Part shown: positions 1 to 64,000 of the stretch, piece by piece | Layout of the letters: the number at the start of each line of letters is the position of its first letter | How positions within the stretch are numbered: position 1 is the stretch's first letter | Source: a virus | Taxonomy: Duplodnaviria; Caudoviricetes | Length of the DNA: 64,000 nucleotides | Strand: one strand, 5' to 3' | IMG/VR virus record: IMGVR_UViG_3300021431_000081 | Span: 91,846 to 155,845 of that record | Translations under genes and position numbers: made by a program | The notes under the pieces: model-generated | What the model was told of the DNA's origin: nothing | Seen by the model: the letters and a program-made list of their open reading frames with translations, nothing else | Database searches by the model: none

Positions 1-251
1 TGACGCTTCATTGCACGATTAAAATCACGCTCAGTCCAACCAGACTCAGGAAGTTCGAACATTTCACGAGTCATATCACGCAGTTTTGCGTTCGCATCCT
101 GATTAGATACCTTGTTACCATCAGCATCAAATACTTCTCTGTGGAGAGCAAGGTCAACCATCAAGTTCTTAATACCATCATAATCAACGTCAAATTTCTC
201 AAATAACTGTGTCATATGAGAAGTAAAAACTAATTTACGATTCTTATTCAT
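1..251 (-). CDS. Major capsid protein, N-terminal part (runs off window)
   Basis: GGAGG RBS then ATG at 251; open frame MNKNRKLVFTSHMTQLFEKFDVDY... to the window edge; follows protease and accessory gene as SPbeta yonB does. Confidence 0.7.
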   Translation of the reverse strand, partial: MNKNRKLVFTSHMTQLFEKFDVDYDGIKNLMVDLALHREVFDADGNKVSNQDANAKLRDMTREMFELPESGWTERDFNRAMKR

Positions 252-276
252 TATTGTTTACCTCCTTTCCACAAGA

Positions 277-741
277 TTAAGCACCAACAACATATTTACC
301 GTTGGAGAACGTAACAGCTTTCCCCTTTACGGGAGTACCAGAGAATCCTGCTAAAGAAACTTCGATAATATCCCCCTTGGTCAGACTATACGCCTTAACC
401 GTTTTGCCAGATTCATTATAGAAATTTTCCTCTTTAGTAAATTCCTTATTATAATCTTCCGCAATAATAGGAGAATCATATACAAACAGTGCTTCAGCGG
501 GAGTGGTTACTTCAATGTACCAATTGCCATTAGCTGCTTGTTCCTGAATTACACCTGCAAAATTTGCAGGAGCAGCTGCCTGGGCATACTCATCAAAAGC
601 AACCCAAGAACCACGACCAACAATTGCAGTATTATCTGTATCAGCAGTTAATCGAATATTATAAATGTGTCCACCACCATAGGCAGAAAGTACCTTTGAT
701 GGAAAACCAAATGCATGCTTTGCGATTTGATAACTAATCAT
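277..741 (-). CDS. Head accessory/decoration protein (yonC position)
   Basis: 154 aa beta-rich ORF between protease and capsid genes, with RBS. Confidence 0.6.
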   Translation of the reverse strand: MISYQIAKHAFGFPSKVLSAYGGGHIYNIRLTADTDNTAIVGRGSWVAFDEYAQAAAPANFAGVIQEQAANGNWYIEVTTPAEALFVYDSPIIAEDYNKEFTKEENFYNESGKTVKAYSLTKGDIIEVSLAGFSGTPVKGKAVTFSNGKYVVGA

Positions 742-845
742 GTGCTTTTCGCTCCTTTCATAAAATAAAAAAGAAGAATCAAATTACTGATTCTTCAGAT
801 TGTTTTTGTAAATATTCATCGTAATACATAAAGTATCTAGGATTA

Positions 846-2525
846 TTATTTCTTAAACAGATTTCCGTATCTGCTCTTTTTAGGATTTCCCTTTGCACCA
901 CTAGGTACTAATCCCATACGAGTAACTTTCTTCTTTTTTTCACCTTCATTAGCTTCGAAATTTAAAGAACCACTCTTAGCATAATTCAGAAGCATACCAT
1001 CGACTTTTTCCTTTAACTCTTCAAAAGTCATTTCATTCTTACCATTATTAACCTCATTAACAATGGCTGTGAAATCTTCCTTATTAGCAATTGCAGAATA
1101 ATCATCTGATGCTACTAATTCTTTCTTCTGATACTGTGCTAGATCCTTAGAAATTTGCTCATAATTCTGTCTCATGTTTTCGACTTGCATCTTTTCAGAT
1201 TCTGTCAGTAACATAGCAAATAACTGTATTCTTTCCCCAGAAAGACTAATGGTATCGCCGTCTTTGGTGTAACTTTGTTTCCAGAATTTATCAGAATCCC
1301 AATCTTCCATAATGAAGTAATCTTCATAAATATCCGCTACATAGCACCATTCATTCTCATTACGATAAACAGCACATAATGCATTAAGACTCTGACGGAT
1401 TTCATTAAAGCTTAACTCAAACAACTGATTAAATAACTCCTCTTTGGTAAGAGAATTATTCTGTTTCTTCTTTTTGCCAGTAGTCGCAGAATCATCATCA
1501 TTTACTGCACCGTCATCTGGATCATCTTCCGTATTATCATTACCAGTAGGTTCTGTAACAGGATCTGTAACAGGATCAGCAGTGGGTTCAGGATCAGTCC
1601 CACCTTCAGTTCCCTCACCCGTATCATCAGGATCATCAAATGCTGTCTTAAAGGCGGTTTCTAATTCCTCATCAGATAATCCTTCATAGCTGAACGTAAT
1701 ATCTTCCTCAGTCTTGCCATATTTCTCTAAAAGTTCAGTAAACTTATCCATTGGCGTTTCCTCCTTTCTTTCAGCATTATTTATATTTAAACTCTCAAGC
1801 GTTTTGTTAAGTGTCTCAAGAGTCTCAATCAATTTATCATTTCGCTCATAGTTCATTTCCTGTGCTGCGAAATCTTCAATCTGTAAATGCGCATTTTGCA
1901 TTCCCGGTCTACGATCCTCTCCCAGAAGTGTAATTCCACCTAATTCAATATCCTCTAATAACAATTCTTTCTTCTTAGCATCATAGGACATCTTATTGAC
2001 ATACAGTTCTGCGGATACATCTGTACCACCTCTGCGTTCAATAATTTCCGCAGCAGGAGTATACTCTCTTGGAATAGCAGCTTTAGCATAAACGTAATAT
2101 CGTTTATCTTTCTTATCATATTTCATTACAGGATCATCAGATGTAATGCATCCTACCTGTTTTTCCAAATAAACAATATTTCCATTATCATCTATTTCCA
2201 TATCATGAGCGGTAAAATCCAATACTTCGGTTCCATCATCTAATGTAACAGTTTGGTAATTACAAAGAATTGGTTTATATTTAAATCCGTTTAAACTATT
2301 TTCCATGGCTTTCTTTGTAACATTTGATCCGTTATTATTCTTATTGGTATGGAATGCTCTGATATTGGCGAATAACATAGACTCATCATCAGATTCTTCC
2401 TGCTCAAAAGTCGCAGGAACACTCACGCATAACTTATAACCATTTTTATTTGAATCAAACTCTGTAAAATTTTGCTCTTCACAGAATTTAACTAACTGAT
2501 CAATAGTCATTATTGTCTTACGCAT
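846..2525 (-). CDS. Prohead protease/scaffold fusion (YonD-like)
   Basis: N-terminal protease-like domain (HTNKNNNGS, YKPIL, DVSAEL, GITLLG), acidic Pro/Thr-rich linker, coiled-coil tail; lies between portal and capsid. Confidence 0.75.
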   Translation of the reverse strand: MRKTIMTIDQLVKFCEEQNFTEFDSNKNGYKLCVSVPATFEQEESDDESMLFANIRAFHTNKNNNGSNVTKKAMENSLNGFKYKPILCNYQTVTLDDGTEVLDFTAHDMEIDDNGNIVYLEKQVGCITSDDPVMKYDKKDKRYYVYAKAAIPREYTPAAEIIERRGGTDVSAELYVNKMSYDAKKKELLLEDIELGGITLLGEDRRPGMQNAHLQIEDFAAQEMNYERNDKLIETLETLNKTLESLNINNAERKEETPMDKFTELLEKYGKTEEDITFSYEGLSDEELETAFKTAFDDPDDTGEGTEGGTDPEPTADPVTDPVTEPTGNDNTEDDPDDGAVNDDDSATTGKKKKQNNSLTKEELFNQLFELSFNEIRQSLNALCAVYRNENEWCYVADIYEDYFIMEDWDSDKFWKQSYTKDGDTISLSGERIQLFAMLLTESEKMQVENMRQNYEQISKDLAQYQKKELVASDDYSAIANKEDFTAIVNEVNNGKNEMTFEELKEKVDGMLLNYAKSGSLNFEANEGEKKKKVTRMGLVPSGAKGNPKKSRYGNLFKK

Positions 2526-2580
2526 CTTTAACCTCCTTTCCTTTAAAATAAAAACTCCTCATCTTAAATAGGAGAGGAGA

Positions 2581-2751
2581 TCAAACGAACAATTTATTCG
2601 TATATATAGTATTCTCATTTAATGAGAATATAATCTTATCATTATTTATGAAAGTCCATCCAGAAGAACTCTGATAAACTTCTTTTAATCCCAGTTTTCT
2701 TAAGGTCTCAGCAGTTTCTTTGGATGTTGTATATATAAACTTTTTATCCAT
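2581..2751 (-). CDS. Small hypothetical protein (56 aa)
   Basis: AAGGAG RBS; MDKKFIYTTSKETAETLRKLGLKEVYQ...; below the ORF-track cutoff. Confidence 0.6.
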   Translation of the reverse strand: MDKKFIYTTSKETAETLRKLGLKEVYQSSSGWTFINNDKIIFSLNENTIYTNKLFV

Positions 2752-2760
2752 AATTACTCC

Positions 2761-4323
2761 TTAAGATTTCGCTTTATCTCTTTTTTCTGCAGATTCATCT
2801 CCAGTATCTGTTGGCGTATCAGACTTAGGTCTACCACCAGTCACAGGATCTGTTCCATCTGTAACTGTACCAGAATTAGTAAATGAAGAATTAAGAGGAT
2901 AGATCATTACATCCTGCAGTTTAAGAACTTCGTTCTCCAAGAAAAGCATAGCCAGACTATCTTTTTCGGAGAATCCATTAAGCGTCATATACGCTAACTT
3001 AGTAGGTAATGAATATTGTCCCGCTTTCAGCATATCTTCCTTAAACTGCTCTCTGGTATATACGGATATGGGGAAGAATTTAACTATACACGGATTGCTA
3101 CACAGATACCCCAATTGTCTGTTCACGAACGCCTGTGTCTGGGGAAGAAGAGAGGAGATAGCAAATTCGGTATTTGCAACCTGTGAATATCTAAATGCCT
3201 CTGCACCAGATATGGTTTCTCCATTTAAAATCTCTGCACCACCAGTAGTATTTAATACTGTTTTAGTAGCATTAGAGACTTTCGTAGTATCACCTGCGGC
3301 CTGATCATCAAATGATATAGAATCAAGTTTACCCGGTACTAATGCAGCACTAATATAATCAGGTAATGCTTCATTGATCATTCTCTGGAAATAAGCTAAT
3401 ACTAAATCAGGATTAACTTTCCAATCATCTACATCTTCGCCAATGGTTTCCATCTGCAACCAGATCATTTTATAAATTTCCTGTTCATCCGCAATGGCCT
3501 GAATGTCTTCCAGATCAGCTAAGTTAATTAAAGCGTTAAAAGCTGCTAAAAACGGAGGAAGAACAGTTTCATAATCTTCATAACGGTATTTTAAACAAAT
3601 CGCATACTCATCTGGTACTGGTTGCCATTTTTCACCTGAACTCTGATACGCTTTATACATCTCATCAAAGGGTTCGGGAATATATTCAATTAACTCCTGA
3701 CGAGATCTCAAATACGTCATATCCATACTGATTGCAAAATCACCTGTAGTATATTTACCATCAATTCGTGCATAATTGGCAGGAATTTGCCAAATAAATA
3801 CACCAGTTTCATCTATAAGATAAATTCCATAAAATACATCCTGTATAAAACATGTAAGGTATATAGTATAGAATTCTTGTTGTAAATGCATTAATTCAAT
3901 CCAATCGAGTGTTTCCTGATAAGATTTAAGTGTTTTATTTACATCCGCTCCCTTAATTAAATCGTATTGAGGAATAACCGATCTTCCATTTAAATAAAAC
4001 ATATTCGCATAAAAATGACATAATCTCATATATGTCATAGAACGATAAAATAAGTACCAAGATAAGTTTCTTAGATTTTGTTCATTACTGCCCAAATTAC
4101 GCATGTATGTACGTAATTGTTCTTTGTTAAAAACACGAATAGCTTTTGTTTGAGTCTTAGTTACATCTCTCAAACGAATAGCGTTTCTTTGATCTTCTTC
4201 ATATTTTTGTAATTTTTCTTGGGCTTTCTCGTAATCTTGCACTAATTGTTTTTGCTGTGCTACAGTTAATCTCGAAGATGCCGAAGCACTCTTCGGAGAA
4301 GATTTTACTTGTGCCATAGACAC
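2761..4323 (-). CDS. Portal protein (YonE-like)
   Basis: 520 aa, directly downstream of TerL; C-terminal GGRP motif common in portals. Confidence 0.8.
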   Translation of the reverse strand: MSMAQVKSSPKSASASSRLTVAQQKQLVQDYEKAQEKLQKYEEDQRNAIRLRDVTKTQTKAIRVFNKEQLRTYMRNLGSNEQNLRNLSWYLFYRSMTYMRLCHFYANMFYLNGRSVIPQYDLIKGADVNKTLKSYQETLDWIELMHLQQEFYTIYLTCFIQDVFYGIYLIDETGVFIWQIPANYARIDGKYTTGDFAISMDMTYLRSRQELIEYIPEPFDEMYKAYQSSGEKWQPVPDEYAICLKYRYEDYETVLPPFLAAFNALINLADLEDIQAIADEQEIYKMIWLQMETIGEDVDDWKVNPDLVLAYFQRMINEALPDYISAALVPGKLDSISFDDQAAGDTTKVSNATKTVLNTTGGAEILNGETISGAEAFRYSQVANTEFAISSLLPQTQAFVNRQLGYLCSNPCIVKFFPISVYTREQFKEDMLKAGQYSLPTKLAYMTLNGFSEKDSLAMLFLENEVLKLQDVMIYPLNSSFTNSGTVTDGTDPVTGGRPKSDTPTDTGDESAEKRDKAKS

Positions 4324-4407
4324 CTCCTTGACTTTAAAATTTTAATGGTCTAAATAAAAGTGATGGGAGAGTAGCGTAGTGCTACCCCGTATTATTAGAA
4401 GTGTATT

Positions 4408-6734
4408 TTAATCCCAACTATTTGGTCGTTTAGCAGGACGAATAATTAATTTATCTAATAAAGATTGGTTATTGGTCGTAGTACGTTTTTGTGTTAAATG
4501 CTTACGTCTCTCTTGTTGTAAAGCATAAGCAAGCATGATAAGGGTATAAAAGCGATCGTCCCCTGTGTTAATTTTTATTGCTTCCTTAAAGCAATAAAAA
4601 TACCGTGGTACTTCCAAGAGTGTCTTTACACTCGACCACGGTTCTCATATTTCATTATTAAGTTATAGTATGAAGTTCAGACTGTCGTATCCTCATTTAA
4701 TCCCTATGAGGTTTGATCACTCAGTCGTTCACGCTGTATTAAAACTTGCGCCTTGTTGTCCACTTCTGGATTTCCAAGTCAATTAGATCAAATTTTATTT
4801 ATGTAGTTTATGGATTATACTACATTTGCACAACGTTTTTTATGCAATTTTCCCGCTTTTTCTGGTGCAAGATCGAATGAATCTCTACCAGATTCCCTTT
4901 TCTTACGTACTATGTTAACCGTTTCTTCTTTCATAGCGTCAATATTGGCTAAAGCCAATTCTTCTTGCCAATCCAGTTTAATTGTCTTAGTATTTACAGA
5001 TTGTACTTTTGATAATGCTTCATTATATTGCTCTTCATAGTCTTCTTTATTTAACTTTTTCTTCTTAAGTTGTTTAGCAATATCCGCTTTCGCATTTTTG
5101 AGCTTTTCCTCATCTATATCAAAGACAGTCAAATACCCCTTATTATCATAAGGAGCGGTAAAGGATATTTTATTCTGATTTACTAACTCGATTAATGCCT
5201 CTGCCATTTCAGATTTATACGCTGTCGGTGACATAAGATGAAGTTTATCAACAGCATTCGGGAAGCGTTTTACATATTCTGCTGAATACTCTTTATCAAT
5301 CAGTCCTCTATGCTTTTTACCCGACTTATCTTCCCAGTCTTCCATTAAGAAGTCGGCAATGTTTACACCACCACCGCCAGAACCTGCATCAATATAGATG
5401 CCAATAATATTTCCATAAGCATCTACACCTGCGTTATATCCAAGTATCAATTCCTTTAAATATTTAATCTGATCAGGAGTTTGCATGGGTGATTTAATCT
5501 TTTTTCCTATATCCATAAGATTAAGACAATTACATACCCTCATCTTAATATCATCATCACCATTTATATCCTTTTCATGGTATATTTCTCCCACACTAAC
5601 TACACTGTTATCTCTGGTACGAGCAGGATCATATGCTATAACAAATTTTTTCTCACCAGTATCATTGTCTAATAATGGTTTACGGGTCTCCTCATTACGA
5701 GTAATTACTCCTCTGCGAATAATGGCATCCGCACCTACATCTGTTGTGAATATGCAGTAATATTCCCTTCTTGCTTTCTCTGGATTTCTACGCATCTCAG
5801 ATTCGACCGTAGAACGAGAAAGAAGAGGAGTGATTAATTCTCCACGAAGAGTGGGCTTAAATGCCTGTTCACAATCTATATGTAAAACTGCAAAATCAGG
5901 ATTTCCCATGATTTGCTGTTTAGCAAAATCTCTGTATAACTTATAAAATTCAGTATCCGTACTGGAAGCAGAAGATATATAAAATTTCTGATATGGAAGA
6001 TTAGTAGCGAATGTTCTTTGTCTGATTGGATCAATAGATTTGCCAGAGGTGTCTTTTCCTGTCTTTAAGCTTTTATTGGTTACAGCAAAAGCACCATATA
6101 CGGCAATCATTTCAGATGATAAAAAACCACACTCATCAAATATAACTGTTCCTCGCGCTCCCCTGCGAGCGTCTATATTGCTATTGAGAGTTATAGTCTG
6201 ACTGCCATTATATAGATTATATGAAAATCCATTAGATGAATGACTAAAACCATCACCTGCAGCATTTTTGACTTCTACTTCCGCTTTAAAAATATAACCT
6301 GTTGAACCACTAAAAGTATCTATATTATCATTAGCAATTTTTTCCAACGTAGTAAAAGTTTGTTCTGCTTGTCCACCAGTGCCACTGGCAATATAAGTCC
6401 AAACGTTACTAAAAGCCATATCCTTTGCCATAGTCTCTAAATCTATTACGGTAGATTTACCATAGCTTCGGGTACATACATAAAGTACATTCGGGCAAAA
6501 CCAAGAACGCTGCACCATCAATGCCTGTCCATCCAATAACTCAATATTAAAAAACAAATCTATCATTTGAACAGGATTGCATTGAAAATACTTTTGCATT
6601 TTTGCTATCTCTAAAAGCCCATCAATTTTTCTTTGCGAGAGGGGATAATTAATTGGCTTCACAAAAATGCCGTAATCTTTATAAAAATCTTTATCATAAT
6701 CATCAGGAACCCATATATTATTCTGAGTTAGCAT
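4408..6734 (-). CDS. terL: Terminase large subunit, spliced: join(6734..4842, 4560..4408), ~681 aa
   Basis: Walker A (RSYGKST), Walker B (VIFDEC), RNase H-like nuclease (AYDPA, IYIDAG); removing the intron restores GKLH-DDRFY. Confidence 0.92.
4561..4841 (-). ncRNA. Group I intron (281 nt, no homing endonuclease ORF) in terL
   Basis: P1 exon UUGCAU / IGS GUGCAA with U.G at the splice site; P3 UUUGAUC/GAUCAAA; P7 GACUG/CAGUC; P8 CCUCAU/AUGAGG; terminal G; splicing rejoins the reading frame. Confidence 0.9.
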
Positions 6735-8037
6735 TATCTGACACCTCCTCAGAATTTTCTTCAGTTTCTTCTTCTAACGAAGAGAATGGAGCATATAGTT
6801 CCTTTAGGTCTTTTAAATGTATTTGTATATCAATATTTTTTTCTTCAAGATAATCTTTTAAGTCCAAATTTTCTTGAAGCAATATTCTGTTGATTTCTTT
6901 ATACTGGGCAAGCTGCTTTCTTAAATCAACAATGACTTGTCTCATTTCTGCAACCATGTCTGACCATTCAGATTCATCTAATTGCAATTGTTTCATAATA
7001 GAAGCGTCACTGGCTTCCTGCACCTGTTGCATACCACGACAGGTTTGAATATCAAAACCATTGACATTCGCAGCACGAAGATTAAGATCCTTGATCTGTT
7101 TAATCTTTCCCGTCCAAGTTCCTGCACCTTTAGTACGTCCTTTGTTATTCTTAAGACTGATGCAGCTTTCTGCAGCCAGATCCTTGATCATTCCAGTAAT
7201 TTTTCCTTTACTTTCTTGTAAACTCTTTATAGTGGCAGAGTTGTTCTGGACCTGTGTTATGTCAGCCATTAGTTTTGATATTGCATCATCAATCTTGCTC
7301 ACTTGCAAGAAGTTACGTACAATATCAATACAACTGGAAGTACGAAGCATATCATCACTATTATCTTCACCAGTATCTAATAATCCTAATAATTGTGAGT
7401 ACAAGAACGGCTGATCAGAAATTGCTTCTTTTTCAAAAGGATCATAAGAGAGCAGTCTTTTTACATCTGCCTTATTTTTTAAGAAATCGGCATATGTATC
7501 TTGATCTTCTCTACCACGCATGACATCTTCAGCTGTCTTTTCATCTTCATATAACTGTTTTACTTTAAACATATCCGAATCCTGAAAAGTCATGCCATAA
7601 TAATTAACCATAGCGATATTTTTAATATACGCTGTCCAAGCATTATTTTTTTTGTTGCCGCTTGTTTCGTCAGTAGATTCAGCTATACTGGAATCCCATA
7701 CATTATCCAACATAGGCTTATTTAACGCCATACATGCTTTAGTAACGCTATCCTTAGTAGGTTCATGCTCAAAACCCTGATCATCAACTCTTAAGGCGAT
7801 CTTACGAGCGCATTCTCTGCATATAGGAGTTAATCCACTCTTAGATAACGGATCTGTAGACATATAAAAATAGTCTCTGCGTTTTTTCTTATTACACATA
7901 TAACACCAGACTTTGTCTTTTTCGTCTTCCAGTTCTGCCTCTGCTTCCAATAATCTTTCCTTTGCCTCTGCAGCGGTCATTTTTTTTACCTTTAATTCCA
8001 GATCAGTAGAGGCATTTTTGGATTTTCTGGTAGCCAA
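6718..8037 (-). CDS. Putative terminase small subunit / YonG-like Zn-finger protein
   Basis: CxxC...CxxC domain plus coiled coils; overlaps the terL start; TTG start after GGAGG. Confidence 0.6.
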   Translation of the reverse strand: MATRKSKNASTDLELKVKKMTAAEAKERLLEAEAELEDEKDKVWCYMCNKKKRRDYFYMSTDPLSKSGLTPICRECARKIALRVDDQGFEHEPTKDSVTKACMALNKPMLDNVWDSSIAESTDETSGNKKNNAWTAYIKNIAMVNYYGMTFQDSDMFKVKQLYEDEKTAEDVMRGREDQDTYADFLKNKADVKRLLSYDPFEKEAISDQPFLYSQLLGLLDTGEDNSDDMLRTSSCIDIVRNFLQVSKIDDAISKLMADITQVQNNSATIKSLQESKGKITGMIKDLAAESCISLKNNKGRTKGAGTWTGKIKQIKDLNLRAANVNGFDIQTCRGMQQVQEASDASIMKQLQLDESEWSDMVAEMRQVIVDLRKQLAQYKEINRILLQENLDLKDYLEEKNIDIQIHLKDLKELYAPFSSLEEETEENSEEVSDNANSE

Positions 8038-8071
8038 ATGACCACCTCCTTTATTCCTTTTTTATCATTAG

Positions 8072-8145
8072 CTGCTCCAGTAGGATTTGAACCTACGACA
8101 CCCTGATTAACAGTCAGGTGTTCTGCCGAACTGAACTATAGAGCA
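8072..8145 (-). tRNA. tRNA-Asn(GTT)
   Basis: Cloverleaf; anticodon arm CCTGA-ctGTTaa-TCAGG; T-loop TTCAAAT; CCA not encoded. Confidence 0.92.
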
Positions 8146-8247
8146 ATAAAAAAGAGGCCAGTTGCCTGACCTCTAACAATCATTATTCAAAAACGACCAT
8201 TTCAAGTAATATATAAAAATATTTACATATGGTTTCAAATGGTCGTT

Positions 8248-9435
8248 TTATCCCAGTACAACGGGATAAATTGCTTCAATTCCTTTTTGATTACAAACTA
8301 ATACAGTTTGTGACGGATCTGACGTCAGGCGATTCTTAACACAAAATTCATCACAAGAACCGTTAAGACTGCCACACTGTATTACTTTTATACCAGATAC
8401 TTCATTCATTGCAATATGATGCTTGTGTCCCATAATAATTGCATATGGAAACCTTCCTATATAAGCACATAATTTTTGAACAGAAGATTCAGATATACCA
8501 TCAAAATCTCCGTGTACATTAATATATTCTTTTCCATCAATAATAAATGACGAATAAGTATCTGTCATCTTTTCAAAACCAACATATACTCCTTTATCAT
8601 GAGAATGTATTTTACTAATAAACCAAGGAATTATATTATCTAATTTTTCTCCTAATAAAGAATCGTCTTTATTTTTTTCTAATCTGCTATGATTACCGGG
8701 AACGCTATATACTTCAACAAGATTAAATATCTGTCTCAATTCATATATAAAATCACTAATTAATTCACAGGCCAATATAACTTGATCGACTGTATTTTCT
8801 CTATTTGATATTTGAACCGATACATGAATATTTCCTGAAATAAGATCCCCCAACAAATTTACAATACATCTTGAAGAATTATGTCTGACTGCAATTGTGC
8901 CAATTTCAAGAATATAATTAGACAAACGGCGTTTAATATCTTCAACATCAAGTACGCCTATATGAAGATCCGATAAATTTACAATTATTGTATTGTTTTT
9001 TGATACAAAACCATCATCATCCAAAAATGGATAACGCTCTTTTCCAATATCTTGAATTCTTGTTTCTAATAATTGAAGGTTCTCTTCGTATCTTGCTTCT
9101 TCACGTAATAATCTATTTAATTCAGTACGTTCATCCTGTAATTTGCGCTTTGCTTTATATATATCTTGTTCCTTGTTAACCAAAGCCTCCATATTTATAT
9201 CTGCATTGTTACAGTATTTTTCTCTGCAATATTCTCTTACAAAACTACTCCCTAAAATACTTCTACTCATAGATTCTGACACACGCCTATAATTATATGG
9301 CAAATGATATTTATCAATTATATCTTGCCAGTCATCATCTATAAGTCCATTTACTTTATCTGAGCAATCTTCTAAAAAACTTTCATATTCATCAGTAGTA
9401 AGTCCTACTAATTTTAATTCATTTTCAATATTCAA
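8248..9435 (-). CDS. Calcineurin-like metallophosphoesterase (YonJ-like)
   Basis: SDLH, GDLI, GNH, HGD and GHKH motifs after an N-terminal coiled coil. Confidence 0.85.
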   Translation of the reverse strand: MNIENELKLVGLTTDEYESFLEDCSDKVNGLIDDDWQDIIDKYHLPYNYRRVSESMSRSILGSSFVREYCREKYCNNADINMEALVNKEQDIYKAKRKLQDERTELNRLLREEARYEENLQLLETRIQDIGKERYPFLDDDGFVSKNNTIIVNLSDLHIGVLDVEDIKRRLSNYILEIGTIAVRHNSSRCIVNLLGDLISGNIHVSVQISNRENTVDQVILACELISDFIYELRQIFNLVEVYSVPGNHSRLEKNKDDSLLGEKLDNIIPWFISKIHSHDKGVYVGFEKMTDTYSSFIIDGKEYINVHGDFDGISESSVQKLCAYIGRFPYAIIMGHKHHIAMNEVSGIKVIQCGSLNGSCDEFCVKNRLTSDPSQTVLVCNQKGIEAIYPVVLG

Positions 9436-9466
9436 AACCTTATACTCCTTACTACCTTATAATCTT

Positions 9467-9658
9467 TTATACTTCTAATTCAATAACTTCTTCTGTTTTT
9501 GTTGTACATGAAATGGTAAAAGTTTCATCCTTATATACTTCCTCTAAACAAGAAAGAAGATTAACAGGGGCTCCGGTTTCAAATTCCACCAGTTCGCCAT
9601 CTTTAAACATCAGATCTTTTAATTTAACATCGGTTTTAATTGTACGCTTTGCATCCAT
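9467..9658 (-). CDS. YonK-like small protein
   Basis: 63 aa, directly upstream of the YonJ-like gene as in SPbeta. Confidence 0.6.
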   Translation of the reverse strand: MDAKRTIKTDVKLKDLMFKDGELVEFETGAPVNLLSCLEEVYKDETFTISCTTKTEEVIELEV

Positions 9659-9692
9659 AATTATTTACTCCTTTTATTCATTATTTATAAAA

Positions 9693-9725
9693 AATAAAGG
9701 CTGTGAAATATCACAGCCTTTATTA
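9693..9725. terminator. Intrinsic terminator hairpin
   Basis: AATAAAGGCTGTGA-aata-TCACAGCCTTTATT, followed by a T-tract on the minus strand. Confidence 0.75.
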
Positions 9726-9734
9726 TTCATACAA

Positions 9735-10157
9735 TTATTTATTCTTTTTGATATGAGCCATAGTCTTTTTGATAGCTTCTTTTACTTCAGTATCATTTGT
9801 GCTTTCAAGCATTTCTTCCAACTCTTCTGTCATCTTTTGCATTCCATCATCTCTACTTCTTCCTCTTTCATAAGAATCATTATAGGAACGATCATCATAG
9901 TATCTGCTATCATCATATCTACGGTTATAGCTACGTCCATCGTCATATCTATCCATACGGTATGAACGATTTCCTCTATAACTCCGTGTATCTTCAAAAC
10001 CATTTTCTTCCATTTCCAAGTACTTCATAAGACTCTTAATGGAATGAGTGATTTTATCAATTAATTCTATATCCCTATCTGACCACTGCTTTTTCTCGGC
10101 AAATTCAGATAATTCATCACATAATCTATATTTAATTTCATCAACTGCTCTTGTCAT
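9735..10157 (-). CDS. Cassette gene 6: helical protein with RSY/YDD repeats
   Basis: 140 aa ORF with RBS; low-complexity Arg/Tyr/Asp repeats. Confidence 0.75.
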   Translation of the reverse strand: MTRAVDEIKYRLCDELSEFAEKKQWSDRDIELIDKITHSIKSLMKYLEMEENGFEDTRSYRGNRSYRMDRYDDGRSYNRRYDDSRYYDDRSYNDSYERGRSRDDGMQKMTEELEEMLESTNDTEVKEAIKKTMAHIKKNK

Positions 10158-10169
10158 ATGCTCCTCCTA

Positions 10170-10640
10170 TTATCGAGTTACAAACAAATCAGGACGTAAG
10201 AACGTAATTGATACATTCTGTACTTCGACCGTTTGTGCGCTGATATTTTCTATTGCAATATTCTCACAACATCCACGAGGAACAGGGACACTAATGGTTC
10301 GACTTACATTTTGCAATTGCTGAACTGCTGCAGGAGTTATTGTTACCGTACTTTCTGGTAGCACTTCCCCATCAATGGCTATTGCTAAACTAATTGATTC
10401 TACTGTACCACCAGTAGGAATTTGTACGTTCGCTCCAAAATTAACTAAATACCTTGCTACATTTTCTTGATTGCAACAACAACGGCTATAAGTATTGGGG
10501 ACGAACCCTTTTAAAGTGAAGATGCCTGATCCATCTCGATGTATAATCAACCCTCTTTCACACGGATCTGGAGCATTCGTAAATAAAATGTTTTGTCCAG
10601 AAGGAATGGACTGGAGGGCATTTGCACTATATTCTGCCAT
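10170..10640 (-). CDS. Cassette gene 5: beta-sandwich (BclA C-terminal-like) protein
   Basis: Start MAEYSANALQ after AAGGAGG; beta-rich with CCC/CC motifs; the fold is inferred. Confidence 0.65.
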   Translation of the reverse strand: MAEYSANALQSIPSGQNILFTNAPDPCERGLIIHRDGSGIFTLKGFVPNTYSRCCCNQENVARYLVNFGANVQIPTGGTVESISLAIAIDGEVLPESTVTITPAAVQQLQNVSRTISVPVPRGCCENIAIENISAQTVEVQNVSITFLRPDLFVTR

Positions 10641-10654
10641 ACGCCAATCCTCCT

Positions 10655-11425
10655 TTAGGCTCCACATCCACAATTATAATAACCCTGATTGCAATTGCAT
10701 CCATTATAATTTGGAACTATATAAGCAGGAACAGCAGTAGGATTTAAAATACGAGTCTGTGCAGCATTATCCGCTAAAATAGCACCAGTCTGAGCATTTT
10801 GAGAAGCATCAAAACGTGCATTTGCAATGTCATTACGCAATCCATCAATAGTATTCTGCATACCAGAAATACGATTCTCATAATTCTGACGAATACCATC
10901 TAATTCAAGCTGACACAGTTTATCCATTACCATTTGTACTTTGGCATCAGTATTAGATCTTATTAAGGCCCCTTCATTTGCTACAGCATATTTAACGTCA
11001 GCTACGGCTGCTCTATTTTCACAACAACATGTCTGTTGTGTAGTTGCCATATTATTAAGTTGAGTTATTAACCCCATCTGATTATTATTTAAAGCCTGTA
11101 AAACATTTGCCTGTCCGTTGCAACGACTTACTTCAGCATTAGCAAATCCAGTAGACATACCAGAATTAATAGTGCTTAATCCATTCATAATAGCAGCCTG
11201 ATCAAAGCCACTCTGTACCGCCGAAGTATTTCCCATCATAGGATAAGGATAAGGATATCCATTATAGCCACCATTATTACCATTATTATTCCATCCACCC
11301 ATTAAAGCGAATAAGAATAAAACCCAAATCCAAATTGATCCATCATTACCCCAACCATTATTACCATTATTACCAGTAATTGCTGCGATATCTGCAGGCC
11401 CCATAGAATCAGAAACAATAGACAT
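10655..11425 (-). CDS. Cassette gene 4: Gly/Asn-rich membrane-anchored coiled-coil protein
   Basis: Start MSIVSD after AAAGGAG; hydrophobic IWIWVLFLFALM segment, CCCEN motif, Cys-rich tail. Confidence 0.75.
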   Translation of the reverse strand: MSIVSDSMGPADIAAITGNNGNNGWGNDGSIWIWVLFLFALMGGWNNNGNNGGYNGYPYPYPMMGNTSAVQSGFDQAAIMNGLSTINSGMSTGFANAEVSRCNGQANVLQALNNNQMGLITQLNNMATTQQTCCCENRAAVADVKYAVANEGALIRSNTDAKVQMVMDKLCQLELDGIRQNYENRISGMQNTIDGLRNDIANARFDASQNAQTGAILADNAAQTRILNPTAVPAYIVPNYNGCNCNQGYYNCGCGA

Positions 11426-11582
11426 AACGTCTCCTTTCAAGAATAAGTGAAATAGTTACTTAACCTTGCGCTTGGTTAATGTCCATTTATTCCTTGATTC
11501 CTGTTCATCCTCAATATAATATTAAAATTCATCCATTTGAGATAATACTATATATCTATACATTATTAAAAACAAATAATTT

Positions 11583-11810
11583 TTATCTTGGCATCATCTG
11601 ACTTAATTGTTGCGCCAGTTGAAAAACCTGTTGAAACTGATTTTGATTCATTTGTCCTGAATTAAGCATATTTTGAACCTGTTGCTGACATTGTTGATTA
11701 TAAGTACTTGGATTACCGGGTAACCCATTTTTAAAAGAATTAAACTGTTGCATTAAAGACGCCATACCACCAAAAGTATTTAAAAAATTATTCATAGATG
11801 GATTAACCAT
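11583..11810 (-). CDS. Cassette gene 3: Gln/Asn/Met-rich small protein
   Basis: 75 aa, overlaps the upstream gene. Confidence 0.7.
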   Translation of the reverse strand: MVNPSMNNFLNTFGGMASLMQQFNSFKNGLPGNPSTYNQQCQQQVQNMLNSGQMNQNQFQQVFQLAQQLSQMMPR

Positions 11811-12354
11811 TGTTTGACCGTTCCTTTCTAGGACGAGACTGATTTTGTCCTACTTTTTGACTTTGTAAAAAATCAGACAATTGATTCTTTAATTCATTAA
11901 ATTCCTCACGAGTAATTGTTGAATTATCCGTTTCATTAATTGCTGTAGAAGTAGAAGAATCAGTTATTACTTGTGTGGGCGCAGGAATAGTATTAATTTG
12001 ATTCTGATATTGAACAAATACTTCCTGATAGGTAAATTCTCTTAATGGTAATGCCATACCAAATGCATCAGTGGCTTTAATATAAAATTTTGATTGATCT
12101 TGAGTATCAAATAAATACACTGTTGTATTTGATGACATTACTGGATATACACTCGCCCCCATTCTTCCTTGAACAAAACCAATACTAATAGGCATAGAAT
12201 TATTCATAGAAGAAGAAATAATATTGTTTACAGGTGTATAAGCATTATTATAATTATTTCTATTCGCCTGTGTTACGTTATTTTGTGAGATATTCATATA
12301 ACGATTTTGATTATTAAAATCATTAAAGCCCATATCCATAACTATTTCCTCCAA
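11803..12354 (-). CDS. Cassette gene 2: hypothetical protein
   Basis: Asn-rich N-terminus, FVQG/FYIK core, TREEF motif. Confidence 0.7.
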   Translation of the reverse strand: MEEIVMDMGFNDFNNQNRYMNISQNNVTQANRNNYNNAYTPVNNIISSSMNNSMPISIGFVQGRMGASVYPVMSSNTTVYLFDTQDQSKFYIKATDAFGMALPLREFTYQEVFVQYQNQINTIPAPTQVITDSSTSTAINETDNSTITREEFNELKNQLSDFLQSQKVGQNQSRPRKERSNNG

Positions 12355-12713
12355 TAAAAAATCACGGGTTCATCACCTGAATCCCACGAATCATAATAAT
12401 TTCCATCAATTATTGTAATTGCATGTGATTCGCTCCCTACAACATAAGTCCCATAAGGATGATCATAACAGAAATCTATTACTGAATAACAATTAGGACA
12501 TGAATTTGATATAATATATCTATCATATCCTTTATTTCGTAAATATGCTCCCCATACTTCACTTTCTGAAGGCATCGCTCCCATTAAATATCCTTCTATA
12601 GCTAATTCAACATAAGTCTTATCCCAACTTTGATGTAATGCTTTTGATAACGCTCTAACAACACAATCACCAGTCCTCTGATGATATGGATTTGGATTAT
12701 ACTTTTTAAACAT
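12342..12713 (-). CDS. Cassette gene 1: putative papain/C39-like thiol hydrolase fold
   Basis: GDCVVRA ... HA ... YYDSWDS gives a candidate Cys-His-Asp triad. Confidence 0.6.
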   Translation of the reverse strand: MFKKYNPNPYHQRTGDCVVRALSKALHQSWDKTYVELAIEGYLMGAMPSESEVWGAYLRNKGYDRYIISNSCPNCYSVIDFCYDHPYGTYVVGSESHAITIIDGNYYDSWDSGDEPVIFYWRK

Positions 12714-12730
12714 ATTGTTTACCCTAAATA

Positions 12731-12913
12731 TTAAGTGTATGTATAAGTGACTTCATTTTCCTTATATTCCTTTAATACACGTAAAACTTTAGGATCTTCA
12801 GTTAAATAATACCTTTTTGCTCGACCTTTATGAGTAATACTAGAAATATGGATTAAATATCCAAATTTTTTACTTCGCAAATAATTTGCTTCGTTTTGTG
12901 TAATTTGAATCAA
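12731..12913 (-). CDS. Small basic hypothetical protein (60 aa)
   Basis: TTG start after AAGAAGGA; the longer track ORF runs through tRNA-Pro. Confidence 0.6.
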   Translation of the reverse strand: MIQITQNEANYLRSKKFGYLIHISSITHKGRAKRYYLTEDPKVLRVLKEYKENEVTYTYT

Positions 12914-12963
12914 ATTGAATTCCTTCTTTTCATTATATTTCTTCCTATTAATAAGAAAGATAG

Positions 12964-13037
12964 TTGGAGTAACAGGATTTGAACCTGCGATTTCCAGATC
13001 CCAAATCTGGCGCTTTACCAAACTAAGCCATACCCCA
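12964..13037 (-). tRNA. tRNA-Pro(TGG)
   Basis: Cloverleaf; CCAGA-ttTGGga-TCTGG anticodon arm; T-loop TTCAAAT. Confidence 0.92.
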
Positions 13038-13087
13038 TAAATAAAAAGGGTAGCCTACTCGAAAGTAGACTACCCATAAAATTCTAT

Positions 13088-13360
13088 TTACTGCACACCA
13101 TCTTTAAACTTCTTACCAAATTTTACCTTCGGTACATATTTTGCAGGAACTGCTACAGATTCGCCCGTGCGAGGATTTCTAGCTACACCCGCTTCTTTAT
13201 ATTTTCTTGTGAAAGTTACACCATCAAATACATGAACTTCATTACCTGCCTTAAGATCATCAATAATAACCTTCTCAGCAGATTCAAATACAACCTTGGT
13301 ATCCTTAATAGTCATTCCTGTTTCGGCAGCTACTGCCTTATAAAAATCAATCTTTAACAT
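13088..13360 (-). CDS. hup: HU-like DNA-binding protein (YonN-like)
   Basis: ARNPRTGE and VPKVKFGK HU signatures; 90 aa. Confidence 0.92.
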   Translation of the reverse strand: MLKIDFYKAVAAETGMTIKDTKVVFESAEKVIIDDLKAGNEVHVFDGVTFTRKYKEAGVARNPRTGESVAVPAKYVPKVKFGKKFKDGVQ

Positions 13361-13541
13361 AATAATGTCTCCTTTTTTTCTATATTCTTTTTTGTTCAGA
13401 ATTGTTCTCGCCTACAATTCTTTAAAGGCATAAAAACCGTGATGTTTGCTGAAGAAACTGTAAAAAATAGTTCCTTCATATATGGACTTTTCAAAAAACT
13501 TATAAACCATTAAAAAACAAGGGCTTTGTTGAGGTTATTTT

Positions 13542-16121
13542 TTAATGATCCGCCATTTTAAAACACTGTAAAAAGCATCGTTTATTAACGTTATACAAAG
13601 CTTTTAATAATACAGATCGATTTTTTTCTAATCTTGTTTGCAATTTAGCATGAGCAATTTTATCTTTAAAGAACGCTCTTGTTATTAAATGTGACATTAG
13701 TCCTAAATAATTCTTAGAAATATAAATTTGATGAATATCATCTATTAACTGGTCAAAATTATTCTTGAAAATATAATAGTCTTCATTATCATCATCGTCA
13801 TCTTGAACAAATAATAATTGTTTTAAAGAATATTTTTCAATTAACTTTTCAACTCTTCTAGACAATCTATGATGTTCAGTTAATTCATGTTTCACAAAGA
13901 AATAACTCATAGGAAGTGTATCATTAACTGGTTTGTAGGAATCTACTTTCATCTTATATATATAATTCATGGGACAACGTAGTGACTTGTTGATTTTATT
14001 TTTATCAAACCCCGGCCTTATAGCACACCAGAATTTGGGATATCCTCTTTTATCTACTTGTAACAAGTTTTTTAAACGTTGGATTTCGTTTGTAATATCT
14101 ATATCATATTTACGTTTGGAATTATCTATAGCACATTGCGCTAAAACAGATAATATACAAACACTGTCATAACAAATTGGATCTTTAAAATTATAAGTAT
14201 AGGATAAAGCAATTTGAGCAAGGTTACTGGACTCCCCTATCGCTCTCTGGGATGCTGCCAGATTATTATCAATTCTAGCAAAATCTGATGGAGTGTTATT
14301 ATAATGATTGGCTTCTTTAGGAATATTGTTAACTATAGTAGGATATTCTTTATAAAATTTCTTCGCTGCTTTTACAATAGATGACTGATTGGTTACGTAA
14401 AGTGAGTCACTGTCCTGATCACTTCCATTATTTCTATCTTGTGCATCTGTACCAATCATATTTATTGCAATTATTTGTTTACCAAAAGTAAAATACTTTT
14501 TTAGCCTGTCATCATAATGATTATGCAGATGATCCATATTATTCCTACTATTAAACGGACTTCGGAATCCTGCTAAGTACTCCCCGTCCTTAAACCTTTC
14601 TGTATAACATTGTATTGCTCCATCTTCAGGTAGAAGAGTAGTATCTTTATTCACATCTTCTCCCACAGATGCCAGTAACATAGCGTAAGGCGAACCCACT
14701 ATTACTAAATTATCTGCATCTTGTATTAACTTACCATTCTTTATCTCTTTTAAATAATTATATATAATTCTTTTCTTTCTCTCTCTAAAATAATCACATC
14801 TAACAAATTCAGGATTATGCTCTACTAATGCTACCAATACTTCAAAGTCATTCGAAAAATTCTCATTTTTAATCAAATACTCCATAAAAGTATGATCATC
14901 TTTTTTTAACTTCATTATATAATCAACTGTACATTTACAGGTTTCTTCCATTGTATCTATATCCAAAGCATTGATCATTTGATAACTCATACGTTGTACG
15001 TCACCAAATTTACTTTTATGTGCGGTTTTAACTATTCCAAATTTACAACCATTCGCTCTTACCCATTTAGACCAATAATTAAAGTCAACTTTGAATTTAA
15101 TCCATTTCATGGCGTTATCCGTTGTAATTAACTTTATTTTGCTAACTTTTACATCTCTACCCCACATATCTTTTATAATGGCAGTTTCATATTCATCTCC
15201 GAAATATTCTTGCATAAATAGCTGAATATTAGATCTAAAAGCAGCCATTTTAGTAAAATGATGACGTAAAAGAATATATCCTTTACCCCATTCTGGGAAG
15301 ATACTTTCATCAATTAATGCCTGACCATCAAATAAAGTATTTTTTACTTTATAATTATCTTTTTTTATAGCCTGACAATGTTTGTTCTCGTCCAACTCTA
15401 CACTTATTACTTGAGTATTAAAGAAGGAATCAATATCTTTTATAACCAATATCTGATCAGGATCAATCACAATATGATCAACAATAGTACTGGTTGATAA
15501 CGAAGAATACGCCCCTATTTCAACAATAGGAGCGTTCGTATCTGGCAGCTGTAATCCCATCCGAAGAAAATTAATTGCTTTGTCATACAATTTATCTCGT
15601 ATAAACATACAAGATCCTTTCTTCGCTTTTCCCGGTGTTCTATATGCCATTTTATAGTGTATTACATCGTATCCTGTAATTTCTTTTTTTCTATTAAATT
15701 TAGGATATTCAATATTTAAGCCATCCTGATAAAATATTTCTCTAATTTCCTGCCTGGTTTTTCTTTTGAATTTATCTTTATTATCTTTGACTTTTTCTTT
15801 AACTAGATTTAATGTTTCAAGCCTTTTTTGCTTATCTTCATCACTCAGATTTTTATCTTTCTTAGCTTTTTTAATACGCTCATCTATTGCTTTTATTTCT
15901 TCTTTGTAAGTATGTGTGCCATAATCAAATTGAACACATATTACATCCCGTGTTGATTCATCTTTCCAAACTTCCAAACCATTCTCTTTTAGAAAATCAA
16001 GGAATAAACTATTGGTTAACATAGCTTCAGTGGCATCATACTGATCACGTATTCCAAGATCATATCCATATATAGAACCTGCTTGGTAGTTGTTTATTTT
16101 ATAACCATATTGGCCCGTAAC
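13542..16121 (-). CDS. yonO: YonO-like single-subunit two-barrel RNA polymerase
   Basis: DGQ, FRSP and metal-binding GSDQDSD motifs; AIDNSK; located upstream of HU as in SPbeta. The frame is open 33 codons upstream of the track ATG (16022) to a GTT at 16121. Confidence 0.85.
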   Translation of the reverse strand, partial: VTGQYGYKINNYQAGSIYGYDLGIRDQYDATEAMLTNSLFLDFLKENGLEVWKDESTRDVICVQFDYGTHTYKEEIKAIDERIKKAKKDKNLSDEDKQKRLETLNLVKEKVKDNKDKFKRKTRQEIREIFYQDGLNIEYPKFNRKKEITGYDVIHYKMAYRTPGKAKKGSCMFIRDKLYDKAINFLRMGLQLPDTNAPIVEIGAYSSLSTSTIVDHIVIDPDQILVIKDIDSFFNTQVISVELDENKHCQAIKKDNYKVKNTLFDGQALIDESIFPEWGKGYILLRHHFTKMAAFRSNIQLFMQEYFGDEYETAIIKDMWGRDVKVSKIKLITTDNAMKWIKFKVDFNYWSKWVRANGCKFGIVKTAHKSKFGDVQRMSYQMINALDIDTMEETCKCTVDYIMKLKKDDHTFMEYLIKNENFSNDFEVLVALVEHNPEFVRCDYFRERKKRIIYNYLKEIKNGKLIQDADNLVIVGSPYAMLLASVGEDVNKDTTLLPEDGAIQCYTERFKDGEYLAGFRSPFNSRNNMDHLHNHYDDRLKKYFTFGKQIIAINMIGTDAQDRNNGSDQDSDSLYVTNQSSIVKAAKKFYKEYPTIVNNIPKEANHYNNTPSDFARIDNNLAASQRAIGESSNLAQIALSYTYNFKDPICYDSVCILSVLAQCAIDNSKRKYDIDITNEIQRLKNLLQVDKRGYPKFWCAIRPGFDKNKINKSLRCPMNYIYKMKVDSYKPVNDTLPMSYFFVKHELTEHHRLSRRVEKLIEKYSLKQLLFVQDDDDDNEDYYIFKNNFDQLIDDIHQIYISKNYLGLMSHLITRAFFKDKIAHAKLQTRLEKNRSVLLKALYNVNKRCFLQCFKMADH

Positions 16122-16131
16122 GCATCACTCC

Positions 16132-19100
16132 TTAATCCCATAAATCTCTAAAATACTTAGCAAATAAATTAATACCTTCCTGCACCTGATCATTCCATTT
16201 TTGTGTTTCAGAAATAAAATTCAATCCATATTCCTTACACCAATTAGGATCAGGCGAACTATCATTAACAATCTGCTCAAAAGACCAGATCATCTTTTTC
16301 AATGTTTCGTGCCATATAATATTTGCTTCTTCTGTTGGTATCATCTCACCATTATCATCAAACAATATAGGGCAACTAATAGTCTTTTCTTCGAATTTCC
16401 GAAGTCTGGGGAGAATAAATTTGGCTACTGTGTAATCCAGGTTATACCATTCACTATCCTTAAAGGTAGTATAAATACCTTTTTTCTTACGAATCCTTTT
16501 GTTCATTTAACGCACTCCAATCAATATCATCTAAGTTACTTTTACGCTTTCTATTCTTATACCTTATCTTCTGAACATAAGAGGAAATATCATGTACTTC
16601 TCGTGTGTCCTTACCCTGAGAAAAAGACATAATTATGTATTCCTCTGGAAGTTTTATTTGTTCGGGGGAATAAATTTTATGATCAGCCAGTAACTCTTCA
16701 TAACTTAACCTTGTGCGTCCCTTGTTATAGTAGTACTTGTTATAGCATTCCTTACACAGAGGAGCATACCAACCAAATATACTTATATTAGGAGAATCCA
16801 GTTTCCCGCAATCACAGCATACAAACTCTGAGATATGAGAGTAAGCATCAATTACATTCTCAACATCATGATCATAAATATTACTATATAACCTTAAGCT
16901 TCCGAATTTCTCTTTTAATTCAACAATATGAAGCTTGTTAACCAGATTCTTTTTTCTCAATACATCATCCAGATCCTTAAGGAACAAATCACCGAATGCT
17001 TTTCTCCAACCGTTTGACAATGCGTCCCATTCTGTCCATTCATATTTTTCATCCCAACAGATTTTTCCATCCCATGATCTGGGTATAAGCCAGGGATACA
17101 TCTTACACAGCTTTTTATTTCTTATACGTCTACGCTTCATCTCTGTAAATAATTCCTTATTAAACCCCATAACTACCCCCTGTCAATTGTATGCCACCGT
17201 TTATTCTTCCAGTACTTCCACTCAATACGACCGCCAAACAATCTAACCTCAAGATCTGCTATATTGTCCATACCAAGTAACATATCCCGCACATAATCAT
17301 AATCAATATCACTAATGCCATATATTGACTTCCACCTTTTCAGAGTACTCTCAATTAACTCAATAGACCATTCCTCATCCGTTACTTCTGCCTGACGCTT
17401 CAATTCTGCCAAGTAATCCTCTTTGGCTTTTCTAGCATCCTCACAGGTAGTATATATTTCCCGCCATGAAAGAGTAGTATAACAATGATACGAAGGATCA
17501 TATTTCTTAACTAATTTATACCCTTCTTTTGTAATTTCTGATTCTACGGTATAACACTTGGTATTATTCCTTGCTAATACCAATTTACCTAATTCCAATC
17601 CCTCTTTAACAGCATCAGGATCTTCAACAGTATGTGTGCGTAGCCAGTCATCACCAGTGTCATGCCAATGCATATTCACCAGATCTGTATTGTATGTCCA
17701 TCCTTTGGGCAGCTTCCTGTATTTTTCATCAGACTCAAAATCCTTAATGGGAATATTCTTTTCAGTCACAGTTCTTGTATCAGGAAGTTCTACATAATCC
17801 ACATATACAACATCATGAAAAGGCTCATCTACCACACCATAATCCACATACGGTAAATGGTTCTTATTCCATTTTAAGAAATAAACTACATCACCTGATT
17901 TAAGATCTAATGTACGTTCCATATTTATTCCTCTTCGAAATATTTCTCACAGTCACTCTCAGTACAGCCTACACAGTTAATATCCAGATTATCATCCCAA
18001 TCAAATTGGGCTACCTCATATTTAATAGGTACAGGACAATATAGATCACTACGTTCAATGGCAGTAGTAAACCATTCTTCTGGATTTTCATAACAATCAT
18101 TAGGATCAACCAAGTAACAACTCATTTTATATATCTTCGCCATAATTATCACCTCACAGGCTGCAATCTGGTAAATAACTCACCCATTGTCATTCCGTTA
18201 TACTTCGCTAAATCCTTTGCTACTGCACATACATTCTTCTCTGTGCTTACACCAATCTCATTACATAAATAGGAGAGCAGATCAGGGTATTCTGGAACCT
18301 CATTTGGGTCAAGAGAGTGTTTCCAACCAACAATCTCTTCCTTATTAATAATAACCTTCTCATCAGGGGGAGATAGTACCGATCCCTCACAATACCGCCA
18401 CCATGGAGATTCTTCATCACCGTTGGGGAACAGGGCATAAAATTCCTCATCATTCATTTTCTTCATATAAGTAAGAATGAAATCCTCAACTTCCCATACC
18501 TCATAGTTAGGAGAGAAGTAAGTACATTTAGGTGACATTAAACGCTTAAAGTAAGGTTTCAGTCCATGCCCCAATATCTCAAATACCATTCTCGCTCCTT
18601 CTCCTTCCTCTCATTCTCAGCTTCTTTTACATTTTTCCCAAGACCGACAACACCAGGTATATGACTTCTGCTGATCCAAGTGGGCTTAACAGTAGAGTTA
18701 CAACGGTAGGTAATGTAATTATTCTTCATTGCGCTTCTCCTCATAATACTCAGCGAATAATTTATTGTATTGTTCATCATATCTCTTATATACCCAAGAA
18801 TACGCTTTATAAGGCTCGTAGCCCGCTGCGACCATTTCCTCATATAATTTATTACGGTAATACTCAGCCATCCATGTGTGTAAACCCTCAATAGTGGCTT
18901 TTTCACCATCTGCTTTAATTCTTGAACCCATTTCTTTTATGACCGTATCTGCGAACGAAGAGCAGGTGTAATATTTGGTATAATCAAATTCCTGTTTTTT
19001 ACGCTTACATGACCGCCACGTTCTTTTTAAACACTCTAAGTAAAGAGTTAAAGTTTCCCGCTCTTCTGTATCAACCCATGACTCTTTAGTGAGCCGTATT

Positions 19101-20204
19101 ATTCCACCGTCCTCATCTGAAGCTTGAATGGCAACTAAATAAGGGTAATAGGGGATGAGATCCTTCGGGGTCTCAAACTTCATAGGAATAATCTCATCAC
19201 CCATATATATTTTGGAGTGAAGAACATGCTCCGCTCCCCGACTGTCAATCGCATCCTTAAAGTCATACTTGCCTGAGAATTTACTCATATATGCTCCTTA
19301 ACCATTAAACATATAATCTAAGTACTTCATAAAATCCTGTGCTGTTTTTTTCTCTTCAGGGGTAAGCTGCGCATAGGCTTCTATAAGTTCATTAGCTCCA
19401 AATGTTGCTTCTTCCGTCTCTTCTGGTTTTTTATTCGAAGCAGCCTTCATATTCTCATCCTTCTTTGATTTGTTAATAACGACTTTCACTTCCCGAAGTT
19501 CCTCATCATCATTTAAAAAGCAATCATCTTCCTCATCCTTTAAGAGATCAGGTTCGCCATAACACTCACCATAATCAGGACAGTCTTTGCATCCTTCTTC
19601 ATCAAACCCTTCTTTAAATTTTTTGTAGCTTTCTTTCAATTTTTTGTAGTTTTCAACTACATCCTCACTACCACATAATGCATTAACTTCATCCACTTCA
19701 TTCAGAAAATTCTCTGCCGTCTGAATCTGTCTTACCTCCAGATCAATATCGTCCTCAAATTCCTCTTTCAAAAAAGTGGTGTAAAACTCCGCATCATCCC
19801 AATTCAGATTCTTAATAACTACCTCGTACATAAAATACCCTCCGTGTTTAATTTGTTTATTTGTGTTTATTAATTATATTCCCCACCATCTCAAACTTAA
19901 TAGTAGGTGAGGAATAAAATTTCTGTATAGTTGTACCAGAACAATCAACTATATCCGTTGTATTGTATTCTACTTCAATATTCTCTGGTTTCCCAAATAA
20001 TGGAACTATAAATACTGTTCCATCATTAGATTTAAACTTAAGTTCCATCTCTGTTGGTTCTACATTAAATATGCCACCATGATCAAAAAGAGTATTGAAC
20101 TCTAACTCATTCGCATACCGTACCTTCGTATTACAGTAAGGACAGTAACCGTCCTCCTGTAACGGCGCTCCACAGTTAGGACAGTTCGTAATTAATTTTT
20201 TCAT
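16132..20204 (-). other. Operon of hypothetical phage genes: 16132-16506, 16487-17170, 17173-17922, 17925-18152, 18149-18589, 18719-19288, 19298-19831, 19857-20204
   Basis: Abutting or overlapping same-strand ORFs with RBSs; several carry CxxC Zn motifs. Confidence 0.75.
18559..18729 (-). CDS. Small protein resembling the HicB N-terminal domain
   Basis: WISRSHIPGVVGLGKNVKEA resembles the HicB pattern PDLPGCxxxGxTxEEA; fills the gap between neighbouring genes. Confidence 0.45.
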   Translation of the reverse strand: MKNNYITYRCNSTVKPTWISRSHIPGVVGLGKNVKEAENERKEKEREWYLRYWGMD

Positions 20205-20332
20205 GTTATACCCAGTTATACCCTCCTTTCTGAGTATAATAGTTAGTGGGTTTTAACATACCCCCCCCTACCCTTATTAAATAGTTATTATAAGTTTAAC
20301 ATAACTTATATCATTTGTCAATAGTTGTTAAT

Positions 20333-21343
20333 TTATCTAGTTATAATAGGTATTAACTTATTTATTATTTTATTTTGATTAATTAACCAATTTCCATGCT
20401 TCGGATTCTTTGTAAATTGACGATCTGCCTGTAGTTGTAAAAAATCATATATCATTTGATTGATATTGTATTGTGAAGCAAGCTTCTCAGATTCTTCCGT
20501 AAGTATAGACATAGGTGCGTATATTTTATAGCAGGTATAAATATAAACCCAAGAAGGATGCTTTTTATGCATAATATGTTCCAGAGTATCATAGAAATCA
20601 TCAATTTTATAAGAATAAATAAATAATTCATTCGTAGAATTCAGATTTAGCTGTTTTAAGGCTTCATGCTTCATTTCAATAATATCCAGTTTTTGTTCTT
20701 TATTGGCATCCATAGTAATAGTAGTACCATCATTCTGTCTTATTTCTATTCTTTCCACTTCTTCATAGTCTAAAATACAATGAGTCTTAAGTGATCGAAG
20801 AGCAGAGACAATAATATCCTTATAATAACCATAGCTCCTGCTATACAGATCATCTATATCCATTGAAAATACATTTAACTTTTCTGCCAGTTCCTTTTTC
20901 TTCTTTTTGTACTTTAAATAATTCTTATTATAAAACCCCAGTAAAGAGAATAATTGATTACGTGTAATATAGTTTAATTCCTGCCCCGTTGAAAAGAAGT
21001 AAATCAATAATACATTGGCGATGTCTTTTATATATTTTGATTTTTGAGAAAAAGAAAAATTCGGATGAAACTGATCATAAATAGAAATAACTCTATATTT
21101 TCTCCCTACCTTTTCTAATTCGACATATTGTTGAATAACGTCCAACTGACGATCTTTCTGATTGCCCTTTGCATAATAAGGTATACACAGTGCTATCGTT
21201 AACTCTTTGTAAGTATATAAATTATCAATTGTAAGATTATGATGAATATTATGGATAAAGTTCTTTAACTTCATATTTATCAACTTATTGTCAATCTCAG
21301 GAATAATTGCTACTTCATTCATTAAAACACTCCTTTTTACCAA
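20333..21343 (-). CDS. Hypothetical basic, probably DNA-binding protein
   Basis: Very AT-rich 336 aa ORF; N-terminal YKELxxxL...GNQK...GRKY winged-helix-like pattern. Confidence 0.6.
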   Translation of the reverse strand: MVKRSVLMNEVAIIPEIDNKLINMKLKNFIHNIHHNLTIDNLYTYKELTIALCIPYYAKGNQKDRQLDVIQQYVELEKVGRKYRVISIYDQFHPNFSFSQKSKYIKDIANVLLIYFFSTGQELNYITRNQLFSLLGFYNKNYLKYKKKKKELAEKLNVFSMDIDDLYSRSYGYYKDIIVSALRSLKTHCILDYEEVERIEIRQNDGTTITMDANKEQKLDIIEMKHEALKQLNLNSTNELFIYSYKIDDFYDTLEHIMHKKHPSWVYIYTCYKIYAPMSILTEESEKLASQYNINQMIYDFLQLQADRQFTKNPKHGNWLINQNKIINKLIPIITR

Positions 21344-21532
21344 TATTTGATAATACCCATTAGATTATGGACCATGATACGTGATATAAATCATGGGCTG
21401 CGAGTTAATTATAAAATGTTTATAAACTAAATATAATATAAAAATAAAAAATGTAAATCAAATATAAATATTATAAACATAAAATAATGTCAGACAACTT
21501 AGAAAACCCTTAGTTCATAAGGGAAAAAGTAC

Positions 21533-21589
21533 AAATTACACCTATATTACCTACTTAGGGATTATATAGTGGGTCATATAGGTGTAATT
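21533..21589. repeat. Imperfect inverted repeat; one arm recurs at 42846-42864
   Basis: AATTACACCTATATTACCTAC ... GTGGGTCATATAGGTGTAATT. Confidence 0.75.
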
Positions 21590-22313
21590 CACAAAATGGA
21601 CACAAATTAGCATATGAGTGGGGAGATAGGGTGGAATTATGAAGTTTTGAGAAATTATAGCATATAAGATGAATAATGTCAATGATCAAGGCATGGTGTT
21701 TAATTTATTGAGTTGGGGGATGGGAGATGGTGGGAAAATAAAAGGATAATTGGTTATCTTACGATTAAATAAACGAATAAATTAAAACAAATAATAAAAA
21801 CTAATGACTAAAGAAAATAGGAATTTATAGAAATACAAAATTGATGATAAAAAATAAGAAATGATGAAAATTTAAGTCAGTGTAAAAATGGATTAGCTTA
21901 CGGGCTTGGGCCAAAGTTGGGTAATTTGGTGGTTCAAACCGGCCCGGTTTTCACAAAAAAATCCCGATTTTTTTTGAAAAATTATAGATATAGTCTTAAT
22001 TATCTGTTATCCTTGACATAGCCTCGAAGGGGGCAGGGGGATAACCCCCGGGGGGTGGTCCTCCCGAAACATAATCGAACATTGAAAAACAATATCCAAC
22101 ATTATCACGTTTCGTTATGCGATGTTTACCGCCTCCCATGGGGGTTAATACCATGAAATGATATGGTTAGAGTAAAGTGAATAATAAGTAGATATTAATA
22201 TTAAATCTAGTCCATAGGACTAAAGGCCTCCTTCCTCTTTTTGAGTCCCCGATTTATAATCGGGGATTGAAAAAGGGGATACCCCCCAAATTTATTAAAA
22301 GGAGGCCACGATT

Positions 22314-23255
22314 ATGGCAAGCAACAAAAAGCAGGAAAAGCAGGGTGTAAGTATCAATATTATCAAATTTGATAAGCGGTATAATGTTACCGTTGATACA
22401 ATTCAGTGTCCAGTTCCTAAACCTGTATTGAATGATGGTTATTTCTATATGATGGTACAGTATCATAGCTATCATATTGATGCCGAAAAAATCATCATCA
22501 AACGTAATGGATTGCAGAAATCCATTGATAAACTGGTATCACAAGAAGAACCACTCACCGATGCACAAGAGGCGGAATTAGTAGCTTTACAGAATGAAAT
22601 TCTTCTAGCAGATAATGCAGTAGAAATCATTACTCAAGCAGTAAAGATTAAAGTTGCTGATTTAGTGTCTAGTTTTCCGGAAATCCATAGCTTTGCAGAG
22701 ATTGACAATTTTGCCTTCGCCGTTGCTATTTTCCTTCGCAACGTCAAAACCTATGGTTTTGACAGTGACAATAACCCTCGAAAAGTTGTGTTTTCCTATG
22801 AAAACGCAATGACGGTTAATGACTTTGCTGAATATGTCAAAATGATGTATTCCAATGCAGGGACAAAAGAGTTCAAGTCTAATGCAGAATCCAAAATCAA
22901 AGATTTCTGCAAGCGTGCTTTTGGAACGCATGGAGGCGAAAATAGTCCCTATAAAGAGTTTGGTTATGGAAAGTTAACATGGGACTATGTGAAAAAGAAC
23001 ATAGTTCCTAGATGTAAGAAAAAACTTTCCTTCGATACCAAAAATGGGAAGGGCATCAATGATAGCTTTATTTCACCGGAGGAAATGATTAGTCAATTAT
23101 TCTTTACTTGTATGCTTCTTTCCGGTATGAATGCTATTGACAATAGTAAGAATAAAACCATTGCTATTGTAAAGGCACCGGAAAATACAGGCTTTTCCCT
23201 TCCTGTAAAGAAGCAGGAACCGGAAGGCGGACTTGAACCGGACACTGAAAAGTAA
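22314..23255 (+). CDS. Hypothetical protein, first gene of the plus-strand early region
   Basis: AAAGGAGG RBS; 313 aa; followed by a terminator. Confidence 0.85.
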   Translation: MASNKKQEKQGVSINIIKFDKRYNVTVDTIQCPVPKPVLNDGYFYMMVQYHSYHIDAEKIIIKRNGLQKSIDKLVSQEEPLTDAQEAELVALQNEILLADNAVEIITQAVKIKVADLVSSFPEIHSFAEIDNFAFAVAIFLRNVKTYGFDSDNNPRKVVFSYENAMTVNDFAEYVKMMYSNAGTKEFKSNAESKIKDFCKRAFGTHGGENSPYKEFGYGKLTWDYVKKNIVPRCKKKLSFDTKNGKGINDSFISPEEMISQLFFTCMLLSGMNAIDNSKNKTIAIVKAPENTGFSLPVKKQEPEGGLEPDTEK

Positions 23256-23266
23256 TAAGAGGAAGG

Positions 23267-23302
23267 AAAAAAGAGAACCGGAGTTTTCCGGTTCTCTTTT
23301 TT
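23267..23302. terminator. Bidirectional intrinsic terminator
   Basis: AAAAAAGAGAACCGGA-gttt-TCCGGTTCTCTTTTTT. Confidence 0.85.
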
Positions 23303-23357
23303 GTATAAAAATAAGTACTAAAATTCATTATTTTAGTACTTATTTTTATACAAAAAA
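23297..23357. repeat. Perfect 28-bp inverted repeat with a 5-nt spacer
   Basis: TTTTTTGTATAAAAATAAGTACTAAAAT-tcatt-ATTTTAGTACTTATTTTTATACAAAAAA. Confidence 0.9.
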
Positions 23358-23377
23358 AATAAGGAGGCCATGATACA

Positions 23378-23998
23378 ATGATTATGATGAAAATAGCCAA
23401 AAACTTTGGTGTTTCCATTGATTGTATTTTTGGAAAACGTATGATTCCCAAAAATGCGGTATATGGGCGTATTAACCCATATACATATTTCTACTGTGAG
23501 GATTTTTCGCAATTTACAGAAAAACGCCCAGACAGAGAACAGGATAACCATCAAAACGTGGTAATTGAATCTAGTATTTGGAAGACTTCCCAAAAATCCG
23601 CTAAAGATTTTCGGGAAGAAATGCGGAAACAACACTATTTCTGCGTCTATGTATTAGACGTGAAAAAAGATGGTGATTGGCATTATTGTACAATTTCCCG
23701 TAATGGGAAAATGGGGAAGGAACTATTAGATTTTGTATCAAAAAATTATCTGTTTGATACAAAATGTATCTATAATTATTGTCTAAAAGGCGATACATAT
23801 ATTGCCACGAATGGCAAGCATTCCGGCGCTATTCGCAGACATAAAAGCGGTAGTGGAGGCCGACTTCCCGCCACTAATACAATCACAGACTATGATTGTG
23901 TTGGATCGGCGCAAATGAGGGCCGGGCATGTGGAAGGATACCCGGCATATATGCCATATGGGGATGGTAAGCAGAGAACAAAAAGAGTGAAGGAGTAA
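23378..23998 (+). CDS. Hypothetical protein
   Basis: AAGGAGG RBS; followed by hairpin AAGAGCGG-ttta-TCCGCTCTT plus T-tract. Confidence 0.8.
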   Translation: MIMMKIAKNFGVSIDCIFGKRMIPKNAVYGRINPYTYFYCEDFSQFTEKRPDREQDNHQNVVIESSIWKTSQKSAKDFREEMRKQHYFCVYVLDVKKDGDWHYCTISRNGKMGKELLDFVSKNYLFDTKCIYNYCLKGDTYIATNGKHSGAIRRHKSGSGGRLPATNTITDYDCVGSAQMRAGHVEGYPAYMPYGDGKQRTKRVKE

Positions 23999-25387
23999 GA
24001 GCGGTTTATCCGCTCTTTTTTTATGCCATTTTTAGGAGGTGATATTATGGATTTTTCGTAATCCAAATATAAGAAGGGGGTAATAAATATGACGTATTAT
24101 TATATTTATTACGAACATCGTGTAAATCCTGCAGCCTTTTTTGAACAACCTGCTTATTTACACGAATGGTTTGACTCTATAGAGTCACGAGATGCACATA
24201 TTAACAAATTCAATGACGGTTTATTTAATACTGTCATTGAAATAGGGGAGGGGTATTTTAATAAAGGTAGACTAATACCTAATAAGAATACCGCAATAAA
24301 ATATTCTTAATATCCCTCTGTATTCAGACGGTCTGAATACTAATCTTAAGAATAAGCTATTAACCCGGTCAGGTTTTGACGTTTTTATTATTTGAATAGC
24401 TTTATTCTTTTTGCCGTGATACGGTTCGACTCCGTACACGGTATTTGGGTTGCCACAAAAAACGCAAGTAAACCTTCGTTTTTTGTGGCGTAAAAGTCCC
24501 GTGAAAAGCAAAGCAAATAAGGCAAACGAAATTATAAATTACAAGGAGAATACAAATGGATAAAAACACTTTTGAAAGAAATTGGAATATTAAAGTGGAA
24601 GATCTCCACTTTAAACAGGCAATCTCTGACCAGTACGGTGTAGAAATTCCCGGCACCGAGATTGCGAAAGTAGGACCGTTTGAGGTCTGGAGGGAAAACG
24701 GATCTACTTACAGAGTAAGTAAAAACCGTGTTGTATGCCGTTGGCGTACTAACCTTAGTGTTTATCAGGCAAAGGAGGTCTGGGCATAATGGAAACTACT
24801 ATTTATGTACCTTATGAATCCCGTAAGGAAACTGTTTGTGTGTATTTCATAAACGGAGCGTGTATGAGAATCGTTCCTGCCACTTCTACTTTTGTGATAG
24901 CAGAATTATTGATTAATGGAAAAAGTGTAGCGGTCGAAACGTCCGAACATTTCCATGGACAATGGAAACTGGAATATAACGGTGAAAAATACGTTGCTCA
25001 TGTTTGGTACACAGAAAATGAAGAAGAGGAGGAAGAGATCGTGGAAGAATGGAAGGAAAAGGAAATCATTGTTTCTTACTGGAAGAAGGAAGGTGTGCCG
25101 GGATGCAAGGTAACCCGTACACGTTGCATCTCTAATGTTACAGGAGAACAGAAAGATTTCTTTGAATTGGGAGGGTGGCAACCATTCCCGATCAAAGGCA
25201 AATTCGAATCAACCTATGGCTATATTGCTAGTTGGCTGATTCGTAACGGCTACAAACAGATAAGGGAGGTGAGATACATTTAACAAATCAAATGTCCGCA
25301 TGTTCTCAAGGCAACTGAACGTTTGCTCTAAAAAAAGAAACGCTTTTTCCTATTAGCCACGAGAACAGAAACTGTATACAATTTACA

Positions 25388-25462
25388 GGCTCATGTGTAA
25401 TTGGTACACCGTAGTGAAACGGATGACGGAATAGCTATGCAGGTTCGAATCCTGATGAGTCA
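25388..25462 (+). ncRNA. Degenerate tRNA-like element
   Basis: Acceptor-like GGCTCAT/ATGAGTC, D-like GTGTA-attgg-TACAC, T-arm CAGG-TTCGAAT-CCTG; no proper anticodon arm. Confidence 0.5.
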
Positions 25463-26867
25463 TTTCTTGAAAAAAGAAATTACAAGGAGGTAACAAATGG
25501 TTTATCTGACTAAAGAAAGCACTTACGAAATAACCCGGGAAGCGGTACTTGACATGTGGGATCTGATGTGGACTGCTTATGGAACGGAAAAGGAAGAAAA
25601 AGAGGAAGAAAAGGAGGTAACAAATGGCAAAAGAAGCAACTAACTGGTTTGAGATCTGGTTTCAAGATAAGGAAAGCATGCTTGAAACCATGGTCAGAAA
25701 CATGACTGCTGATTTGGATGCAGGTTATAACTATTTCGGTAACTGCATTAAACAGCAGAGAAAAACTATTGACGAGTACAGAAATCAGTTTAACCGCCAG
25801 ATGGATGAATTCAAACTGATGGATGACGCCAAAGTAAACCGTTGGTGTTATTACGACATGAAAAAGAGAGGAGTTATAGCATGACTACAAGAGAACTGAA
25901 GCCTGTAGATGGAAGAAAAAGCTTTTACAACAAGGCTATTGTTTGCACTGAAGATGATGGAACAGAAACGCTTTTGAGTTATGGAACGCCTGTTATTAAA
26001 CGGGACAGAAACGGAAATCTAATTCGTCTGTGGAATGGTTACAGTGTTACTACAATGCGTCATGTTAATGCATTCTGTGGTATCAACAAATCCATCTGGA
26101 TGAAGATGGAAGTTAAATAAGGAGGCAAATATGACAGTAAAAGAGAGAAATCGTTGCATGAAAACCGCAAGGGAATGCGGTTATGGAAACGGCGTTATTG
26201 ACGCTATCTTCAAGGCAGAAACAGATGCAGAAGTTTACCGTATTCTGGCAACTGCCAGGGAGAAAAAGGCAAAGGAATATGATGTAACGTATCTGAACCT
26301 GTATCACTGGAAACAGGTACGGAAAGCGGTTGCAATGGGTGTTCTGGCGCTCGCAGCTGTCACACTTCCTACTGGTAAAGCGAAAGCAGATATTTACCCG
26401 GAGTGCGGAAAAGTGGTTGAAGTGGTCGACATTACGGAAACTAATCCAATGGATCTGGTGACCGTGGAAACATTCAATGGAAACCAGTTTATGTTTGCTG
26501 TTGATCAGGGAGATTACGAGATTAATGATGTAATCGCCATGATTATGAGTGACCGAAATACGGAAACGGTCACTGATGATGAAGTAATTACCGCAAAGTA
26601 TTGCGGATGGATGGAGGAGTGATATGAATATTGTACCAATCTATCAAGGTAAATGGAACGAGACGTATAAAGAGTCTGTCACAAGGCAGACTCTTTTACG
26701 TAGCAGAAAATGCTCTGGAAGGAGGGATGGAAACGAGATCCTGTTATATAAGGCAATAGCTAATATTGTAGGAAGTATTGTGTTTGGTACAGGACTGGTA
26801 TCGGTCTTGTACGTAATGGTTGTTTATTTAGGTTGCTAATCAAGGAAAACAAAAAGGAGGATTTATT

Positions 26868-27506
26868 ATGACTATTAAAGAAAGAATTGCTACTTTTACA
26901 TCTGCTTATCCTTACACGTCCATGCGTCTTGTCTCCGAAGATAAAGTGGGGATGATCCCTAAAGTAACTACAGATTATCTGGATATGAAGATCGTGTACA
27001 CGATTAACGTAACTGACTGCGAAGAAGGGAAAAATCTGCCCCACGGAAACAAGATCGTATATGTAACTCCCATGTTACTTGAACAGTGGGGAATCACAGA
27101 GGGAATTCTCTATAGAGAAATCACGGCAAAAATGGAAAAGGATAATGATTTGCTTCTCATGAATCTTATGGAGATGATGAATAAATTCATGGGATCTCCT
27201 GTATCAACAGATATTAATCCTGACGATCCCATTGTAGTTACCAATTCAGAAGGTGTGTTTGGTGCGGTTAATATTATCCTGCCAGAAGTACAGAAACGGA
27301 TTTTCCATATTCTGGGGAGTGGATATTTCATTCTTCCATCATCTGTACATGAGGTGATTATTCTTAGGGATGATATTATGCATGTACATGATATGCTGTC
27401 GATGGTGAGGGAAATCAATGCAGAGATTGTAGATGAATATGATAAGCTGAGCGATAATATCTATCACTACAATCCTATCACTAATATGATTACTATTTAC
27501 AATTAA
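26868..27506 (+). CDS. DUF5688-like protein
   Basis: VTN...GA, YFILPSSVHEVI, MVREIN and LSDNIYHY motifs. Confidence 0.75.
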   Translation: MTIKERIATFTSAYPYTSMRLVSEDKVGMIPKVTTDYLDMKIVYTINVTDCEEGKNLPHGNKIVYVTPMLLEQWGITEGILYREITAKMEKDNDLLLMNLMEMMNKFMGSPVSTDINPDDPIVVTNSEGVFGAVNIILPEVQKRIFHILGSGYFILPSSVHEVIILRDDIMHVHDMLSMVREINAEIVDEYDKLSDNIYHYNPITNMITIYN

Positions 27507-28018
27507 ATATATTAAAAGCAAAGGAGAGCAAAATTATGATGAAGTATGCAAAGATTAAAATCGAAAAGGCCCAGGTTAACTCTTGCATGATTTGCGATCT
27601 GTACGGGGCGCTGAGAGAAAAGGCAGACGAAACATTCCAGAAAGCAAAGGAACTGTATCCTGATGCAAATTATAAAGATGTCTGGAATGCCATGGAAGGC
27701 CATGGTGTAAATGGTTACAAGATTAAATATGCACGTCCCAGAAGGGAAAACGAGGATGACTGGAAAGGTGATGTGATTGAGAACAATGTTGGAGAGATCT
27801 GTGAAGAGTGTTTCAACAAACTGGTGAAATGTTATACCAGAATTGATGATGCAGAGGAGATTGCATTCAGTGCGAAGGAAAGTTATAAGAGCGCACCGGG
27901 ATTCACGGCAGAAGAGTTTGTAATTGAGGGAGATTGATTCTCCCTCTTTTCTTTTGATCTAAGGAAACTACTTTACACTACAATTGAATAAAAAATAATA
28001 AGAAATGAGGTCATAATT

Positions 28019-29011
28019 ATGTTAGAGAAACTGAAAAAGAACCTGTTTGTTGTTAACAAAGAGAAAAAGGAAGAAATCGCAACTAAGATTGTTATTAATG
28101 AGGGCATCAAGGAAATCGATCCTCTGAGAAAACGTCTGTTTGATATTACCGAGGCAAATAAACAGGTGATTGGAACTAAGACAAATGCATACATCCCTAT
28201 GGAATGCTTGGAAGTTCCCGATTTTCAAAGGGAAGATACTCTCGATCCTAAAAAGGTACAATGGTTAATTGACCATTGGGATTCTATGATGCAGGAACCG
28301 CTGTTAGTATCTGTGCATAAGGAAACTTGCACTTATATTATCTTAAATGGTCTGCACAGATATCTGGCAATGCTTGCTCTGGGATTCACATCTGTTGAGT
28401 GTGTCATCGTAGATATTGAAGAAGACAGGGAAAGAAAAGAAATTGAACTGTTCATTGGACAGCAGGACGGTATTGATCGTATGAAACCGCAAGACAAACA
28501 CAAAGGTCTGGTAAAGCTTGGGGATCCAGCAGCTGTCGCACTTGATAATGCTGTGAATAATACTAAGGGAGTAGATTTCAAGCACAATAAGAGTAGAGGG
28601 AAAGGGAAAGCCGGTGAACTGACCAACTATGATAAAGCATATTTTGTAGCTAAAAATGGAATGATTCAGGATGTATTGGATGTTTTAGTTGCAGCAAAAT
28701 GGAACGAAACGTCTGGTGGTTTGGGTGGTCGTGCTTTAATGATGGTATATGATGTACTGTCTACATATAATACACCAGAAGTGAAAGCAGAAATTGCAAA
28801 AGTTCTGGTAAAATATAAGCCCAACAAGTTCTATGGATATGCTCGTTTTGCTTATCATCTTAGAACAGAAAGCGTTGCATATGATCTGTATCTTGAAGAC
28901 TGGATCTGTTACAAACTGGGAATCAAACGTTTGATTGATGATGATAACAGAATTGTAGATCCTATAAAGATAGAAGAAGAATATAATAGAACTCATAAAA
29001 AGACCGCATAA
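28019..29011 (+). CDS. ParB/Srx-fold protein (DUF6551-like)
   Basis: FQR ... PLLVS ... IILNGLHR motif. Confidence 0.7.
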   Translation: MLEKLKKNLFVVNKEKKEEIATKIVINEGIKEIDPLRKRLFDITEANKQVIGTKTNAYIPMECLEVPDFQREDTLDPKKVQWLIDHWDSMMQEPLLVSVHKETCTYIILNGLHRYLAMLALGFTSVECVIVDIEEDRERKEIELFIGQQDGIDRMKPQDKHKGLVKLGDPAAVALDNAVNNTKGVDFKHNKSRGKGKAGELTNYDKAYFVAKNGMIQDVLDVLVAAKWNETSGGLGGRALMMVYDVLSTYNTPEVKAEIAKVLVKYKPNKFYGYARFAYHLRTESVAYDLYLEDWICYKLGIKRLIDDDNRIVDPIKIEEEYNRTHKKTA

Positions 29012-29186
29012 CTAAAGAAATTAAAAACTATATACAATCAAGAGAACGTGTGTTATACTGCAAAGCAAACACACGTTCTCTTTTATGGGTGATATACATG
29101 ATTACTTGTCAAATGACAAGTGATGATTTGTGTTACTCATAGGCAAAGCAAACTAGAATGTACAGATTGTACAAACAAATTAAGGA

Positions 29187-32100
29187 GTGAATATTATGAA
29201 AAAAGTAGCGAAATGTTTTATCAAAAAATTCGGAGTAAATAGTTATGCGGAAGTAAGAAAAATGGCAGATACTTACTGCGTACAGACAATCGAAGATAAT
29301 GAAATCTTAGCTATAGGAAAGGAATTAAAGGGATACGTTGGAGATATTATTACCACAATGTATACAGGCGAGAAATTTGGAACTGGTGATTTCGTACTTA
29401 TGTCTGATAGACACGGTATGATTTGTAAATTTAAATAAACAAAATAAATTAAACCACAGGAGGTAAACATTATGGCAGCAACTATCACGATTGACAACAA
29501 ACTGGGACTTACCACGAAAGAAAGACTGGCAATGGATCACCACGTTTACTATCAGATGATCATCAATTATCTGGGATATGACAAGGTAAAAGAGTGTGTA
29601 CCGTTCGATCTGGAAACGCTTATCAAGGCGTATAAGGAAGACGATGCATTCAATAATCTGAAACTGAATACATGGGATTATGCAGGTGGATTCAGTGTAT
29701 TTCAGACTAGATACGAAGAGAAAGTGATTCCTACGCATTCTAGACTGAGAAGTCTGCTGAAGGACAGCGGTATTAACTGCTACAGCTGTTCTGAAGGTGT
29801 ATGTATTCTGAAAGAATGCGCAAGAATGATGGTTGAGGAGGCTACGAGATGAATAGAAAAGAAAATATGGAAAAGATTATGAAATATCTGTTGGACCAGA
29901 TCCTTTTTGAGAAGCAGATGTTAAGAGATTCCAAACATAAAATGGAAGATGCGATTGAAGACAAAGAAGACGAGGTACATATTAACTTCTACAAAAGGTG
30001 TGTAGAAAAAAGAGAAAATAATCTTACTAACCTGAGAGAAATGTTGCAGTTTATGCAGGAACTGCACTATGAGGAGGCTACGAAATGAGAATCACAAAAT
30101 ATGATACCAGATTGAACGAAGACAAACTTCCTATGCTTGTCAAAGAAGATTCGTTCAACTACGGAAAGCGAAAGATACAAGTCACTAATCCCAATGATAT
30201 ATACTGGTTCTTTCAGGATGTGGAGAATGCAGAATATTTAGATAGAGAATTTGTATTTCTCATCTGTATAGATGTGAAATACAAAATTCTGGGGTATTTC
30301 AAGGTAAGTGAAGGGACGATTAATACTTCTCTGGTATCTCCTAGGGAAATATTTATTAAGGCTCTGGCAGTAGGTGCAACAAGTATTATTCTTGTACATA
30401 ATCATCCTACTGGAGATCCTACTCCTTCAAATGAGGATATAAATATAACAAAACAAATTAAAAATGCAGGAGAAATTTTGCGGGTGGATTTATTAGATCA
30501 TATTATTCTGGGCGAAAGAAAATATTATTCATTCAATGAATGGGGGCTTTTATAATGGCATACGCAGTACCTAAACCGAATGGTAACGGAGATTATTTTA
30601 CCGTAGAAAAAGCAAGTGATGGTTATTATCACATTTACAGATTCGATGCAAACGCAAAAGCAAGTTACGAAGCATTGATTGGTGAGTTATGGGACAAGGT
30701 AAAGTTCGCTGATTTTGACAAGGCAGTTCAATTTTTGGAAAAACATCTGGAAGAGGTGCATTGAATGAAAGACGAAAGGAGGTATGAAATCTGGATGCGA
30801 AATTATCCGCAGCCTGATGTGAACATTAGTGAAGAATGGGAAATTCCACCTTGTAAATCATTGAAAAAAGCAAAGGAATTATGTGAAGAATTGGAAGCAA
30901 ATTATGCTGACGAGGGTTGGAAGGGTCACAGATTGTACAAGGCAAAGTTCTATGCAGAGGAGGTTCAGTAATGTACTATAGAGTAAAAAATATTTCAGTA
31001 AAAGGAAATAAATTGTTTGTGACAGCAGCAGCAAATAATGTTCGGCCTATCACATATTCTAAAGAAGAATATGACGCAAAGGAAGAAGATCTTCGAGAGA
31101 AGGTAAGATCGTTTGCAATCAGTGCTTTGGAAGGGAATTTCCAAGCAACTGGAAGATGCAACAAAGAGTCTTTCTGGGAATATGCAGAAACGATTAAGGT
31201 TAAGTACCAACTTTTAGAATCCAATTTTAGTTGTGACAGATGGTATGATTTGAATAGAGAATCGGAACTAGAGGAACTAATTGCAGATCTTGTTCTTGTT
31301 CCGCTATTCTTCGATGAACCTGTTGACTTTGATGAAGCTAAACGAATCTTGACTAACTTTGATCGGGATTCGAAATTCATGTATGAAGTAATGGAAAAAC
31401 GATTTAAAGAAGAAGGAAAGATAATTGTTACATCTGCATGGAGATGTGACATTATTCCCGGTACTGATGTAGTGTATACCAAAGATAACAAATGGTATCT
31501 TTGTAAGGCAGACCATTATAACAATCATGGAATATTGGATAATGCAGATAATTCTGCGATTGAATTGGATGATAATAATTACGAATTAAGAAGAGTCTTA
31601 CTTGGATACGATATAAGTAAGGAAACCTTTGATGAAATTAATAAATTAAAAGGAATGATGGAAGAACATAAATATCTATAGGAGATTTAAAAATGAGTGA
31701 TAATGAATTTCCAATCACGTTTGATTACATGGGCGAAGAAAAGAAAGTGTATTCTACGCTTACCGCAAAGGAACTGAAAGAAATCCGTACATCTAAAAAG
31801 TTGACGAAAGCAAACATTGAAAGTCTGGCAAAAGATATTAAGTTATGGGCCAGAAAGAACAGAGATGTTGGCAGTGATTTCTCTCTGCTTTACAACGGAA
31901 AACATGAATACAATGAGTATAAGCGTGTACAGAAACCGTGTGGAAAGTATGAATGGAAAACAATTCACAGAGTGGATAAGAACCAGGATCCGCATAAGTG
32001 GTCTGAATGGTTCAGTGAAAATTTTATTCTGGGATTTACCGTGGATGGTAAAATGTACAGAATGCTGAATTATGGTGATCATCATTTAGCAAAAGCAAAA

Positions 32101-34376
32101 TTAGAAGTGTTGTTAAATATGTACAATTTGTATCTGAAATGTTGCGAGTTCTGTTATTGGGAAGTAGCACCGTTAGAAGATATGGAGATTGAATATACCG
32201 TCTGGAAGAAAGAGAAAATAGTAAAGAATGTTGAGAGATATTGGTTGTGAAAATATTCATATGAACTATGGACGATTAGATTAATTAAAAGAACAGGAGG
32301 TAATAAAATGACACTCGAGGAAATGTTGGAAGTTGTAAATGATAGCACGATGATGGAGATTGTGGATGCAGATACTGGAGAGTTATATTTACATGGCGAT
32401 GCTTATGAACTGAAAAGCAATGCAATGCCTGGATTTGATGAGGCAGAGGTGATGGATGTAAATTGTTACGGAAATCGCCTTACAATCTGCATTGATATGG
32501 ATAACGATGATTGGGACAGTGATTTGGAGGAAGATTTATTTAATGATCCAGATACTGTCGATGGATGGATTCAGCAGGATGTGATTGATATGTATAGGAG
32601 GGAAAGATAATGTACAGAATTCATATTGAATTCGCCAACGGAAGTAATTCCTATTATAGTTTTGCAATGCCCAAAAAAGAGTATGACAAAGAGTTAAAAA
32701 AATGGAAGAAAAACTATAATCTAGAACTGAAATGGACATCAGCTTTAGGTACGTATAGTTATTATGCGACAGAAAAGGAGGGCGTTACATGTTAATGAGT
32801 GGTGACTTAAGAAGGGATTTTGAAATTCTGTACACACTTGAAAAAGAACATAAAGAGATGGGAAGATCTGATCAGGAAATTGCAATGCGAAGAATTGTCA
32901 AACAGTTAAAGGAAGGAATCCGAAATACTCTTCATGAGAGAGAAAGATATGATAGAGAATATCCTTACAAATGGAAAGCATACAAGGATTATTATGACAG
33001 TAGATACTGCAAGATTGTGTATGATGAGGTATTTACCGAAGAGGAAGTTAAAGAATATATAGAAGAGGAATGGCAGCATTGGTACAATCCATGGGATGAT
33101 GGAAGGGATTGTACTGGTGTATGGTTTACAAGTGGAATTCATGTATTCCCTATTCCTGCGATAGGTAAAACAATTGTATATCATATGCAGGATTGTGATG
33201 TGTAAAGCGAAAGGAGAAAAAATGGAACTGAATAATTATAGAGATAGTATTGAATTCATTGGAACGCTTATTGATACCGTAGATACCTACATCTTGAATC
33301 ATGATACAGATGATGGAGTAACAGAAGAAGGTTACGATCATCTGGCAGCGGAACTGATTTCAACTCTGGAACAGTGGAATATTAATTTAAATAGCAGTCA
33401 CAAAAAGGAAATCGCTTATAGATTGTGGCATGAGTTTGGCGATGTTCCCATGAATCTTGATACAGAATGTATTGAAGAAGAATGGCATGGATTCCCTGTA
33501 GGAACACATAGGGAAGATATTTGGGAATGGTTTGAAAATACTCTTGGTGTAAGTGTTGGTGCTGATTTAATGTACAATTAAAGAAGCAAAAAAATATAGA
33601 ACAAGGAGGTAGCCTATGTATTACTACTACAGATATATCATCATTGATGGAACTGGTGCAGAGATATCCAGGGACTACGCAAAACGAAAGGACGCTGAGT
33701 TTGATTTACCGCAGTATGCAAAGTATTTCGGTGGGTGCAAGATCAAGAAAAGAAGATATTGCTATTACTAATACAATTGAATAAGCAAAACAAAATAAAT
33801 TAAAATGGAGGACATAATAATGACGAAGAAGGTAGAATTCACCATGGAAAAGGCAACTAAGAATACCATTAAGTTCACGGAAGTTCTGGAAAATGAACTG
33901 GCAGCACCCATTGTTGGTACTATCTATGTGCCGAAGATGACGCTTGGTATGATGGGATGGAATAGTGATAAGAAGTTGATCGTTACTTTGGAAGTAGAAA
34001 AGTAAATCATTGTCCACATATACGGACAGTGAATATAGTATAACATGTATAAAAAGAACGCATGTTCGATTTTGCGGTTGATTTTCACTGCTGTTTGTGA
34101 TATAACAAGAGTAAGCAGTAGAATGTATGTTCAATTCAAGGAGGACATATGAAAGGAATCAGTATTGTAAATAGCTTACAGGAAAAAGGGAAAATTATTC
34201 TTCTTAAGGATGGTGATGCAAAAGAAGCGATGAAAGAAGAATATCGAAAGGCAATTCATAGTACTCCAAATTGGAGTAAAAATAATAGTTACTTAGATCC
34301 TTATGGAATTTTTGCACAGGTAGCTGATGGAAGTATGACAAACGTTACAGAACTTAGACTTTGTGATGTGTGTTAA
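29187..34376 (+). other. Early small genes: 29187-29438, 29472-29852, 29849-30088, 30555-30764, 30765-30971, 30971-31681, 31693-32250, 32308-32610, 32610-32795, 32789-33205, 33222-33581, 33616-33771, 33820-34005, 34149-34376
   Basis: Densely packed same-strand ORFs with RBSs. Confidence 0.75.
30085..30555 (+). CDS. radC: RadC-like JAB/MPN domain protein
   Basis: E...HNHPTGDPTPSNED...LLDHIILG motif. Confidence 0.92.
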   Translation: MRITKYDTRLNEDKLPMLVKEDSFNYGKRKIQVTNPNDIYWFFQDVENAEYLDREFVFLICIDVKYKILGYFKVSEGTINTSLVSPREIFIKALAVGATSIILVHNHPTGDPTPSNEDINITKQIKNAGEILRVDLLDHIILGERKYYSFNEWGLL

Positions 34377-34402
34377 GGCAAAAGAGAATACTAAGAAGAG
34401 AT

Positions 34403-34434
34403 AAGGAGTTAACCAAAAGGTTGACTCCTTTTTT
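34403..34434 (+). terminator. Intrinsic terminator
   Basis: AAGGAGTTAACC-aaaa-GGTTGACTCCTT plus T-tract. Confidence 0.75.
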
Positions 34435-34477
34435 AATTACAACTAAATAAAAACAAAATTATAGAGAGGTGCTTATC

Positions 34478-35227
34478 ATGACAAAGAAAAAACAGAAAAA
34501 CTACAAACTGACCAACGGTGTTGTTTACGATCTGCATATTACTGGTAACACTCATATTCATGTATCTAAAGGGAATGAGAAATTGGGTGAAGGTGTTTAT
34601 AATATCAGTCTTCTTCCCGGTGACGCACCACTGAAAAGAAAGGATGGATTGCAGTTAACGAATATTGCAGGAACTTGTGGTGGCTGCTGTGAAGGATGCA
34701 AGAAAGCCTGCTATGCAATCAAATCTGCAAAGGTACATCATAATAAAGTTATCCCTGCATGGGGTGAGAATACCATGCTTGCAAGAGAAGATATGAAAAC
34801 GTTCTTTGCAGAACTGCAGACGTTTCTTGATAGAACAGAAGTAAGTACCATGAGAATCCATGTTGGCGGTGAGTTTTTCTCATTTGAATACATGGCTGCT
34901 ATGGTACAGTTTGCACAGAGAAACGAAGAGGTACAGTTCTACTTCTACACCAAACGGTTTGAATGGTTGGAAGCAACGGAAGATGTTTTCGGTGGAGAAC
35001 TTCCTAAGAATGTTCATCCGCTTGTTTCGATTTGGCATAAGAACTATAGCAATCCCAGGGGATTTGCGGAGTTCATTTATGATGACGGAACAGAACCTGA
35101 ACTGAAACATGTTCATCATTGTCCTGCAGTGGATAAGAACGGACATGAAACTGGTGTAACTTGTGCAAAATGCAGAAGATGCCGTAATGCCAAGAAGGGA
35201 GATAAGATTGCGGTATATGCACATTGA
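34478..35227 (+). CDS. GP88-like (radical-SAM-related) Cys-rich protein
   Basis: GNEKLG, TCGGCC..C...CYA, RIHVGGEF, YTK and C-terminal CP...TCAKCRRC motifs. Confidence 0.75.
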   Translation: MTKKKQKNYKLTNGVVYDLHITGNTHIHVSKGNEKLGEGVYNISLLPGDAPLKRKDGLQLTNIAGTCGGCCEGCKKACYAIKSAKVHHNKVIPAWGENTMLAREDMKTFFAELQTFLDRTEVSTMRIHVGGEFFSFEYMAAMVQFAQRNEEVQFYFYTKRFEWLEATEDVFGGELPKNVHPLVSIWHKNYSNPRGFAEFIYDDGTEPELKHVHHCPAVDKNGHETGVTCAKCRRCRNAKKGDKIAVYAH

Positions 35228-35294
35228 TAAATAAATAAATTAAAAGTTAGTACATATTGTAGCATTGAAAATCACAAAGAAAAGGAGTATATTT

Positions 35295-38200
35295 ATGATG
35301 AATAAAGAAATTAAAAAGAACGGTAACGAGTGGATGACAGCTTACAAACTGATGCGGTTGGGTAAAGATGGAGGTGTGTATCCACTCTTTATTAATAAGA
35401 AGGAAGAGACACAGTTTGGTGTGCCACTCAAGGCAGAGTGTTTTCCGACAAAGGGTTTCGCTATACGGACTGGATGGCACTGTTGCTTTAAGCCAATTGC
35501 TCCTCATCTTAAAGAGGAACTTGCATCTGGAGAGAAGAGAGTGTGGGTGGAAGTAAAGGTAAAGGACTGGGAAAGTTATAATCGCCCTGAAAGTCAGGGT
35601 GGTGCATGGATACTGGCACAGATGATGGAAGCTGTCAGATGTTTGACGAGTGATGAAGTGAAAGCAATTAGAAAGGAAGTGATGGCATGAGTATGGAATT
35701 AACTCGTGAACAGGCAATCAACACATTATTGAGCAATCTGGTGTTTGATGAATCCAGTATTCAGGAAAATTCACATGCAAGCGAATTTTATATCAAACAT
35801 CTGATGAATGGATATCATGTATTTGATATTGATCGTGCAGCATGGTTAAATACATTACTTCAGTATGATGTAGATATAGAGAAAGCATTAAAGATTGATG
35901 ATTATCTCTTTAATATGACAGATGAAGTTGACATAATGGATTTGACCATCAAAGATAAAGAACTTGTCGAAAAGGCAAATGAAGAGTTAAATCTTGGATT
36001 GAATTTCAGTAAGTGGTTAACCGAAGAAGTACCTGTATACCAGTACTTTAATGAGAAAGGAGAGCGGATAGCATGACCAATGACGTCACCTATAAATTTA
36101 TCACAGTTAAAGAACTGGTAGATTATTTATTTGCGCATCCTGAAAAGGAAGTCGGTTTTACCAGTGACGATCCATCTAACAAAGATGATGATTTGTTTAT
36201 GCCTAGTGGATGGTACGGAATTAAGTACACCAAAGCATTTGATGGTAATACATTCTTATGTGGATATTACGGGGAAGGAGTTGATATGGTACTTAAAGTA
36301 GATCCAAATGATTATGATGGGATTTACAAAGAATTAAACTTTTATTGGTTTACTGAATTCTTGGGTGGAAGAGAAAAGGATAAGATATATATTGATGCTG
36401 ATACACTGCTTTGTGTTGACGCAGGAGATCTGAAATAATTAATTGATGAATTATAACTGAATAAATTACAATATTATGTATTCAATATAGAAAAGGAGAT
36501 AAGATTATGGCAGCGAATGTAGAATGGATGTTTAGTGGAAATAATACCCCGGTGTGGCATGGAATCGGGACGATAATTTCTGGGACTCTTTCCAGTAATG
36601 AAGCTATTCAGGCAGCAGGACTTGATTGGATTGTAAAGCCTATGCCTATTTATGATCATCTTGGAAGAGAAATCTCTGGCTTTAAGGTAAACACTCGTAT
36701 GTCTGATAATAAACTTCTGGGAGTAGTTACTGATAAATATAGAGTAGTACAGAATGCAGAAGCATTCGCATTCACTGACGCACTTCTTGGCGCAGGTGTA
36801 CAGTATGAAACGGCAGGTTCTCTAGCAAATGGTAAGCGTGTATGGATGCTTGCCAGAATGGAAAACACTATGCTTGCTGAAGAAAATATTGATCCTTATC
36901 TGGTATTTACAAATGCACATGATGGTAAAGGTGCAGTGAGAGTTGCAATTACGCCTGTTCGTGTGGTGTGTCAGAATACTCTTAACCTGGCACTTCGTGA
37001 TGCTTCTCGTCATTGGTCCTGCGTACACAAGGGAGATATCCAAAGTAAACTGGATGAAGCCAGATACACCCTTGCAAGTGCTGAGAGATACATGAAAGCA
37101 CTGGAAGAGGAATTCGGTGAACTGAAATTGAAAACACTCTCTGATAATAAAGTAGAACAGATGACAGATAAGCTGTTAGAACTGGAATTCAATGATATCT
37201 ACAACAAGGCAATTAAGAAGGGAAGTTCGGCAGTCATTCAGTTAAAGGAAGAACTGAAGAGACAGAAATACGAAGATAAGTTGAATAAAAAACGTGCTGA
37301 GATCCTTACTATCTATCATGAAAAACCTGATCTGGTAGGTACAGAAAAGAGTGCATTCCGTTTTGTAAATGCAGTAAGCGATTATGCTACTCATACTACG
37401 GATCATAAACAGACTAAAAACTATCAGGAAAATCTGTTTATGAAAACGATTGATGGTAATAACCTGATTGATACTGCTTATACACTTGCACTTGCTGTTT
37501 AATGAAAGGAAGAAGAGATATGAAAAAAGAACTCAAAGAAATGTTAAAAAACGAATATGTTTTGGATTATGGTTTTCTTCGTGAGGGGAAAAGATCAAAA
37601 AATGGAAAGAAAGTAAGAATTTCTGGAATTCATTGGGTAGAAGTAGATGGAATAAATATTTGTGATTTACCTGATGAAAGGCTTGATGAAGCATTACATG
37701 CAAAAAGAAACATTAATCTTAGCGCAATGTATAATTGGGCAAAACTTGAATTAAATGCGGAGGAACAGAAACAGATTGCAAAAATTCTGTACAAAGCATT
37801 AGAAAGAAAACCAAATCTTAAAGAATATAGTAGGATCGAAGATGAAGAATATAATATTCTGTGGAAAGACTAATGCTTAAATATATACCGACCCAGAGCG
37901 GTATATCTCTGGGAATTCTCTTTAAGAAAGGAAAAGTATAGATGATTACTATAAAAAATAGAGAAGTTAAATCATATTATTTATCCAAAAATACCATGAG
38001 TTTTAAAGTGTGGATGCTTTTTGACAATATTCTTAATTATGTTGAAACAATTCCTATTCCTATAACAGAAAGACGAGCCATATTACATAAATTATTAAAT
38101 AATGTTCCTGGTTTAAGTTATGAAGAAATTGACGAGATGGAATTTAATTAAAAACTATTTTAGAAGAAAGGAAGTCGTTATTATGATGTTTAATTTAAAA

Positions 38201-40462
38201 CAAGTGAAAGAATTTGCTGAAAAGAATTTCTGCGATAATTCTCCCCGTCAGTTGTATGTAGATGATAAGGAATTCGCTGTTACTAATCCCTGGATAGATC
38301 GTAGTGGAAGATTTGAATTAACAGATGAAGAAGCTGTAAGAGAATGGGGATTGGAACTGATTATAACATTTTGTCTTAGAGCAGATCAAAGAATGATGAT
38401 CGAAAGAAAATTAAATAGATAAAGTAATAAGAAAGGAAGAATGTAGATGAGATTATATGATGGAAAGAAAGTAGTAAATATTGAAATGTGCGTATGGAAT
38501 GGAAATGGTTATGATCCTGACTGGAGTGAAGATTTCTTTGAAGCAGGATGCTTAGTATATAATGAGATGGTAAATGTCTATTATGTATTTGATGTAGATT
38601 ATTGTATTGATGCAGCCAATGAATGGGCTGATGAAGATGAAAATAATTATGTATTCGTTGAGGAGGAGGAAGAACTGTGAGCATCATGATTGATCGAATG
38701 GAAAAGAAGTATGGAATTGTAATTCGAGATGATAGTTTTTGGAGTCCATTAAAAAGAAAGTATATTAAATGTTATAGGATCTATACTGCAGACGGTTGTC
38801 CTTGGGAGAATGGATTAACTTATAGAGGGCTTCAAATGGAATGTAAAAATTATGGTGATACATTTAAAGAAATTAAAAGAAAGGTGGAAGGAAAATGACA
38901 ATCAAAGAACTGACAAGAAATATGTGGTATGCTCAAAATATTAAGGTTTTAAGAGAAAAAGATGGAGTAATATTTTATGATTTCAACTGGCGATTACGTA
39001 GTGAATCATGTAAATATCTCTTAAATAAAGAAGTATTAAATTTCGGCGCTGATAATAGTGACATTGTTATTAAAATAAATAATTAAATAAAATAGGGGAA
39101 TATATTAATAAATTATAAGGTGGTGTATAAAATGACTTTAGTATGTATTTATGCAGATACTGCACAGGGTTTATTTACGGAAGAGGAATGCGAACTTGAT
39201 AATCTGGTATATGTGTGGTTTCCAAGTGAAATCGTAAGAGCATTTTACGAAGAGATGGTTGATCACAACGGTACATTCGAAGAATGGTATAACGAAGAAT
39301 ATACCGCTGATGATACCTGTGAATTATATGACTACGCAAAGCGAAATGGATTTTATGCCAGTCGTGATGGAAGTCAGTCAATGCTTAGAAGATATTAAGG
39401 AGAATATGTATGGAATTTTATTGGGATCTGACAGAAGAGAATTTTAATTCTTTACAAAAGAATTTTGTTCAGAATTTTATTGGTTGTGTAAGAGTTGGTG
39501 ATATATGTTTTGATATTGTAGAAAGGAGTCCTAGTGATTGGGAAAAAGATGGATGCTTCTTAACGGCTGACTTGTATGTTGGTGGTGCTGATAGTGGATA
39601 TGGTTATTCAAGTATAGATGATTGGTATCCATATGACGAACGAGATGGTTATTGTTTTGATAAAAAAGTATATTCCATGACATATGAAGAGTTCAAAGAA
39701 TATGCAGAGAAAACATTAAGTGAATTTATTGATTACTGTAATGATGAAGAAGTAAAAGCGAAAGCAAAAATGCCGTTGCATATTTGGTGAAGAAATAAAT
39801 TATAATAAGGAGATATACATGATTACAATTAAAGCTACAAACATTATGACCAAAACCACTTTTGTTGATGTACTGCCACTGAATAATCCCATGCATGCTG
39901 TGAAATATATGAAGCAGCAGATAGCGAAAGTAAAACGGAATGAAGATAATGATAATTGGAATGAGAAATTTTGGAGGATGTGGGTGAAATGAAGTGAGTA
40001 ATAATAATAGAATGTTTCAACTTCATGCATTTAGTAACTCTCTATTCGGGGATTGCCTGGATGGAATTGATTTGGGCGTGAGACTTGATCTGTATGATTG
40101 GAAGGTAGATTACTGTTATATTGAAAAAGTTGAATTGGAAGGAAAGTAAAACTATGGATTATGTTTATCATTCTAGATCACCGACTATATGTTAAATTCA
40201 AGGGTTTGACACTAAGGTAAACAACAATTATAATAAAAAAGAAAGAGGGTTGATGCAAATGAAACGCAAGAATCTCTATAAGATTTCAAGGTTCGTAGGA
40301 ATTGATTGTGGCACGATCATCCCGCTGCCCAGAGTAAGTAGACAGAGGGAAAAGGGACATATTAAGGATATCTGGTGTCCAATGTGCGGTAAAACTCATG
40401 GGTTTAGAGAGTACAAACAGAATGAGTTTTACATGAATATGTATGGAGAGGTTGTGAGTTGA
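35295..40462 (+). other. Small hypothetical genes: 35295-35690, 35687-36076, 36073-36438, 37502-37873, 37942-38151, 38120-38422, 38447-38680, 38677-38898, 38895-39086, 39120-39398, 39410-39790, 39819-39992, 40250-40462 (Zn ribbon)
   Basis: Tandem ORFs with RBSs and overlapping stop/start codons. Confidence 0.7.
36507..37502 (+). CDS. DUF932 family phage/plasmid protein
   Basis: PVWHGIG, AAGLDW, YRVVQN, ETAGSL, NAHDG and RVVCQNTL motifs. Confidence 0.9.
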   Translation: MAANVEWMFSGNNTPVWHGIGTIISGTLSSNEAIQAAGLDWIVKPMPIYDHLGREISGFKVNTRMSDNKLLGVVTDKYRVVQNAEAFAFTDALLGAGVQYETAGSLANGKRVWMLARMENTMLAEENIDPYLVFTNAHDGKGAVRVAITPVRVVCQNTLNLALRDASRHWSCVHKGDIQSKLDEARYTLASAERYMKALEEEFGELKLKTLSDNKVEQMTDKLLELEFNDIYNKAIKKGSSAVIQLKEELKRQKYEDKLNKKRAEILTIYHEKPDLVGTEKSAFRFVNAVSDYATHTTDHKQTKNYQENLFMKTIDGNNLIDTAYTLALAV

Positions 40463-41091
40463 TGATTGGAATTATATTCTTTTGTTTTATGATTGCTGCT
40501 GTGTTAGCTGAAAAAACAAGAATATATATATATAATAAAGAAGCAAGGGAAAAAGCGATAAAAAAAGGAAAAAATTTTTATTATAATAATAATGGAGCAA
40601 AGCAGTCAGTTTATGATAACAGATTATTATTTGAAACAAACTGGGGTTGCGGAAAAGTATATGTAGACGCAAATGATATGTCAAAAATTATATATGACGA
40701 AGGAATAGATTTTTTAAAAAAGTTTAACGATGAACCATATATGAAAGAAGCAAAAGGAGAATATGGTTTTATTTATCGAACGATCGGAAGTAGTAATGTA
40801 ATAGGTAAACGAGAATTGTTTTATTTTGACAAAGAAACACATAAACCATACTTATTGTTTTTAATTTCAAAAGGGAGTAATGACATTAATGACTGGGTTT
40901 ATTGTATGTCATATTTTAAAAACGATGTAGTTCCAAATAATATAAACATACAAAGTAATAAAAAACGAATATATGATTATTCGATTAAATGGTGCAATTT
41001 TGATACTTCGTCTTTTAGAATCCTTACTAAAAGTGAAATAAAGTATTATGATTTAGATAAGGCGTATGCAAATTTTTCTGATTATGAATAA
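40459..41091 (+). CDS. Membrane-anchored hypothetical protein
   Basis: N-terminal hydrophobic helix; AT-rich. Confidence 0.65.
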   Translation: MMIGIIFFCFMIAAVLAEKTRIYIYNKEAREKAIKKGKNFYYNNNGAKQSVYDNRLLFETNWGCGKVYVDANDMSKIIYDEGIDFLKKFNDEPYMKEAKGEYGFIYRTIGSSNVIGKRELFYFDKETHKPYLLFLISKGSNDINDWVYCMSYFKNDVVPNNINIQSNKKRIYDYSIKWCNFDTSSFRILTKSEIKYYDLDKAYANFSDYE

Positions 41092-41105
41092 AAGGAGATT
41101 GTATA

Positions 41106-42092
41106 ATGAATGGGCGTGAAGAATATCAAAGACATTTACAAAATAAAAACGAGACTTTTGTGTTGAAACATCCACAATTGAGATATTTTAGAAATTATAT
41201 TAGTGATATGAGTGAAGCAAGCATATATAATTATTTGTTATGTGTTAATCAGTTTAACGATTATATAGAGAAACCAGTAAGATTATTGAACGCTAATGAT
41301 TTTTATGATTATATGTCTCATGTAAAAAATAAAAATAATGGCGAAATTAGGAATAATAGTAATATTCTAAACATTTATCATGCATTAAAGCGGTATGGAG
41401 ATTATTTAGAAAATAGTGGTATTTTAAAAGACAATCCTATGAAAAAGGTAAAAAGACCGAAAGCAAAAGAAAGCCAAAAAACAATAGATAAAAGAAACAA
41501 TGGATATTTGACAGATCAAGAAATTTCTATTGTAATTAATAATATTTCTCAGGCAATTAACAACGACTCTCTGAAAGAGAAAACTGAAGCAATTCGTGAT
41601 AAGGCAATAATTTATATTTTTCTTTCTACAGGTATTAGGTGTTCGGCTTTATGTAATTTAGACTTAAATAATTATAACGCTAATGAAAATACTTTATTAG
41701 TTACTGATAAAGGAGATAAAACAAAATATTATTCCTTAAATATGGCCACCTCTAAGGCAATAATGGAATGGATTCAGTACAGAAGTAATTTTATAAGAGA
41801 TCATAATTTATTAAAAGATGCTCCTTTATTTCTTAGTGAAGGTGGAATAAGAATTACTGGTACAATTGTTACTACTATAGTAAAAAAATACACAGCAAAC
41901 ATCGAGGGAAAACATATTACTCCTCACAAACTTCGTGCTACCTACGGCACACAGCTTTACGAGGCAACAAAGGATATTTACTTTGTACAGAAAGCAATGG
42001 GACACAGTTCGCCTACTACTACTGAAAGATATATCAGAGGTCAACATGATACTACAAAGAAAGCCTCAGACATTATGGAGAATCTTCTCTAA
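41106..42092 (+). CDS. Tyrosine recombinase (XerC/D-like; SPbeta YopP-like)
   Basis: Complete catalytic set: TGIR, DKG, HKLR, MGHS, TERY. Confidence 0.92.
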   Translation: MNGREEYQRHLQNKNETFVLKHPQLRYFRNYISDMSEASIYNYLLCVNQFNDYIEKPVRLLNANDFYDYMSHVKNKNNGEIRNNSNILNIYHALKRYGDYLENSGILKDNPMKKVKRPKAKESQKTIDKRNNGYLTDQEISIVINNISQAINNDSLKEKTEAIRDKAIIYIFLSTGIRCSALCNLDLNNYNANENTLLVTDKGDKTKYYSLNMATSKAIMEWIQYRSNFIRDHNLLKDAPLFLSEGGIRITGTIVTTIVKKYTANIEGKHITPHKLRATYGTQLYEATKDIYFVQKAMGHSSPTTTERYIRGQHDTTKKASDIMENLL

Positions 42093-42114
42093 TCTACAAA
42101 GAAGGGAGACTATT

Positions 42115-42528
42115 ATGGTACAGTCTAATATTGATAACTATAATATTCGTTTTATCTATGGCGATGAAGAAACAAAAGAAGTCTTCTTTTATGATAATGA
42201 TAAAAATATACTTCCTACTGAATGGAAGTATCCATGTAAAATGTATGGTTATGTAGATTCTTGTCATCCACATTCATTTCATGAATGCAAACATTCTAAA
42301 CTCTGGGAAGATGTAACTGGAATAGTAGATAAATTACAGGAAGAGGACAATCTGTCAGAAGACAAACGATATATTGTTTGCTATTATGAAGTAGATGAAA
42401 ATTACGATCTGTTTCAGAAAGTAGATTGGAATATTACTAAACAGGAAATTATTAACAATGTACTGGCACAGAAATATTTCGAAGGTGCTGATTATTATTT
42501 AATGGAGGAATTAATGGATGCAGAGTAG
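42115..42528 (+). CDS. Hypothetical protein
   Basis: MVQSNIDNY start after AAGGGAG. Confidence 0.7.
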   Translation: MVQSNIDNYNIRFIYGDEETKEVFFYDNDKNILPTEWKYPCKMYGYVDSCHPHSFHECKHSKLWEDVTGIVDKLQEEDNLSEDKRYIVCYYEVDENYDLFQKVDWNITKQEIINNVLAQKYFEGADYYLMEELMDAE

Positions 42529-42802
42529 AAGCGAAATAATAAATGAAATTAGAAATACATTGGAAGCAGCGAAAATTTTTGTTAATGAAATCTATTTTTA
42601 TGATGTTGACTTACCCATTGTTGTTATAAAATTATATTCAGGATGGGGTGGAAATTACACGAAAATAATTGATATTCTGGAAAAAGCAGGTTATTTACAT
42701 ATTAAAGAAAACATTTACCGTAACGAAGTAGGAGTAGTACATCTTCATTACTTTATGTTACCAAAGAATAAAATAATTAAAACAAAAGAATATACAATAT
42801 AA
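42518..42802 (+). CDS. Hypothetical protein
   Basis: Overlaps the preceding gene; has an RBS. Confidence 0.65.
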   Translation: MQSRSEIINEIRNTLEAAKIFVNEIYFYDVDLPIVVIKLYSGWGGNYTKIIDILEKAGYLHIKENIYRNEVGVVHLHYFMLPKNKIIKTKEYTI

Positions 42803-42941
42803 TCAATGTATACACATTAATATTAATACTCTTATATATATTAATGTGGGTCATATAGGTGTAAACTAAATTATATTAACTCTATACTTTAGAATATTAA
42901 GTGATACATGTCTATGACATTATATAACAAAGGAGATACTT

Positions 42942-43949
42942 ATGATTAGAAAAGCAAATATTAGTTGGAGAGCAAAACAGATTACTAAGATGGTAGATAA
43001 TGGTACTATTGTTTCGGATCATATTGTCCAGAGATCTTTGGTCTGGGATAAAAACCGTAAATCTTTGTTGATTCATAGTATGTTAGTTGGTTACCCTATG
43101 GGACCTGTGTATGCAGCGAAAGATGAAAATAGGTATGATTTATTAGATGGTAAACAGAGAATTAATACTATTGTTTCTTTCAGGAAGGGAGAATTTAAGT
43201 TATCTGATAATCTTCCTGCCATTGATGTGGAAATGGATTATGGTATGGATACTGTGGATATCAGTGGTATGACTTATGATGAATTACCTGAAGCAGCAAA
43301 GGATTTGTTTGATGATTATTCTGTTACAGTATATTATTTTGATGAATTGACAGATGAAGAAATCAATGAGATGTTCTTTCGTTTGAATAATAATGTACCG
43401 TTAAGTGCTATTGAACTTACCAGAGTAAGAACAAAGAGTATTGAGACAGTACGGAAACTTGCACAGCATGAATTGTTTACATCTGCTTTGACCAAAGCAG
43501 CTATGGCAAAGTATGCAAATGAAGATATTGTCATGAAGTCATTTGTATTACTTAGAGATAGGGAAAGTGATATTAGTACTAAGACTGTTCGTAGTATTAT
43601 GGAAGTAGAAAATATTACAGAGGATGATATTCAGCGTCTTACAGATGTATTTGATATAATTTATGATGCGTATGGCGAAGAAGAGCATAAACGTACTAAG
43701 AAAAAAATTGTAACCAGAATTCATCTTATTAGTTTAGTACCTGTAATTGACAAGTGTCTTGAAGATGGCTTCGTTGAGCGGGATCAGATTTTGGATTGGA
43801 TTCATGAATTCTTTAGTCCTATGAAAGAAGCTAGTATATCTGAAGTATATAATAGTTATGTTGGTTCTGGATCTGCCAGAAAAGAAGCTGTTATGAAACG
43901 GTATGAAAGTATGATGACAAGTTTGGAAGAATATGTAAAAGAGAATTAA
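42942..43949 (+). CDS. DUF262 (GmrSD ParB-like) domain protein
   Basis: QRSLVW, LLDGKQR and FFRLN motifs. Confidence 0.88.
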   Translation: MIRKANISWRAKQITKMVDNGTIVSDHIVQRSLVWDKNRKSLLIHSMLVGYPMGPVYAAKDENRYDLLDGKQRINTIVSFRKGEFKLSDNLPAIDVEMDYGMDTVDISGMTYDELPEAAKDLFDDYSVTVYYFDELTDEEINEMFFRLNNNVPLSAIELTRVRTKSIETVRKLAQHELFTSALTKAAMAKYANEDIVMKSFVLLRDRESDISTKTVRSIMEVENITEDDIQRLTDVFDIIYDAYGEEEHKRTKKKIVTRIHLISLVPVIDKCLEDGFVERDQILDWIHEFFSPMKEASISEVYNSYVGSGSARKEAVMKRYESMMTSLEEYVKEN

Positions 43950-44011
43950 TTAAATTTGTTACTGTTGTTGTATCAACCGCCCCGGAGGTTACGAGGGCAG
44001 GAAGGAAGAAT

Positions 44012-44227
44012 ATGCAAGTGTTGACCGGGACTAAAAGAGAAATAACGATCACGCTATGGGATGAACAGATAGCCAAAGCGAAAAAACGGCTTGCAGATAG
44101 CAAGAAATGTTTTGAACTATACGGCGATAATAAGGATTGGATTACAGAGGACGAAAAGAACCTTGCTGAACTCGAACAGCACAAAAGAGAAGCGATTGCG
44201 TATATGGATGAACACGGAATTATGTAA
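44012..44227 (+). CDS. Small hypothetical protein flanked by GC-rich direct repeats
   Basis: 71 aa ORF between two TCAACC(C)GCCCCGGA copies. Confidence 0.7.
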   Translation: MQVLTGTKREITITLWDEQIAKAKKRLADSKKCFELYGDNKDWITEDEKNLAELEQHKREAIAYMDEHGIM

Positions 44228-44347
44228 GGTCAACCCGCCCCGGAAGTGATTGAAGCCCGGATCGCATGGGTAAATGAGTATATAACATAAGAGATAATTG
44301 ATTTAATGTTTTAATAGGTAAATAGCATTGTAGATAAGGAGATTAGT

Positions 44348-44578
44348 ATGAATAATATTAGACGTAAGAAAATTCGTTTGGTTATGCAGGAACTTGAAAA
44401 GCTTATGGAAGAGATCAATGAAATTCATGATGAAGAGCAAGATTCATTTGATAATTTATCAGAGGGCTTGCAGATGAGTACGATGGGAGAACGAATGGAA
44501 GAATGTATAGATAATTTAGATGAAGCATTAGATTTAATGGATGAACTTCATGATAAATTAGAAGATGTTTCGCTTTAG
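44348..44578 (+). CDS. Coiled-coil hypothetical protein
   Basis: AAGGAG RBS; acidic helical sequence. Confidence 0.75.
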   Translation: MNNIRRKKIRLVMQELEKLMEEINEIHDEEQDSFDNLSEGLQMSTMGERMEECIDNLDEALDLMDELHDKLEDVSL

Positions 44579-44581
44579 TCC

Positions 44582-44610
44582 TTGACAAGACGATAAATTG
44601 AAGATAAAAT
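44582..44610 (+). promoter_or_regulatory. SigA-type promoter
   Basis: TTGACA-17 bp-TAAAAT upstream of the DGQHR gene. Confidence 0.8.
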
Positions 44611-44632
44611 AATAGAAAAGGAGGTAAGCATT

Positions 44633-45904
44633 ATGTTATATGAGAGAACGCAATTGGAACTGGCATTAAACAAGATCATTAAAAAGAAAACGTATAATAC
44701 GGATTTACTAAATGAAATGACCTTTTATCTGGAAGATAAGTATGAAATGCCCCTTTTGGATTCTCTGGCTTACTTCCATGGTGAACAGGATTTAGCTACT
44801 GCAAATCAACATGTATTGTTTTGTTTAGCAGATGGGATGGATCATTGCCTTAACATGCATCTTGTTGATCAATATTTTACCGATGCTGAAAAAGAAGTTG
44901 GTTATAGTTATAAGTTTGATACAGGGAAACTAAAATTACCATTAAGATTTAAAATGATTCAGGTCAGTGAAGATTCTTGGATAGGCAGTATAGATACCAA
45001 CACTCTTATACAATTACAAGATAGCGATTTTATTAATTATAATGCCAGTACACAAAGAGTATTAAGCATTACGTTTGTATCAAAAGAAAGAAAAATTGTT
45101 CGTCCTTACATTAATCAGAAAACAGTCAAAACAATTCAAGAAGAATTACATAATAGAAGCTTTATATCCAATACGATTACATTAAATATACCGCTAGGAT
45201 CTGGTAAGTTCTATTATGATAACAAGAAGAATGAATTGGTTATTACTGAATTAAGCAGTCTAGACATTATTGATGGATATCATAGATTATTAGCTATTAT
45301 TAGGGAAAAGAATTCAAATCCTGATTTTAACTATCCTATGGAATTAAGAATAACCAATTATGATGTAAGTAAAGCAAAACAATTTATTTATCAGGAAGAA
45401 CAGAAAACACAGATGAAGAAAGGTGATATAAACACTTATAATACCTTTTCACCTGCGAATAGAGTGATTAATAAACTGAATGAAGACGCCATGTGTGTAA
45501 TTCAAGGAAAAATAGGTACAACAAAAGATAGTATCATTTCACATAGCTTATTACTTCCTATTATAGAAGGATTGTGGTTTAAAGACATGCCTATGTCTGA
45601 AGTGGGCAGTAAATGGCTAACTGTAGAAAAAGAACTTACAGATGGATTTAATGATTATTACGGTACTTATCCTGACAGATTGAATCAGAAAGCAAGTTAC
45701 AGAGAGTTACTATCAATTGTGTCTGTGATCCATTTTAAGTCAACAGGGTACATTGTTATTAGTAATTTGGCAGCTACAATTGATCGGGTGATAAAATATA
45801 TATCCGAAAATATTGATGCAAATTCTCCAATATTTGTATTAAGAAAATACCCTAAAAAAGCAGCATTGAAATTGATTAAGGAGGTTGTTGAGAGTGAATC
45901 CTGA
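44633..45904 (+). CDS. DGQHR/DndB-like protein (SPbeta YopQ-like)
   Basis: YNASTQR, NTITLN and IIDGYHR motifs; synteny with the downstream recombinase-fold gene. Confidence 0.8.
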   Translation: MLYERTQLELALNKIIKKKTYNTDLLNEMTFYLEDKYEMPLLDSLAYFHGEQDLATANQHVLFCLADGMDHCLNMHLVDQYFTDAEKEVGYSYKFDTGKLKLPLRFKMIQVSEDSWIGSIDTNTLIQLQDSDFINYNASTQRVLSITFVSKERKIVRPYINQKTVKTIQEELHNRSFISNTITLNIPLGSGKFYYDNKKNELVITELSSLDIIDGYHRLLAIIREKNSNPDFNYPMELRITNYDVSKAKQFIYQEEQKTQMKKGDINTYNTFSPANRVINKLNEDAMCVIQGKIGTTKDSIISHSLLLPIIEGLWFKDMPMSEVGSKWLTVEKELTDGFNDYYGTYPDRLNQKASYRELLSIVSVIHFKSTGYIVISNLAATIDRVIKYISENIDANSPIFVLRKYPKKAALKLIKEVVESES

Positions 45905-46805
45905 TCAAAAGAAAAGATATATGGAAATAAAGTATCAAAATGATATTTTACCACCAAGAGTATTGGAACGATTATTTCAAAAGATTGATTCGTTTGAGAG
46001 AAGAAGAAATAAAGATTGTTCTGAATTCAATTCAAAAGAGATACTATCTTTTCTTACATTAAATAACGATAAATCTTTAAGTGTAATAGAGAATAAGAGA
46101 TCTATTCTTTCTAATTATACAGATTGGTGTTTGACTAATGGTTTTGTGAAGTCAGGACAGAATCATTATGAAGAACTGACCATAAGTGATTTAAAGAAAT
46201 GTATTAACAAAGAAAAAATGAAGAGTTCTATTATTACAAGAGAAGATTTGTTGGAGACAATAAGTGAACTGGAAAACTTTCGTGATCAATTTATTTTGCT
46301 CTCTATTTTTGAAATAGGCGTAAAAAGGCATTTTGCTGATTTAATCAATATCAATATAGAAGATTTCAATAGGGAAAACAATACATTAGTATTGGAAAAC
46401 AGAACAGTTACGGTATCTGATAAATTATATGAACTAGCTGTGGCTGCAAATAATTCTTTGGTTTACTATGATACAAGAAACAGAGCAGTTACATTAGTTG
46501 GTGATAAGGTAGTAAAATATTCACTACGTGGCCCAAGATCAGGGAATGCAAACGACTACGGAAAAAAGATTATAGCCATTGTTCGTAGAAGTTTGGATTA
46601 TTTAGGATTAGATAATATTATACCAAGAGATCTAGCATTGAGTGGTATGATCCATTTAATTAAAGAGTACGGAAAATATTATCATCTTGATCCAAAGGAA
46701 GTTGTTATGAATAAAAAATTATATAGTAAGGTTTGTCAGCAATATGATGTTAAGACATATTCTACAGTATTTCTGCATCAGTATGAAACGGTTTTATCCT
46801 CGTAA
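45894..46805 (+). CDS. Degenerate tyrosine-recombinase-fold repressor (SPbeta YopR/MrpR-like)
   Basis: N-terminal SAM-like domain, RDQFILLSIFEIG, LSGMI; lacks the HxxR/GH catalytic motifs; overlaps the DGQHR gene. Confidence 0.7.
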   Translation: MNPDQKKRYMEIKYQNDILPPRVLERLFQKIDSFERRRNKDCSEFNSKEILSFLTLNNDKSLSVIENKRSILSNYTDWCLTNGFVKSGQNHYEELTISDLKKCINKEKMKSSIITREDLLETISELENFRDQFILLSIFEIGVKRHFADLININIEDFNRENNTLVLENRTVTVSDKLYELAVAANNSLVYYDTRNRAVTLVGDKVVKYSLRGPRSGNANDYGKKIIAIVRRSLDYLGLDNIIPRDLALSGMIHLIKEYGKYYHLDPKEVVMNKKLYSKVCQQYDVKTYSTVFLHQYETVLSS

Positions 46806-46844
46806 GGGGATAAAACTGATGTAAACAAGATAAATTAAAAAGAG

Positions 46845-46873
46845 TTGACAAAAGTTTTGCTATGTGTTACAAT
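46845..46873 (+). promoter_or_regulatory. SigA-type promoter for the tRNA/ncRNA island
   Basis: TTGACA-17 bp-TACAAT, ~20 nt before tRNA-Ser. Confidence 0.85.
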
Positions 46874-46894
46874 ACAAAATGTCAAGAGACAAAG

Positions 46895-46984
46895 GCCGAT
46901 GTACTCTAGTGGCTGAGGAGTGCTGACTTGAAATCAGCTAGGGGGCAGAGATGTCCTGCGAGGGTTCGAATCCTTCCATCGGCG
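46895..46984 (+). tRNA. tRNA-Ser(TGA)
   Basis: GCTGA-ctTGAaa-TCAGC; long variable arm; G discriminator. Confidence 0.92.
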
Positions 46985-47182
46985 TTTCCTTGTAAAGCAC
47001 TGTGTTGCAAATAAAAGTAAAGGAGGGAGTAACCTCCGAATTGTTGCGGATCAAGGAAAACCTTCTGGGATTATGGGATTGATATTATTTTCAAACGTAA
47101 AAAAATCAATACGTCATTTTCTGTTAGGGGTAGCAGTTTTTGGGCGTATTAAATAAAGAAATTAAAAGAACAGGTATATAGT

Positions 47183-47575
47183 ATGAACAATACGTGTGAA
47201 ACACAATATAAAATTACTGTTAAAAAATATATGACGCAAAAATCTTTTTCTGGATTCAATTTTATGAAAAAGTTTAATAACGATAATCCGATGCCATTAA
47301 GAACTATGATTGGTACAATTCAAAAAGAAACTAAAGGCATGGTGTATATGAAGCTTCATGGACAAGCAGCGTATACAGAAAGATGTATGAAATGTGGAAG
47401 AATACTTAAAGATCCAGTTTCACAATTTTTGGGTATTGGCCCCGAATGTATATCACAATTAGGTCTTAGTCATAATATTACGGACATAGAGATGATAAAA
47501 GAAAAATTGGTTGATATAATTTGGGAAGGATGGATAATACGAAGTTCTATTGTTTCAATAGAAGTTATTCAATAA
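47183..47575 (+). CDS. DUF6011-like Zn-finger protein
   Basis: CMKCGRILKDPVS..LGIGPEC motif. Confidence 0.8.
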   Translation: MNNTCETQYKITVKKYMTQKSFSGFNFMKKFNNDNPMPLRTMIGTIQKETKGMVYMKLHGQAAYTERCMKCGRILKDPVSQFLGIGPECISQLGLSHNITDIEMIKEKLVDIIWEGWIIRSSIVSIEVIQ

Positions 47576-47582
47576 ATAATAA

Positions 47583-47665
47583 GCGGGTATGGCGGAACGG
47601 CAGACGCCGGGGACTTAAAATCCCCTGAGATTATTCTCGTGAGGGTTCAAATCCCTCTACCCGCA
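47583..47665 (+). tRNA. tRNA-Leu(TAA)
   Basis: GGGGA-ctTAAaa-TCCCC; variable arm; T-loop TTCAAAT. Confidence 0.93.
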
Positions 47666-47824
47666 CTGGAGATGCCTATAAGCACCTCCTGAGATTTTTT
47701 GAACAATTCTGTTTAATCTACTCTCAAGGGCGAACTGTTCACCCGTCCCTTGTAAAACATAACGGGAGAACTTCCTTAAAAATTACTCCTTGGCATTACG
47801 GATTTTAAGAAGGAGAAAATCAAG

Positions 47825-48001
47825 ATGGGCGAAAAGATGAAGTTCGAAATATATGGTGAGTTAGAGTGGTTAGAGCCAACGGATTATTATGCAGGTCCGT
47901 GGAGATATCTGGAAACCGTCAGAGCAGAGGATGGCAAAATGTACGATATAGTGGTAATGAATAGGCACTATCCTTGCGAAAGAAGATATACCGTCCTCTA
48001 A
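47825..48001 (+). CDS. Small hypothetical protein (58 aa)
   Basis: AAGGAG RBS; MGEKMKFEIYGELEWLEP... Confidence 0.6.
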   Translation: MGEKMKFEIYGELEWLEPTDYYAGPWRYLETVRAEDGKMYDIVVMNRHYPCERRYTVL

Positions 48002-48070
48002 ACTATGAGATAAGTGATTGAATAAAAAATTATGCGATGATGGAATAGGTAGATTGGTAGTGAAATCAGA

Positions 48071-48250
48071 ATGATAGAAGAAAAATGCAACATCAAAACA
48101 CTTACACCACAGCAACGTGCGCTATTGAACGAAATCAGAAAAGAAACGGAAGCACCGTACAGAGATATTATAGATGGGATAAGAAAATACGGAAACGACC
48201 GTAATAAGGTTATAAACTATTTGCGGGAAATAGCGATTGTTTATGCATAA
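48071..48250 (+). CDS. 59-aa protein resembling the EF-Ts N-terminal (UBA-like) domain
   Basis: LLNEIRKETEAPYRDIIDGIRKYGNDRNKVINYLRE pattern; weak RBS. Confidence 0.5.
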   Translation: MIEEKCNIKTLTPQQRALLNEIRKETEAPYRDIIDGIRKYGNDRNKVINYLREIAIVYA

Positions 48251-48294
48251 CAATAGAGACAAGAACAACTCACTTAAATGGTTAAAAGGAACAT

Positions 48295-48422
48295 TATGTG
48301 GTGGCGGAATAGGTAGACGGAGGACAGCAGGAGAATGACTGACAGGTAGGAACAACTTGTTTAGACAGAGCTGCATGGAAAAAAATCATTCTCATGTAAG
48401 GTGCAAATCCTTACCCACATAA
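48295..48422 (+). ncRNA. tRNA-framed RNA, copy 1
   Basis: Acceptor TATGTGG/CCACATA; D region GCGGAATAGGTAGACG; T-arm GTAAG-GTGCAAATC-CTTAC; long insert in place of the anticodon arm. Confidence 0.8.
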
Positions 48423-48545
48423 TAAACCGCACGGATGGCCGTGGACACAACGATAGTTGAAACGCAGAGAAGTTTTTGGTGCGGTATATAAATGAATATG
48501 GGCCTCAAGTGGAAAATGGTATGTCCCTCATGAGTACACGCATGT

Positions 48546-48650
48546 TCTCCGGTGACGAAATAGGTAGCCGAGCCGTCCGAGTGTCGCAGACATAGGAGGG
48601 TGCATAGACGGGAGTCTTTACATGTGAAGTGCAAATCTTCACCCGGAGAA
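48546..48650 (+). ncRNA. tRNA-framed RNA, copy 2
   Basis: Acceptor TCTCCGG/CCGGAGA; ACGAAATAGGTAGCCG; T-arm GTGAA-GTGCAAATC-TTCAC. Confidence 0.8.
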
Positions 48651-48652
48651 TT

Positions 48653-48740
48653 GGCTCTATAGAATAACGGAAGTCGATTTAAGCTAGTAGTTCACTGCAA
48701 TGTCCAAGCAGAGGTTCTGGTTCAACTCCAGATGGGGCCG
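48653..48740 (+). tRNA. Atypical tRNA-Asp(GTC) with expanded D-loop
   Basis: Acceptor GGCTCTA/TGGGGCC + G; CTGC...atGTCca...GCAG; T-arm TCTGG-TTCAACT-CCAGA. Confidence 0.6.
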
Positions 48741-48884
48741 TTAATGCGAAGCACTAGGCGAAGTGAGTATGCTTATCATGACGATGATTAGTTGAAAGTT
48801 CGGTTAGGAAAAGCATCAAGACATAAGACTGGTTTGTTAGTGAACATTAAAGAGTAGTCAAAGGCCAAGGCTACCGCCAGTTGT

Positions 48885-48986
48885 TCTTCGGTGGCGGAAT
48901 AGGTAGACGCTAATGTACAAACAACGATTAAGATCTGAGATAGTACGGTCGCAGATTATGTAAGGTGCAAATCCTTATCCGGAGAA
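48885..48986 (+). ncRNA. tRNA-framed RNA, copy 3
   Basis: Acceptor TCTTCGG/CCGGAGA; GCGGAATAGGTAGACG; T-arm GTAAG-GTGCAAATC-CTTAT. Confidence 0.8.
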
Positions 48987-49137
48987 GGCGTGCGAGGTAT
49001 CAAACAGCATAGGGAGGGATGCAGATACCGCTAAACTCCTACCCAAGCGCACACGGGTCCTGATGTTCGATTTAGCCACGTAATGAACAAGCAGTGCGTT
49101 AAGAGAGTGACTGGCAGCCGGGAAAAGACCGGCTATA

Positions 49138-49209
49138 CGGAACGTAGCTCAGATGGTTGAGCGGTTCCCTATGGGGAGCAATACGCAGGTTCGAATCCTG
49201 CCGTTCCGA
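49138..49209 (+). tRNA. tRNA (Pro-like body) with aberrant 6-nt anticodon loop
   Basis: Acceptor CGGAACG/CGTTCCG + A; good D and T arms; GTTCC-ctatgg-GGAGC. Confidence 0.65.
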
Positions 49210-49343
49210 TTTCACAGCAGTTGCAAATGTTGTGGACGGTGATTCAAAGAGATAAAGTTGAGGGTTAAGTATTAATTAAGTGTGAGGGTGGTGTATTCGT
49301 AGGCCACGAATAAGACAGACTTGAATGGTATGAATTATCGTTA

Positions 49344-49416
49344 CGCACTATAGTTTAAATGGAGAAAACGCCCAAAGACTAATTGGGTAATATAGGTTCG
49401 AGTCCTATTGGTGCAA
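49344..49416 (+). tRNA. Atypical tRNA, loop AGACTAA (nominal anticodon ACT), C1.A72 mismatch
   Basis: CCCAA-agactaa-TTGGG; T-arm ATAGG-TTCGAGT-CCTAT. Confidence 0.65.
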
Positions 49417-49526
49417 CTCGATTGTCTTTAGTTTGACCTCCTTTCTTCTTTTGTTACTTGTTGACTTGTTTTTGCTTTGTTTGCACGGTCTAGCTAGGGA
49501 GATCGTTAACAATCCCTAGCATGCGT

Positions 49527-49598
49527 TGCCCATTAGTACAAAAGCTAGTACATGCGGCTTTGACCCGCAGGACGGTGGGGCAGTACCACCATGGGCAG
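49527..49598 (+). tRNA. tRNA-Gln(TTG)
   Basis: Acceptor TGCCCAT/ATGGGCA + G; TGCGG-ctTTGac-CCGCA; variant T-loop GGCAGTA. Confidence 0.85.
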
Positions 49599-49610
49599 TT
49601 CTTTCACAAA

Positions 49611-49841
49611 ACCAGACGCTCTCAGCATGGATGCATACATGTGACCCATACTATTTTTTCTGCGAAGGGTTAATGAGCGTGAACCGAATGCAGACCTCGA
49701 CACGAAACTAATAAAGACATAGCGAGTAGCACTATATAACGTTTGGTAGGGTGCTTTAAAGGATGAAGTGGCGCTTGCAGATATAATCTTATTAGTGGAC
49801 AGGGAAATCACATTCAAGTGCTGATCAGTTGTTGGTCTGGT
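49611..49841 (+). ncRNA. Candidate ~230-nt structured RNA
   Basis: Closing stem ACCAGAC/GTCTGGT with nested helices; fills the gap between two tRNAs. Confidence 0.45.
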
Positions 49842-49851
49842 CAGCAAATGA

Positions 49852-49924
49852 GCCAGTATGACGCAATTGGTAGCGTAACTGATTTGTGATCAGTCTGTTG
49901 TAGGTTCGAATCCTATTACTGGCA
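49852..49924 (+). tRNA. tRNA-Thr(TGT)
   Basis: ACTGA-ttTGTga-TCAGT (G37); canonical D and T arms. Confidence 0.9.
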
Positions 49925-50028
49925 TTTACCGTAGCGGTGAAAGTGATACTTCATGGTTATATAACAGCACATTTTGTTTATCACCTTCATTTTTAAGGAC
50001 AACTTCACTTTCAAATATTCACGGTAGA
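49925..50028 (+). ncRNA. Y-RNA-like module 1 (leader of the Ro60 gene)
   Basis: TTTACCGT-AGCGG-TGAAAGTGA-TACTTC ... TCACTTTCA-AATATTC-ACGGTAGA. Confidence 0.8.
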
Positions 50029-50044
50029 TAAGGAGACAAATACT

Positions 50045-51754
50045 ATGAGTAAGATGAGTTCTGCAGTAAAAGAAACCAGAAAGAAAGAAATCACAAAAGA
50101 ACAAGTAAACTTCATGGGTGGTATTTCCTATGGACTTACATCCTTGGAAACCATGAAAATGGTAACAGCATCCTCTATTATGGGTGAACCTCAGTATTAT
50201 CGTGATGGTGAGTTTGCTCAGAAAGGTGTAAAGGATGGTATATGTTCTCTTTTTACTTCTTTTAGTGAGTACCGGGTGATTGGTGATCACTTTGATGGAA
50301 AGAAAACTTCAGAGGTAATGGAAGAAGTTATTGATGCTGCTCTGAGTGAAAACTTTGAAGCAACTATTCGTTGGGCATTAACTCTACGGAAAGAATACCT
50401 GATGAGACTTAATCCGCAGGTCATCATGGTTCGTGCAGCTATGCATCCTGATAGAGTGAAATTCAATGAAGAACATCCAGGTTTATTCTCTGAGATCAAT
50501 GTACAGGTAATGAGCAGAGCAGATGAACCCAGTTCTCAACTTACGTATTGGTTATACAAAAACGGAAAGAAAAATGAGATTCCTTCTATCCTGAAACGTA
50601 ACTGGGCAAAGCGTCTGGAAAATGGTAAGAGATATGAACTGGCGAAATATAAGAACGCCAATGTGGGTATGATTGATACCGTCCGTATCTGTCATGCGAA
50701 TAGTGAAATCATTGATGAACTGATGCAGACTGGAACGATCAAGGTAGATGAAGATGATACTACTTGGGAAAGACTTAGATCTGCAGGAAAGACCTGGAGA
50801 GAGATCTGGGATGCAAAGGCACTACCTCATATGGCTTGTCTCAAGAATCTCAGGAATATCTTTACTGAGATTGAAGACAGAGATTTGTGTATGAAGATTC
50901 TGGATTATCTTAAGGGTGGAGTACACAGAGGAAAGCAGTTCCCTTTCAGATACTGGCAAGCGTATAAGATGATTGAAAAAGAGCATGATATTCATCATCA
51001 GTCACTCATCCTTGATGCTTTGGAAGAATGTATTGATCTGGCATGTGATAATATGCCGAAGCTTAAAGGTAAGACCATGTGTCTGTCTGATAACAGCGGA
51101 TCTGCATGGGGAGCATTCACCAGTGAGTACGGATCGGTAACTGTTGCTGAGATTGATAATCTTAGTTCTGTCATCACTGCAAGGAATTCAGATGAAGGAT
51201 ACGTTGGTAAGTTCGGTGACCTGTTAAAAGTTGTTCCTGTATCCAAACGAAACGGTGTTCTGAATCAGACCAAGGCCATTACTCACAATCATTACAATGA
51301 TGTTGGTGGTGGTACAGAAAGTGGTATCTGGAAGTTCTTTGAAAGAGCCATTGATAAGAAAGAATGGTGGGATAATATCTTCATTTATTCTGACATGCAA
51401 GCGGGTACAGGTGGGCTTTACGGAACAAGTGCAGATATGGATGCGTATAGAAGACGTGGGTTTGCTATGAGAGACAGCATTCATGTCGATGTAGCTAAAC
51501 TCATCAATGAATATAGACGAAAGGTAAATCCCAAAGTAAATGTTTTTTCTGTACAGACTGCAGGATACACCAATGTGGTTATTCCTGAATATGGATACAG
51601 AACGAACATTATGTATGGATGGACATCCAAAGAGTTGATCTATGCGGATGCCATGATCAAACTCTGGGATGAACATGATGAAATGAAACTTTTAAGAGGA
51701 CAGCGGAGAAATACATCAGTAATTGACGATGACCTCTTAAAAAGTACAACATAA
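50045..51754 (+). CDS. rsr: Ro60/TROVE-domain RNA-binding protein (Rsr-like)
   Basis: Helical TROVE region (YELAKY, ACLKNLRNI, QFPFRY..AY) plus vWA MIDAS (DNSGS, GGT, YSDMQ). Confidence 0.92.
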   Translation: MSKMSSAVKETRKKEITKEQVNFMGGISYGLTSLETMKMVTASSIMGEPQYYRDGEFAQKGVKDGICSLFTSFSEYRVIGDHFDGKKTSEVMEEVIDAALSENFEATIRWALTLRKEYLMRLNPQVIMVRAAMHPDRVKFNEEHPGLFSEINVQVMSRADEPSSQLTYWLYKNGKKNEIPSILKRNWAKRLENGKRYELAKYKNANVGMIDTVRICHANSEIIDELMQTGTIKVDEDDTTWERLRSAGKTWREIWDAKALPHMACLKNLRNIFTEIEDRDLCMKILDYLKGGVHRGKQFPFRYWQAYKMIEKEHDIHHQSLILDALEECIDLACDNMPKLKGKTMCLSDNSGSAWGAFTSEYGSVTVAEIDNLSSVITARNSDEGYVGKFGDLLKVVPVSKRNGVLNQTKAITHNHYNDVGGGTESGIWKFFERAIDKKEWWDNIFIYSDMQAGTGGLYGTSADMDAYRRRGFAMRDSIHVDVAKLINEYRRKVNPKVNVFSVQTAGYTNVVIPEYGYRTNIMYGWTSKELIYADAMIKLWDEHDEMKLLRGQRRNTSVIDDDLLKSTT

Positions 51755-51758
51755 ATAA

Positions 51759-51894
51759 GCAATAGGCGAAGCGGTCTAGACAGTTACTTCGTTTATAGAC
51801 AAAAGGTTAAGTCAATACTCTGCTAAAGTATCTATTGTTGGTTCGATCCCAACTAAACAGTTTTATGTACTGTCTAATTATTCTCGCCTATTGC
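51759..51894 (+). ncRNA. Y-RNA-like module 2 enclosing a tRNA body with GCT anticodon
   Basis: 11-bp closing stem GCAATAGGCGA/TCGCCTATTGC; AGCGG/ATTATTC loop; D, anticodon (ATACT-ctGCTaa-AGTAT) and T arms inside. Confidence 0.88.
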
Positions 51895-51903
51895 AAAGTA
51901 AAT

Positions 51904-52005
51904 AACATCTGTAGCGGTAAGCAGTGTTACTTCATTTGATGAAAATTGGACTTGAAATCCTCTCCTGTTATATACACCCAACACTCTTAATTATTCATAG
52001 ATGTT
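51904..52005 (+). ncRNA. Y-RNA-like module 3 with a TGA anticodon-type loop
   Basis: AACATCTGT/ATAGATGTT stem; AGCGG/ATTATTC; GGA-ctTGAaa-TCC. Confidence 0.82.
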
Positions 52006-52017
52006 TAAATAAAATTT

Positions 52018-52123
52018 GGCTGAAGCGGTCAGAGGAGTTACTTCGATATTAGGATTATCAATTGACTTTTAATCAATCTAAAGTGGTTCAAATCCACTAT
52101 TAACTCCTTCATTATTCTCAGCC
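52018..52123 (+). ncRNA. Y-RNA-like module 4 with a TTT (Lys) anticodon arm and T-arm
   Basis: GGCTGA/TCAGCC stem; AGCGG/ATTATTC; ATTGA-ctTTTaa-TCAAT; AGTGG-TTCAAAT-CCACT. Confidence 0.88.
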
Positions 52124-52211
52124 TTTGTTACATAAGCCTTCTTGAATTAATATTTTTGACATGTTTCATTCTCCAATCAGTTTTCCGTCTTTCTGTAAAA
52201 AAGACGGGTTT

Positions 52212-52299
52212 TGGGGATTAGCTCAATGGTCAGAGCCGAGTTCTTATAAAGCGAAGGCCCTCACAAGGTTTTATACGGGTTCGAATCCAGTATCCCCGA
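52212..52299 (+). tRNA. Atypical tRNA-Ile(TAT) with long variable arm
   Basis: Acceptor TGGGGAT/ATCCCCG + A; loop ctTATaa on a weak stem; T-loop TTCGAAT. Confidence 0.65.
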
Positions 52300-52316
52300 T
52301 TTTAATGAGGTGTTAT

Positions 52317-53213
52317 ATGAAGAAAAACGATTATACTTTTTATGATAATTATGTTATAGGGTTAACTCCAAAAGGGTATAAATTTTATTTTGACATTGAT
52401 GATTATGACAAGATAAAAGATTATTATTGGAAAAAGGATGGCTATGGAAATATTTATACGATAACAGAAGACGGCACTCGTATTTTAATGCATAAACTAC
52501 TTAAAGGGAATGGAATCTGGGTGCATATTGATGGCAATAATAGTAATAATCGAAAAGAAAATATAATAACAGCTAGACGTTATCATAATGATGGAAAAGT
52601 AATAATTAATGGATACGTTGCTATATATATGCCAGAACATCCTAGAGCGTATAAAGATAATGGTTGTGTATATGAACATATCGTTATAGCGGAAAAAATG
52701 TTACAAAGACCATTGTTGCCAGATGAATGTGTACATCATAAAGATTTTAATAGACAAAATAATAATCCTAATAATTTAATGGTTTTTTGTTCTGACAGCG
52801 ATCATATTAGCTATCATTATGGAAATGAGCCAATACTTACATCTAATGGTTCATATAAGTGTAAGAATGAATTGATAAATTATGCTTATAACAATATGCT
52901 GATAAATGATGAAATGAAAAAGGACATTACGATATTTCCCAAAACTAGATATAATATATGTCCGTCTTGTGGTGGAATAAAAAGTAAAGACGCAAAGATA
53001 TGTCTTAAATGTATTAATAATGAAAAAGGAAAACACATTCCTCCCAAAAATATATTAGAACAACTTATATTAACTAAACCATTTGTTCAAATTGGAAAAA
53101 TGTACAATGTAACAGATAACGCAGTAAGAAAATGGTGTAAAAAATATGGATTGCCGTTTAGAAAAATAGATATAAAAAAATTAAACGAAAATCAGGATAA
53201 TAAAGCTTCATAG
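52317..53213 (+). CDS. Free-standing HNH endonuclease (two HNH-like modules, Zn ribbon, C-terminal HTH)
   Basis: HIDGNNSNNRKEN and YEH..VHHKDFNRQNN..NL motifs; CPSC..CLKC; IGKMYNVTDNAVRKW; start after GAGGTG. Confidence 0.85.
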   Translation: MKKNDYTFYDNYVIGLTPKGYKFYFDIDDYDKIKDYYWKKDGYGNIYTITEDGTRILMHKLLKGNGIWVHIDGNNSNNRKENIITARRYHNDGKVIINGYVAIYMPEHPRAYKDNGCVYEHIVIAEKMLQRPLLPDECVHHKDFNRQNNNPNNLMVFCSDSDHISYHYGNEPILTSNGSYKCKNELINYAYNNMLINDEMKKDITIFPKTRYNICPSCGGIKSKDAKICLKCINNEKGKHIPPKNILEQLILTKPFVQIGKMYNVTDNAVRKWCKKYGLPFRKIDIKKLNENQDNKAS

Positions 53214-53270
53214 GTTTTATTATCCATTATGTAGAACGTCTGCAGCGTTACTACAGAGCATGCAAAGGTC

Positions 53271-53338
53271 TCCTCTTTAGTTTAGTGGTAGAACAACCAA
53301 GGGATACGGAGGCATCAGTTCGAATCTGATAAGAGGAA
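53271..53338 (+). tRNA. Pseudo-tRNA with degenerate anticodon arm
   Basis: Acceptor TCCTCTT/AAGAGGA; D-arm GTTT-agtggta-GAAC; T-arm ATCAG-TTCGAAT-CTGAT. Confidence 0.65.
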
Positions 53339-53378
53339 CTATTTATTAACAAAATAAATTACAAAGGAGAGTAAACTT

Positions 53379-53912
53379 ATGAGTGATGTAAGGCTTAAAC
53401 TTGCCCCTCCCTGGATCACATATCTGAATGAGATTCAGGCACTGTTTGATGGTGATCCTCAGATCGCATGTAACATTGATTGGAAGAAACCTTCCATTGT
53501 TCTGGCGGTTAGCAATGGTGACAAGGCTGCTGCGATAGCAAAATTACTCCCGGCTGAAAAGACATGGGGAAATATTACTATGACCATTGATGTAGATGGT
53601 CCTATGAGTAATCGAGCGTTTACTTCTAGTAAGGAATTGTATGAGACAGCATTCAGCGGTAATCCTGCATTTGCTTATTGCGTGGCACCTGCGGAAGAGG
53701 GTTATTTCTTTGTTGACTTCGTGTATGTGGTATTTAAGAACTGTGTTGTTCAGTTCTTCAATGATAACCTTAATGACGCACATGGACTGGTAAGTACACT
53801 TTATCAGTATATTGCGGATGATGTCTTTGAGGGATGTACTCCTGTAGGTGTACATTATTGCACTGATGTGGAGCGTGGTAAACTAGGTAAACCGCTTGGA
53901 GAATGGCCTTAA
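53379..53912 (+). CDS. Hypothetical protein
   Basis: AAAGGAG RBS; 177 aa. Confidence 0.8.
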   Translation: MSDVRLKLAPPWITYLNEIQALFDGDPQIACNIDWKKPSIVLAVSNGDKAAAIAKLLPAEKTWGNITMTIDVDGPMSNRAFTSSKELYETAFSGNPAFAYCVAPAEEGYFFVDFVYVVFKNCVVQFFNDNLNDAHGLVSTLYQYIADDVFEGCTPVGVHYCTDVERGKLGKPLGEWP

Positions 53913-54183
53913 TGTTAACGATCCTTAAGTGGTTTACAACATAAACAACTAAATAAAACTATCAAGTAGTGAGTATAGAGCCTTATTTATAATGCTGTGT
54001 AGCGCTAAACAGACAGTATCAGGTCAGCAGCGCATGACCGACCAAAAAAAAATACTGTAAAAGTTGTAAATAAGAAAAAGCAATGCATTTACAAGTTGAG
54101 AAAAAGTCTCGTAGGTACGTAATGCGCAAACTAATCCTGCCATTGCTCCCATAGGTGAAAGTCCTATGGCTTGATAGTGATCC

Positions 54184-54315
54184 GGGGAGATAGCTCAGGT
54201 GGTAGAGCATAAGAGAAAAACAGAACTGTTATAATTATTCTCAGTAATGAAGCGGATTAACAGTTACTTCATATAGGCAAGCTTAATGTCGATGGTTCGA
54301 TTCCATCTCTCCCCA
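54184..54315 (+). ncRNA. Circularly permuted Y-RNA-like module 5 inside a tRNA body
   Basis: Acceptor GGGGAGA/TCTCCCC + A with D and T arms; anticodon arm replaced by AACTGTTA-ta-ATTATTC-TCA-gtaa-TGA-AGCGG-at-TAACAGTT-ACTTC. Confidence 0.88.
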
Positions 54316-54398
54316 TTTTCCATTTTCAATAATACTCATTTATATTCAGGGGTTGGATAATTTAACCATTATCCAACCTTTCTTAAAAAGGAGGGAAT

Positions 54399-55415
54399 AT
54401 GAGTAAAGAAATAAATCTAATTTCCATAATCATTCCTATGCATAATTCAGAAAAAACAATAGGCCGTACATTAGCTTCACTGATAAGCAGTAAAGATTAT
54501 ATTAAAGAAATAATTATTGTGAACGACAGATGTGAGGATAACACTTTACAGCAGATTGAACCTTATAAATCATTCTTCGACACAATTAAGATCATAGATA
54601 ATACTGGTAATCCAGGACCTGGTCCTGCCAGACAATGTGGACTGGATATTGCTGAAGGAAAGTATGTTACATTTATTGATTCTGATGATTGTCTGACTCC
54701 AAGTAGTTTGAAATATGTATATGAGTATTTAAAAGAGAATCCCACTATACTTTGTACGCAGACTATATATTATGAGTTTGGCAGCTTTGAGAAAAAGGAC
54801 ATTCGCTGCGATGATGAATCCTGTGGCGGTAATTTTTACTTAAAACATTATCTGGATATACATAAGATCAGATTTCATGATGATCTGTATATGTCCGAAG
54901 ATGAATACTTCAACAAAAAGGTGTTTATGTTTGCATATACCATTGATCTTATGAAACCGAAAGTGGTTCATTTTGAGTATCCGGTTTATGAAGTACATCA
55001 TGATGATGGAAACACTTCATTCGCTTTAAGTAATTGGAAAGATTATGCATGTAAGTATCATTTGTTGATGTTTGAATATCTGGTTAATGATTTATATGGT
55101 TATCCTAAAGCACAGGATGAGTTAAAAGAAATATATATCAAAGGATTCATTTTTGCTTATTTCATGATGAGAGGAATAATGCAGGATGATAAAAAAATAA
55201 AAGAAAAAGAATTTGATGAGCAGTTTATAAGAGCCATGGATTACTTTGAGTTGAAATTTATGACAACAGGAGAAGATATGGTTGATTATTACAGGGATAA
55301 TTGGGAAGCAGTTAATGGGATACAGATTGGAGTAAACAGTTCTATTGGTTTTAAGGTGAAGTATAAAGTCACTTTAAATGATTTTGAAGATTATGTAAAT
55401 ACATTAAGGGAGTAA
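54399..55415 (+). CDS. Glycosyltransferase family 2
   Basis: ISIIIPMHN, EIIIVND, GPGPARQCG, FIDSDD and SEDEYF motifs. Confidence 0.92.
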   Translation: MSKEINLISIIIPMHNSEKTIGRTLASLISSKDYIKEIIIVNDRCEDNTLQQIEPYKSFFDTIKIIDNTGNPGPGPARQCGLDIAEGKYVTFIDSDDCLTPSSLKYVYEYLKENPTILCTQTIYYEFGSFEKKDIRCDDESCGGNFYLKHYLDIHKIRFHDDLYMSEDEYFNKKVFMFAYTIDLMKPKVVHFEYPVYEVHHDDGNTSFALSNWKDYACKYHLLMFEYLVNDLYGYPKAQDELKEIYIKGFIFAYFMMRGIMQDDKKIKEKEFDEQFIRAMDYFELKFMTTGEDMVDYYRDNWEAVNGIQIGVNSSIGFKVKYKVTLNDFEDYVNTLRE

Positions 55416-55421
55416 AGGCTT

Positions 55422-55601
55422 ATGATTTGGTTAATGTTACTTTTGGGTATAGTACTAACGTTTTTAATGATTTGTGGATTAACTTGGGTTATTTGTTGGG
55501 CGTTTGGTTTTGTATTCAGTTGGAAAATTGTTATTGGCATTTGGGCAATTTGTATTTTAATTGGACAGTTTACTGGACATGGTTCAGGAAATAATCATTG
55601 A
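55422..55601 (+). CDS. Small membrane protein (59 aa)
   Basis: Almost entirely hydrophobic ORF; below the track cutoff. Confidence 0.6.
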   Translation: MIWLMLLLGIVLTFLMICGLTWVICWAFGFVFSWKIVIGIWAICILIGQFTGHGSGNNH

Positions 55602-55928
55602 GGGTGAGTATATGAGCGTAATCATAGATATGGATATGCCTGATAAGTGTAGTGATTGTGAATTTTCTTGGTATGACATTGACCGGGGTGAATATTATTG
55701 TCAGATAATTAAAAACTATATTGATGAAAAAGACGTAAAAAGTATTCCTGATTACTGTTCGTTAAAAGAATTAGTTACTTGTAAAGACTGTAAACACTGG
55801 CATAGAGAAATGTCAGCAGATGGACAAATAGAATACATTAATTACAGTGGATGTGAGTTAGGTTATCCAGGTGATGGTCATGGTTGGTTCTGTCCATCTG
55901 GACAACGAAGAAAATCTATGTGACTAAT

Positions 55929-55992
55929 GGTGGTGTCTGGTTCTCTGCGATGAGCAGGACTTAATTCTTCCGTTCGATTCGGGAGAGCCACC
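55929..55992 (+). ncRNA. D-armless tRNA-like element
   Basis: GGTGGT/GCCACC closing stem, internal hairpin CTGC-gatga-GCAG, T-like arm TTCCG-TTCGATT-CGGGA. Confidence 0.45.
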
Positions 55993-58172
55993 TTTAGTAA
56001 TCATTTTTTAAGGAGAAAACGAAATGACTTACGAAGAAAAAAGGGAACTGCGATTACAGATTAGTCAGCTGATTGCTGATATGGAGTGATAATAATGGGA
56101 AAGATAACCAGAAGAACTGAAATTCATGTGAATAGAATATTACAAGAACTGAATGTTTTGCATGATATCCTCGTTCAAACGTATGATGATTTTGATCTTG
56201 ATTGGCATCTGTTACAGGTTGAAAATGCTAAAAGTTGTTTGATGAATATATTAGGAAGTGGAGATTATAGTGAAAACAGTTAAATTAAATATTTGTCCGT
56301 TTCGTACATACACAGGAACAAAACCAGCAATAATGAGAGGTCAGGGCGATATTATTGTCACTGGATTTATGGAATGTCTTGAGCATAAATGTCCAGCACC
56401 AGAAGTTTATCGGGAATAAGGTGAACAGGAATGAAAATAGTAGGCAGATACGTTTGTCAAGTTGAGATAGATTTAAGCATAGACGAAAACACAGAGGGAT
56501 TGTTGCCGTTTGAAGTAATCTACGAGAAGTTTACTGGAGATGTATTAACCGATACAGTGAGGGAGATTATTAGCGATGAACTTATTGAAGGAGACGAAGG
56601 GACGGTAACTGTCACAAAGATGTATGGTGATGTGTATAAAGCTGAGTGTTTGGCTGAGATAGATGCCGCTCCCACCATTGAGCCAGAGCGGAAGAATGGG
56701 AAGTGGGAAATAACTAATTTGGGAGCAGTTGGGGTATTTGATAGTTGTAGCGAGTGTAAGAGAGTGGTTAAGCATAAAGCACCATTTTACAATTACTGTC
56801 CGAACTGCGGAGCGTATATGAGAGGATGAAATATGAACATATTGATAAAAGGCATGGAGATTCCGAAAAAATGTCTATGGTGTCCACTTCAGTATATTGG
56901 CTTCTGCCAAGTTACAAAAACAGATGTAAATTCTGATTTGGGCAAAAGAGCAGATGATTGTCCATTGGTCGAACTGCCTGAGAAGCATGGACGGCTGATT
57001 GATGCTGATGCGCTGAAAGAAAAAGCATGGGATGCTGACACTCGTTGCGGTTATGTCCAAGTTGTTGACGTTGGAGATATCGATGACGCTCCCACCATAG
57101 AATCAGAACGGAAGAAGGGGAAGTGGATCAGATGTGACACGGATGAGTTCAGAAATATGTGTAAGTGTTCAGAGTGTGGGGCAAGGATAGATATTCAGGA
57201 GGAGTTCAGAAGTTTTTTCTGTTATCACTGCGGTGCGGATATGAGAGGTAAAGCGGAGGAATGATTGACATAATAAAGTTTTATGTAAGGTTTAAAAAAT
57301 GCCCATTTTGTAAACATTACATTCCAAGAACTAGCAAAAGATACTGTTACTGGTGTGGTCAAAAGATAGGAGAGGCGAAGAAATGACAAAAGAAAATGAA
57401 GTAATTGATATAGCAATTGGAGCAATTGTCGCACAGCTAGGGCGTCCGAAGGGCAAATGGGAACGGACAAATTTCTATAACGATACACCTGTTTGTTCTG
57501 AATGCCATTTGGAAGGGCGTTGGGACTGGGATTTTTGTCCAAACTGTGGTGCGTATATGAGAGGAGGACAGGGTGAGACTGAATGAAGCGATTATCCACT
57601 GCGAAGAAGTTGCAGACAGATGCGCTGTAACTGACGGAAATGCTAAATGTGAAATGGAGCATAGACAACTCGCTGAATGGCTCAAAGAGCTACAACAGCG
57701 GAGGAAAGAATCCGAATGGATTCCATGTAACAAGATGATGCCAAAAGAGCAGGAATGGGTTGGAACCAAAAAATTCGGTACGACAATATCTGATGAGGTT
57801 TACGTGACGTTTGAAACCCCTGACGGGCAACGATTCGCAGATCACACTAGCTTTCAGAACGGGAATCTGAGTCCTATGGATAAAAAACTCATGGACATAA
57901 TATACAAAGGGGCGAAGCCCATCGCATGGATGCCACTACCAGAACCATATCAGGGGGACAAATGATTTACTTAATGGCAGTTATATTCGTCGGTTGGATA
58001 ATCGGGGTTATCTCAATCGTGATGGAGTGGCGAAAGGATTGCAAAGAGTACGGCAAAGAGTGGCTTGCTGTTTCATTGTGGGAACGGTTACTGGCATTTG
58101 CCATTTGTTTTGTTATTCCTTTTATTGTAGGATTACTGGTCGGAATGTTGCAAATGAAATGAGGACTGAAAA

Positions 58173-58370
58173 ATGAGAGAACTGAAACTTTGCCCGTTCT
58201 GCGGAGCGACTGCGCATGTATGGGAGGATGGAAGATTGACTGGCAAGCCGCACGATTTTCCGAAGTTTTACATATCATGTAACGGGTGTGGAATACGGAC
58301 ACCCGTTGGGAAACTTGAACAGGTTGTTCGAATGTGGAATATGAGGGTGGGGGAGATCAAAAATGAATAA
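58173..58370 (+). CDS. Lar-family restriction-alleviation-like Zn ribbon
   Basis: ELKLCPFCG...ISCNGCG...WN.R pattern. Confidence 0.7.
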   Translation: MRELKLCPFCGATAHVWEDGRLTGKPHDFPKFYISCNGCGIRTPVGKLEQVVRMWNMRVGEIKNE

Positions 58371-58804
58371 ACTAATTCTGGTGACACGAAAAATTGATGG
58401 CAAAAAGATGTATGTCAATACTGCAAACGTATGTGTGGTTTGTCCTCATTCTTTGGATGAGACAACTACTATCATACAGTTTTCTGGCTCTGATGAGAAT
58501 TATATAGAAGTACTTGAAAGTTCTGACACTGTTGCGAACATGATGGAGGGCTAAGAATGAATGAAGAGCGCTTTAAACGAGAAGTAGAAGCTGTTAAAAG
58601 CCTTGGCGATCAAATTGGGTATGGTAACATGATGACGATTGCATCTGCATTGTGGGCGAAGATGCTCATTGATGAGGGTGGGACGGATAGCGGAGTATTT
58701 TATCCAACACTATTATTCAATATGAAGTCAGGAGATCTGACGGAATGTAGTATCAGCGAAAGAGCAGGACTTATAAATCTATTAAAAAAATGGGAGAGTG
58801 AAGA

Positions 58805-59062
58805 ATGAAAAAATGGATAGCGATTTTGCTTATTACATTATTGTTGGCAGGATGCGGAAAAACGAAGATTATGGAATCAGAACCTGTGGATGTGAGCCGT
58901 TTTAAGCTGATTGAAAGTACAAATGTCTGGTGGGTTTATGCGGATAAAGAAACGAACGTAATGTATGCGGTTTCAAGAGGCACATATAATATGGGAAATT
59001 TCACGTTATTAGTGGATGCTGATGGAAAGCCATTGATTTACAACGAGGAAAATAAAAAATGA
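58805..59062 (+). CDS. Lipoprotein (DUF6440-like)
   Basis: LLAG-C lipobox; DKETNVMY...LLVDADGKP. Confidence 0.75.
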   Translation: MKKWIAILLITLLLAGCGKTKIMESEPVDVSRFKLIESTNVWWVYADKETNVMYAVSRGTYNMGNFTLLVDADGKPLIYNEENKK

Positions 59063-59374
59063 CAAAAGTAGAAGCAATTAAACGTATTGAAGAATTTGGA
59101 TTGCATCATGCTATTGACGATCTACCTCATTCAGCAAAAACTGTTGAGGCTTTTTCAATGGCAATTGCTGCGTTGACTCAGCCTGAGAGACAAACAGGAA
59201 CTGAGAGACAAACAGGAAAATGGTTTAAAAAATATAATCCGAATTATTCTCCATTTGATTATAGTAGTGAATATATTTATACATGTTCTGAGTGTGGTTT
59301 TGATACTACGGGGGAATATAACTATTGCCCTAAATGTGGTGCTAAGAATAAAATTGATCAAGAGGATATCCAAG

Positions 59375-59656
59375 ATGAATGAATATATTAATAAAGTGGA
59401 CGCTATTTTAGCAATTGGCGAAGAAGAACCACTAGTATGGAACGAAGACGATGAATACGAACAAGGTAGACATAATTAATGGGAAAATGATAAAACAATT
59501 ATTGAAAGTATGAAACCCATAAACAAATTAAACCCTGCATTGATTGATGCCCTAAGATATATAGACGGTTGTAACGAAGATATGTGGCAAGAATTCGTAA
59601 CCTGTATGAATCACAGAGGTTGGGATCTTAAGTGGATTGGTAATAGATGGAGTTAA
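59375..59656 (+). pseudogene. 93-codon ORF with one internal TAA (59477-59479)
   Basis: GAGGA RBS; the same frame stays open for 58 codons after the stop, up to the next gene. Confidence 0.55.
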
Positions 59657-61372
59657 TTATATGATCTTGTGTTTTGAATTATCTATGCCTAATCGTGGCA
59701 GTTGGAATAATAAGTGGAGTCAGGAAACTGATGTACACATTATTACAAAGACAGATAGACAAATTGGAAAGAAGCGTATACAGGAACTGGATGGCAGATC
59801 ATTTTATCATCGTTGGGATGATGGATGGACCGCCTGTGTATCATGTAGAGTGATTGATGCTAAAGAAGCTGCAAAGTTAAGAAAAAAGAATAAAGGATTT
59901 TGCGGTTATGACTGGATGGTTAGAAGTATTATTGCCTTTGATGAGATTGAATATATGAGGTGAACGAGATGAGCGTGATTGGTATGGATGTACTGAATAG
60001 CATCAAGTTCCACTCATTACCCTACACGCACATAGTACCAAACGATGTGAATGCTGAATCTTATGAGCGTGGGTGGAATGATGCAGTTGATGCAATCATT
60101 GAAGAAATTGAATTCAAAACATGGATCAGAGACGAAAAGCGTTTTGGTGATAATGAGATACGCTGTTCCAAATGTGGTGCAATTCTTACAGAAGAAGAAT
60201 ATAAGTGGAAAAATAATTATTACTGTTATCATTGTGGATCACCTATGATGATAAATAGATGGAAAGGATTATATGAATGCGTTAACAAGACTGGATCTGG
60301 CACAGATGTTTTATGAAGTAAGCCAGTGTTTAAGATATACTGATCAGATGATAAAACTTCCTGATTGTAATACTTGTAAGAAAGGTAATTGTGAATATAG
60401 ACCTGGATGGGGAGAGCCTGTAAGAGTTAATTGTTTTATGTGGGAGGGTGATACAGATGAGTGATATAAGATTCTATATTCCAGAGAGCGAGACTGTACC
60501 GACTTTGTTAAGGCTGTATGTCGGTGAGGTATATGTGACATATGAGCGAATACCTAGTGGCTTTGATTTTCATGTTCTAACTCTTGATGAAAAGAAGGCA
60601 TTGGAAGTTGTGAAAGAGATTGTACAGCAGATTAAATGGGATCATGATGAACCTTCCCATGGGATCTCGTGGAGAACCATCTCACTGGAAGTAGTACCGC
60701 AGGATGAGAGGTATAAAATTGATACGTTAGTTGAGTGGAAGTATAGAGTGAGAGATTCTTATTAAGAAAGGAAGATATTATGGCACAGTATATAATTGAT
60801 GTAAATGAAAAGAACATTAGTGAAACTGGTGAGTTACTGCTATATGGAGAAATGCAAGGTAGTGGAACACAGGTATTCCATACTGGTTTGTTTGTAGATC
60901 CTTTGAATGAAGAGTTAAAAAATGCAGAAAATAAAGGTATTTCCAAAGCATGGAGATTAGCAGGAAAGATTATGACCGATGATGAAGAAAATGGTATGAC
61001 CGATGATGAAAAATACGCTTTTTTTGATGTCAAAAATAATTATCAAATCTTTGAAAGGCCATATGACACAATTGCAAAAGGATATGCTACGTGGTTAAGA
61101 AGCAAAGAAGCAAAAGATAATTCAATTCATGTTGGTGATGAAGTTAAATTCATTGATGATGGTACAATTGGAATTATTATTAATGCTTCTGATAATGAAA
61201 CTCCTTTTATTCTATTTGCAGATGGCAGCTGTGGTGAGTATTCTACAAAGAATTTTATTCTAACTGGTAATTACTATGATGAAGCAGTTTCATTGCTTGA
61301 TACCTTCAAAAAGAAGTAATGAAGTGTATAGAGTTATGTGATTTTGTTTAATATTAGATAAATTAAAGCATG

Positions 61373-61401
61373 TTGCATTTACAATCTATTTATGATATAA
61401 T
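61373..61401 (+). promoter_or_regulatory. SigA-type promoter of the replication operon
   Basis: TTGCAT-17 bp-TATAAT with extended -10 TG. Confidence 0.75.
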
Positions 61402-61451
61402 CTATGTAAATAAAAACAGTGATGAATATTAGAAAGGAGTAAATATGAATA

Positions 61452-61658
61452 ATGCAAGAGATTCAAATAAAAACATGTAGATCATGTAATTGTAGTGTAA
61501 AATTGTTTCCAAAGAGAATAATCTGGGATGAAAAAGGTTACGGTTATTCTACCAAATTATTCAAATGTCCATTTTGTAATCAATTAAATATAATTAAATA
61601 TTACGAGGATCCCTCCCTCGATTTGAATAGAGATACACGTTGGTATAAGCATAATTAA
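61452..61658 (+). CDS. Small Zn-finger protein
   Basis: CRSC...CPFC. Confidence 0.7.
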   Translation: MQEIQIKTCRSCNCSVKLFPKRIIWDEKGYGYSTKLFKCPFCNQLNIIKYYEDPSLDLNRDTRWYKHN

Positions 61659-61688
61659 AATAATTAAATAAAGAGGTAAAAAAGAATT

Positions 61689-62582
61689 ATGAAAGAAACA
61701 AATTTAAGACAGGCTGATGCAAATGTAACTGTAGAAGGACTTGTATCTGAAATTGCATTGGAAGAAAAAAGGGGTGATAAGGGTAATACCATTTCAGGCA
61801 CAATTACCATTAAAACTTCAGATGTTAATTTTGTTCGCTTATCTGTAATGTCCAATGAGTATAAAACAAATGGTGATCCCAATACTGTATATCCCGGAAT
61901 TAAAACCGTGATGGAGGAATATAAGAGCATCAACAAAGATGGCGAAGAAGAAGCTGATTATGTTAATGTAAGAGGTCAACTTAATATGTATCATAATTAT
62001 CAGCGTGGGACTGATGATATGGGATACAGAGGAAGCTATTTTAATCGTAGACCTAGAATTGAAGAATACGATGAAGAAACTGGAACAGGTCCCCGAGCAA
62101 CATTTGAAGTGGAAGTATTTATTTTGACAATTAATCCTGAGATGAATCATGATGGAGAAGAAACTGGTAGACTGTTGATCAAAGGATGGGTCCCTACTTA
62201 TAATGGTATTGAACCTATCACTTTGGTAGCACCTGAAGATATTGCCAGTGATATTGACAGCATTCTTTCACCTGGTCAGACAGTAAAATTCTACGGAGAT
62301 CTGATCAATAATAGAATTGAAACAAAGGTCGAGATTCCTGTAGTTATTGGTAAACCTAAGATTGAACGTAAGGTAAGCTATAAGAATGAACTGGTTATTA
62401 CTGGTGCTAGTGAACCGTATGAAGAAGGTGGATCAGTAGAACCTTATAAGCCTGAAGTAATTAAGGCAGCTATTCAGGAACGTGAGAACGAAATTGAAAG
62501 TAAAAAGAACGAAAATGCTGCTAAGAGAGGAAATACAAAACCTTCTGGCGCTGCAAGAGGTAGAACACTGCCGAATTTTTAA
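61689..62582 (+). CDS. Putative ssDNA-binding protein (two OB-like halves; SPbeta YorF-like)
   Basis: Beta-rich; flexible tail ending LPNF; directly upstream of the AAA ATPase. Confidence 0.65.
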   Translation: MKETNLRQADANVTVEGLVSEIALEEKRGDKGNTISGTITIKTSDVNFVRLSVMSNEYKTNGDPNTVYPGIKTVMEEYKSINKDGEEEADYVNVRGQLNMYHNYQRGTDDMGYRGSYFNRRPRIEEYDEETGTGPRATFEVEVFILTINPEMNHDGEETGRLLIKGWVPTYNGIEPITLVAPEDIASDIDSILSPGQTVKFYGDLINNRIETKVEIPVVIGKPKIERKVSYKNELVITGASEPYEEGGSVEPYKPEVIKAAIQERENEIESKKNENAAKRGNTKPSGAARGRTLPNF

Positions 62583-62606
62583 TGAATAATAAATAAATTA
62601 AAAGGA

Positions 62607-63677
62607 ATGGTAAAAGATATGGCTAAAGAAAAATCAGTAGATGTTGAAGAAGTAATAAAAGAAGAAGAAAAAAAGAAAAAATCGAATTTTTCAGTAGATG
62701 ATATCCTGAATACCAATGTATCCAGAGTTACTAAATCATTGGATTCATTGATCGTTCTCTTATATGGTATGGGTGGCACAGGTAAGACTCCAGTTGCTGC
62801 AAGCATGCCAGACCCTTTGTACTTAGCTTTTGGTAAGAGTGGATTATCTGGGTTAAACGATGTTCCTTTTATTTCTATTCGATCTTGGGCAGATTTCAAA
62901 AAATTCGTAAAGACTTTTACAGATCCTAAGAATTATGAGATTCTGCACAGTAAGTATCAAACAATTATCTTAGACGAATTGGAAGTGCTTTACTCTTACT
63001 GCGAAAAATATGTAGCAAACAGTGAGGGTGTAAACAAAATTAAGGAAGGTAATGGCGGGTTCGGCTTGTGGAAAGATTTGGGCGATGAATGGAAAGACGA
63101 AATCCTTAAAGTGATTGGCAGCGGTTTCTGTGTAGTGTTCATTCTTCATGCGATTTTAGAGGATGATGGATACTTTTTCCCTGTTGGTGATAAGAAGCGT
63201 ATGCTTCCTATTCTACTTAATCACAGTGATGTAATTGGTTATGTAAAAGGTAATGGTGTTGATCCTGATACTGGAAAGTCAATTCATTCGTCTCTTATGG
63301 TGGCAGGTACAGATGAATATTTTGCAAGAACAAGGAATGAATACTTTGATCCCGTAATTGAGGATTTTACAGCAGAAAATCTTATCCAAGCTTACTATGA
63401 TGCGATTGATCGTCAGGAGAAAGCCGAAGGTGTTAAAGCTGTATCTAAAGAAGAACGAGATGCAATGTTTAATGTTGAGAAACGAGATTTTGATGAACTT
63501 ATGAACGAAGTTCAAGAAACAGGCGCTGCCATTGTTGAAAAATATGGTTCTAAAGAAAAAGTGACTGAGGTTGTTGAGTCTGTTCTTGGTAAAGGTTCAT
63601 TAGTTTCTAATTGTACTCCTAAACAGCAAGAAGCTGTGGAAGTAATTCTTAATGAATTAAGGGGGTTACTTCAGTAA
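62607..63677 (+). CDS. AAA_24 / Sak4-like NTP-binding protein (YorG-like)
   Basis: Walker A GMGGTGKT; Walker B TIILDE; FILH motif. Confidence 0.85.
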   Translation: MVKDMAKEKSVDVEEVIKEEEKKKKSNFSVDDILNTNVSRVTKSLDSLIVLLYGMGGTGKTPVAASMPDPLYLAFGKSGLSGLNDVPFISIRSWADFKKFVKTFTDPKNYEILHSKYQTIILDELEVLYSYCEKYVANSEGVNKIKEGNGGFGLWKDLGDEWKDEILKVIGSGFCVVFILHAILEDDGYFFPVGDKKRMLPILLNHSDVIGYVKGNGVDPDTGKSIHSSLMVAGTDEYFARTRNEYFDPVIEDFTAENLIQAYYDAIDRQEKAEGVKAVSKEERDAMFNVEKRDFDELMNEVQETGAAIVEKYGSKEKVTEVVESVLGKGSLVSNCTPKQQEAVEVILNELRGLLQ

Positions 63678-63707
63678 AAACCTTGAATTATATGAGGATA
63701 AATCCTA

Positions 63708-64000
63708 ATGGCTTATAAAACATGTGTTATCTGTGGGGAGAAGATTCTCCCCACAGAAACTTCAGTACCTTATAAAGGTAGATTTGTACATAGTCGTTGC
63801 TTTAACAAAACAATGAAAGCAATGACACAAAATAAACAAAAACAGCTTGCGGAATCAAGTAAAAAACCAAAAAAATCGACAGCTAAAACAAAAACTGAAT
63901 TGAAAGATGGCATGTCTGAAGAAGAGTATGCTAAGAAAAAGCAGTTTTTTGATTATCTTAAAGAAATAGCAGATGAGGAACATTTAAGATCGGAAGAGCA
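63708..64000 (+). CDS. Zn-finger protein (YorH-like), partial
   Basis: MAYKTCVICG...HSRC; open to the window end. Confidence 0.6.
   Translation, partial: MAYKTCVICGEKILPTETSVPYKGRFVHSRCFNKTMKAMTQNKQKQLAESSKKPKKSTAKTKTELKDGMSEEEYAKKKQFFDYLKEIADEEHLRSEE

What the first reader, a model, noticed from the sequence alone, without database searches (positions are those of the whole stretch)
49925..54315. Phage Ro60 with five covarying Y-RNA-like modules carrying interchangeable tRNA-derived payloads
Seen: five elements around the TROVE/vWA gene (49925, 51759, 51904, 52018, 54184) share one architecture: outer stem, AGCGG, inner stem, (U)ACUUC, payload, inner stem complement, AWUAUUC, outer stem complement. 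The stem sequences differ between copies but always pair, while the loop motifs are invariant, so structure is being conserved. Established: bacterial Ro60/Rsr binds Y RNAs through a terminal bulged helix, and YrlA RNAs mimic tRNA. Inference: one phage Ro60 loads a panel of RNAs through a constant handle and displays variable payloads, i.e. a modular RNP system. I do not know of a description of such an array.
Basis: partly seen in the sequence, partly recalled or inferred. Interest (0 to 1): 0.93.

Follow-up and report, generated by a model that had tools for sequence, protein, structure and literature searches.

The report
Phage Ro60 with five Y RNAs
A 156-kb phage encodes a Ro60-type ring protein flanked by five small RNAs that share one conserved two-helix "handle". 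They look like this phage lineage's version of the known bacterial Y RNAs (YrlA/YrlB), with some unusual ways of attaching a tRNA-shaped part.

Summary
Four RNAs (49924-50029, 51759-51894, 51904-52005, 52018-52123) share this layout: outer stem, AGCGG, inner stem, UACUUC, payload, inner stem, AWUAUUC, outer stem. A fifth (54184-54315) is a tRNA-shaped gene with the same module, in swapped order, in place of its anticodon loop.

A covariance model finds no other copy in the phage genome. In 150 loci that encode relatives of the protein, 114 carry the element. 215 of 220 hits are on the gene's strand and 87% lie within 1 kb of the gene. In five whole bacterial genomes, every hit lies just upstream of the TROVE gene. 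The stems covary strongly.

The protein has a Ro60 fold. Bacillus phage G (60% identical protein) carries seven such elements. One is a canonical YrlA, whose tRNA-like core gives a sub-threshold match to Rfam YrlA.

So these are Y RNAs of the known Rsr/YrlA kind, not a new system. Three things look new:
- the divergent handle, which Rfam does not cover;
- arrays of up to seven;
- native-order tRNA cloverleaves inside the handle, plus an "un-permuted YrlA" with an open acceptor end.

Transcription and Ro60 binding remain untested. This scan has noted similar Ro60-plus-RNA arrays on other phage DNA.

The parts
50045..51754 (+). Ro60/Rsr orthologue (TROVE HEAT-repeat ring plus vWA domain with DxSxS MIDAS motif at D349/S351/S353), 569 aa
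   Evidence: Pfam TROVE 23.2 bits against a cut-off of 23. PHROG 850 'RNA-binding protein', E 7e-46. phmmer hit to Thermus phage phiLo Ro60 (9L5Y/9KOP), E 8e-10. AlphaFold model pLDDT 76.5. Its 13 matches at E <= 0.001 (listed ranks 1-13) are all Ro60 structures, E 1e-13 to 4e-9. The MIDAS residues are invariant in alignment A1.
49924..50029 (+). E1: Y-RNA-like element. Outer stem 49924-49932 / 50021-50029; AGCGG 49933-49937; inner stem 49938-49946 / 50005-50013; UACUUC 49947-49952; AAUAUUC 50014-50020. About 52-nt non-tRNA payload. It starts right after tRNA-Thr (49852-49924) and ends 2 nt before the Shine-Dalgarno of the Ro60 gene.
   Evidence: Model R1: 58.2 bits, E 7.5e-12.
51759..51894 (+). 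E2: handle enclosing a complete native-order tRNA cloverleaf. Outer stem 51759-51769 / 51884-51894; AGCGG 51770-51774; inner stem 51775-51784 / 51869-51876; UACUUC 51785-51790; AUUAUUC 51877-51883. The cloverleaf spans 51789-51861 and has anticodon loop CU-GCU-AA and a short variable loop.
   Evidence: R1 41.8 bits, E 8e-8, although E2 was not in the training set. Rfam tRNA 48.4 bits. ARAGORN calls it Ser(gct). Orthologues in L001 and L003 show compensatory stem changes.
51904..52005 (+). E3: handle with a short payload that holds an anticodon-loop-like hairpin GGA-CUUGAAA-UCC. Outer stem 51904-51912 / 51997-52005; AGCGG 51913-51917; inner stem 51918-51927 / 51980-51989 with one bulged C; UACUUC 51928-51933; AUUAUUC 51990-51996.
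   Evidence: R1 57.5 bits. The hairpin loop is identical to that of the phage tRNA-Ser(UGA).
52018..52123 (+). E4: handle whose inner stem continues into the acceptor stem of a tRNA-Lys(UUU)-like cloverleaf (52036-52107). Outer stem 52018-52023 / 52118-52123; AGCGG 52024-52028; UACUUC 52039-52044; AUUAUUC 52111-52117.
   Evidence: R1 40.0 bits, E 2e-7, although E4 was not in the training set. Rfam tRNA 40.5 bits. ARAGORN calls it Lys(ttt).
54184..54315 (+). E5: tRNA-frame RNA with a 7-bp open acceptor stem and canonical D and T arms. Its anticodon loop is replaced by the handle in swapped strand order: inner 3' strand 54224-54233; AUUAUUC 54234-54240; UCA-GUAA-UGA hairpin 54241-54250; AGCGG 54251-54255; inner 5' strand 54256-54264; UACUUC 54265-54270. 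It has the connectivity of YrlA, but with the acceptor end open and the Ro end closed.
   Evidence: Rfam tRNA 50.6 bits with a 68-nt insertion between UAAG and CUUA. Fold -37 kcal/mol, z -3.15. R1 finds the 5' half, E 0.001. A second, independent example is in L029, about 1798-1935.
46845..46873 (+). Promoter-like site (TTGACA, 17 nt, TG, TACAAT) upstream of the tRNA / small-RNA / Ro60 cluster. It may be the start of a polycistronic transcript (inference only).
   Evidence: 11 of 12 matches with an extended -10. No + strand terminator-like site was called between here and the Ro60 gene.

Best explanation
The five elements are this phage's own Y RNAs, of the bacterial YrlA/YrlB class.

Inferred mechanism:
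- They are transcribed with the surrounding tRNA cluster and cut out by host tRNA-processing enzymes. E1, for example, begins at the 3' end of tRNA-Thr.
- The constant module binds the phage Ro60 ring. This module is the terminal helix ending Y-G-A / U-C-R, the asymmetric internal loop [A/U]GCGG opposite AWUAUUC, the roughly 10-bp inner helix and UUACUUC.
- YGA-AG is taken as the local form of the published GNCGAA(N)G motif. UUAC is taken as the local form of the conserved YUAY.
- The variable distal part is the effector module. By analogy with Deinococcus, Salmonella and Thermus phage phiLo, it would tether or gate Ro60 towards other factors, such as host PNPase or tRNA-binding enzymes, during infection.

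What is shown: the architecture, the covariation, the exclusive genomic linkage to the Ro60 gene, and the same handle on canonical YrlA RNAs in relatives.

What is inferred: transcription, processing, Ro60 binding and the downstream partner.
For: 1. The protein is Ro60. Its 13 fold matches at E <= 0.001 are all Ro60 or Rsr. There is a sequence match to phiLo Ro60 and to TROVE.
2. The model R1 finds only these elements in the window and in the whole 155,845-bp phage genome.
3. Of 150 loci encoding relatives (38-82% identity), 114 have at least one hit. 215 of 220 hits are on the gene's strand. 192 of 220 lie within 1 kb of the gene, against 28% of the flanking DNA.
4. In five whole bacterial genomes (about 22 Mb), all 5 hits lie within about 600 nt upstream of the TROVE gene.
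5. Both stems covary.
6. The identical handle carries a canonical YrlA body (T arm, closed acceptor hairpin, D arm) in L073, Bacillus phage G and an Acetatifactor muris prophage. The phage G copy matches Rfam YrlA RF02553 on its tRNA-like core (36.2 bits, E 1e-5).
7. The literature establishes Y RNAs within 4 kb and on the same strand as Ro60 genes in more than 250 bacteria and 22 phages, with the GNCGAAN0-1G and YUAY motifs and tRNA mimicry (PMC4201824; 10.1101/312249). Binding of phage-encoded Y-like RNAs to a phage Ro60, and complexes with PNPase, are shown for phiLo (PMC12135203).
Against: - There is no expression or binding data.
- No window element reaches any Rfam Y RNA or YrlA model, even at E <= 10.
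- The handle matches the published GNCGAA(N)G motif exactly only in E2. E1 and E3 have GUAGCGG.
- 36 of 150 related loci gave no hit at E <= 0.01, so the handle is either not universal in the protein family or too diverged for the model.
- E2 and E4 are good enough tRNAs that they could be tRNA precursors instead.
Confidence: 0.8

Rival explanations
1. E2 and E4 (and perhaps E5) are genuine tRNA genes. The leader-trailer duplex (the handle) would be a removable tag that recruits Ro60 as a chaperone or quality-control factor during maturation. RNase P and 3' processing would then release working tRNA-Lys(UUU) and other tRNAs.
For: E2, E4 and E5 pass the Rfam tRNA threshold (48.4, 40.5 and 50.6 against 29 bits). 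E2 and E4 have canonical 7-nt anticodon loops. The phage has no other tRNA-Lys(UUU) or GCU tRNA. M. smegmatis YrlA is cut by RNase P and receives CCA (PMC4201824). The L029 example of the E5 type ends in an encoded CCA.
Against: - E2 has a Ser anticodon but lacks the long variable arm that bacterial tRNA-Ser has (established tRNA knowledge), and its acceptor stem has a 1:72 wobble and a 2:71 mismatch.
- E4 has a C6:U67 mismatch and no encoded CCA.
- The anticodon differs between positional orthologues (GCU in the window, UUU in L003).
- E1, E3 and about half of the 136 distinct family elements (74 classed as short) carry no tRNA at all yet keep the same handle.
- E5 has no anticodon loop.
Confidence: 0.1
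2. The payloads that show anticodon loops or tRNA bodies are decoys or sensors aimed at host tRNA-targeting defence nucleases or toxins. Ro60 would stabilise them or couple them to degradation or repair.
For: Three window payloads display intact anticodon loops: GCU, UGA and UUU. UUU is the commonest anticodon-like loop in the family (5 of 24), and tRNA-Lys(UUU) is the classical PrrC target (established knowledge). The phage encodes an Rnl2-type RNA ligase. Salmonella rsr-yrlA lies in the rtcBA RNA-repair operon, which responds to damaged tRNAs (PMC7790460, listed). Comparative work places TROVE proteins in phage RNA-repair systems (PMC7824862).
Against: - Only 22 of 98 payload-bearing elements have an anticodon-loop-like hairpin, and the enrichment is modest (24 of 141 seven-nt loops).
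- No RtcB or CCA-adding enzyme is encoded in this phage.
- No conserved protein-coding neighbour points to a defence context.
- There is no functional data at all.
Confidence: 0.07
3. The handle is a cis-acting element, either an autoregulatory operator of the Ro60 mRNA or a processing signal of the tRNA operon, and not the body of stable trans-acting RNAs.
For: E1 ends 2 nt before the Shine-Dalgarno of the Ro60 gene. 10 of 71 loci with an upstream element have it within 40 nt of the start codon.
Against: - Most elements are not next to the ribosome-binding site.
- 68 hits lie downstream of the gene.
- They occur in arrays of up to 7 and carry tRNA-like domains identical in plan to YrlA, a stable RNA.
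Confidence: 0.03

Closest known systems
Bacterial YrlA/YrlB Y RNAs with Rsr (Salmonella, M. smegmatis and more than 250 species; Chen et al. 2014, PMC4201824; Rfam RF02553)
   Same: - Encoded next to, and on the same strand as, a Ro60 orthologue.
- The 5' and 3' ends form a terminal helix with a conserved loop motif (GNCGAA(N)G here appears as YGA-AG-CGG).
- A conserved YUAY (here UUAC) lies at the junction to the effector module.
- One or more RNAs carry a tRNA-like domain and others are short hairpins (YrlB-like).
- Several are present per locus.
   Different: - No window element matches RF02553, even weakly.
- The loop motifs ([A/U]GCGG and AWUAUUC) are not part of the published consensus.
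- None of the window's five has the YrlA order (T arm, closed acceptor, D arm).
- The copy number is higher: 5 here, up to 7 in relatives.
Bacillus phage G gp540 (TROVE) and its Y RNAs
   Same: The protein is 60.5% identical. Seven elements with the same handle lie around the gene, five of them in tandem upstream. It sits in the same tRNA/tmRNA island context.
   Different: Phage G has a canonical-order YrlA (L284:1780-1935), which the window phage lacks. The window phage instead has the tRNA-order forms E2, E4 and E5.
Thermus phage phiLo Ro60 with Yrl1 and Yrl2 (PMC12135203; PDB 9KOP, 9L5Y)
   Same: A phage-encoded Ro60 with Y-like RNAs encoded beside it. It is the best sequence and fold match to the window protein. 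Binding, and complexes with host PNPase, were shown experimentally there.
   Different: Identity is only about 20%. It has two RNAs with a CGAA-bulge and no described tRNA cloverleaf payloads or permuted form.
Deinococcus radiodurans Yrn1
   Same: Its tRNA-like features are in native order (D, anticodon-like arm, T) between the strands of the Ro-binding stem, as described in PMC4201824. E2 and E4 share this topology.
   Different: The tRNA likeness of Yrn1 is partial (6-nt 'anticodon' loop, no clear D arm). E2 and E4 are full cloverleaves that pass the Rfam tRNA threshold.
[quoted passage not shown]
   Same: E5 has the same connectivity as a YrlA whose acceptor hairpin has been opened: a tRNA body with a free acceptor end and a Ro-binding arm where the anticodon arm would be.
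   Different: E5 is encoded directly in tRNA order as one chain, with the Ro-end closed by a GUAA tetraloop. No processing or ligation is needed.

Membership tests
Ro60 / Rsr (TROVE + vWA) proteins | Match to the TROVE domain profile | tested here: met
   Pfam PF05731 23.2 bits against a cut-off of 23, so only marginal. PHROG 850, E 7e-46. Many close homologues carry PF05731. phmmer hit to phiLo Ro60, E 8e-10.
Ro60 / Rsr (TROVE + vWA) proteins | HEAT-repeat ring closed by a vWA domain | tested here: met
   AlphaFold model pLDDT 76.5, pTM 0.77. The Foldseek matches at E <= 0.001 are all Ro60/Rsr (phiLo, Xenopus, human, Deinococcus), with TM 0.51-0.71.
Ro60 / Rsr (TROVE + vWA) proteins | MIDAS motif DxSxS in the vWA domain | tested here: met
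   D349, S351 and S353 are invariant in the 17-sequence alignment A1.
Y RNAs (Ro60-bound small RNAs) | Encoded close to, and on the same strand as, the Ro60 gene | tested here: met
   E1-E4 abut the gene and E5 lies 2.4 kb downstream, all on the + strand. Family-wide, 215 of 220 hits are on the same strand and 192 of 220 lie within 1 kb.
Y RNAs (Ro60-bound small RNAs) | Terminal helix carrying the Ro-binding motif (bacteria: GNCGAAN0-1G near the 5' end) | tested here: inconclusive
   E2 has GGCGAAG, an exact match. E4 and E5 have UGAAG. E1 and E3 have GUAG. The family consensus is Y-G-A-[A/U]-G-C-G-G, which overlaps the published motif but is not identical to it.
Y RNAs (Ro60-bound small RNAs) | Physical association with Ro60; a discrete stable transcript | not testable with these tools
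No RNA-protein prediction tool was available.
YrlA (Rfam RF02553) | Score at or above the gathering threshold (69 bits) | tested here: not met
   No RF02553 hit in window 46500-55500, even at E <= 10. The canonical relative in phage G reaches only 36.2 bits, on model positions 23-86.
YrlA (Rfam RF02553) | Effector module in the order T arm, closed acceptor stem-loop, D arm | tested here: not met
   E2 and E4 are in native tRNA order. E5 has an open acceptor end. E1 and E3 have no tRNA body. The feature is met in relatives that carry the same handle (L073; L284; L268).
YrlA (Rfam RF02553) | Conserved YUAY at the junction between the Ro-binding stem and the tRNA-like module | tested here: met
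   UUAC or AUAC precedes UUC in all five window elements. It is U-A-C in 63-64 of 67 distinct handles. The motif is described in PMC4201824 and 10.1101/312249.
tRNA (Rfam RF00005) | Cloverleaf above the gathering score of 29 bits | tested here: met
   E2 48.4, E4 40.5 and E5 50.6 bits. E1 and E3 give no hit.
tRNA (Rfam RF00005) | Seven-nt anticodon loop and a free, processable acceptor end | tested here: inconclusive
   E2 and E4 have 7-nt loops, but their acceptor ends are buried in the handle helix. E5 has a free 7-bp acceptor stem, but 68 nt replace its anticodon loop. Processing could not be tested.

The most novel reading that the evidence does not exclude
The phage Ro60 particle is a programmable display platform. 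One ring protein would load a changeable set of RNAs that present tRNA anticodon loops or whole tRNA bodies. This set includes a single-chain, acceptor-open (in one relative CCA-ended, so possibly chargeable) tRNA tethered to Ro60. The RNAs would act as decoys, sensors or guides against host tRNA-targeting defences, or would steer host PNPase or tRNA enzymes. The three attachment topologies (handle at the acceptor end, handle in the anticodon position, and permuted YrlA) would reflect different partners.
Probability: 0.12. Interest if true: 0.8.

Novelty: new variant of a known kind. Interest (0 to 1): 0.5.

Why it matters
Ro60 and Y RNAs are conserved from bacteria to humans, where Ro60 is an autoantigen, yet the partners of the bacterial and phage Y RNA effector modules are largely unknown.

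This lineage is common in rumen and gut Firmicutes phages and prophages, with more than 3,000 protein relatives. It offers a natural series in which one constant handle is joined to many payloads and to three different tRNA topologies.

It also occurs in culturable systems: Bacillus phage G, and what appear to be prophages in the isolate genomes of Bacillus sp. Brlt_9 and Acetatifactor muris DSM 23669. That makes the question "what does the tRNA-like module recruit?" directly testable.

Finally, it shows that Rfam's YrlA model misses a large phage subfamily.

Tried and rejected
- Rfam at the gathering threshold and at E <= 10 gave only tRNA hits in the window, with no Y_RNA or YrlA hit.
- RNAalifold on the raw MAFFT alignment recovered only the outer stem, because the inner-stem strands were misaligned. 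I supplied the structure by hand and re-aligned with the model.
It was uninformative about co-occurrence. The whole-genome model search replaced it.
- ARAGORN with introns allowed found no further E5-type genes that carry the handle. A regular-expression scan found only L029.
- A sixth weak model hit at 63663-63706 (E 0.87) lies at the end of an ORF, lacks AGCGG and stems, and was rejected as chance.
- Conserved protein neighbours were sought, and none was found beyond the closest relatives.
- Tight coupling of an element to the Ro60 ribosome-binding site is not general (10 of 71 loci), so autoregulation was rejected as the main role.
- RtcB and a CCA-adding enzyme are absent from the phage.
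- Three reviews or papers (Sim et al. 2020, Sim and Wolin 2018, Burroughs and Aravind 2016) were not held in the library. The supplementary tables of Chen et al. 2014 were not held either. I therefore could not confirm which phage G RNA they listed.

Full report
**What is there**

The window is the last 64 kb of a complete 155,845-bp phage record. It has a portal protein, a terminase and Sak4-like genes.

Between 46.9 and 54.3 kb lies a + strand island of tRNA genes and small RNAs. It surrounds one 569-aa gene (50045-51754). Four elements sit around that gene:
- E1, 49924-50029
- E2, 51759-51894
- E3, 51904-52005
- E4, 52018-52123

All four have the same plan: an outer stem of 6-11 bp, AGCGG, an inner stem of 9-10 bp, UACUUC, a payload, the inner-stem complement, A(A/U)UAUUC and the outer-stem complement.

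The fifth element, E5 (54184-54315), is a tRNA-shaped gene. It has a perfect 7-bp acceptor stem and standard D and T arms. In place of the anticodon loop it has 68 nt that hold the same motifs in swapped order: inner 3' strand, AUUAUUC, a UCA-GUAA-UGA hairpin, AGCGG, inner 5' strand, UACUUC.

**Is it more than chance?**

- The pattern AGCGG-N7-14-ACTTC occurs 8 times against 0.25 expected. The three extra hits lie in ORFs and have no stems.
- I built a covariance model (R1) from 31 short relatives plus E1 and E3. It recovers E2 and E4, which were not used to build it, at E about 1e-7. It finds nothing else credible in the window or in the rest of the phage genome.
- Within the window, each 5' stem strand pairs far better with its own 3' strand than with those of the other copies.
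- Across 132 distinct family members aligned to the model, 82.5% of cells pair against 54.5% in shuffles. All 16 modelled pairs show double-sided changes. The covariation score is 0.70, against 0.21 for shuffles (0/500) and 0.08-0.18 for slid partners. That alignment was fitted to the structure. Two checks that do not depend on the fit agree: the outer stem found by RNAalifold (7 of 7 pairs with compensatory changes) and the comparison of cognate with non-cognate duplex energies on 65 distinct handles (-8.5 and -7.2 against -3.0 and -1.5 kcal/mol).

**The protein**

- Pfam TROVE is only marginal (23.2 bits against a cut-off of 23).
- PHROG 850 "RNA-binding protein" gives E 7e-46.
- phmmer finds the Ro60 of Thermus phage phiLo (E 8e-10).
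- An AlphaFold model (pLDDT 76.5) has 13 PDB matches at E <= 0.001. All of them are Ro60/Rsr structures from phiLo, Xenopus, human and Deinococcus.
- The vWA MIDAS residues D349, S351 and S353 are invariant.

It is a Ro60 orthologue.

**Link between the RNA and the protein**

- The protein family is large: more than 3,000 relatives, mostly from rumen and gut metagenomes.
- I fetched 80 IMG/VR loci and 80 loci from bacterial genomes or MAGs that encode relatives.
- R1 hits 114 of the 150 loci searched. 215 of 220 hits are on the gene's strand. 192 of 220 lie within 1 kb of the gene, although only 28% of the fetched flank lies that close.
- Copy number per locus is 1-5, and 7 in L006.
- In five whole bacterial genomes (about 22 Mb) that carry the gene, all 5 hits lie within about 600 nt upstream of it. 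This includes the isolate Bacillus sp. Brlt_9.
- No protein-coding neighbour is conserved.

The conserved unit is therefore the Ro60 gene plus these RNAs, usually inside a tRNA island.

**What the elements are**

In several relatives the same handle carries a canonical YrlA body, that is T arm, closed acceptor hairpin and D arm:
- L073:5803-5935
- Bacillus phage G, L284:1780-1935
- an Acetatifactor muris prophage, L268

The phage G copy matches Rfam YrlA (RF02553) on its tRNA-like core only: 36.2 bits, E 1e-5, model positions 23-86. The handle itself is not matched.

Phage G gp540 is 60.5% identical to the window protein and has seven handle elements. The phiLo paper states that Chen et al. 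2014 had already found Y-RNA-like RNAs in phage G.

The family consensus is Y-G-A | [A/U]GCGG | about 10 nt | (G)UUAC-UUC ... A-W-U-A-UUC | U-C-R. It overlaps both published YrlA hallmarks: GNCGAA(N)G near the 5' end (E2 has GGCGAAG exactly) and the conserved YUAY at the junction (here UUAC).

I conclude that the handle is the Ro60-binding module of a Firmicutes-phage subfamily of YrlA/YrlB-type Y RNAs.

**What is unusual here**

1. No window element matches RF02553, even at E <= 10, because none has the YrlA order.
2. E2 and E4 enclose full native-order cloverleaves with 7-nt anticodon loops, CU-GCU-AA and CU-UUU-AA (Rfam tRNA 48.4 and 40.5 bits). This is the topology described loosely for Deinococcus Yrn1. 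It recurs in L001, L003, L029, L033 and L077.
3. E5 has YrlA connectivity, but the acceptor end is open and the Ro end is closed by a GNRA tetraloop. In effect it is an "un-permuted" YrlA. It resembles M. smegmatis YrlA after RNase P cleavage, but as a single chain. I found one more example, independent in sequence, in L029, and that one ends in CCA.
4. About half of the 136 distinct family elements are short hairpins (74 classed as short, YrlB-like), and many payloads are unclassified.
5. E3's payload hairpin has the same loop as the phage tRNA-Ser(UGA). Anticodon-like loops occur in only 22 of 98 payload-bearing elements, a modest enrichment.

**Mechanism**

The most likely account (about 0.8) is as follows.
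- The RNAs are transcribed with the tRNA cluster. A strong promoter-like site lies at 46845-46873.
- They are released by tRNA-processing enzymes. E1 starts where tRNA-Thr ends.
- They bind the phage Ro60 through the handle.
- Their payloads tether or gate the ring towards other factors, as shown for Deinococcus and Salmonella Rsr-Y RNA-PNPase and in vitro for phiLo.

These steps are inferred.

Rival readings:
- E2 and E4 are real tRNA precursors tagged for Ro60-assisted maturation (about 0.1). The phage has no other tRNA-Lys(UUU). Against this, E2 lacks the Ser-type variable arm, anticodons differ between orthologues, and most family members carry no tRNA.
- The payloads are decoys or sensors for tRNA-targeting host defences (about 0.07). 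The phage has an Rnl2-type RNA ligase but no RtcB.
- The handle is a cis-regulatory operator (about 0.03). Only 10 of 71 upstream elements abut the start codon.

**Novelty**

The kind is known: Ro60 with adjacent, modular, tRNA-mimicking Y RNAs, including in phages. The following were not found in the papers I could read, nor in Rfam:
- the specific handle;
- arrays of 5-7 RNAs on one handle;
- full native-order cloverleaf payloads;
- the un-permuted YrlA form.

Several key reviews and the supplementary tables of Chen et al. were not available to me. Earlier notes of this scan report similar Ro60-plus-handle-RNA arrays in other phages. I rate it a new variant of a known kind, of moderate interest.

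Noticed in passing
window 52211-52300: A tRNA with anticodon UUA, which would read the UAA stop codon, and a long variable arm (ARAGORN 'tRNA-Stop'; Rfam tRNA 36.8 bits). Bacillus phage G also has an annotated tRNA-other(tta) in its Ro60/tRNA island. The Ro60 gene itself ends in TAA.
   Followed up: no
window 53271-53338: A tRNA-like gene (Rfam tRNA 47.2 bits) with normal acceptor, D and T arms. Only 14 nt stand where the 17-nt anticodon arm should be, so it is an anticodon-less tRNA mimic without the Ro handle.
   Followed up: no
window 49138-49209 and 49344-49417: Two odd tRNA calls: one with a 2-nt 'anticodon', and one Ser(ACU) of ordinary tRNA length (74 nt), too short for a long variable arm. 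They are more tRNA-shaped RNAs of unclear function in the same island.
   Followed up: no
window 52329-53213: An HNH_3 endonuclease ORF with a zinc-ribbon-like region, inserted between the tRNA-like genes. It looks like a homing endonuclease in the tRNA cluster. Relatives occur in only 4 of the related loci.
   Followed up: partly
L011:1881-2524; L073:7131-7531; L284:8647-8955: Other large structured RNAs share the Ro60/tRNA islands of related phages: a ROOL RNA (284 bits) in L011, and tmRNA in L073 and in Bacillus phage G.
   Followed up: no
G000:C1:10904-11365 (outside the window): The phage encodes an Rnl2-type RNA ligase (PF09414, 90.4 bits). It has no RtcB and no CCA-adding enzyme.
   Followed up: partly
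L006:9174-9332 and many loci: Related phages contain further tRNA frames with 45-140-nt insertions at the anticodon position that do not carry the Ro handle. Some may be merged tandem tRNAs. Others resemble the tRNA-frame-with-cargo RNAs noted at 48295-48986 of this window.
   Followed up: no
L243 (Bacillus sp. Brlt_9), L268 (Acetatifactor muris DSM 23669), L284 (Bacillus phage G): The Ro60-plus-handle-RNA module is present in cultured organisms: three elements upstream of the gene in Bacillus sp. Brlt_9, a canonical YrlA with a UGCGC variant of the loop in A. muris, and seven elements in phage G. These are tractable systems for experiments.
   Followed up: partly
window 52185-52214: The hairpin CCGUCUUU...AAAGACGG followed by GUUUUGG lies right after E4 and overlaps the start of the UUA tRNA. 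It may be a weak terminator or a processing hairpin. The terminator scan did not call it.
   Followed up: no

What the first reader, a model, noticed from the sequence alone, without database searches (positions are those of the whole stretch)
51759..52123. Y-like RNAs that keep anticodon loops (Ser-GCU, Ser-UGA, Lys-UUU): candidate decoys for anticodon nucleases
Seen: module 2 encloses D, anticodon (CU-GCU-AA) and T arms in normal order. Module 4 has AUUGA-CUUUUAA-UCAAU plus a T-arm. Module 3 has GGA-CUUGAAA-UCC, the same loop as the phage tRNA-Ser at 46895. The Ro-binding stem sits where the acceptor end would be, so unprocessed RNAs cannot be aminoacylated. Established: in described YrlA RNAs the Ro stem replaces the anticodon arm, the opposite topology; PrrC and PARIS AriB cleave tRNA-Lys(UUU). 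Inference: Ro60-stabilised, non-translating anticodon baits that titrate tRNA-targeting defences, or ligands for synthetases or modification enzymes.
Basis: partly seen in the sequence, partly recalled or inferred. Interest (0 to 1): 0.88.

Follow-up and report, generated by a model that had tools for sequence, protein, structure and literature searches.

The report
Phage Ro60 partner RNAs displaying anticodon loops
Next to a phage gene for a Ro60-type RNA-binding ring protein lie small RNAs with a shared "handle" that enclose tRNA look-alikes with true anticodon-type loops; relatives keep the loop shape but change the middle three letters unusually fast, so the loop is probably read by some cell factor, not used for translation.

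Summary
Window 51759-52123 holds three RNAs (M2, M3, M4) that share one covarying handle and lie just downstream of a protein with a Ro60 fold.

- **What the payloads are:** M2 and M4 enclose cloverleaves in the normal D-anticodon-T order (Rfam tRNA 48.4 and 40.5 bits). M3 keeps only a short anticodon-type hairpin.
- **How common this is:** The design recurs beside related Ro60 genes in many phage contigs. Of 80 distinct handle-framed RNAs, 51 have a 7-nt loop with U33 in 94% and A37 in 84%.
- **The triplet changes fast:** Two recently shared blocks are 95-98% identical. There the triplets changed at 4 of 15 positions, against 3.4% elsewhere (p = 0.002). A34 is avoided.
- **They are not ordinary tRNAs:** The "Ser" anticodons sit on short-arm bodies, the acceptor ends are buried, and some copies lack a T arm.

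The decoy-for-anticodon-nuclease idea is untested; I put it at about 0.2. The "opposite topology" is not unprecedented, because D. radiodurans Yrn1 has the same arm order.

I class this as a new variant of Ro60-Y RNA systems. The scan has noted phage Ro60-plus-handle RNA families on other DNA before.

The parts
49924..50029 (+). M1: handle RNA with a non-tRNA payload, directly after tRNA-Thr and 15 nt before the Ro60 start codon
   Evidence: It has the same AGCGGU...AUACUUC...AAUAUUC frame and a 9-bp outer stem. Model R1 scores it 29.9 bits.
50045..51754 (+). Ro60-like protein, 569 aa (HEAT-repeat ring plus vWA domain, with a DNSGS MIDAS motif at residues 349-353)
   Evidence: Pfam TROVE 23.2 bits. 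phrog_850 'RNA-binding protein', E 7e-46. AlphaFold2 model pLDDT 79.8. The top 11 Foldseek PDB hits are all Ro60: phiLo Ro60 9KOP E 1e-13, D. radiodurans Rsr 2NVO 4e-11, Xenopus 1YVP 1e-9.
51759..51894 (+). M2: handle (outer stem 51759-51769 with 51884-51894; AGCGGU 51770-51775; UUAUUC 51878-51883) enclosing a complete class-I cloverleaf at 51789-51861
   Evidence: Alignment of 5 orthologues: 14 of 31 pairs show compensatory change.
51815..51831 (+). M2 anticodon-type arm AUACU-CUGCUAA-AGUAU, triplet GCU at 51822-51824
   Evidence: Orthologues carry UUA, UGA or UUU on covarying stems.
51904..52005 (+). M3: handle with a minimal payload, GGA-CUUGAAA-UCC (51948-51960, triplet UGA), and no T arm
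   Evidence: Relatives keep CUUGAAA on stems AAGA/UCUU, AAAAAGA/UCUUUUU and AUU/AAU.
52018..52123 (+). M4: handle whose inner stem runs straight into the acceptor-like helix of a cloverleaf (52036-52106). Arm AUUGA-CUUUUAA-UCAAU at 52061-52077, triplet UUU at 52068-52070.
   Evidence: Model R1 scores it 115.6 bits.
54184..54315 (+). M5: the converse design. A tRNA with a free 7-bp acceptor stem whose anticodon arm is replaced by a closed copy of the same handle.
   Evidence: Rfam tRNA 50.6 bits.

Best explanation
M2, M3 and M4 are members of a phage family of Y RNA-like small RNAs.

**The handle.** A conserved handle, formed by pairing of the 5' and 3' ends, is the likely binding site of the phage's own Ro60-like ring protein. 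It consists of an outer stem, a bulge (A/U)GC(G/A)G, an inner stem, UUACUUC, and on the 3' side A/U-UAUUC.

**The payload.** The interior is a variable payload. In these three RNAs it is a non-decoding tRNA mimic that displays a genuine anticodon-type stem-loop (Y32, U33, three free bases, A37, A/C38).

- The acceptor end is locked in the handle.
- The Ser-type anticodons sit on short-variable-arm bodies.
- M3-type copies have no T arm.

The RNAs therefore do not serve translation.

**Selection.** Selection keeps the loop format and the stem. The triplet changes faster than the surrounding DNA and stays within real-anticodon space (G, U or C at position 34). The loop is therefore most likely presented as bait to a host or phage factor that reads anticodon loops.

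**Candidate readers.** The leading candidate is a tRNA-cleaving defence nuclease or toxin that the RNA competes away. I put this sub-claim alone at about 0.2. Alternatives are an anticodon-binding enzyme tethered to Ro60, or a Ro60/PNPase complex.

**Shown versus inferred.** Shown: architecture, covariation, conservation, the triplet pattern and the Ro60 fold.
For: **Ro60 fold.**. The best sequence match in the PDB is phiLo Ro60. That protein binds Y-like RNAs with a CGAA-bearing bulge between end-pairing stems (PMC12135203).

**The handle is a Y RNA handle.** In Bacillus phage G the same handle encloses a YrlA-type domain that hits Rfam RF02553 (36.2 bits, E 1e-5). It also flanks the TROVE gene gp540 in at least 6 unannotated copies. 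M2 carries GGCGAAG, which fits the GNCGAAN0-1G motif.

**Structure.**

**Recurrence.** Model R1 finds 182 hits in 89 loci, all on the TROVE strand in the fetched loci. Of 80 unique framed RNAs, 51 have a 7-nt loop with C32 in 39, U33 in 48, A37 in 43 and A38 in 41.

**Purifying selection.** Modules differ by 0-7% where 4-fold sites of the adjacent gene differ by 24-35%.

**Triplet behaviour.**
- Near-identical orthologues differ only in the triplet: UUA/UGA with 0 of 80 other differences, and GUU/UUU with 1 of 78.
- In two shared blocks that are 95-98% identical, triplets changed at 4 of 15 positions against 32 of 951 elsewhere (p = 0.0017), and against spacers p = 0.004.
- Anticodon arms take 10 of 24 differences in 49 of 451 nt (p = 6e-5).
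- A34 occurs in 1 of 30 against 0.30 expected (p = 3e-4).

**Not tRNAs.**
- Nested 'Ser' calls are 69-73 nt, whereas free tRNA-Ser genes of the same loci are 87-91 nt.
- The acceptor is shortened to 5 bp with a mismatch in L002/L292.
- M4's acceptor is continuous with the handle helix.
Against:
- Measured against 4-fold sites of the Ro60 gene, the triplet rate (13 of 36) is about what neutrality predicts. The case for faster-than-background change therefore rests on two mosaic genome pairs and 15 triplet positions.
- Sequences are related by descent, so the counts at position 34 are not independent.
- The model-fitted alignment leans towards tRNA-like loops.
- M2-type RNAs of some relatives have a perfect 7-bp acceptor stem (L120). 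M. smegmatis YrlA is cut by RNase P and receives CCA (PMC4201824), so release of a free tRNA-like RNA is possible.
- About half of the framed RNAs have no anticodon-type loop. The loop is therefore not needed for the family's core function.
- The handle gave no Rfam Y RNA match, and three of the four window copies depart from the GNCGAA motif.
Confidence: 0.55

Rival explanations
1. **Passive tRNA-shaped payload.** The cloverleaf or hairpin only gives the Y-like RNA a stable, nuclease-resistant and modification-competent fold, as Chen et al. 2014 considered for YrlA. The anticodon-type loop is kept for folding, and the three middle bases are simply free to drift.
For: - The triplet rate is about equal to the 4-fold-site rate of the neighbouring gene.
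- Payloads are interchangeable, and half of them lack such a loop.
- Triplets are A/U-rich, like the genomes.
Against: - Loop flanks changed at 1 of 48 positions, while any stable loop would serve a passive fold.
- A34 is avoided (p = 3e-4).
- In recently shared blocks the anticodon arms collect the differences (p = 6e-5), including remodelling of a whole arm and a concerted UUA-to-UGA switch in two modules of one genome pair.
- M3-type RNAs keep only this hairpin.
Confidence: 0.2
2. **Precursor tRNAs.** RNase P and a 3' nuclease cut M2 (and perhaps M4) out of the handle, CCA is added, and the product decodes AGY or AAA codons. Under this reading the handle is only a processing or regulatory leader-trailer duplex.
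For: - Rfam tRNA scores of 48.4 and 40.5 bits lie within the range of the phage's other tRNAs.
- M2 has canonical D-loop and T-loop features (A14, GG, UUCGAUC).
- There is a perfect 7-bp acceptor in L120.
- There is the RNase P and CCA precedent for M. smegmatis YrlA.
- The complete genome has no other tRNA-Lys(UUU) or tRNA-Ser(GCU).
Against: - GCU, UGA and UUA sit on one and the same class-I body. This body lacks the long variable arm that bacterial SerRS needs, while free tRNA-Ser genes in the same loci have that arm.
- Orthologues change anticodon without any change of body. Ordinary tRNA genes do the reverse.
- M2 has U1.G72 and a C2.A71 mismatch. The acceptor is cut to 5 bp in L002/L292.
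- M4's acceptor is buried in a continuous helix of about 11 bp.
- Relatives carry both a nested UUU module and a free tRNA-Lys (L289 and L294).
- M3-type RNAs cannot be tRNAs.
Confidence: 0.08
3. **Adaptor rather than decoy.** The anticodon arm, with or without the tRNA elbow, tethers Ro60 to a specific anticodon-reading host component. Ro60 might act through host PNPase, as in the Ro60-Y RNA-PNPase (RYPER) complexes of D. radiodurans and phage phiLo. Candidate components are an aminoacyl-tRNA synthetase, a loop-modifying enzyme, T-box leaders of Firmicute hosts, or the ribosomal decoding site. The RNA would thereby redirect or inhibit that component.
For: - The established role of Y RNAs is to tether Ro60 to an effector (PMC4201824; PMC12135203).
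- Several payload types share one handle, which fits a set of adaptors.
- The hosts are Clostridia and Bacilli.
- Many triplets are G34 types.
Against: - No candidate partner gene is linked to the locus. The conserved 177-aa neighbour has no family.
- Hairpin-only M3-type RNAs lack the elbow that T-boxes and most synthetases need.
- Fast triplet switching between sister phages fits an arms race better than a housekeeping target.
Confidence: 0.15

Closest known systems
YrlA (Y RNA-like A; Rfam RF02553; Chen et al. 2014 PMC4201824; Wang et al. 2018, 10.1101/312249)
   Same: - It is encoded beside a Ro60 orthologue on the same strand, often in several copies and among tRNA genes.
- The 5' and 3' ends pair into a handle with a conserved purine-rich bulge.
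- The interior mimics tRNA, with a canonical T loop and GG in the D loop.
- Phage G, a relative of this phage, carries a true YrlA-type RNA inside the very same handle.
   Different: - YrlA is permuted: T arm, closed acceptor hairpin, then D arm.
- In YrlA the Ro stem takes the place of the anticodon arm, and YrlA 'lacks the anticodon loop'.
- M2-M4 have the normal order, bury the acceptor end and keep a 7-nt anticodon-type loop.
- There is no RF02553 match at E <= 10.
Deinococcus radiodurans Yrn1 (Chen et al. 2014, Fig. 2E)
   Same: - The D-like and T arms have the same orientation relative to the RNA ends.
- The stem-loop between them sits in the anticodon position, with a 5-bp stem.
- The published Yrn1 probe implies the sequence GAAGCGGUG, which shares GAAGCGGU with M2 and M4.
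   Different: - The Yrn1 loop has 6 nt, with no variable arm, no clear D arm and no dihydrouridine.
- No family of orthologues and no varying triplets have been described for it.
- I could not fetch Yrn1 itself for an alignment.
Thermus phage phiLo Ro60 with Yrl1/Yrl2 (PMC12135203; PDB 9KOP, 9L5Y)
   Same: - It is the closest solved relative of the window protein.
- It is a phage Ro60 with several adjacent Y-like RNAs of stem / bulge / stem design.
- It binds these RNAs and host PNPase in vitro.
   Different: - Identity to the window protein is 19%.
- The text I searched says nothing of tRNA-like or anticodon features in Yrl1 or Yrl2 ('anticodon' 0 times, 'tRNA' twice, passages not read).
Phage tRNAs that escape anticodon nucleases (T5 tRNA-Lys against PARIS AriB; PMC11455837)
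   Same: Both involve phage-encoded tRNA-shaped RNAs whose anticodon stem-loop is the part under selection. tRNA-Lys(UUU) is a known target, and UUU is the commonest payload triplet here.
   Different: Those are chargeable replacement tRNAs. The RNAs here cannot be charged as they stand, and would have to act by competition. No nuclease link is shown.

Membership tests
Ro60-associated Y RNA (broad sense) | Encoded next to a Ro60/Rsr orthologue, on the same strand | tested here: met
   M2 starts 5 nt after the stop codon of a protein with a Ro60 fold. The same holds in the related loci fetched.
Ro60-associated Y RNA (broad sense) | 5' and 3' ends pair into a stem that carries a conserved Ro-binding bulge (GNCGAAN0-1G / CGAA in bacteria and phages) | tested here: inconclusive
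   The stem and bulge are present and covary. M2 has GGCGAAG, M4 has CUGAAG, and M3 and M1 have GUAG. The conserved core is AGCGG plus UUACUUC, which no paper I could read describes.
Ro60-associated Y RNA (broad sense) | Bound by Ro60 in vivo or in vitro | not testable with these tools
   This needs immunoprecipitation or a gel shift.
YrlA (RF02553) | Permuted tRNA-like domain (T arm, closed acceptor hairpin, D arm) with no anticodon loop | tested here: not met
   The order is D-anticodon-T, with a 7-nt loop. There is no RF02553 hit at E <= 10. Phage G's copy does hit the model.
tRNA (RF00005), as a working decoder | Cloverleaf that reaches the family score | tested here: met
   M2 scores 48.4 bits and M4 40.5 bits against a gathering score of 29. 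M3 is not matched.
tRNA (RF00005), as a working decoder | Free 7-bp acceptor end with single-stranded flanks that allow processing and charging | tested here: not met
   M4's acceptor continues into the handle helix. M2 has U1.G72 and C2.A71 and is clamped by 8-bp and 11-bp handle stems. In orthologues the acceptor is shortened to 5 bp. Processing itself is untested.
tRNA (RF00005), as a working decoder | Body matches the anticodon's identity set, which for Ser means a long variable arm | tested here: not met
   GCU and UGA sit on 69-73-nt class-I bodies, whereas free tRNA-Ser genes of the same loci are 87-91 nt.
Decoy or competitive inhibitor of anticodon nucleases | Binds or is cut by a tRNA-targeting nuclease and protects host or phage tRNA | not testable with these tools
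   Indirect only: the loop format is conserved, and the triplet changes fast and looks like a real anticodon.

The most novel reading that the evidence does not exclude
Ro60-held anticodon baits. Each phage carries a small panel of handle RNAs. Their displayed anticodon arms copy the tRNAs that its host's defence nucleases or toxins cut. Sister phages retune the triplet, sometimes in several modules at once, as they meet hosts with different tRNA-targeting defences. Ro60 protects the bait or couples it to RNA decay. This would be an RNA-based counter-defence of a kind not yet described.
Probability: 0.18. Interest if true: 0.85.

Novelty: new variant of a known kind. Interest (0 to 1): 0.62.

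Why it matters
What the tRNA-like domain of bacterial and phage Y RNAs is for has been open since 2014.

Here a large natural series of Y-like RNAs keeps a complete anticodon-type arm. The loop format is fixed and the triplet varies between sister phages. This points to the anticodon loop as a working surface and gives simple tests: triplet swaps, loop mutants, and competition with known tRNA nucleases.

If the bait reading holds, it adds an RNA decoy to the phage counter-defence repertoire and gives phage Ro60 a role. If it fails, the series still documents an undescribed branch of Y RNAs. It also warns that tRNA finders call these RNAs as tRNA-Ser, tRNA-Lys or suppressor genes in phage genomes.

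Tried and rejected
- **Rfam.** There is no Y RNA or YrlA match in the finding region, even at E <= 10.
- **Pattern scan of viral contigs.** I replaced it with protein-anchored loci.
- **Promoter and terminator scan.** It was not above shuffles and is uninformative.
- **Papers and supplements.** The supplement tables of Chen et al. 2014 and two reviews are not held.
- **Donor tRNA.** No free tRNA in 177 loci is more than 68% identical to the M2 or M4 bodies apart from their own orthologues.
- **RNA-repair context in the 155.8-kb genome.**
  - No RtcB, CCA-adding enzyme or TGT was found.
  - One RNA ligase with an N-terminal OB domain lies far from the locus.
- **First neutral benchmark.** Against 4-fold sites of the Ro60 gene the triplet looked merely unconstrained. 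I set this aside for the closest pairs, because the module block is a mosaic much younger than the gene.
- **Target enrichment.** I considered and dropped enrichment for known nuclease targets. Known targets cover too many anticodons, and the payload spectrum resembles the phages' own free tRNA sets.

Full report
**1. What is at the site**

The window belongs to a complete 155.8-kb linear virus record. Its TROVE gene (50045-51754, + strand) is 66% identical in DNA to gp540 of Bacillus phage G.

Three RNAs follow the stop codon: M2 (51759-51894), M3 (51904-52005) and M4 (52018-52123). All three share this layout:
- an outer stem made by the two ends;
- a 5' bulge AGCGGU;
- an inner stem ending in GUU;
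- ACUUC(G/A);
- a payload;
- the inner-stem complement;
- UUAUUC;
- the outer-stem complement.

A fourth copy, M1, lies at 49924-50029, just before the gene. A fifth, M5 at 54184-54315, carries the handle as a closed hairpin in place of a tRNA's anticodon arm. The handle pattern occurs 6 times in the window against 0.05 expected. The two hits outside the locus have no closing stems.

**2.

ARAGORN and the Rfam tRNA model call the payloads of M2 (GCU, 48.4 bits) and M4 (UUU, 40.5 bits) as cloverleaves in normal order.
- M2 has A14, GG, a 5-nt variable loop and a UUCGAUC T loop. Its acceptor is U1.G72, C2.A71 plus five Watson-Crick pairs. Asymmetric linkers separate it from the handle.
- M4's acceptor-like helix runs on into the handle's inner stem.
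- M3 has only GGA-CUUGAAA-UCC and no T arm. Its loop equals that of the phage tRNA-Ser(UGA) at 46895.

**3. The protein is a Ro60**

Pfam TROVE is at threshold, and phrog_850 matches over the full length. The best PDB sequence match is the Ro60 of Thermus phage phiLo. An AlphaFold2 model (pLDDT 79.8) finds only Ro60 structures in its top 11 hits:
- phiLo Ro60;
- D. radiodurans Rsr;
- Xenopus Ro60;
- human Ro60.

The vWA MIDAS motif DNSGS is invariant in 30 relatives. The phiLo protein binds two adjacent Y-like RNAs of stem/bulge/stem design, and also host PNPase (PMC12135203).

**4. The handle is a Y RNA handle**

Phage G has at least six unannotated copies of the same frame around gp540. One of them (L001:1260-1415) encloses a permuted tRNA-like domain that matches Rfam YrlA. 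The score is 36.2 bits with E 1e-5, below the gathering score but specific. Chen et al. 2014 are cited as having found a Y RNA in phage G.

The frame thus holds a classical YrlA domain in one phage, and normal-order cloverleaves, bare hairpins or unrelated inserts in others. M2 fits the published GNCGAAN0-1G motif. The other copies keep only (G/U)(A/U)AGCGG.

**5. Relatives**

The protein has more than 3,275 relatives, the top 120 at 62% identity or more, mostly from rumen and gut assemblies. I fetched about 175 loci.

A covariance model built from nine M4-type orthologues gives 182 hits in 89 viral and close loci, all on the gene's strand in the fetched loci. It gives fewer hits in bacterial MAG loci.

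Structure is well supported:
- 91.4% of cells are paired against 78.0% in shuffles (0 of 500 reach it).
- 17 pairs show compensatory change, against 3-6 when partners are slid.
- All five anticodon-stem pairs covary.

**6. The anticodon-type loop is a selected feature**

Of 80 distinct framed RNAs, 51 have a 7-nt loop on the aligned helix, with C32 in 39, U33 in 48, A37 in 43 and A38 in 41. This alignment is fitted to the model, which favours such loops.

An independent script test gives the same answer: 13 strict CU-NNN-AA loops against 1.08 +/- 0.98 in shuffles.

Loop flanks changed at 1 of 48 positions in 12 disjoint orthologue pairs.

**7. The triplet varies**

- M2-type orthologues carry GCU, UUA, UGA or UUU.
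- M4-type orthologues carry UUU, GGU, GUU, GUA or GCA.
- M3-type orthologues carry UGA, UUA, UUU or GUU.
- Some orthologues differ in nothing else. L002 against L292 shows UUA/UGA with 0 of 80 other differences. L122 against L291 shows GUU/UUU with 1 of 78.

Across disjoint pairs the triplet changed at 13 of 36 positions, against 136 of 1,297 elsewhere (p = 6e-5).

*Two neutral yardsticks disagree.* Against 4-fold sites of the Ro60 gene (24-60% divergent), the triplet is about neutral and the rest of each RNA is strongly conserved.

However, the module block of L293/L292 is 95% identical over about 450 nt, spacers and a tRNA-Ser included, while the gene's 4-fold sites differ by 35%. The block is therefore a recent mosaic, and its own background is the fair yardstick.

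On that yardstick, 10 of the 24 differences lie in the 49 nt of the three anticodon arms (p = 6e-5). One arm is wholly remodelled. One shows a compensatory 31-39 pair change plus UUU to GUU. Two modules switch UUA to UGA together.

Adding L122/L291 (98% identical), triplets changed at 4 of 15 positions against 32 of 951 (p = 0.0017). Against spacers the figure is 10 of 257 (p = 0.004).

Position 34 is G in 15, U in 10, C in 4 and A in 1 of 30, where A is expected at 0.30 (p = 3e-4). This matches real anticodons.

The numbers are small and the sequences are related by descent. I read this as suggestive, not proven, diversifying selection.

**8. These are not ordinary tRNAs**

- Nested GCU and UGA "Ser" calls are 69-73 nt, whereas free tRNA-Ser genes of the same loci are 87-91 nt.
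- One body carries different anticodons in sister phages.
- Acceptors are mismatched, shortened (L002/L292) or buried (M4).
- Relatives hold both a nested UUU module and a free tRNA-Lys.
- M3-type RNAs are hairpins only.

Release of M2-type RNAs by RNase P cannot be excluded. L120 has a perfect 7-bp acceptor, and M. smegmatis YrlA is cut and receives CCA.

**9. Comparison with what is known**

But Chen et al. 2014 draw D. radiodurans Yrn1 with the arm order seen here and a 5-bp "anticodon arm" with a 6-nt loop. The published Yrn1 probe also implies GAAGCGGU, as in M2 and M4.

A competitive-inhibitor role against an anticodon nuclease was floated for YrlA by Hughes et al. 2020. AriB does cut tRNA-Lys.

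I found no paper or Rfam family that describes handle-enclosed, normal-order tRNA mimics with true 7-nt anticodon loops. The scan itself has met phage Ro60-plus-handle RNA families on other DNA.

**10. Verdict**

These are Y-like RNAs of a phage Ro60. They display a selected, non-decoding anticodon arm with a fast-changing triplet. The nuclease-decoy idea is the leading guess at about 0.2.

This is a new variant of a known kind, with interest 0.62.

Noticed in passing
window 54184-54315 (+): A tRNA with a perfect 7-bp acceptor stem, D arm and T arm, whose anticodon arm is replaced by a closed copy of the handle (3' half, GUAA loop, 5' half). It amounts to a circular permutation of YrlA. Orthologues are in L288 (about 4021) and L122 (about 7077-7220).
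   Followed up: partly
window 52187-52207 (+): An 8-bp hairpin, CCGUCUUU / AAAGACGG, with loop CUGUAAA (anticodon-type, GUA), followed by a U run. It lies between M4 and the next tRNA and looks like a terminator with an anticodon-style loop.
   Followed up: no
window 52211-52300 (+): A tRNA with anticodon UUA (reads UAA) and a long variable arm, directly after M4. Phage G also annotates a tRNA 'other (tta)'. UUA is also a payload triplet in L002/L293.
   Followed up: no
window 49138-49209, 49344-49417, 53271-53338 (+): tRNA genes with good acceptor and T arms but deviant anticodon regions: a short loop at 49138, loop AGACUAA without U33 at 49344, and a 68-nt form at 53271.
   Followed up: no
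L001 (Bacillus phage G, NC_023719) 1260-1415 and 2732-3432: Six handle RNAs lie in gaps left unannotated in the record, around TROVE gene gp540. One is YrlA-type (Rfam 36.2 bits) and five carry short non-tRNA payloads.
   Followed up: partly
L160, L164, L167, L170, L174, L180, L195 (about 2440-2800 in each): A distinct class of 200-230-nt handle RNAs with a large shared payload (recurring GGACCAC, CCAUAAG and ACGUAAU) lies upstream of more distant Ro60 genes.
   Followed up: no
L148:4803-4935, L208:198-328: These are YrlA-order RNAs. The hairpin before the T arm is built from the handle's ACUUCGU and carries an anticodon-type loop (CUGAUAA or CUGUCAC).
   Followed up: no
window 53379-53912 (+): A 177-aa ORF with no Pfam or PHROG family is syntenic with the RNA array in L120, L288, L289 and L294. 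It could be a partner protein.
   Followed up: no
L295:1000-2040 (G000:C1:10403-11443, outside the window): The phage encodes an RNA ligase with an N-terminal PHA02142 OB domain (Pfam RNA_ligase, E 6e-25). I found no RtcB, CCA-adding enzyme or TGT in the genome.
   Followed up: partly
L293:4750-5200 against L292:5412-5862: The three-module block plus tRNA-Ser is 95% identical between two phages whose Ro60 genes differ at 35% of 4-fold sites. L292 also has an extra gene between Ro60 and the block. This points to mosaic exchange of the RNA cassette.
   Followed up: yes
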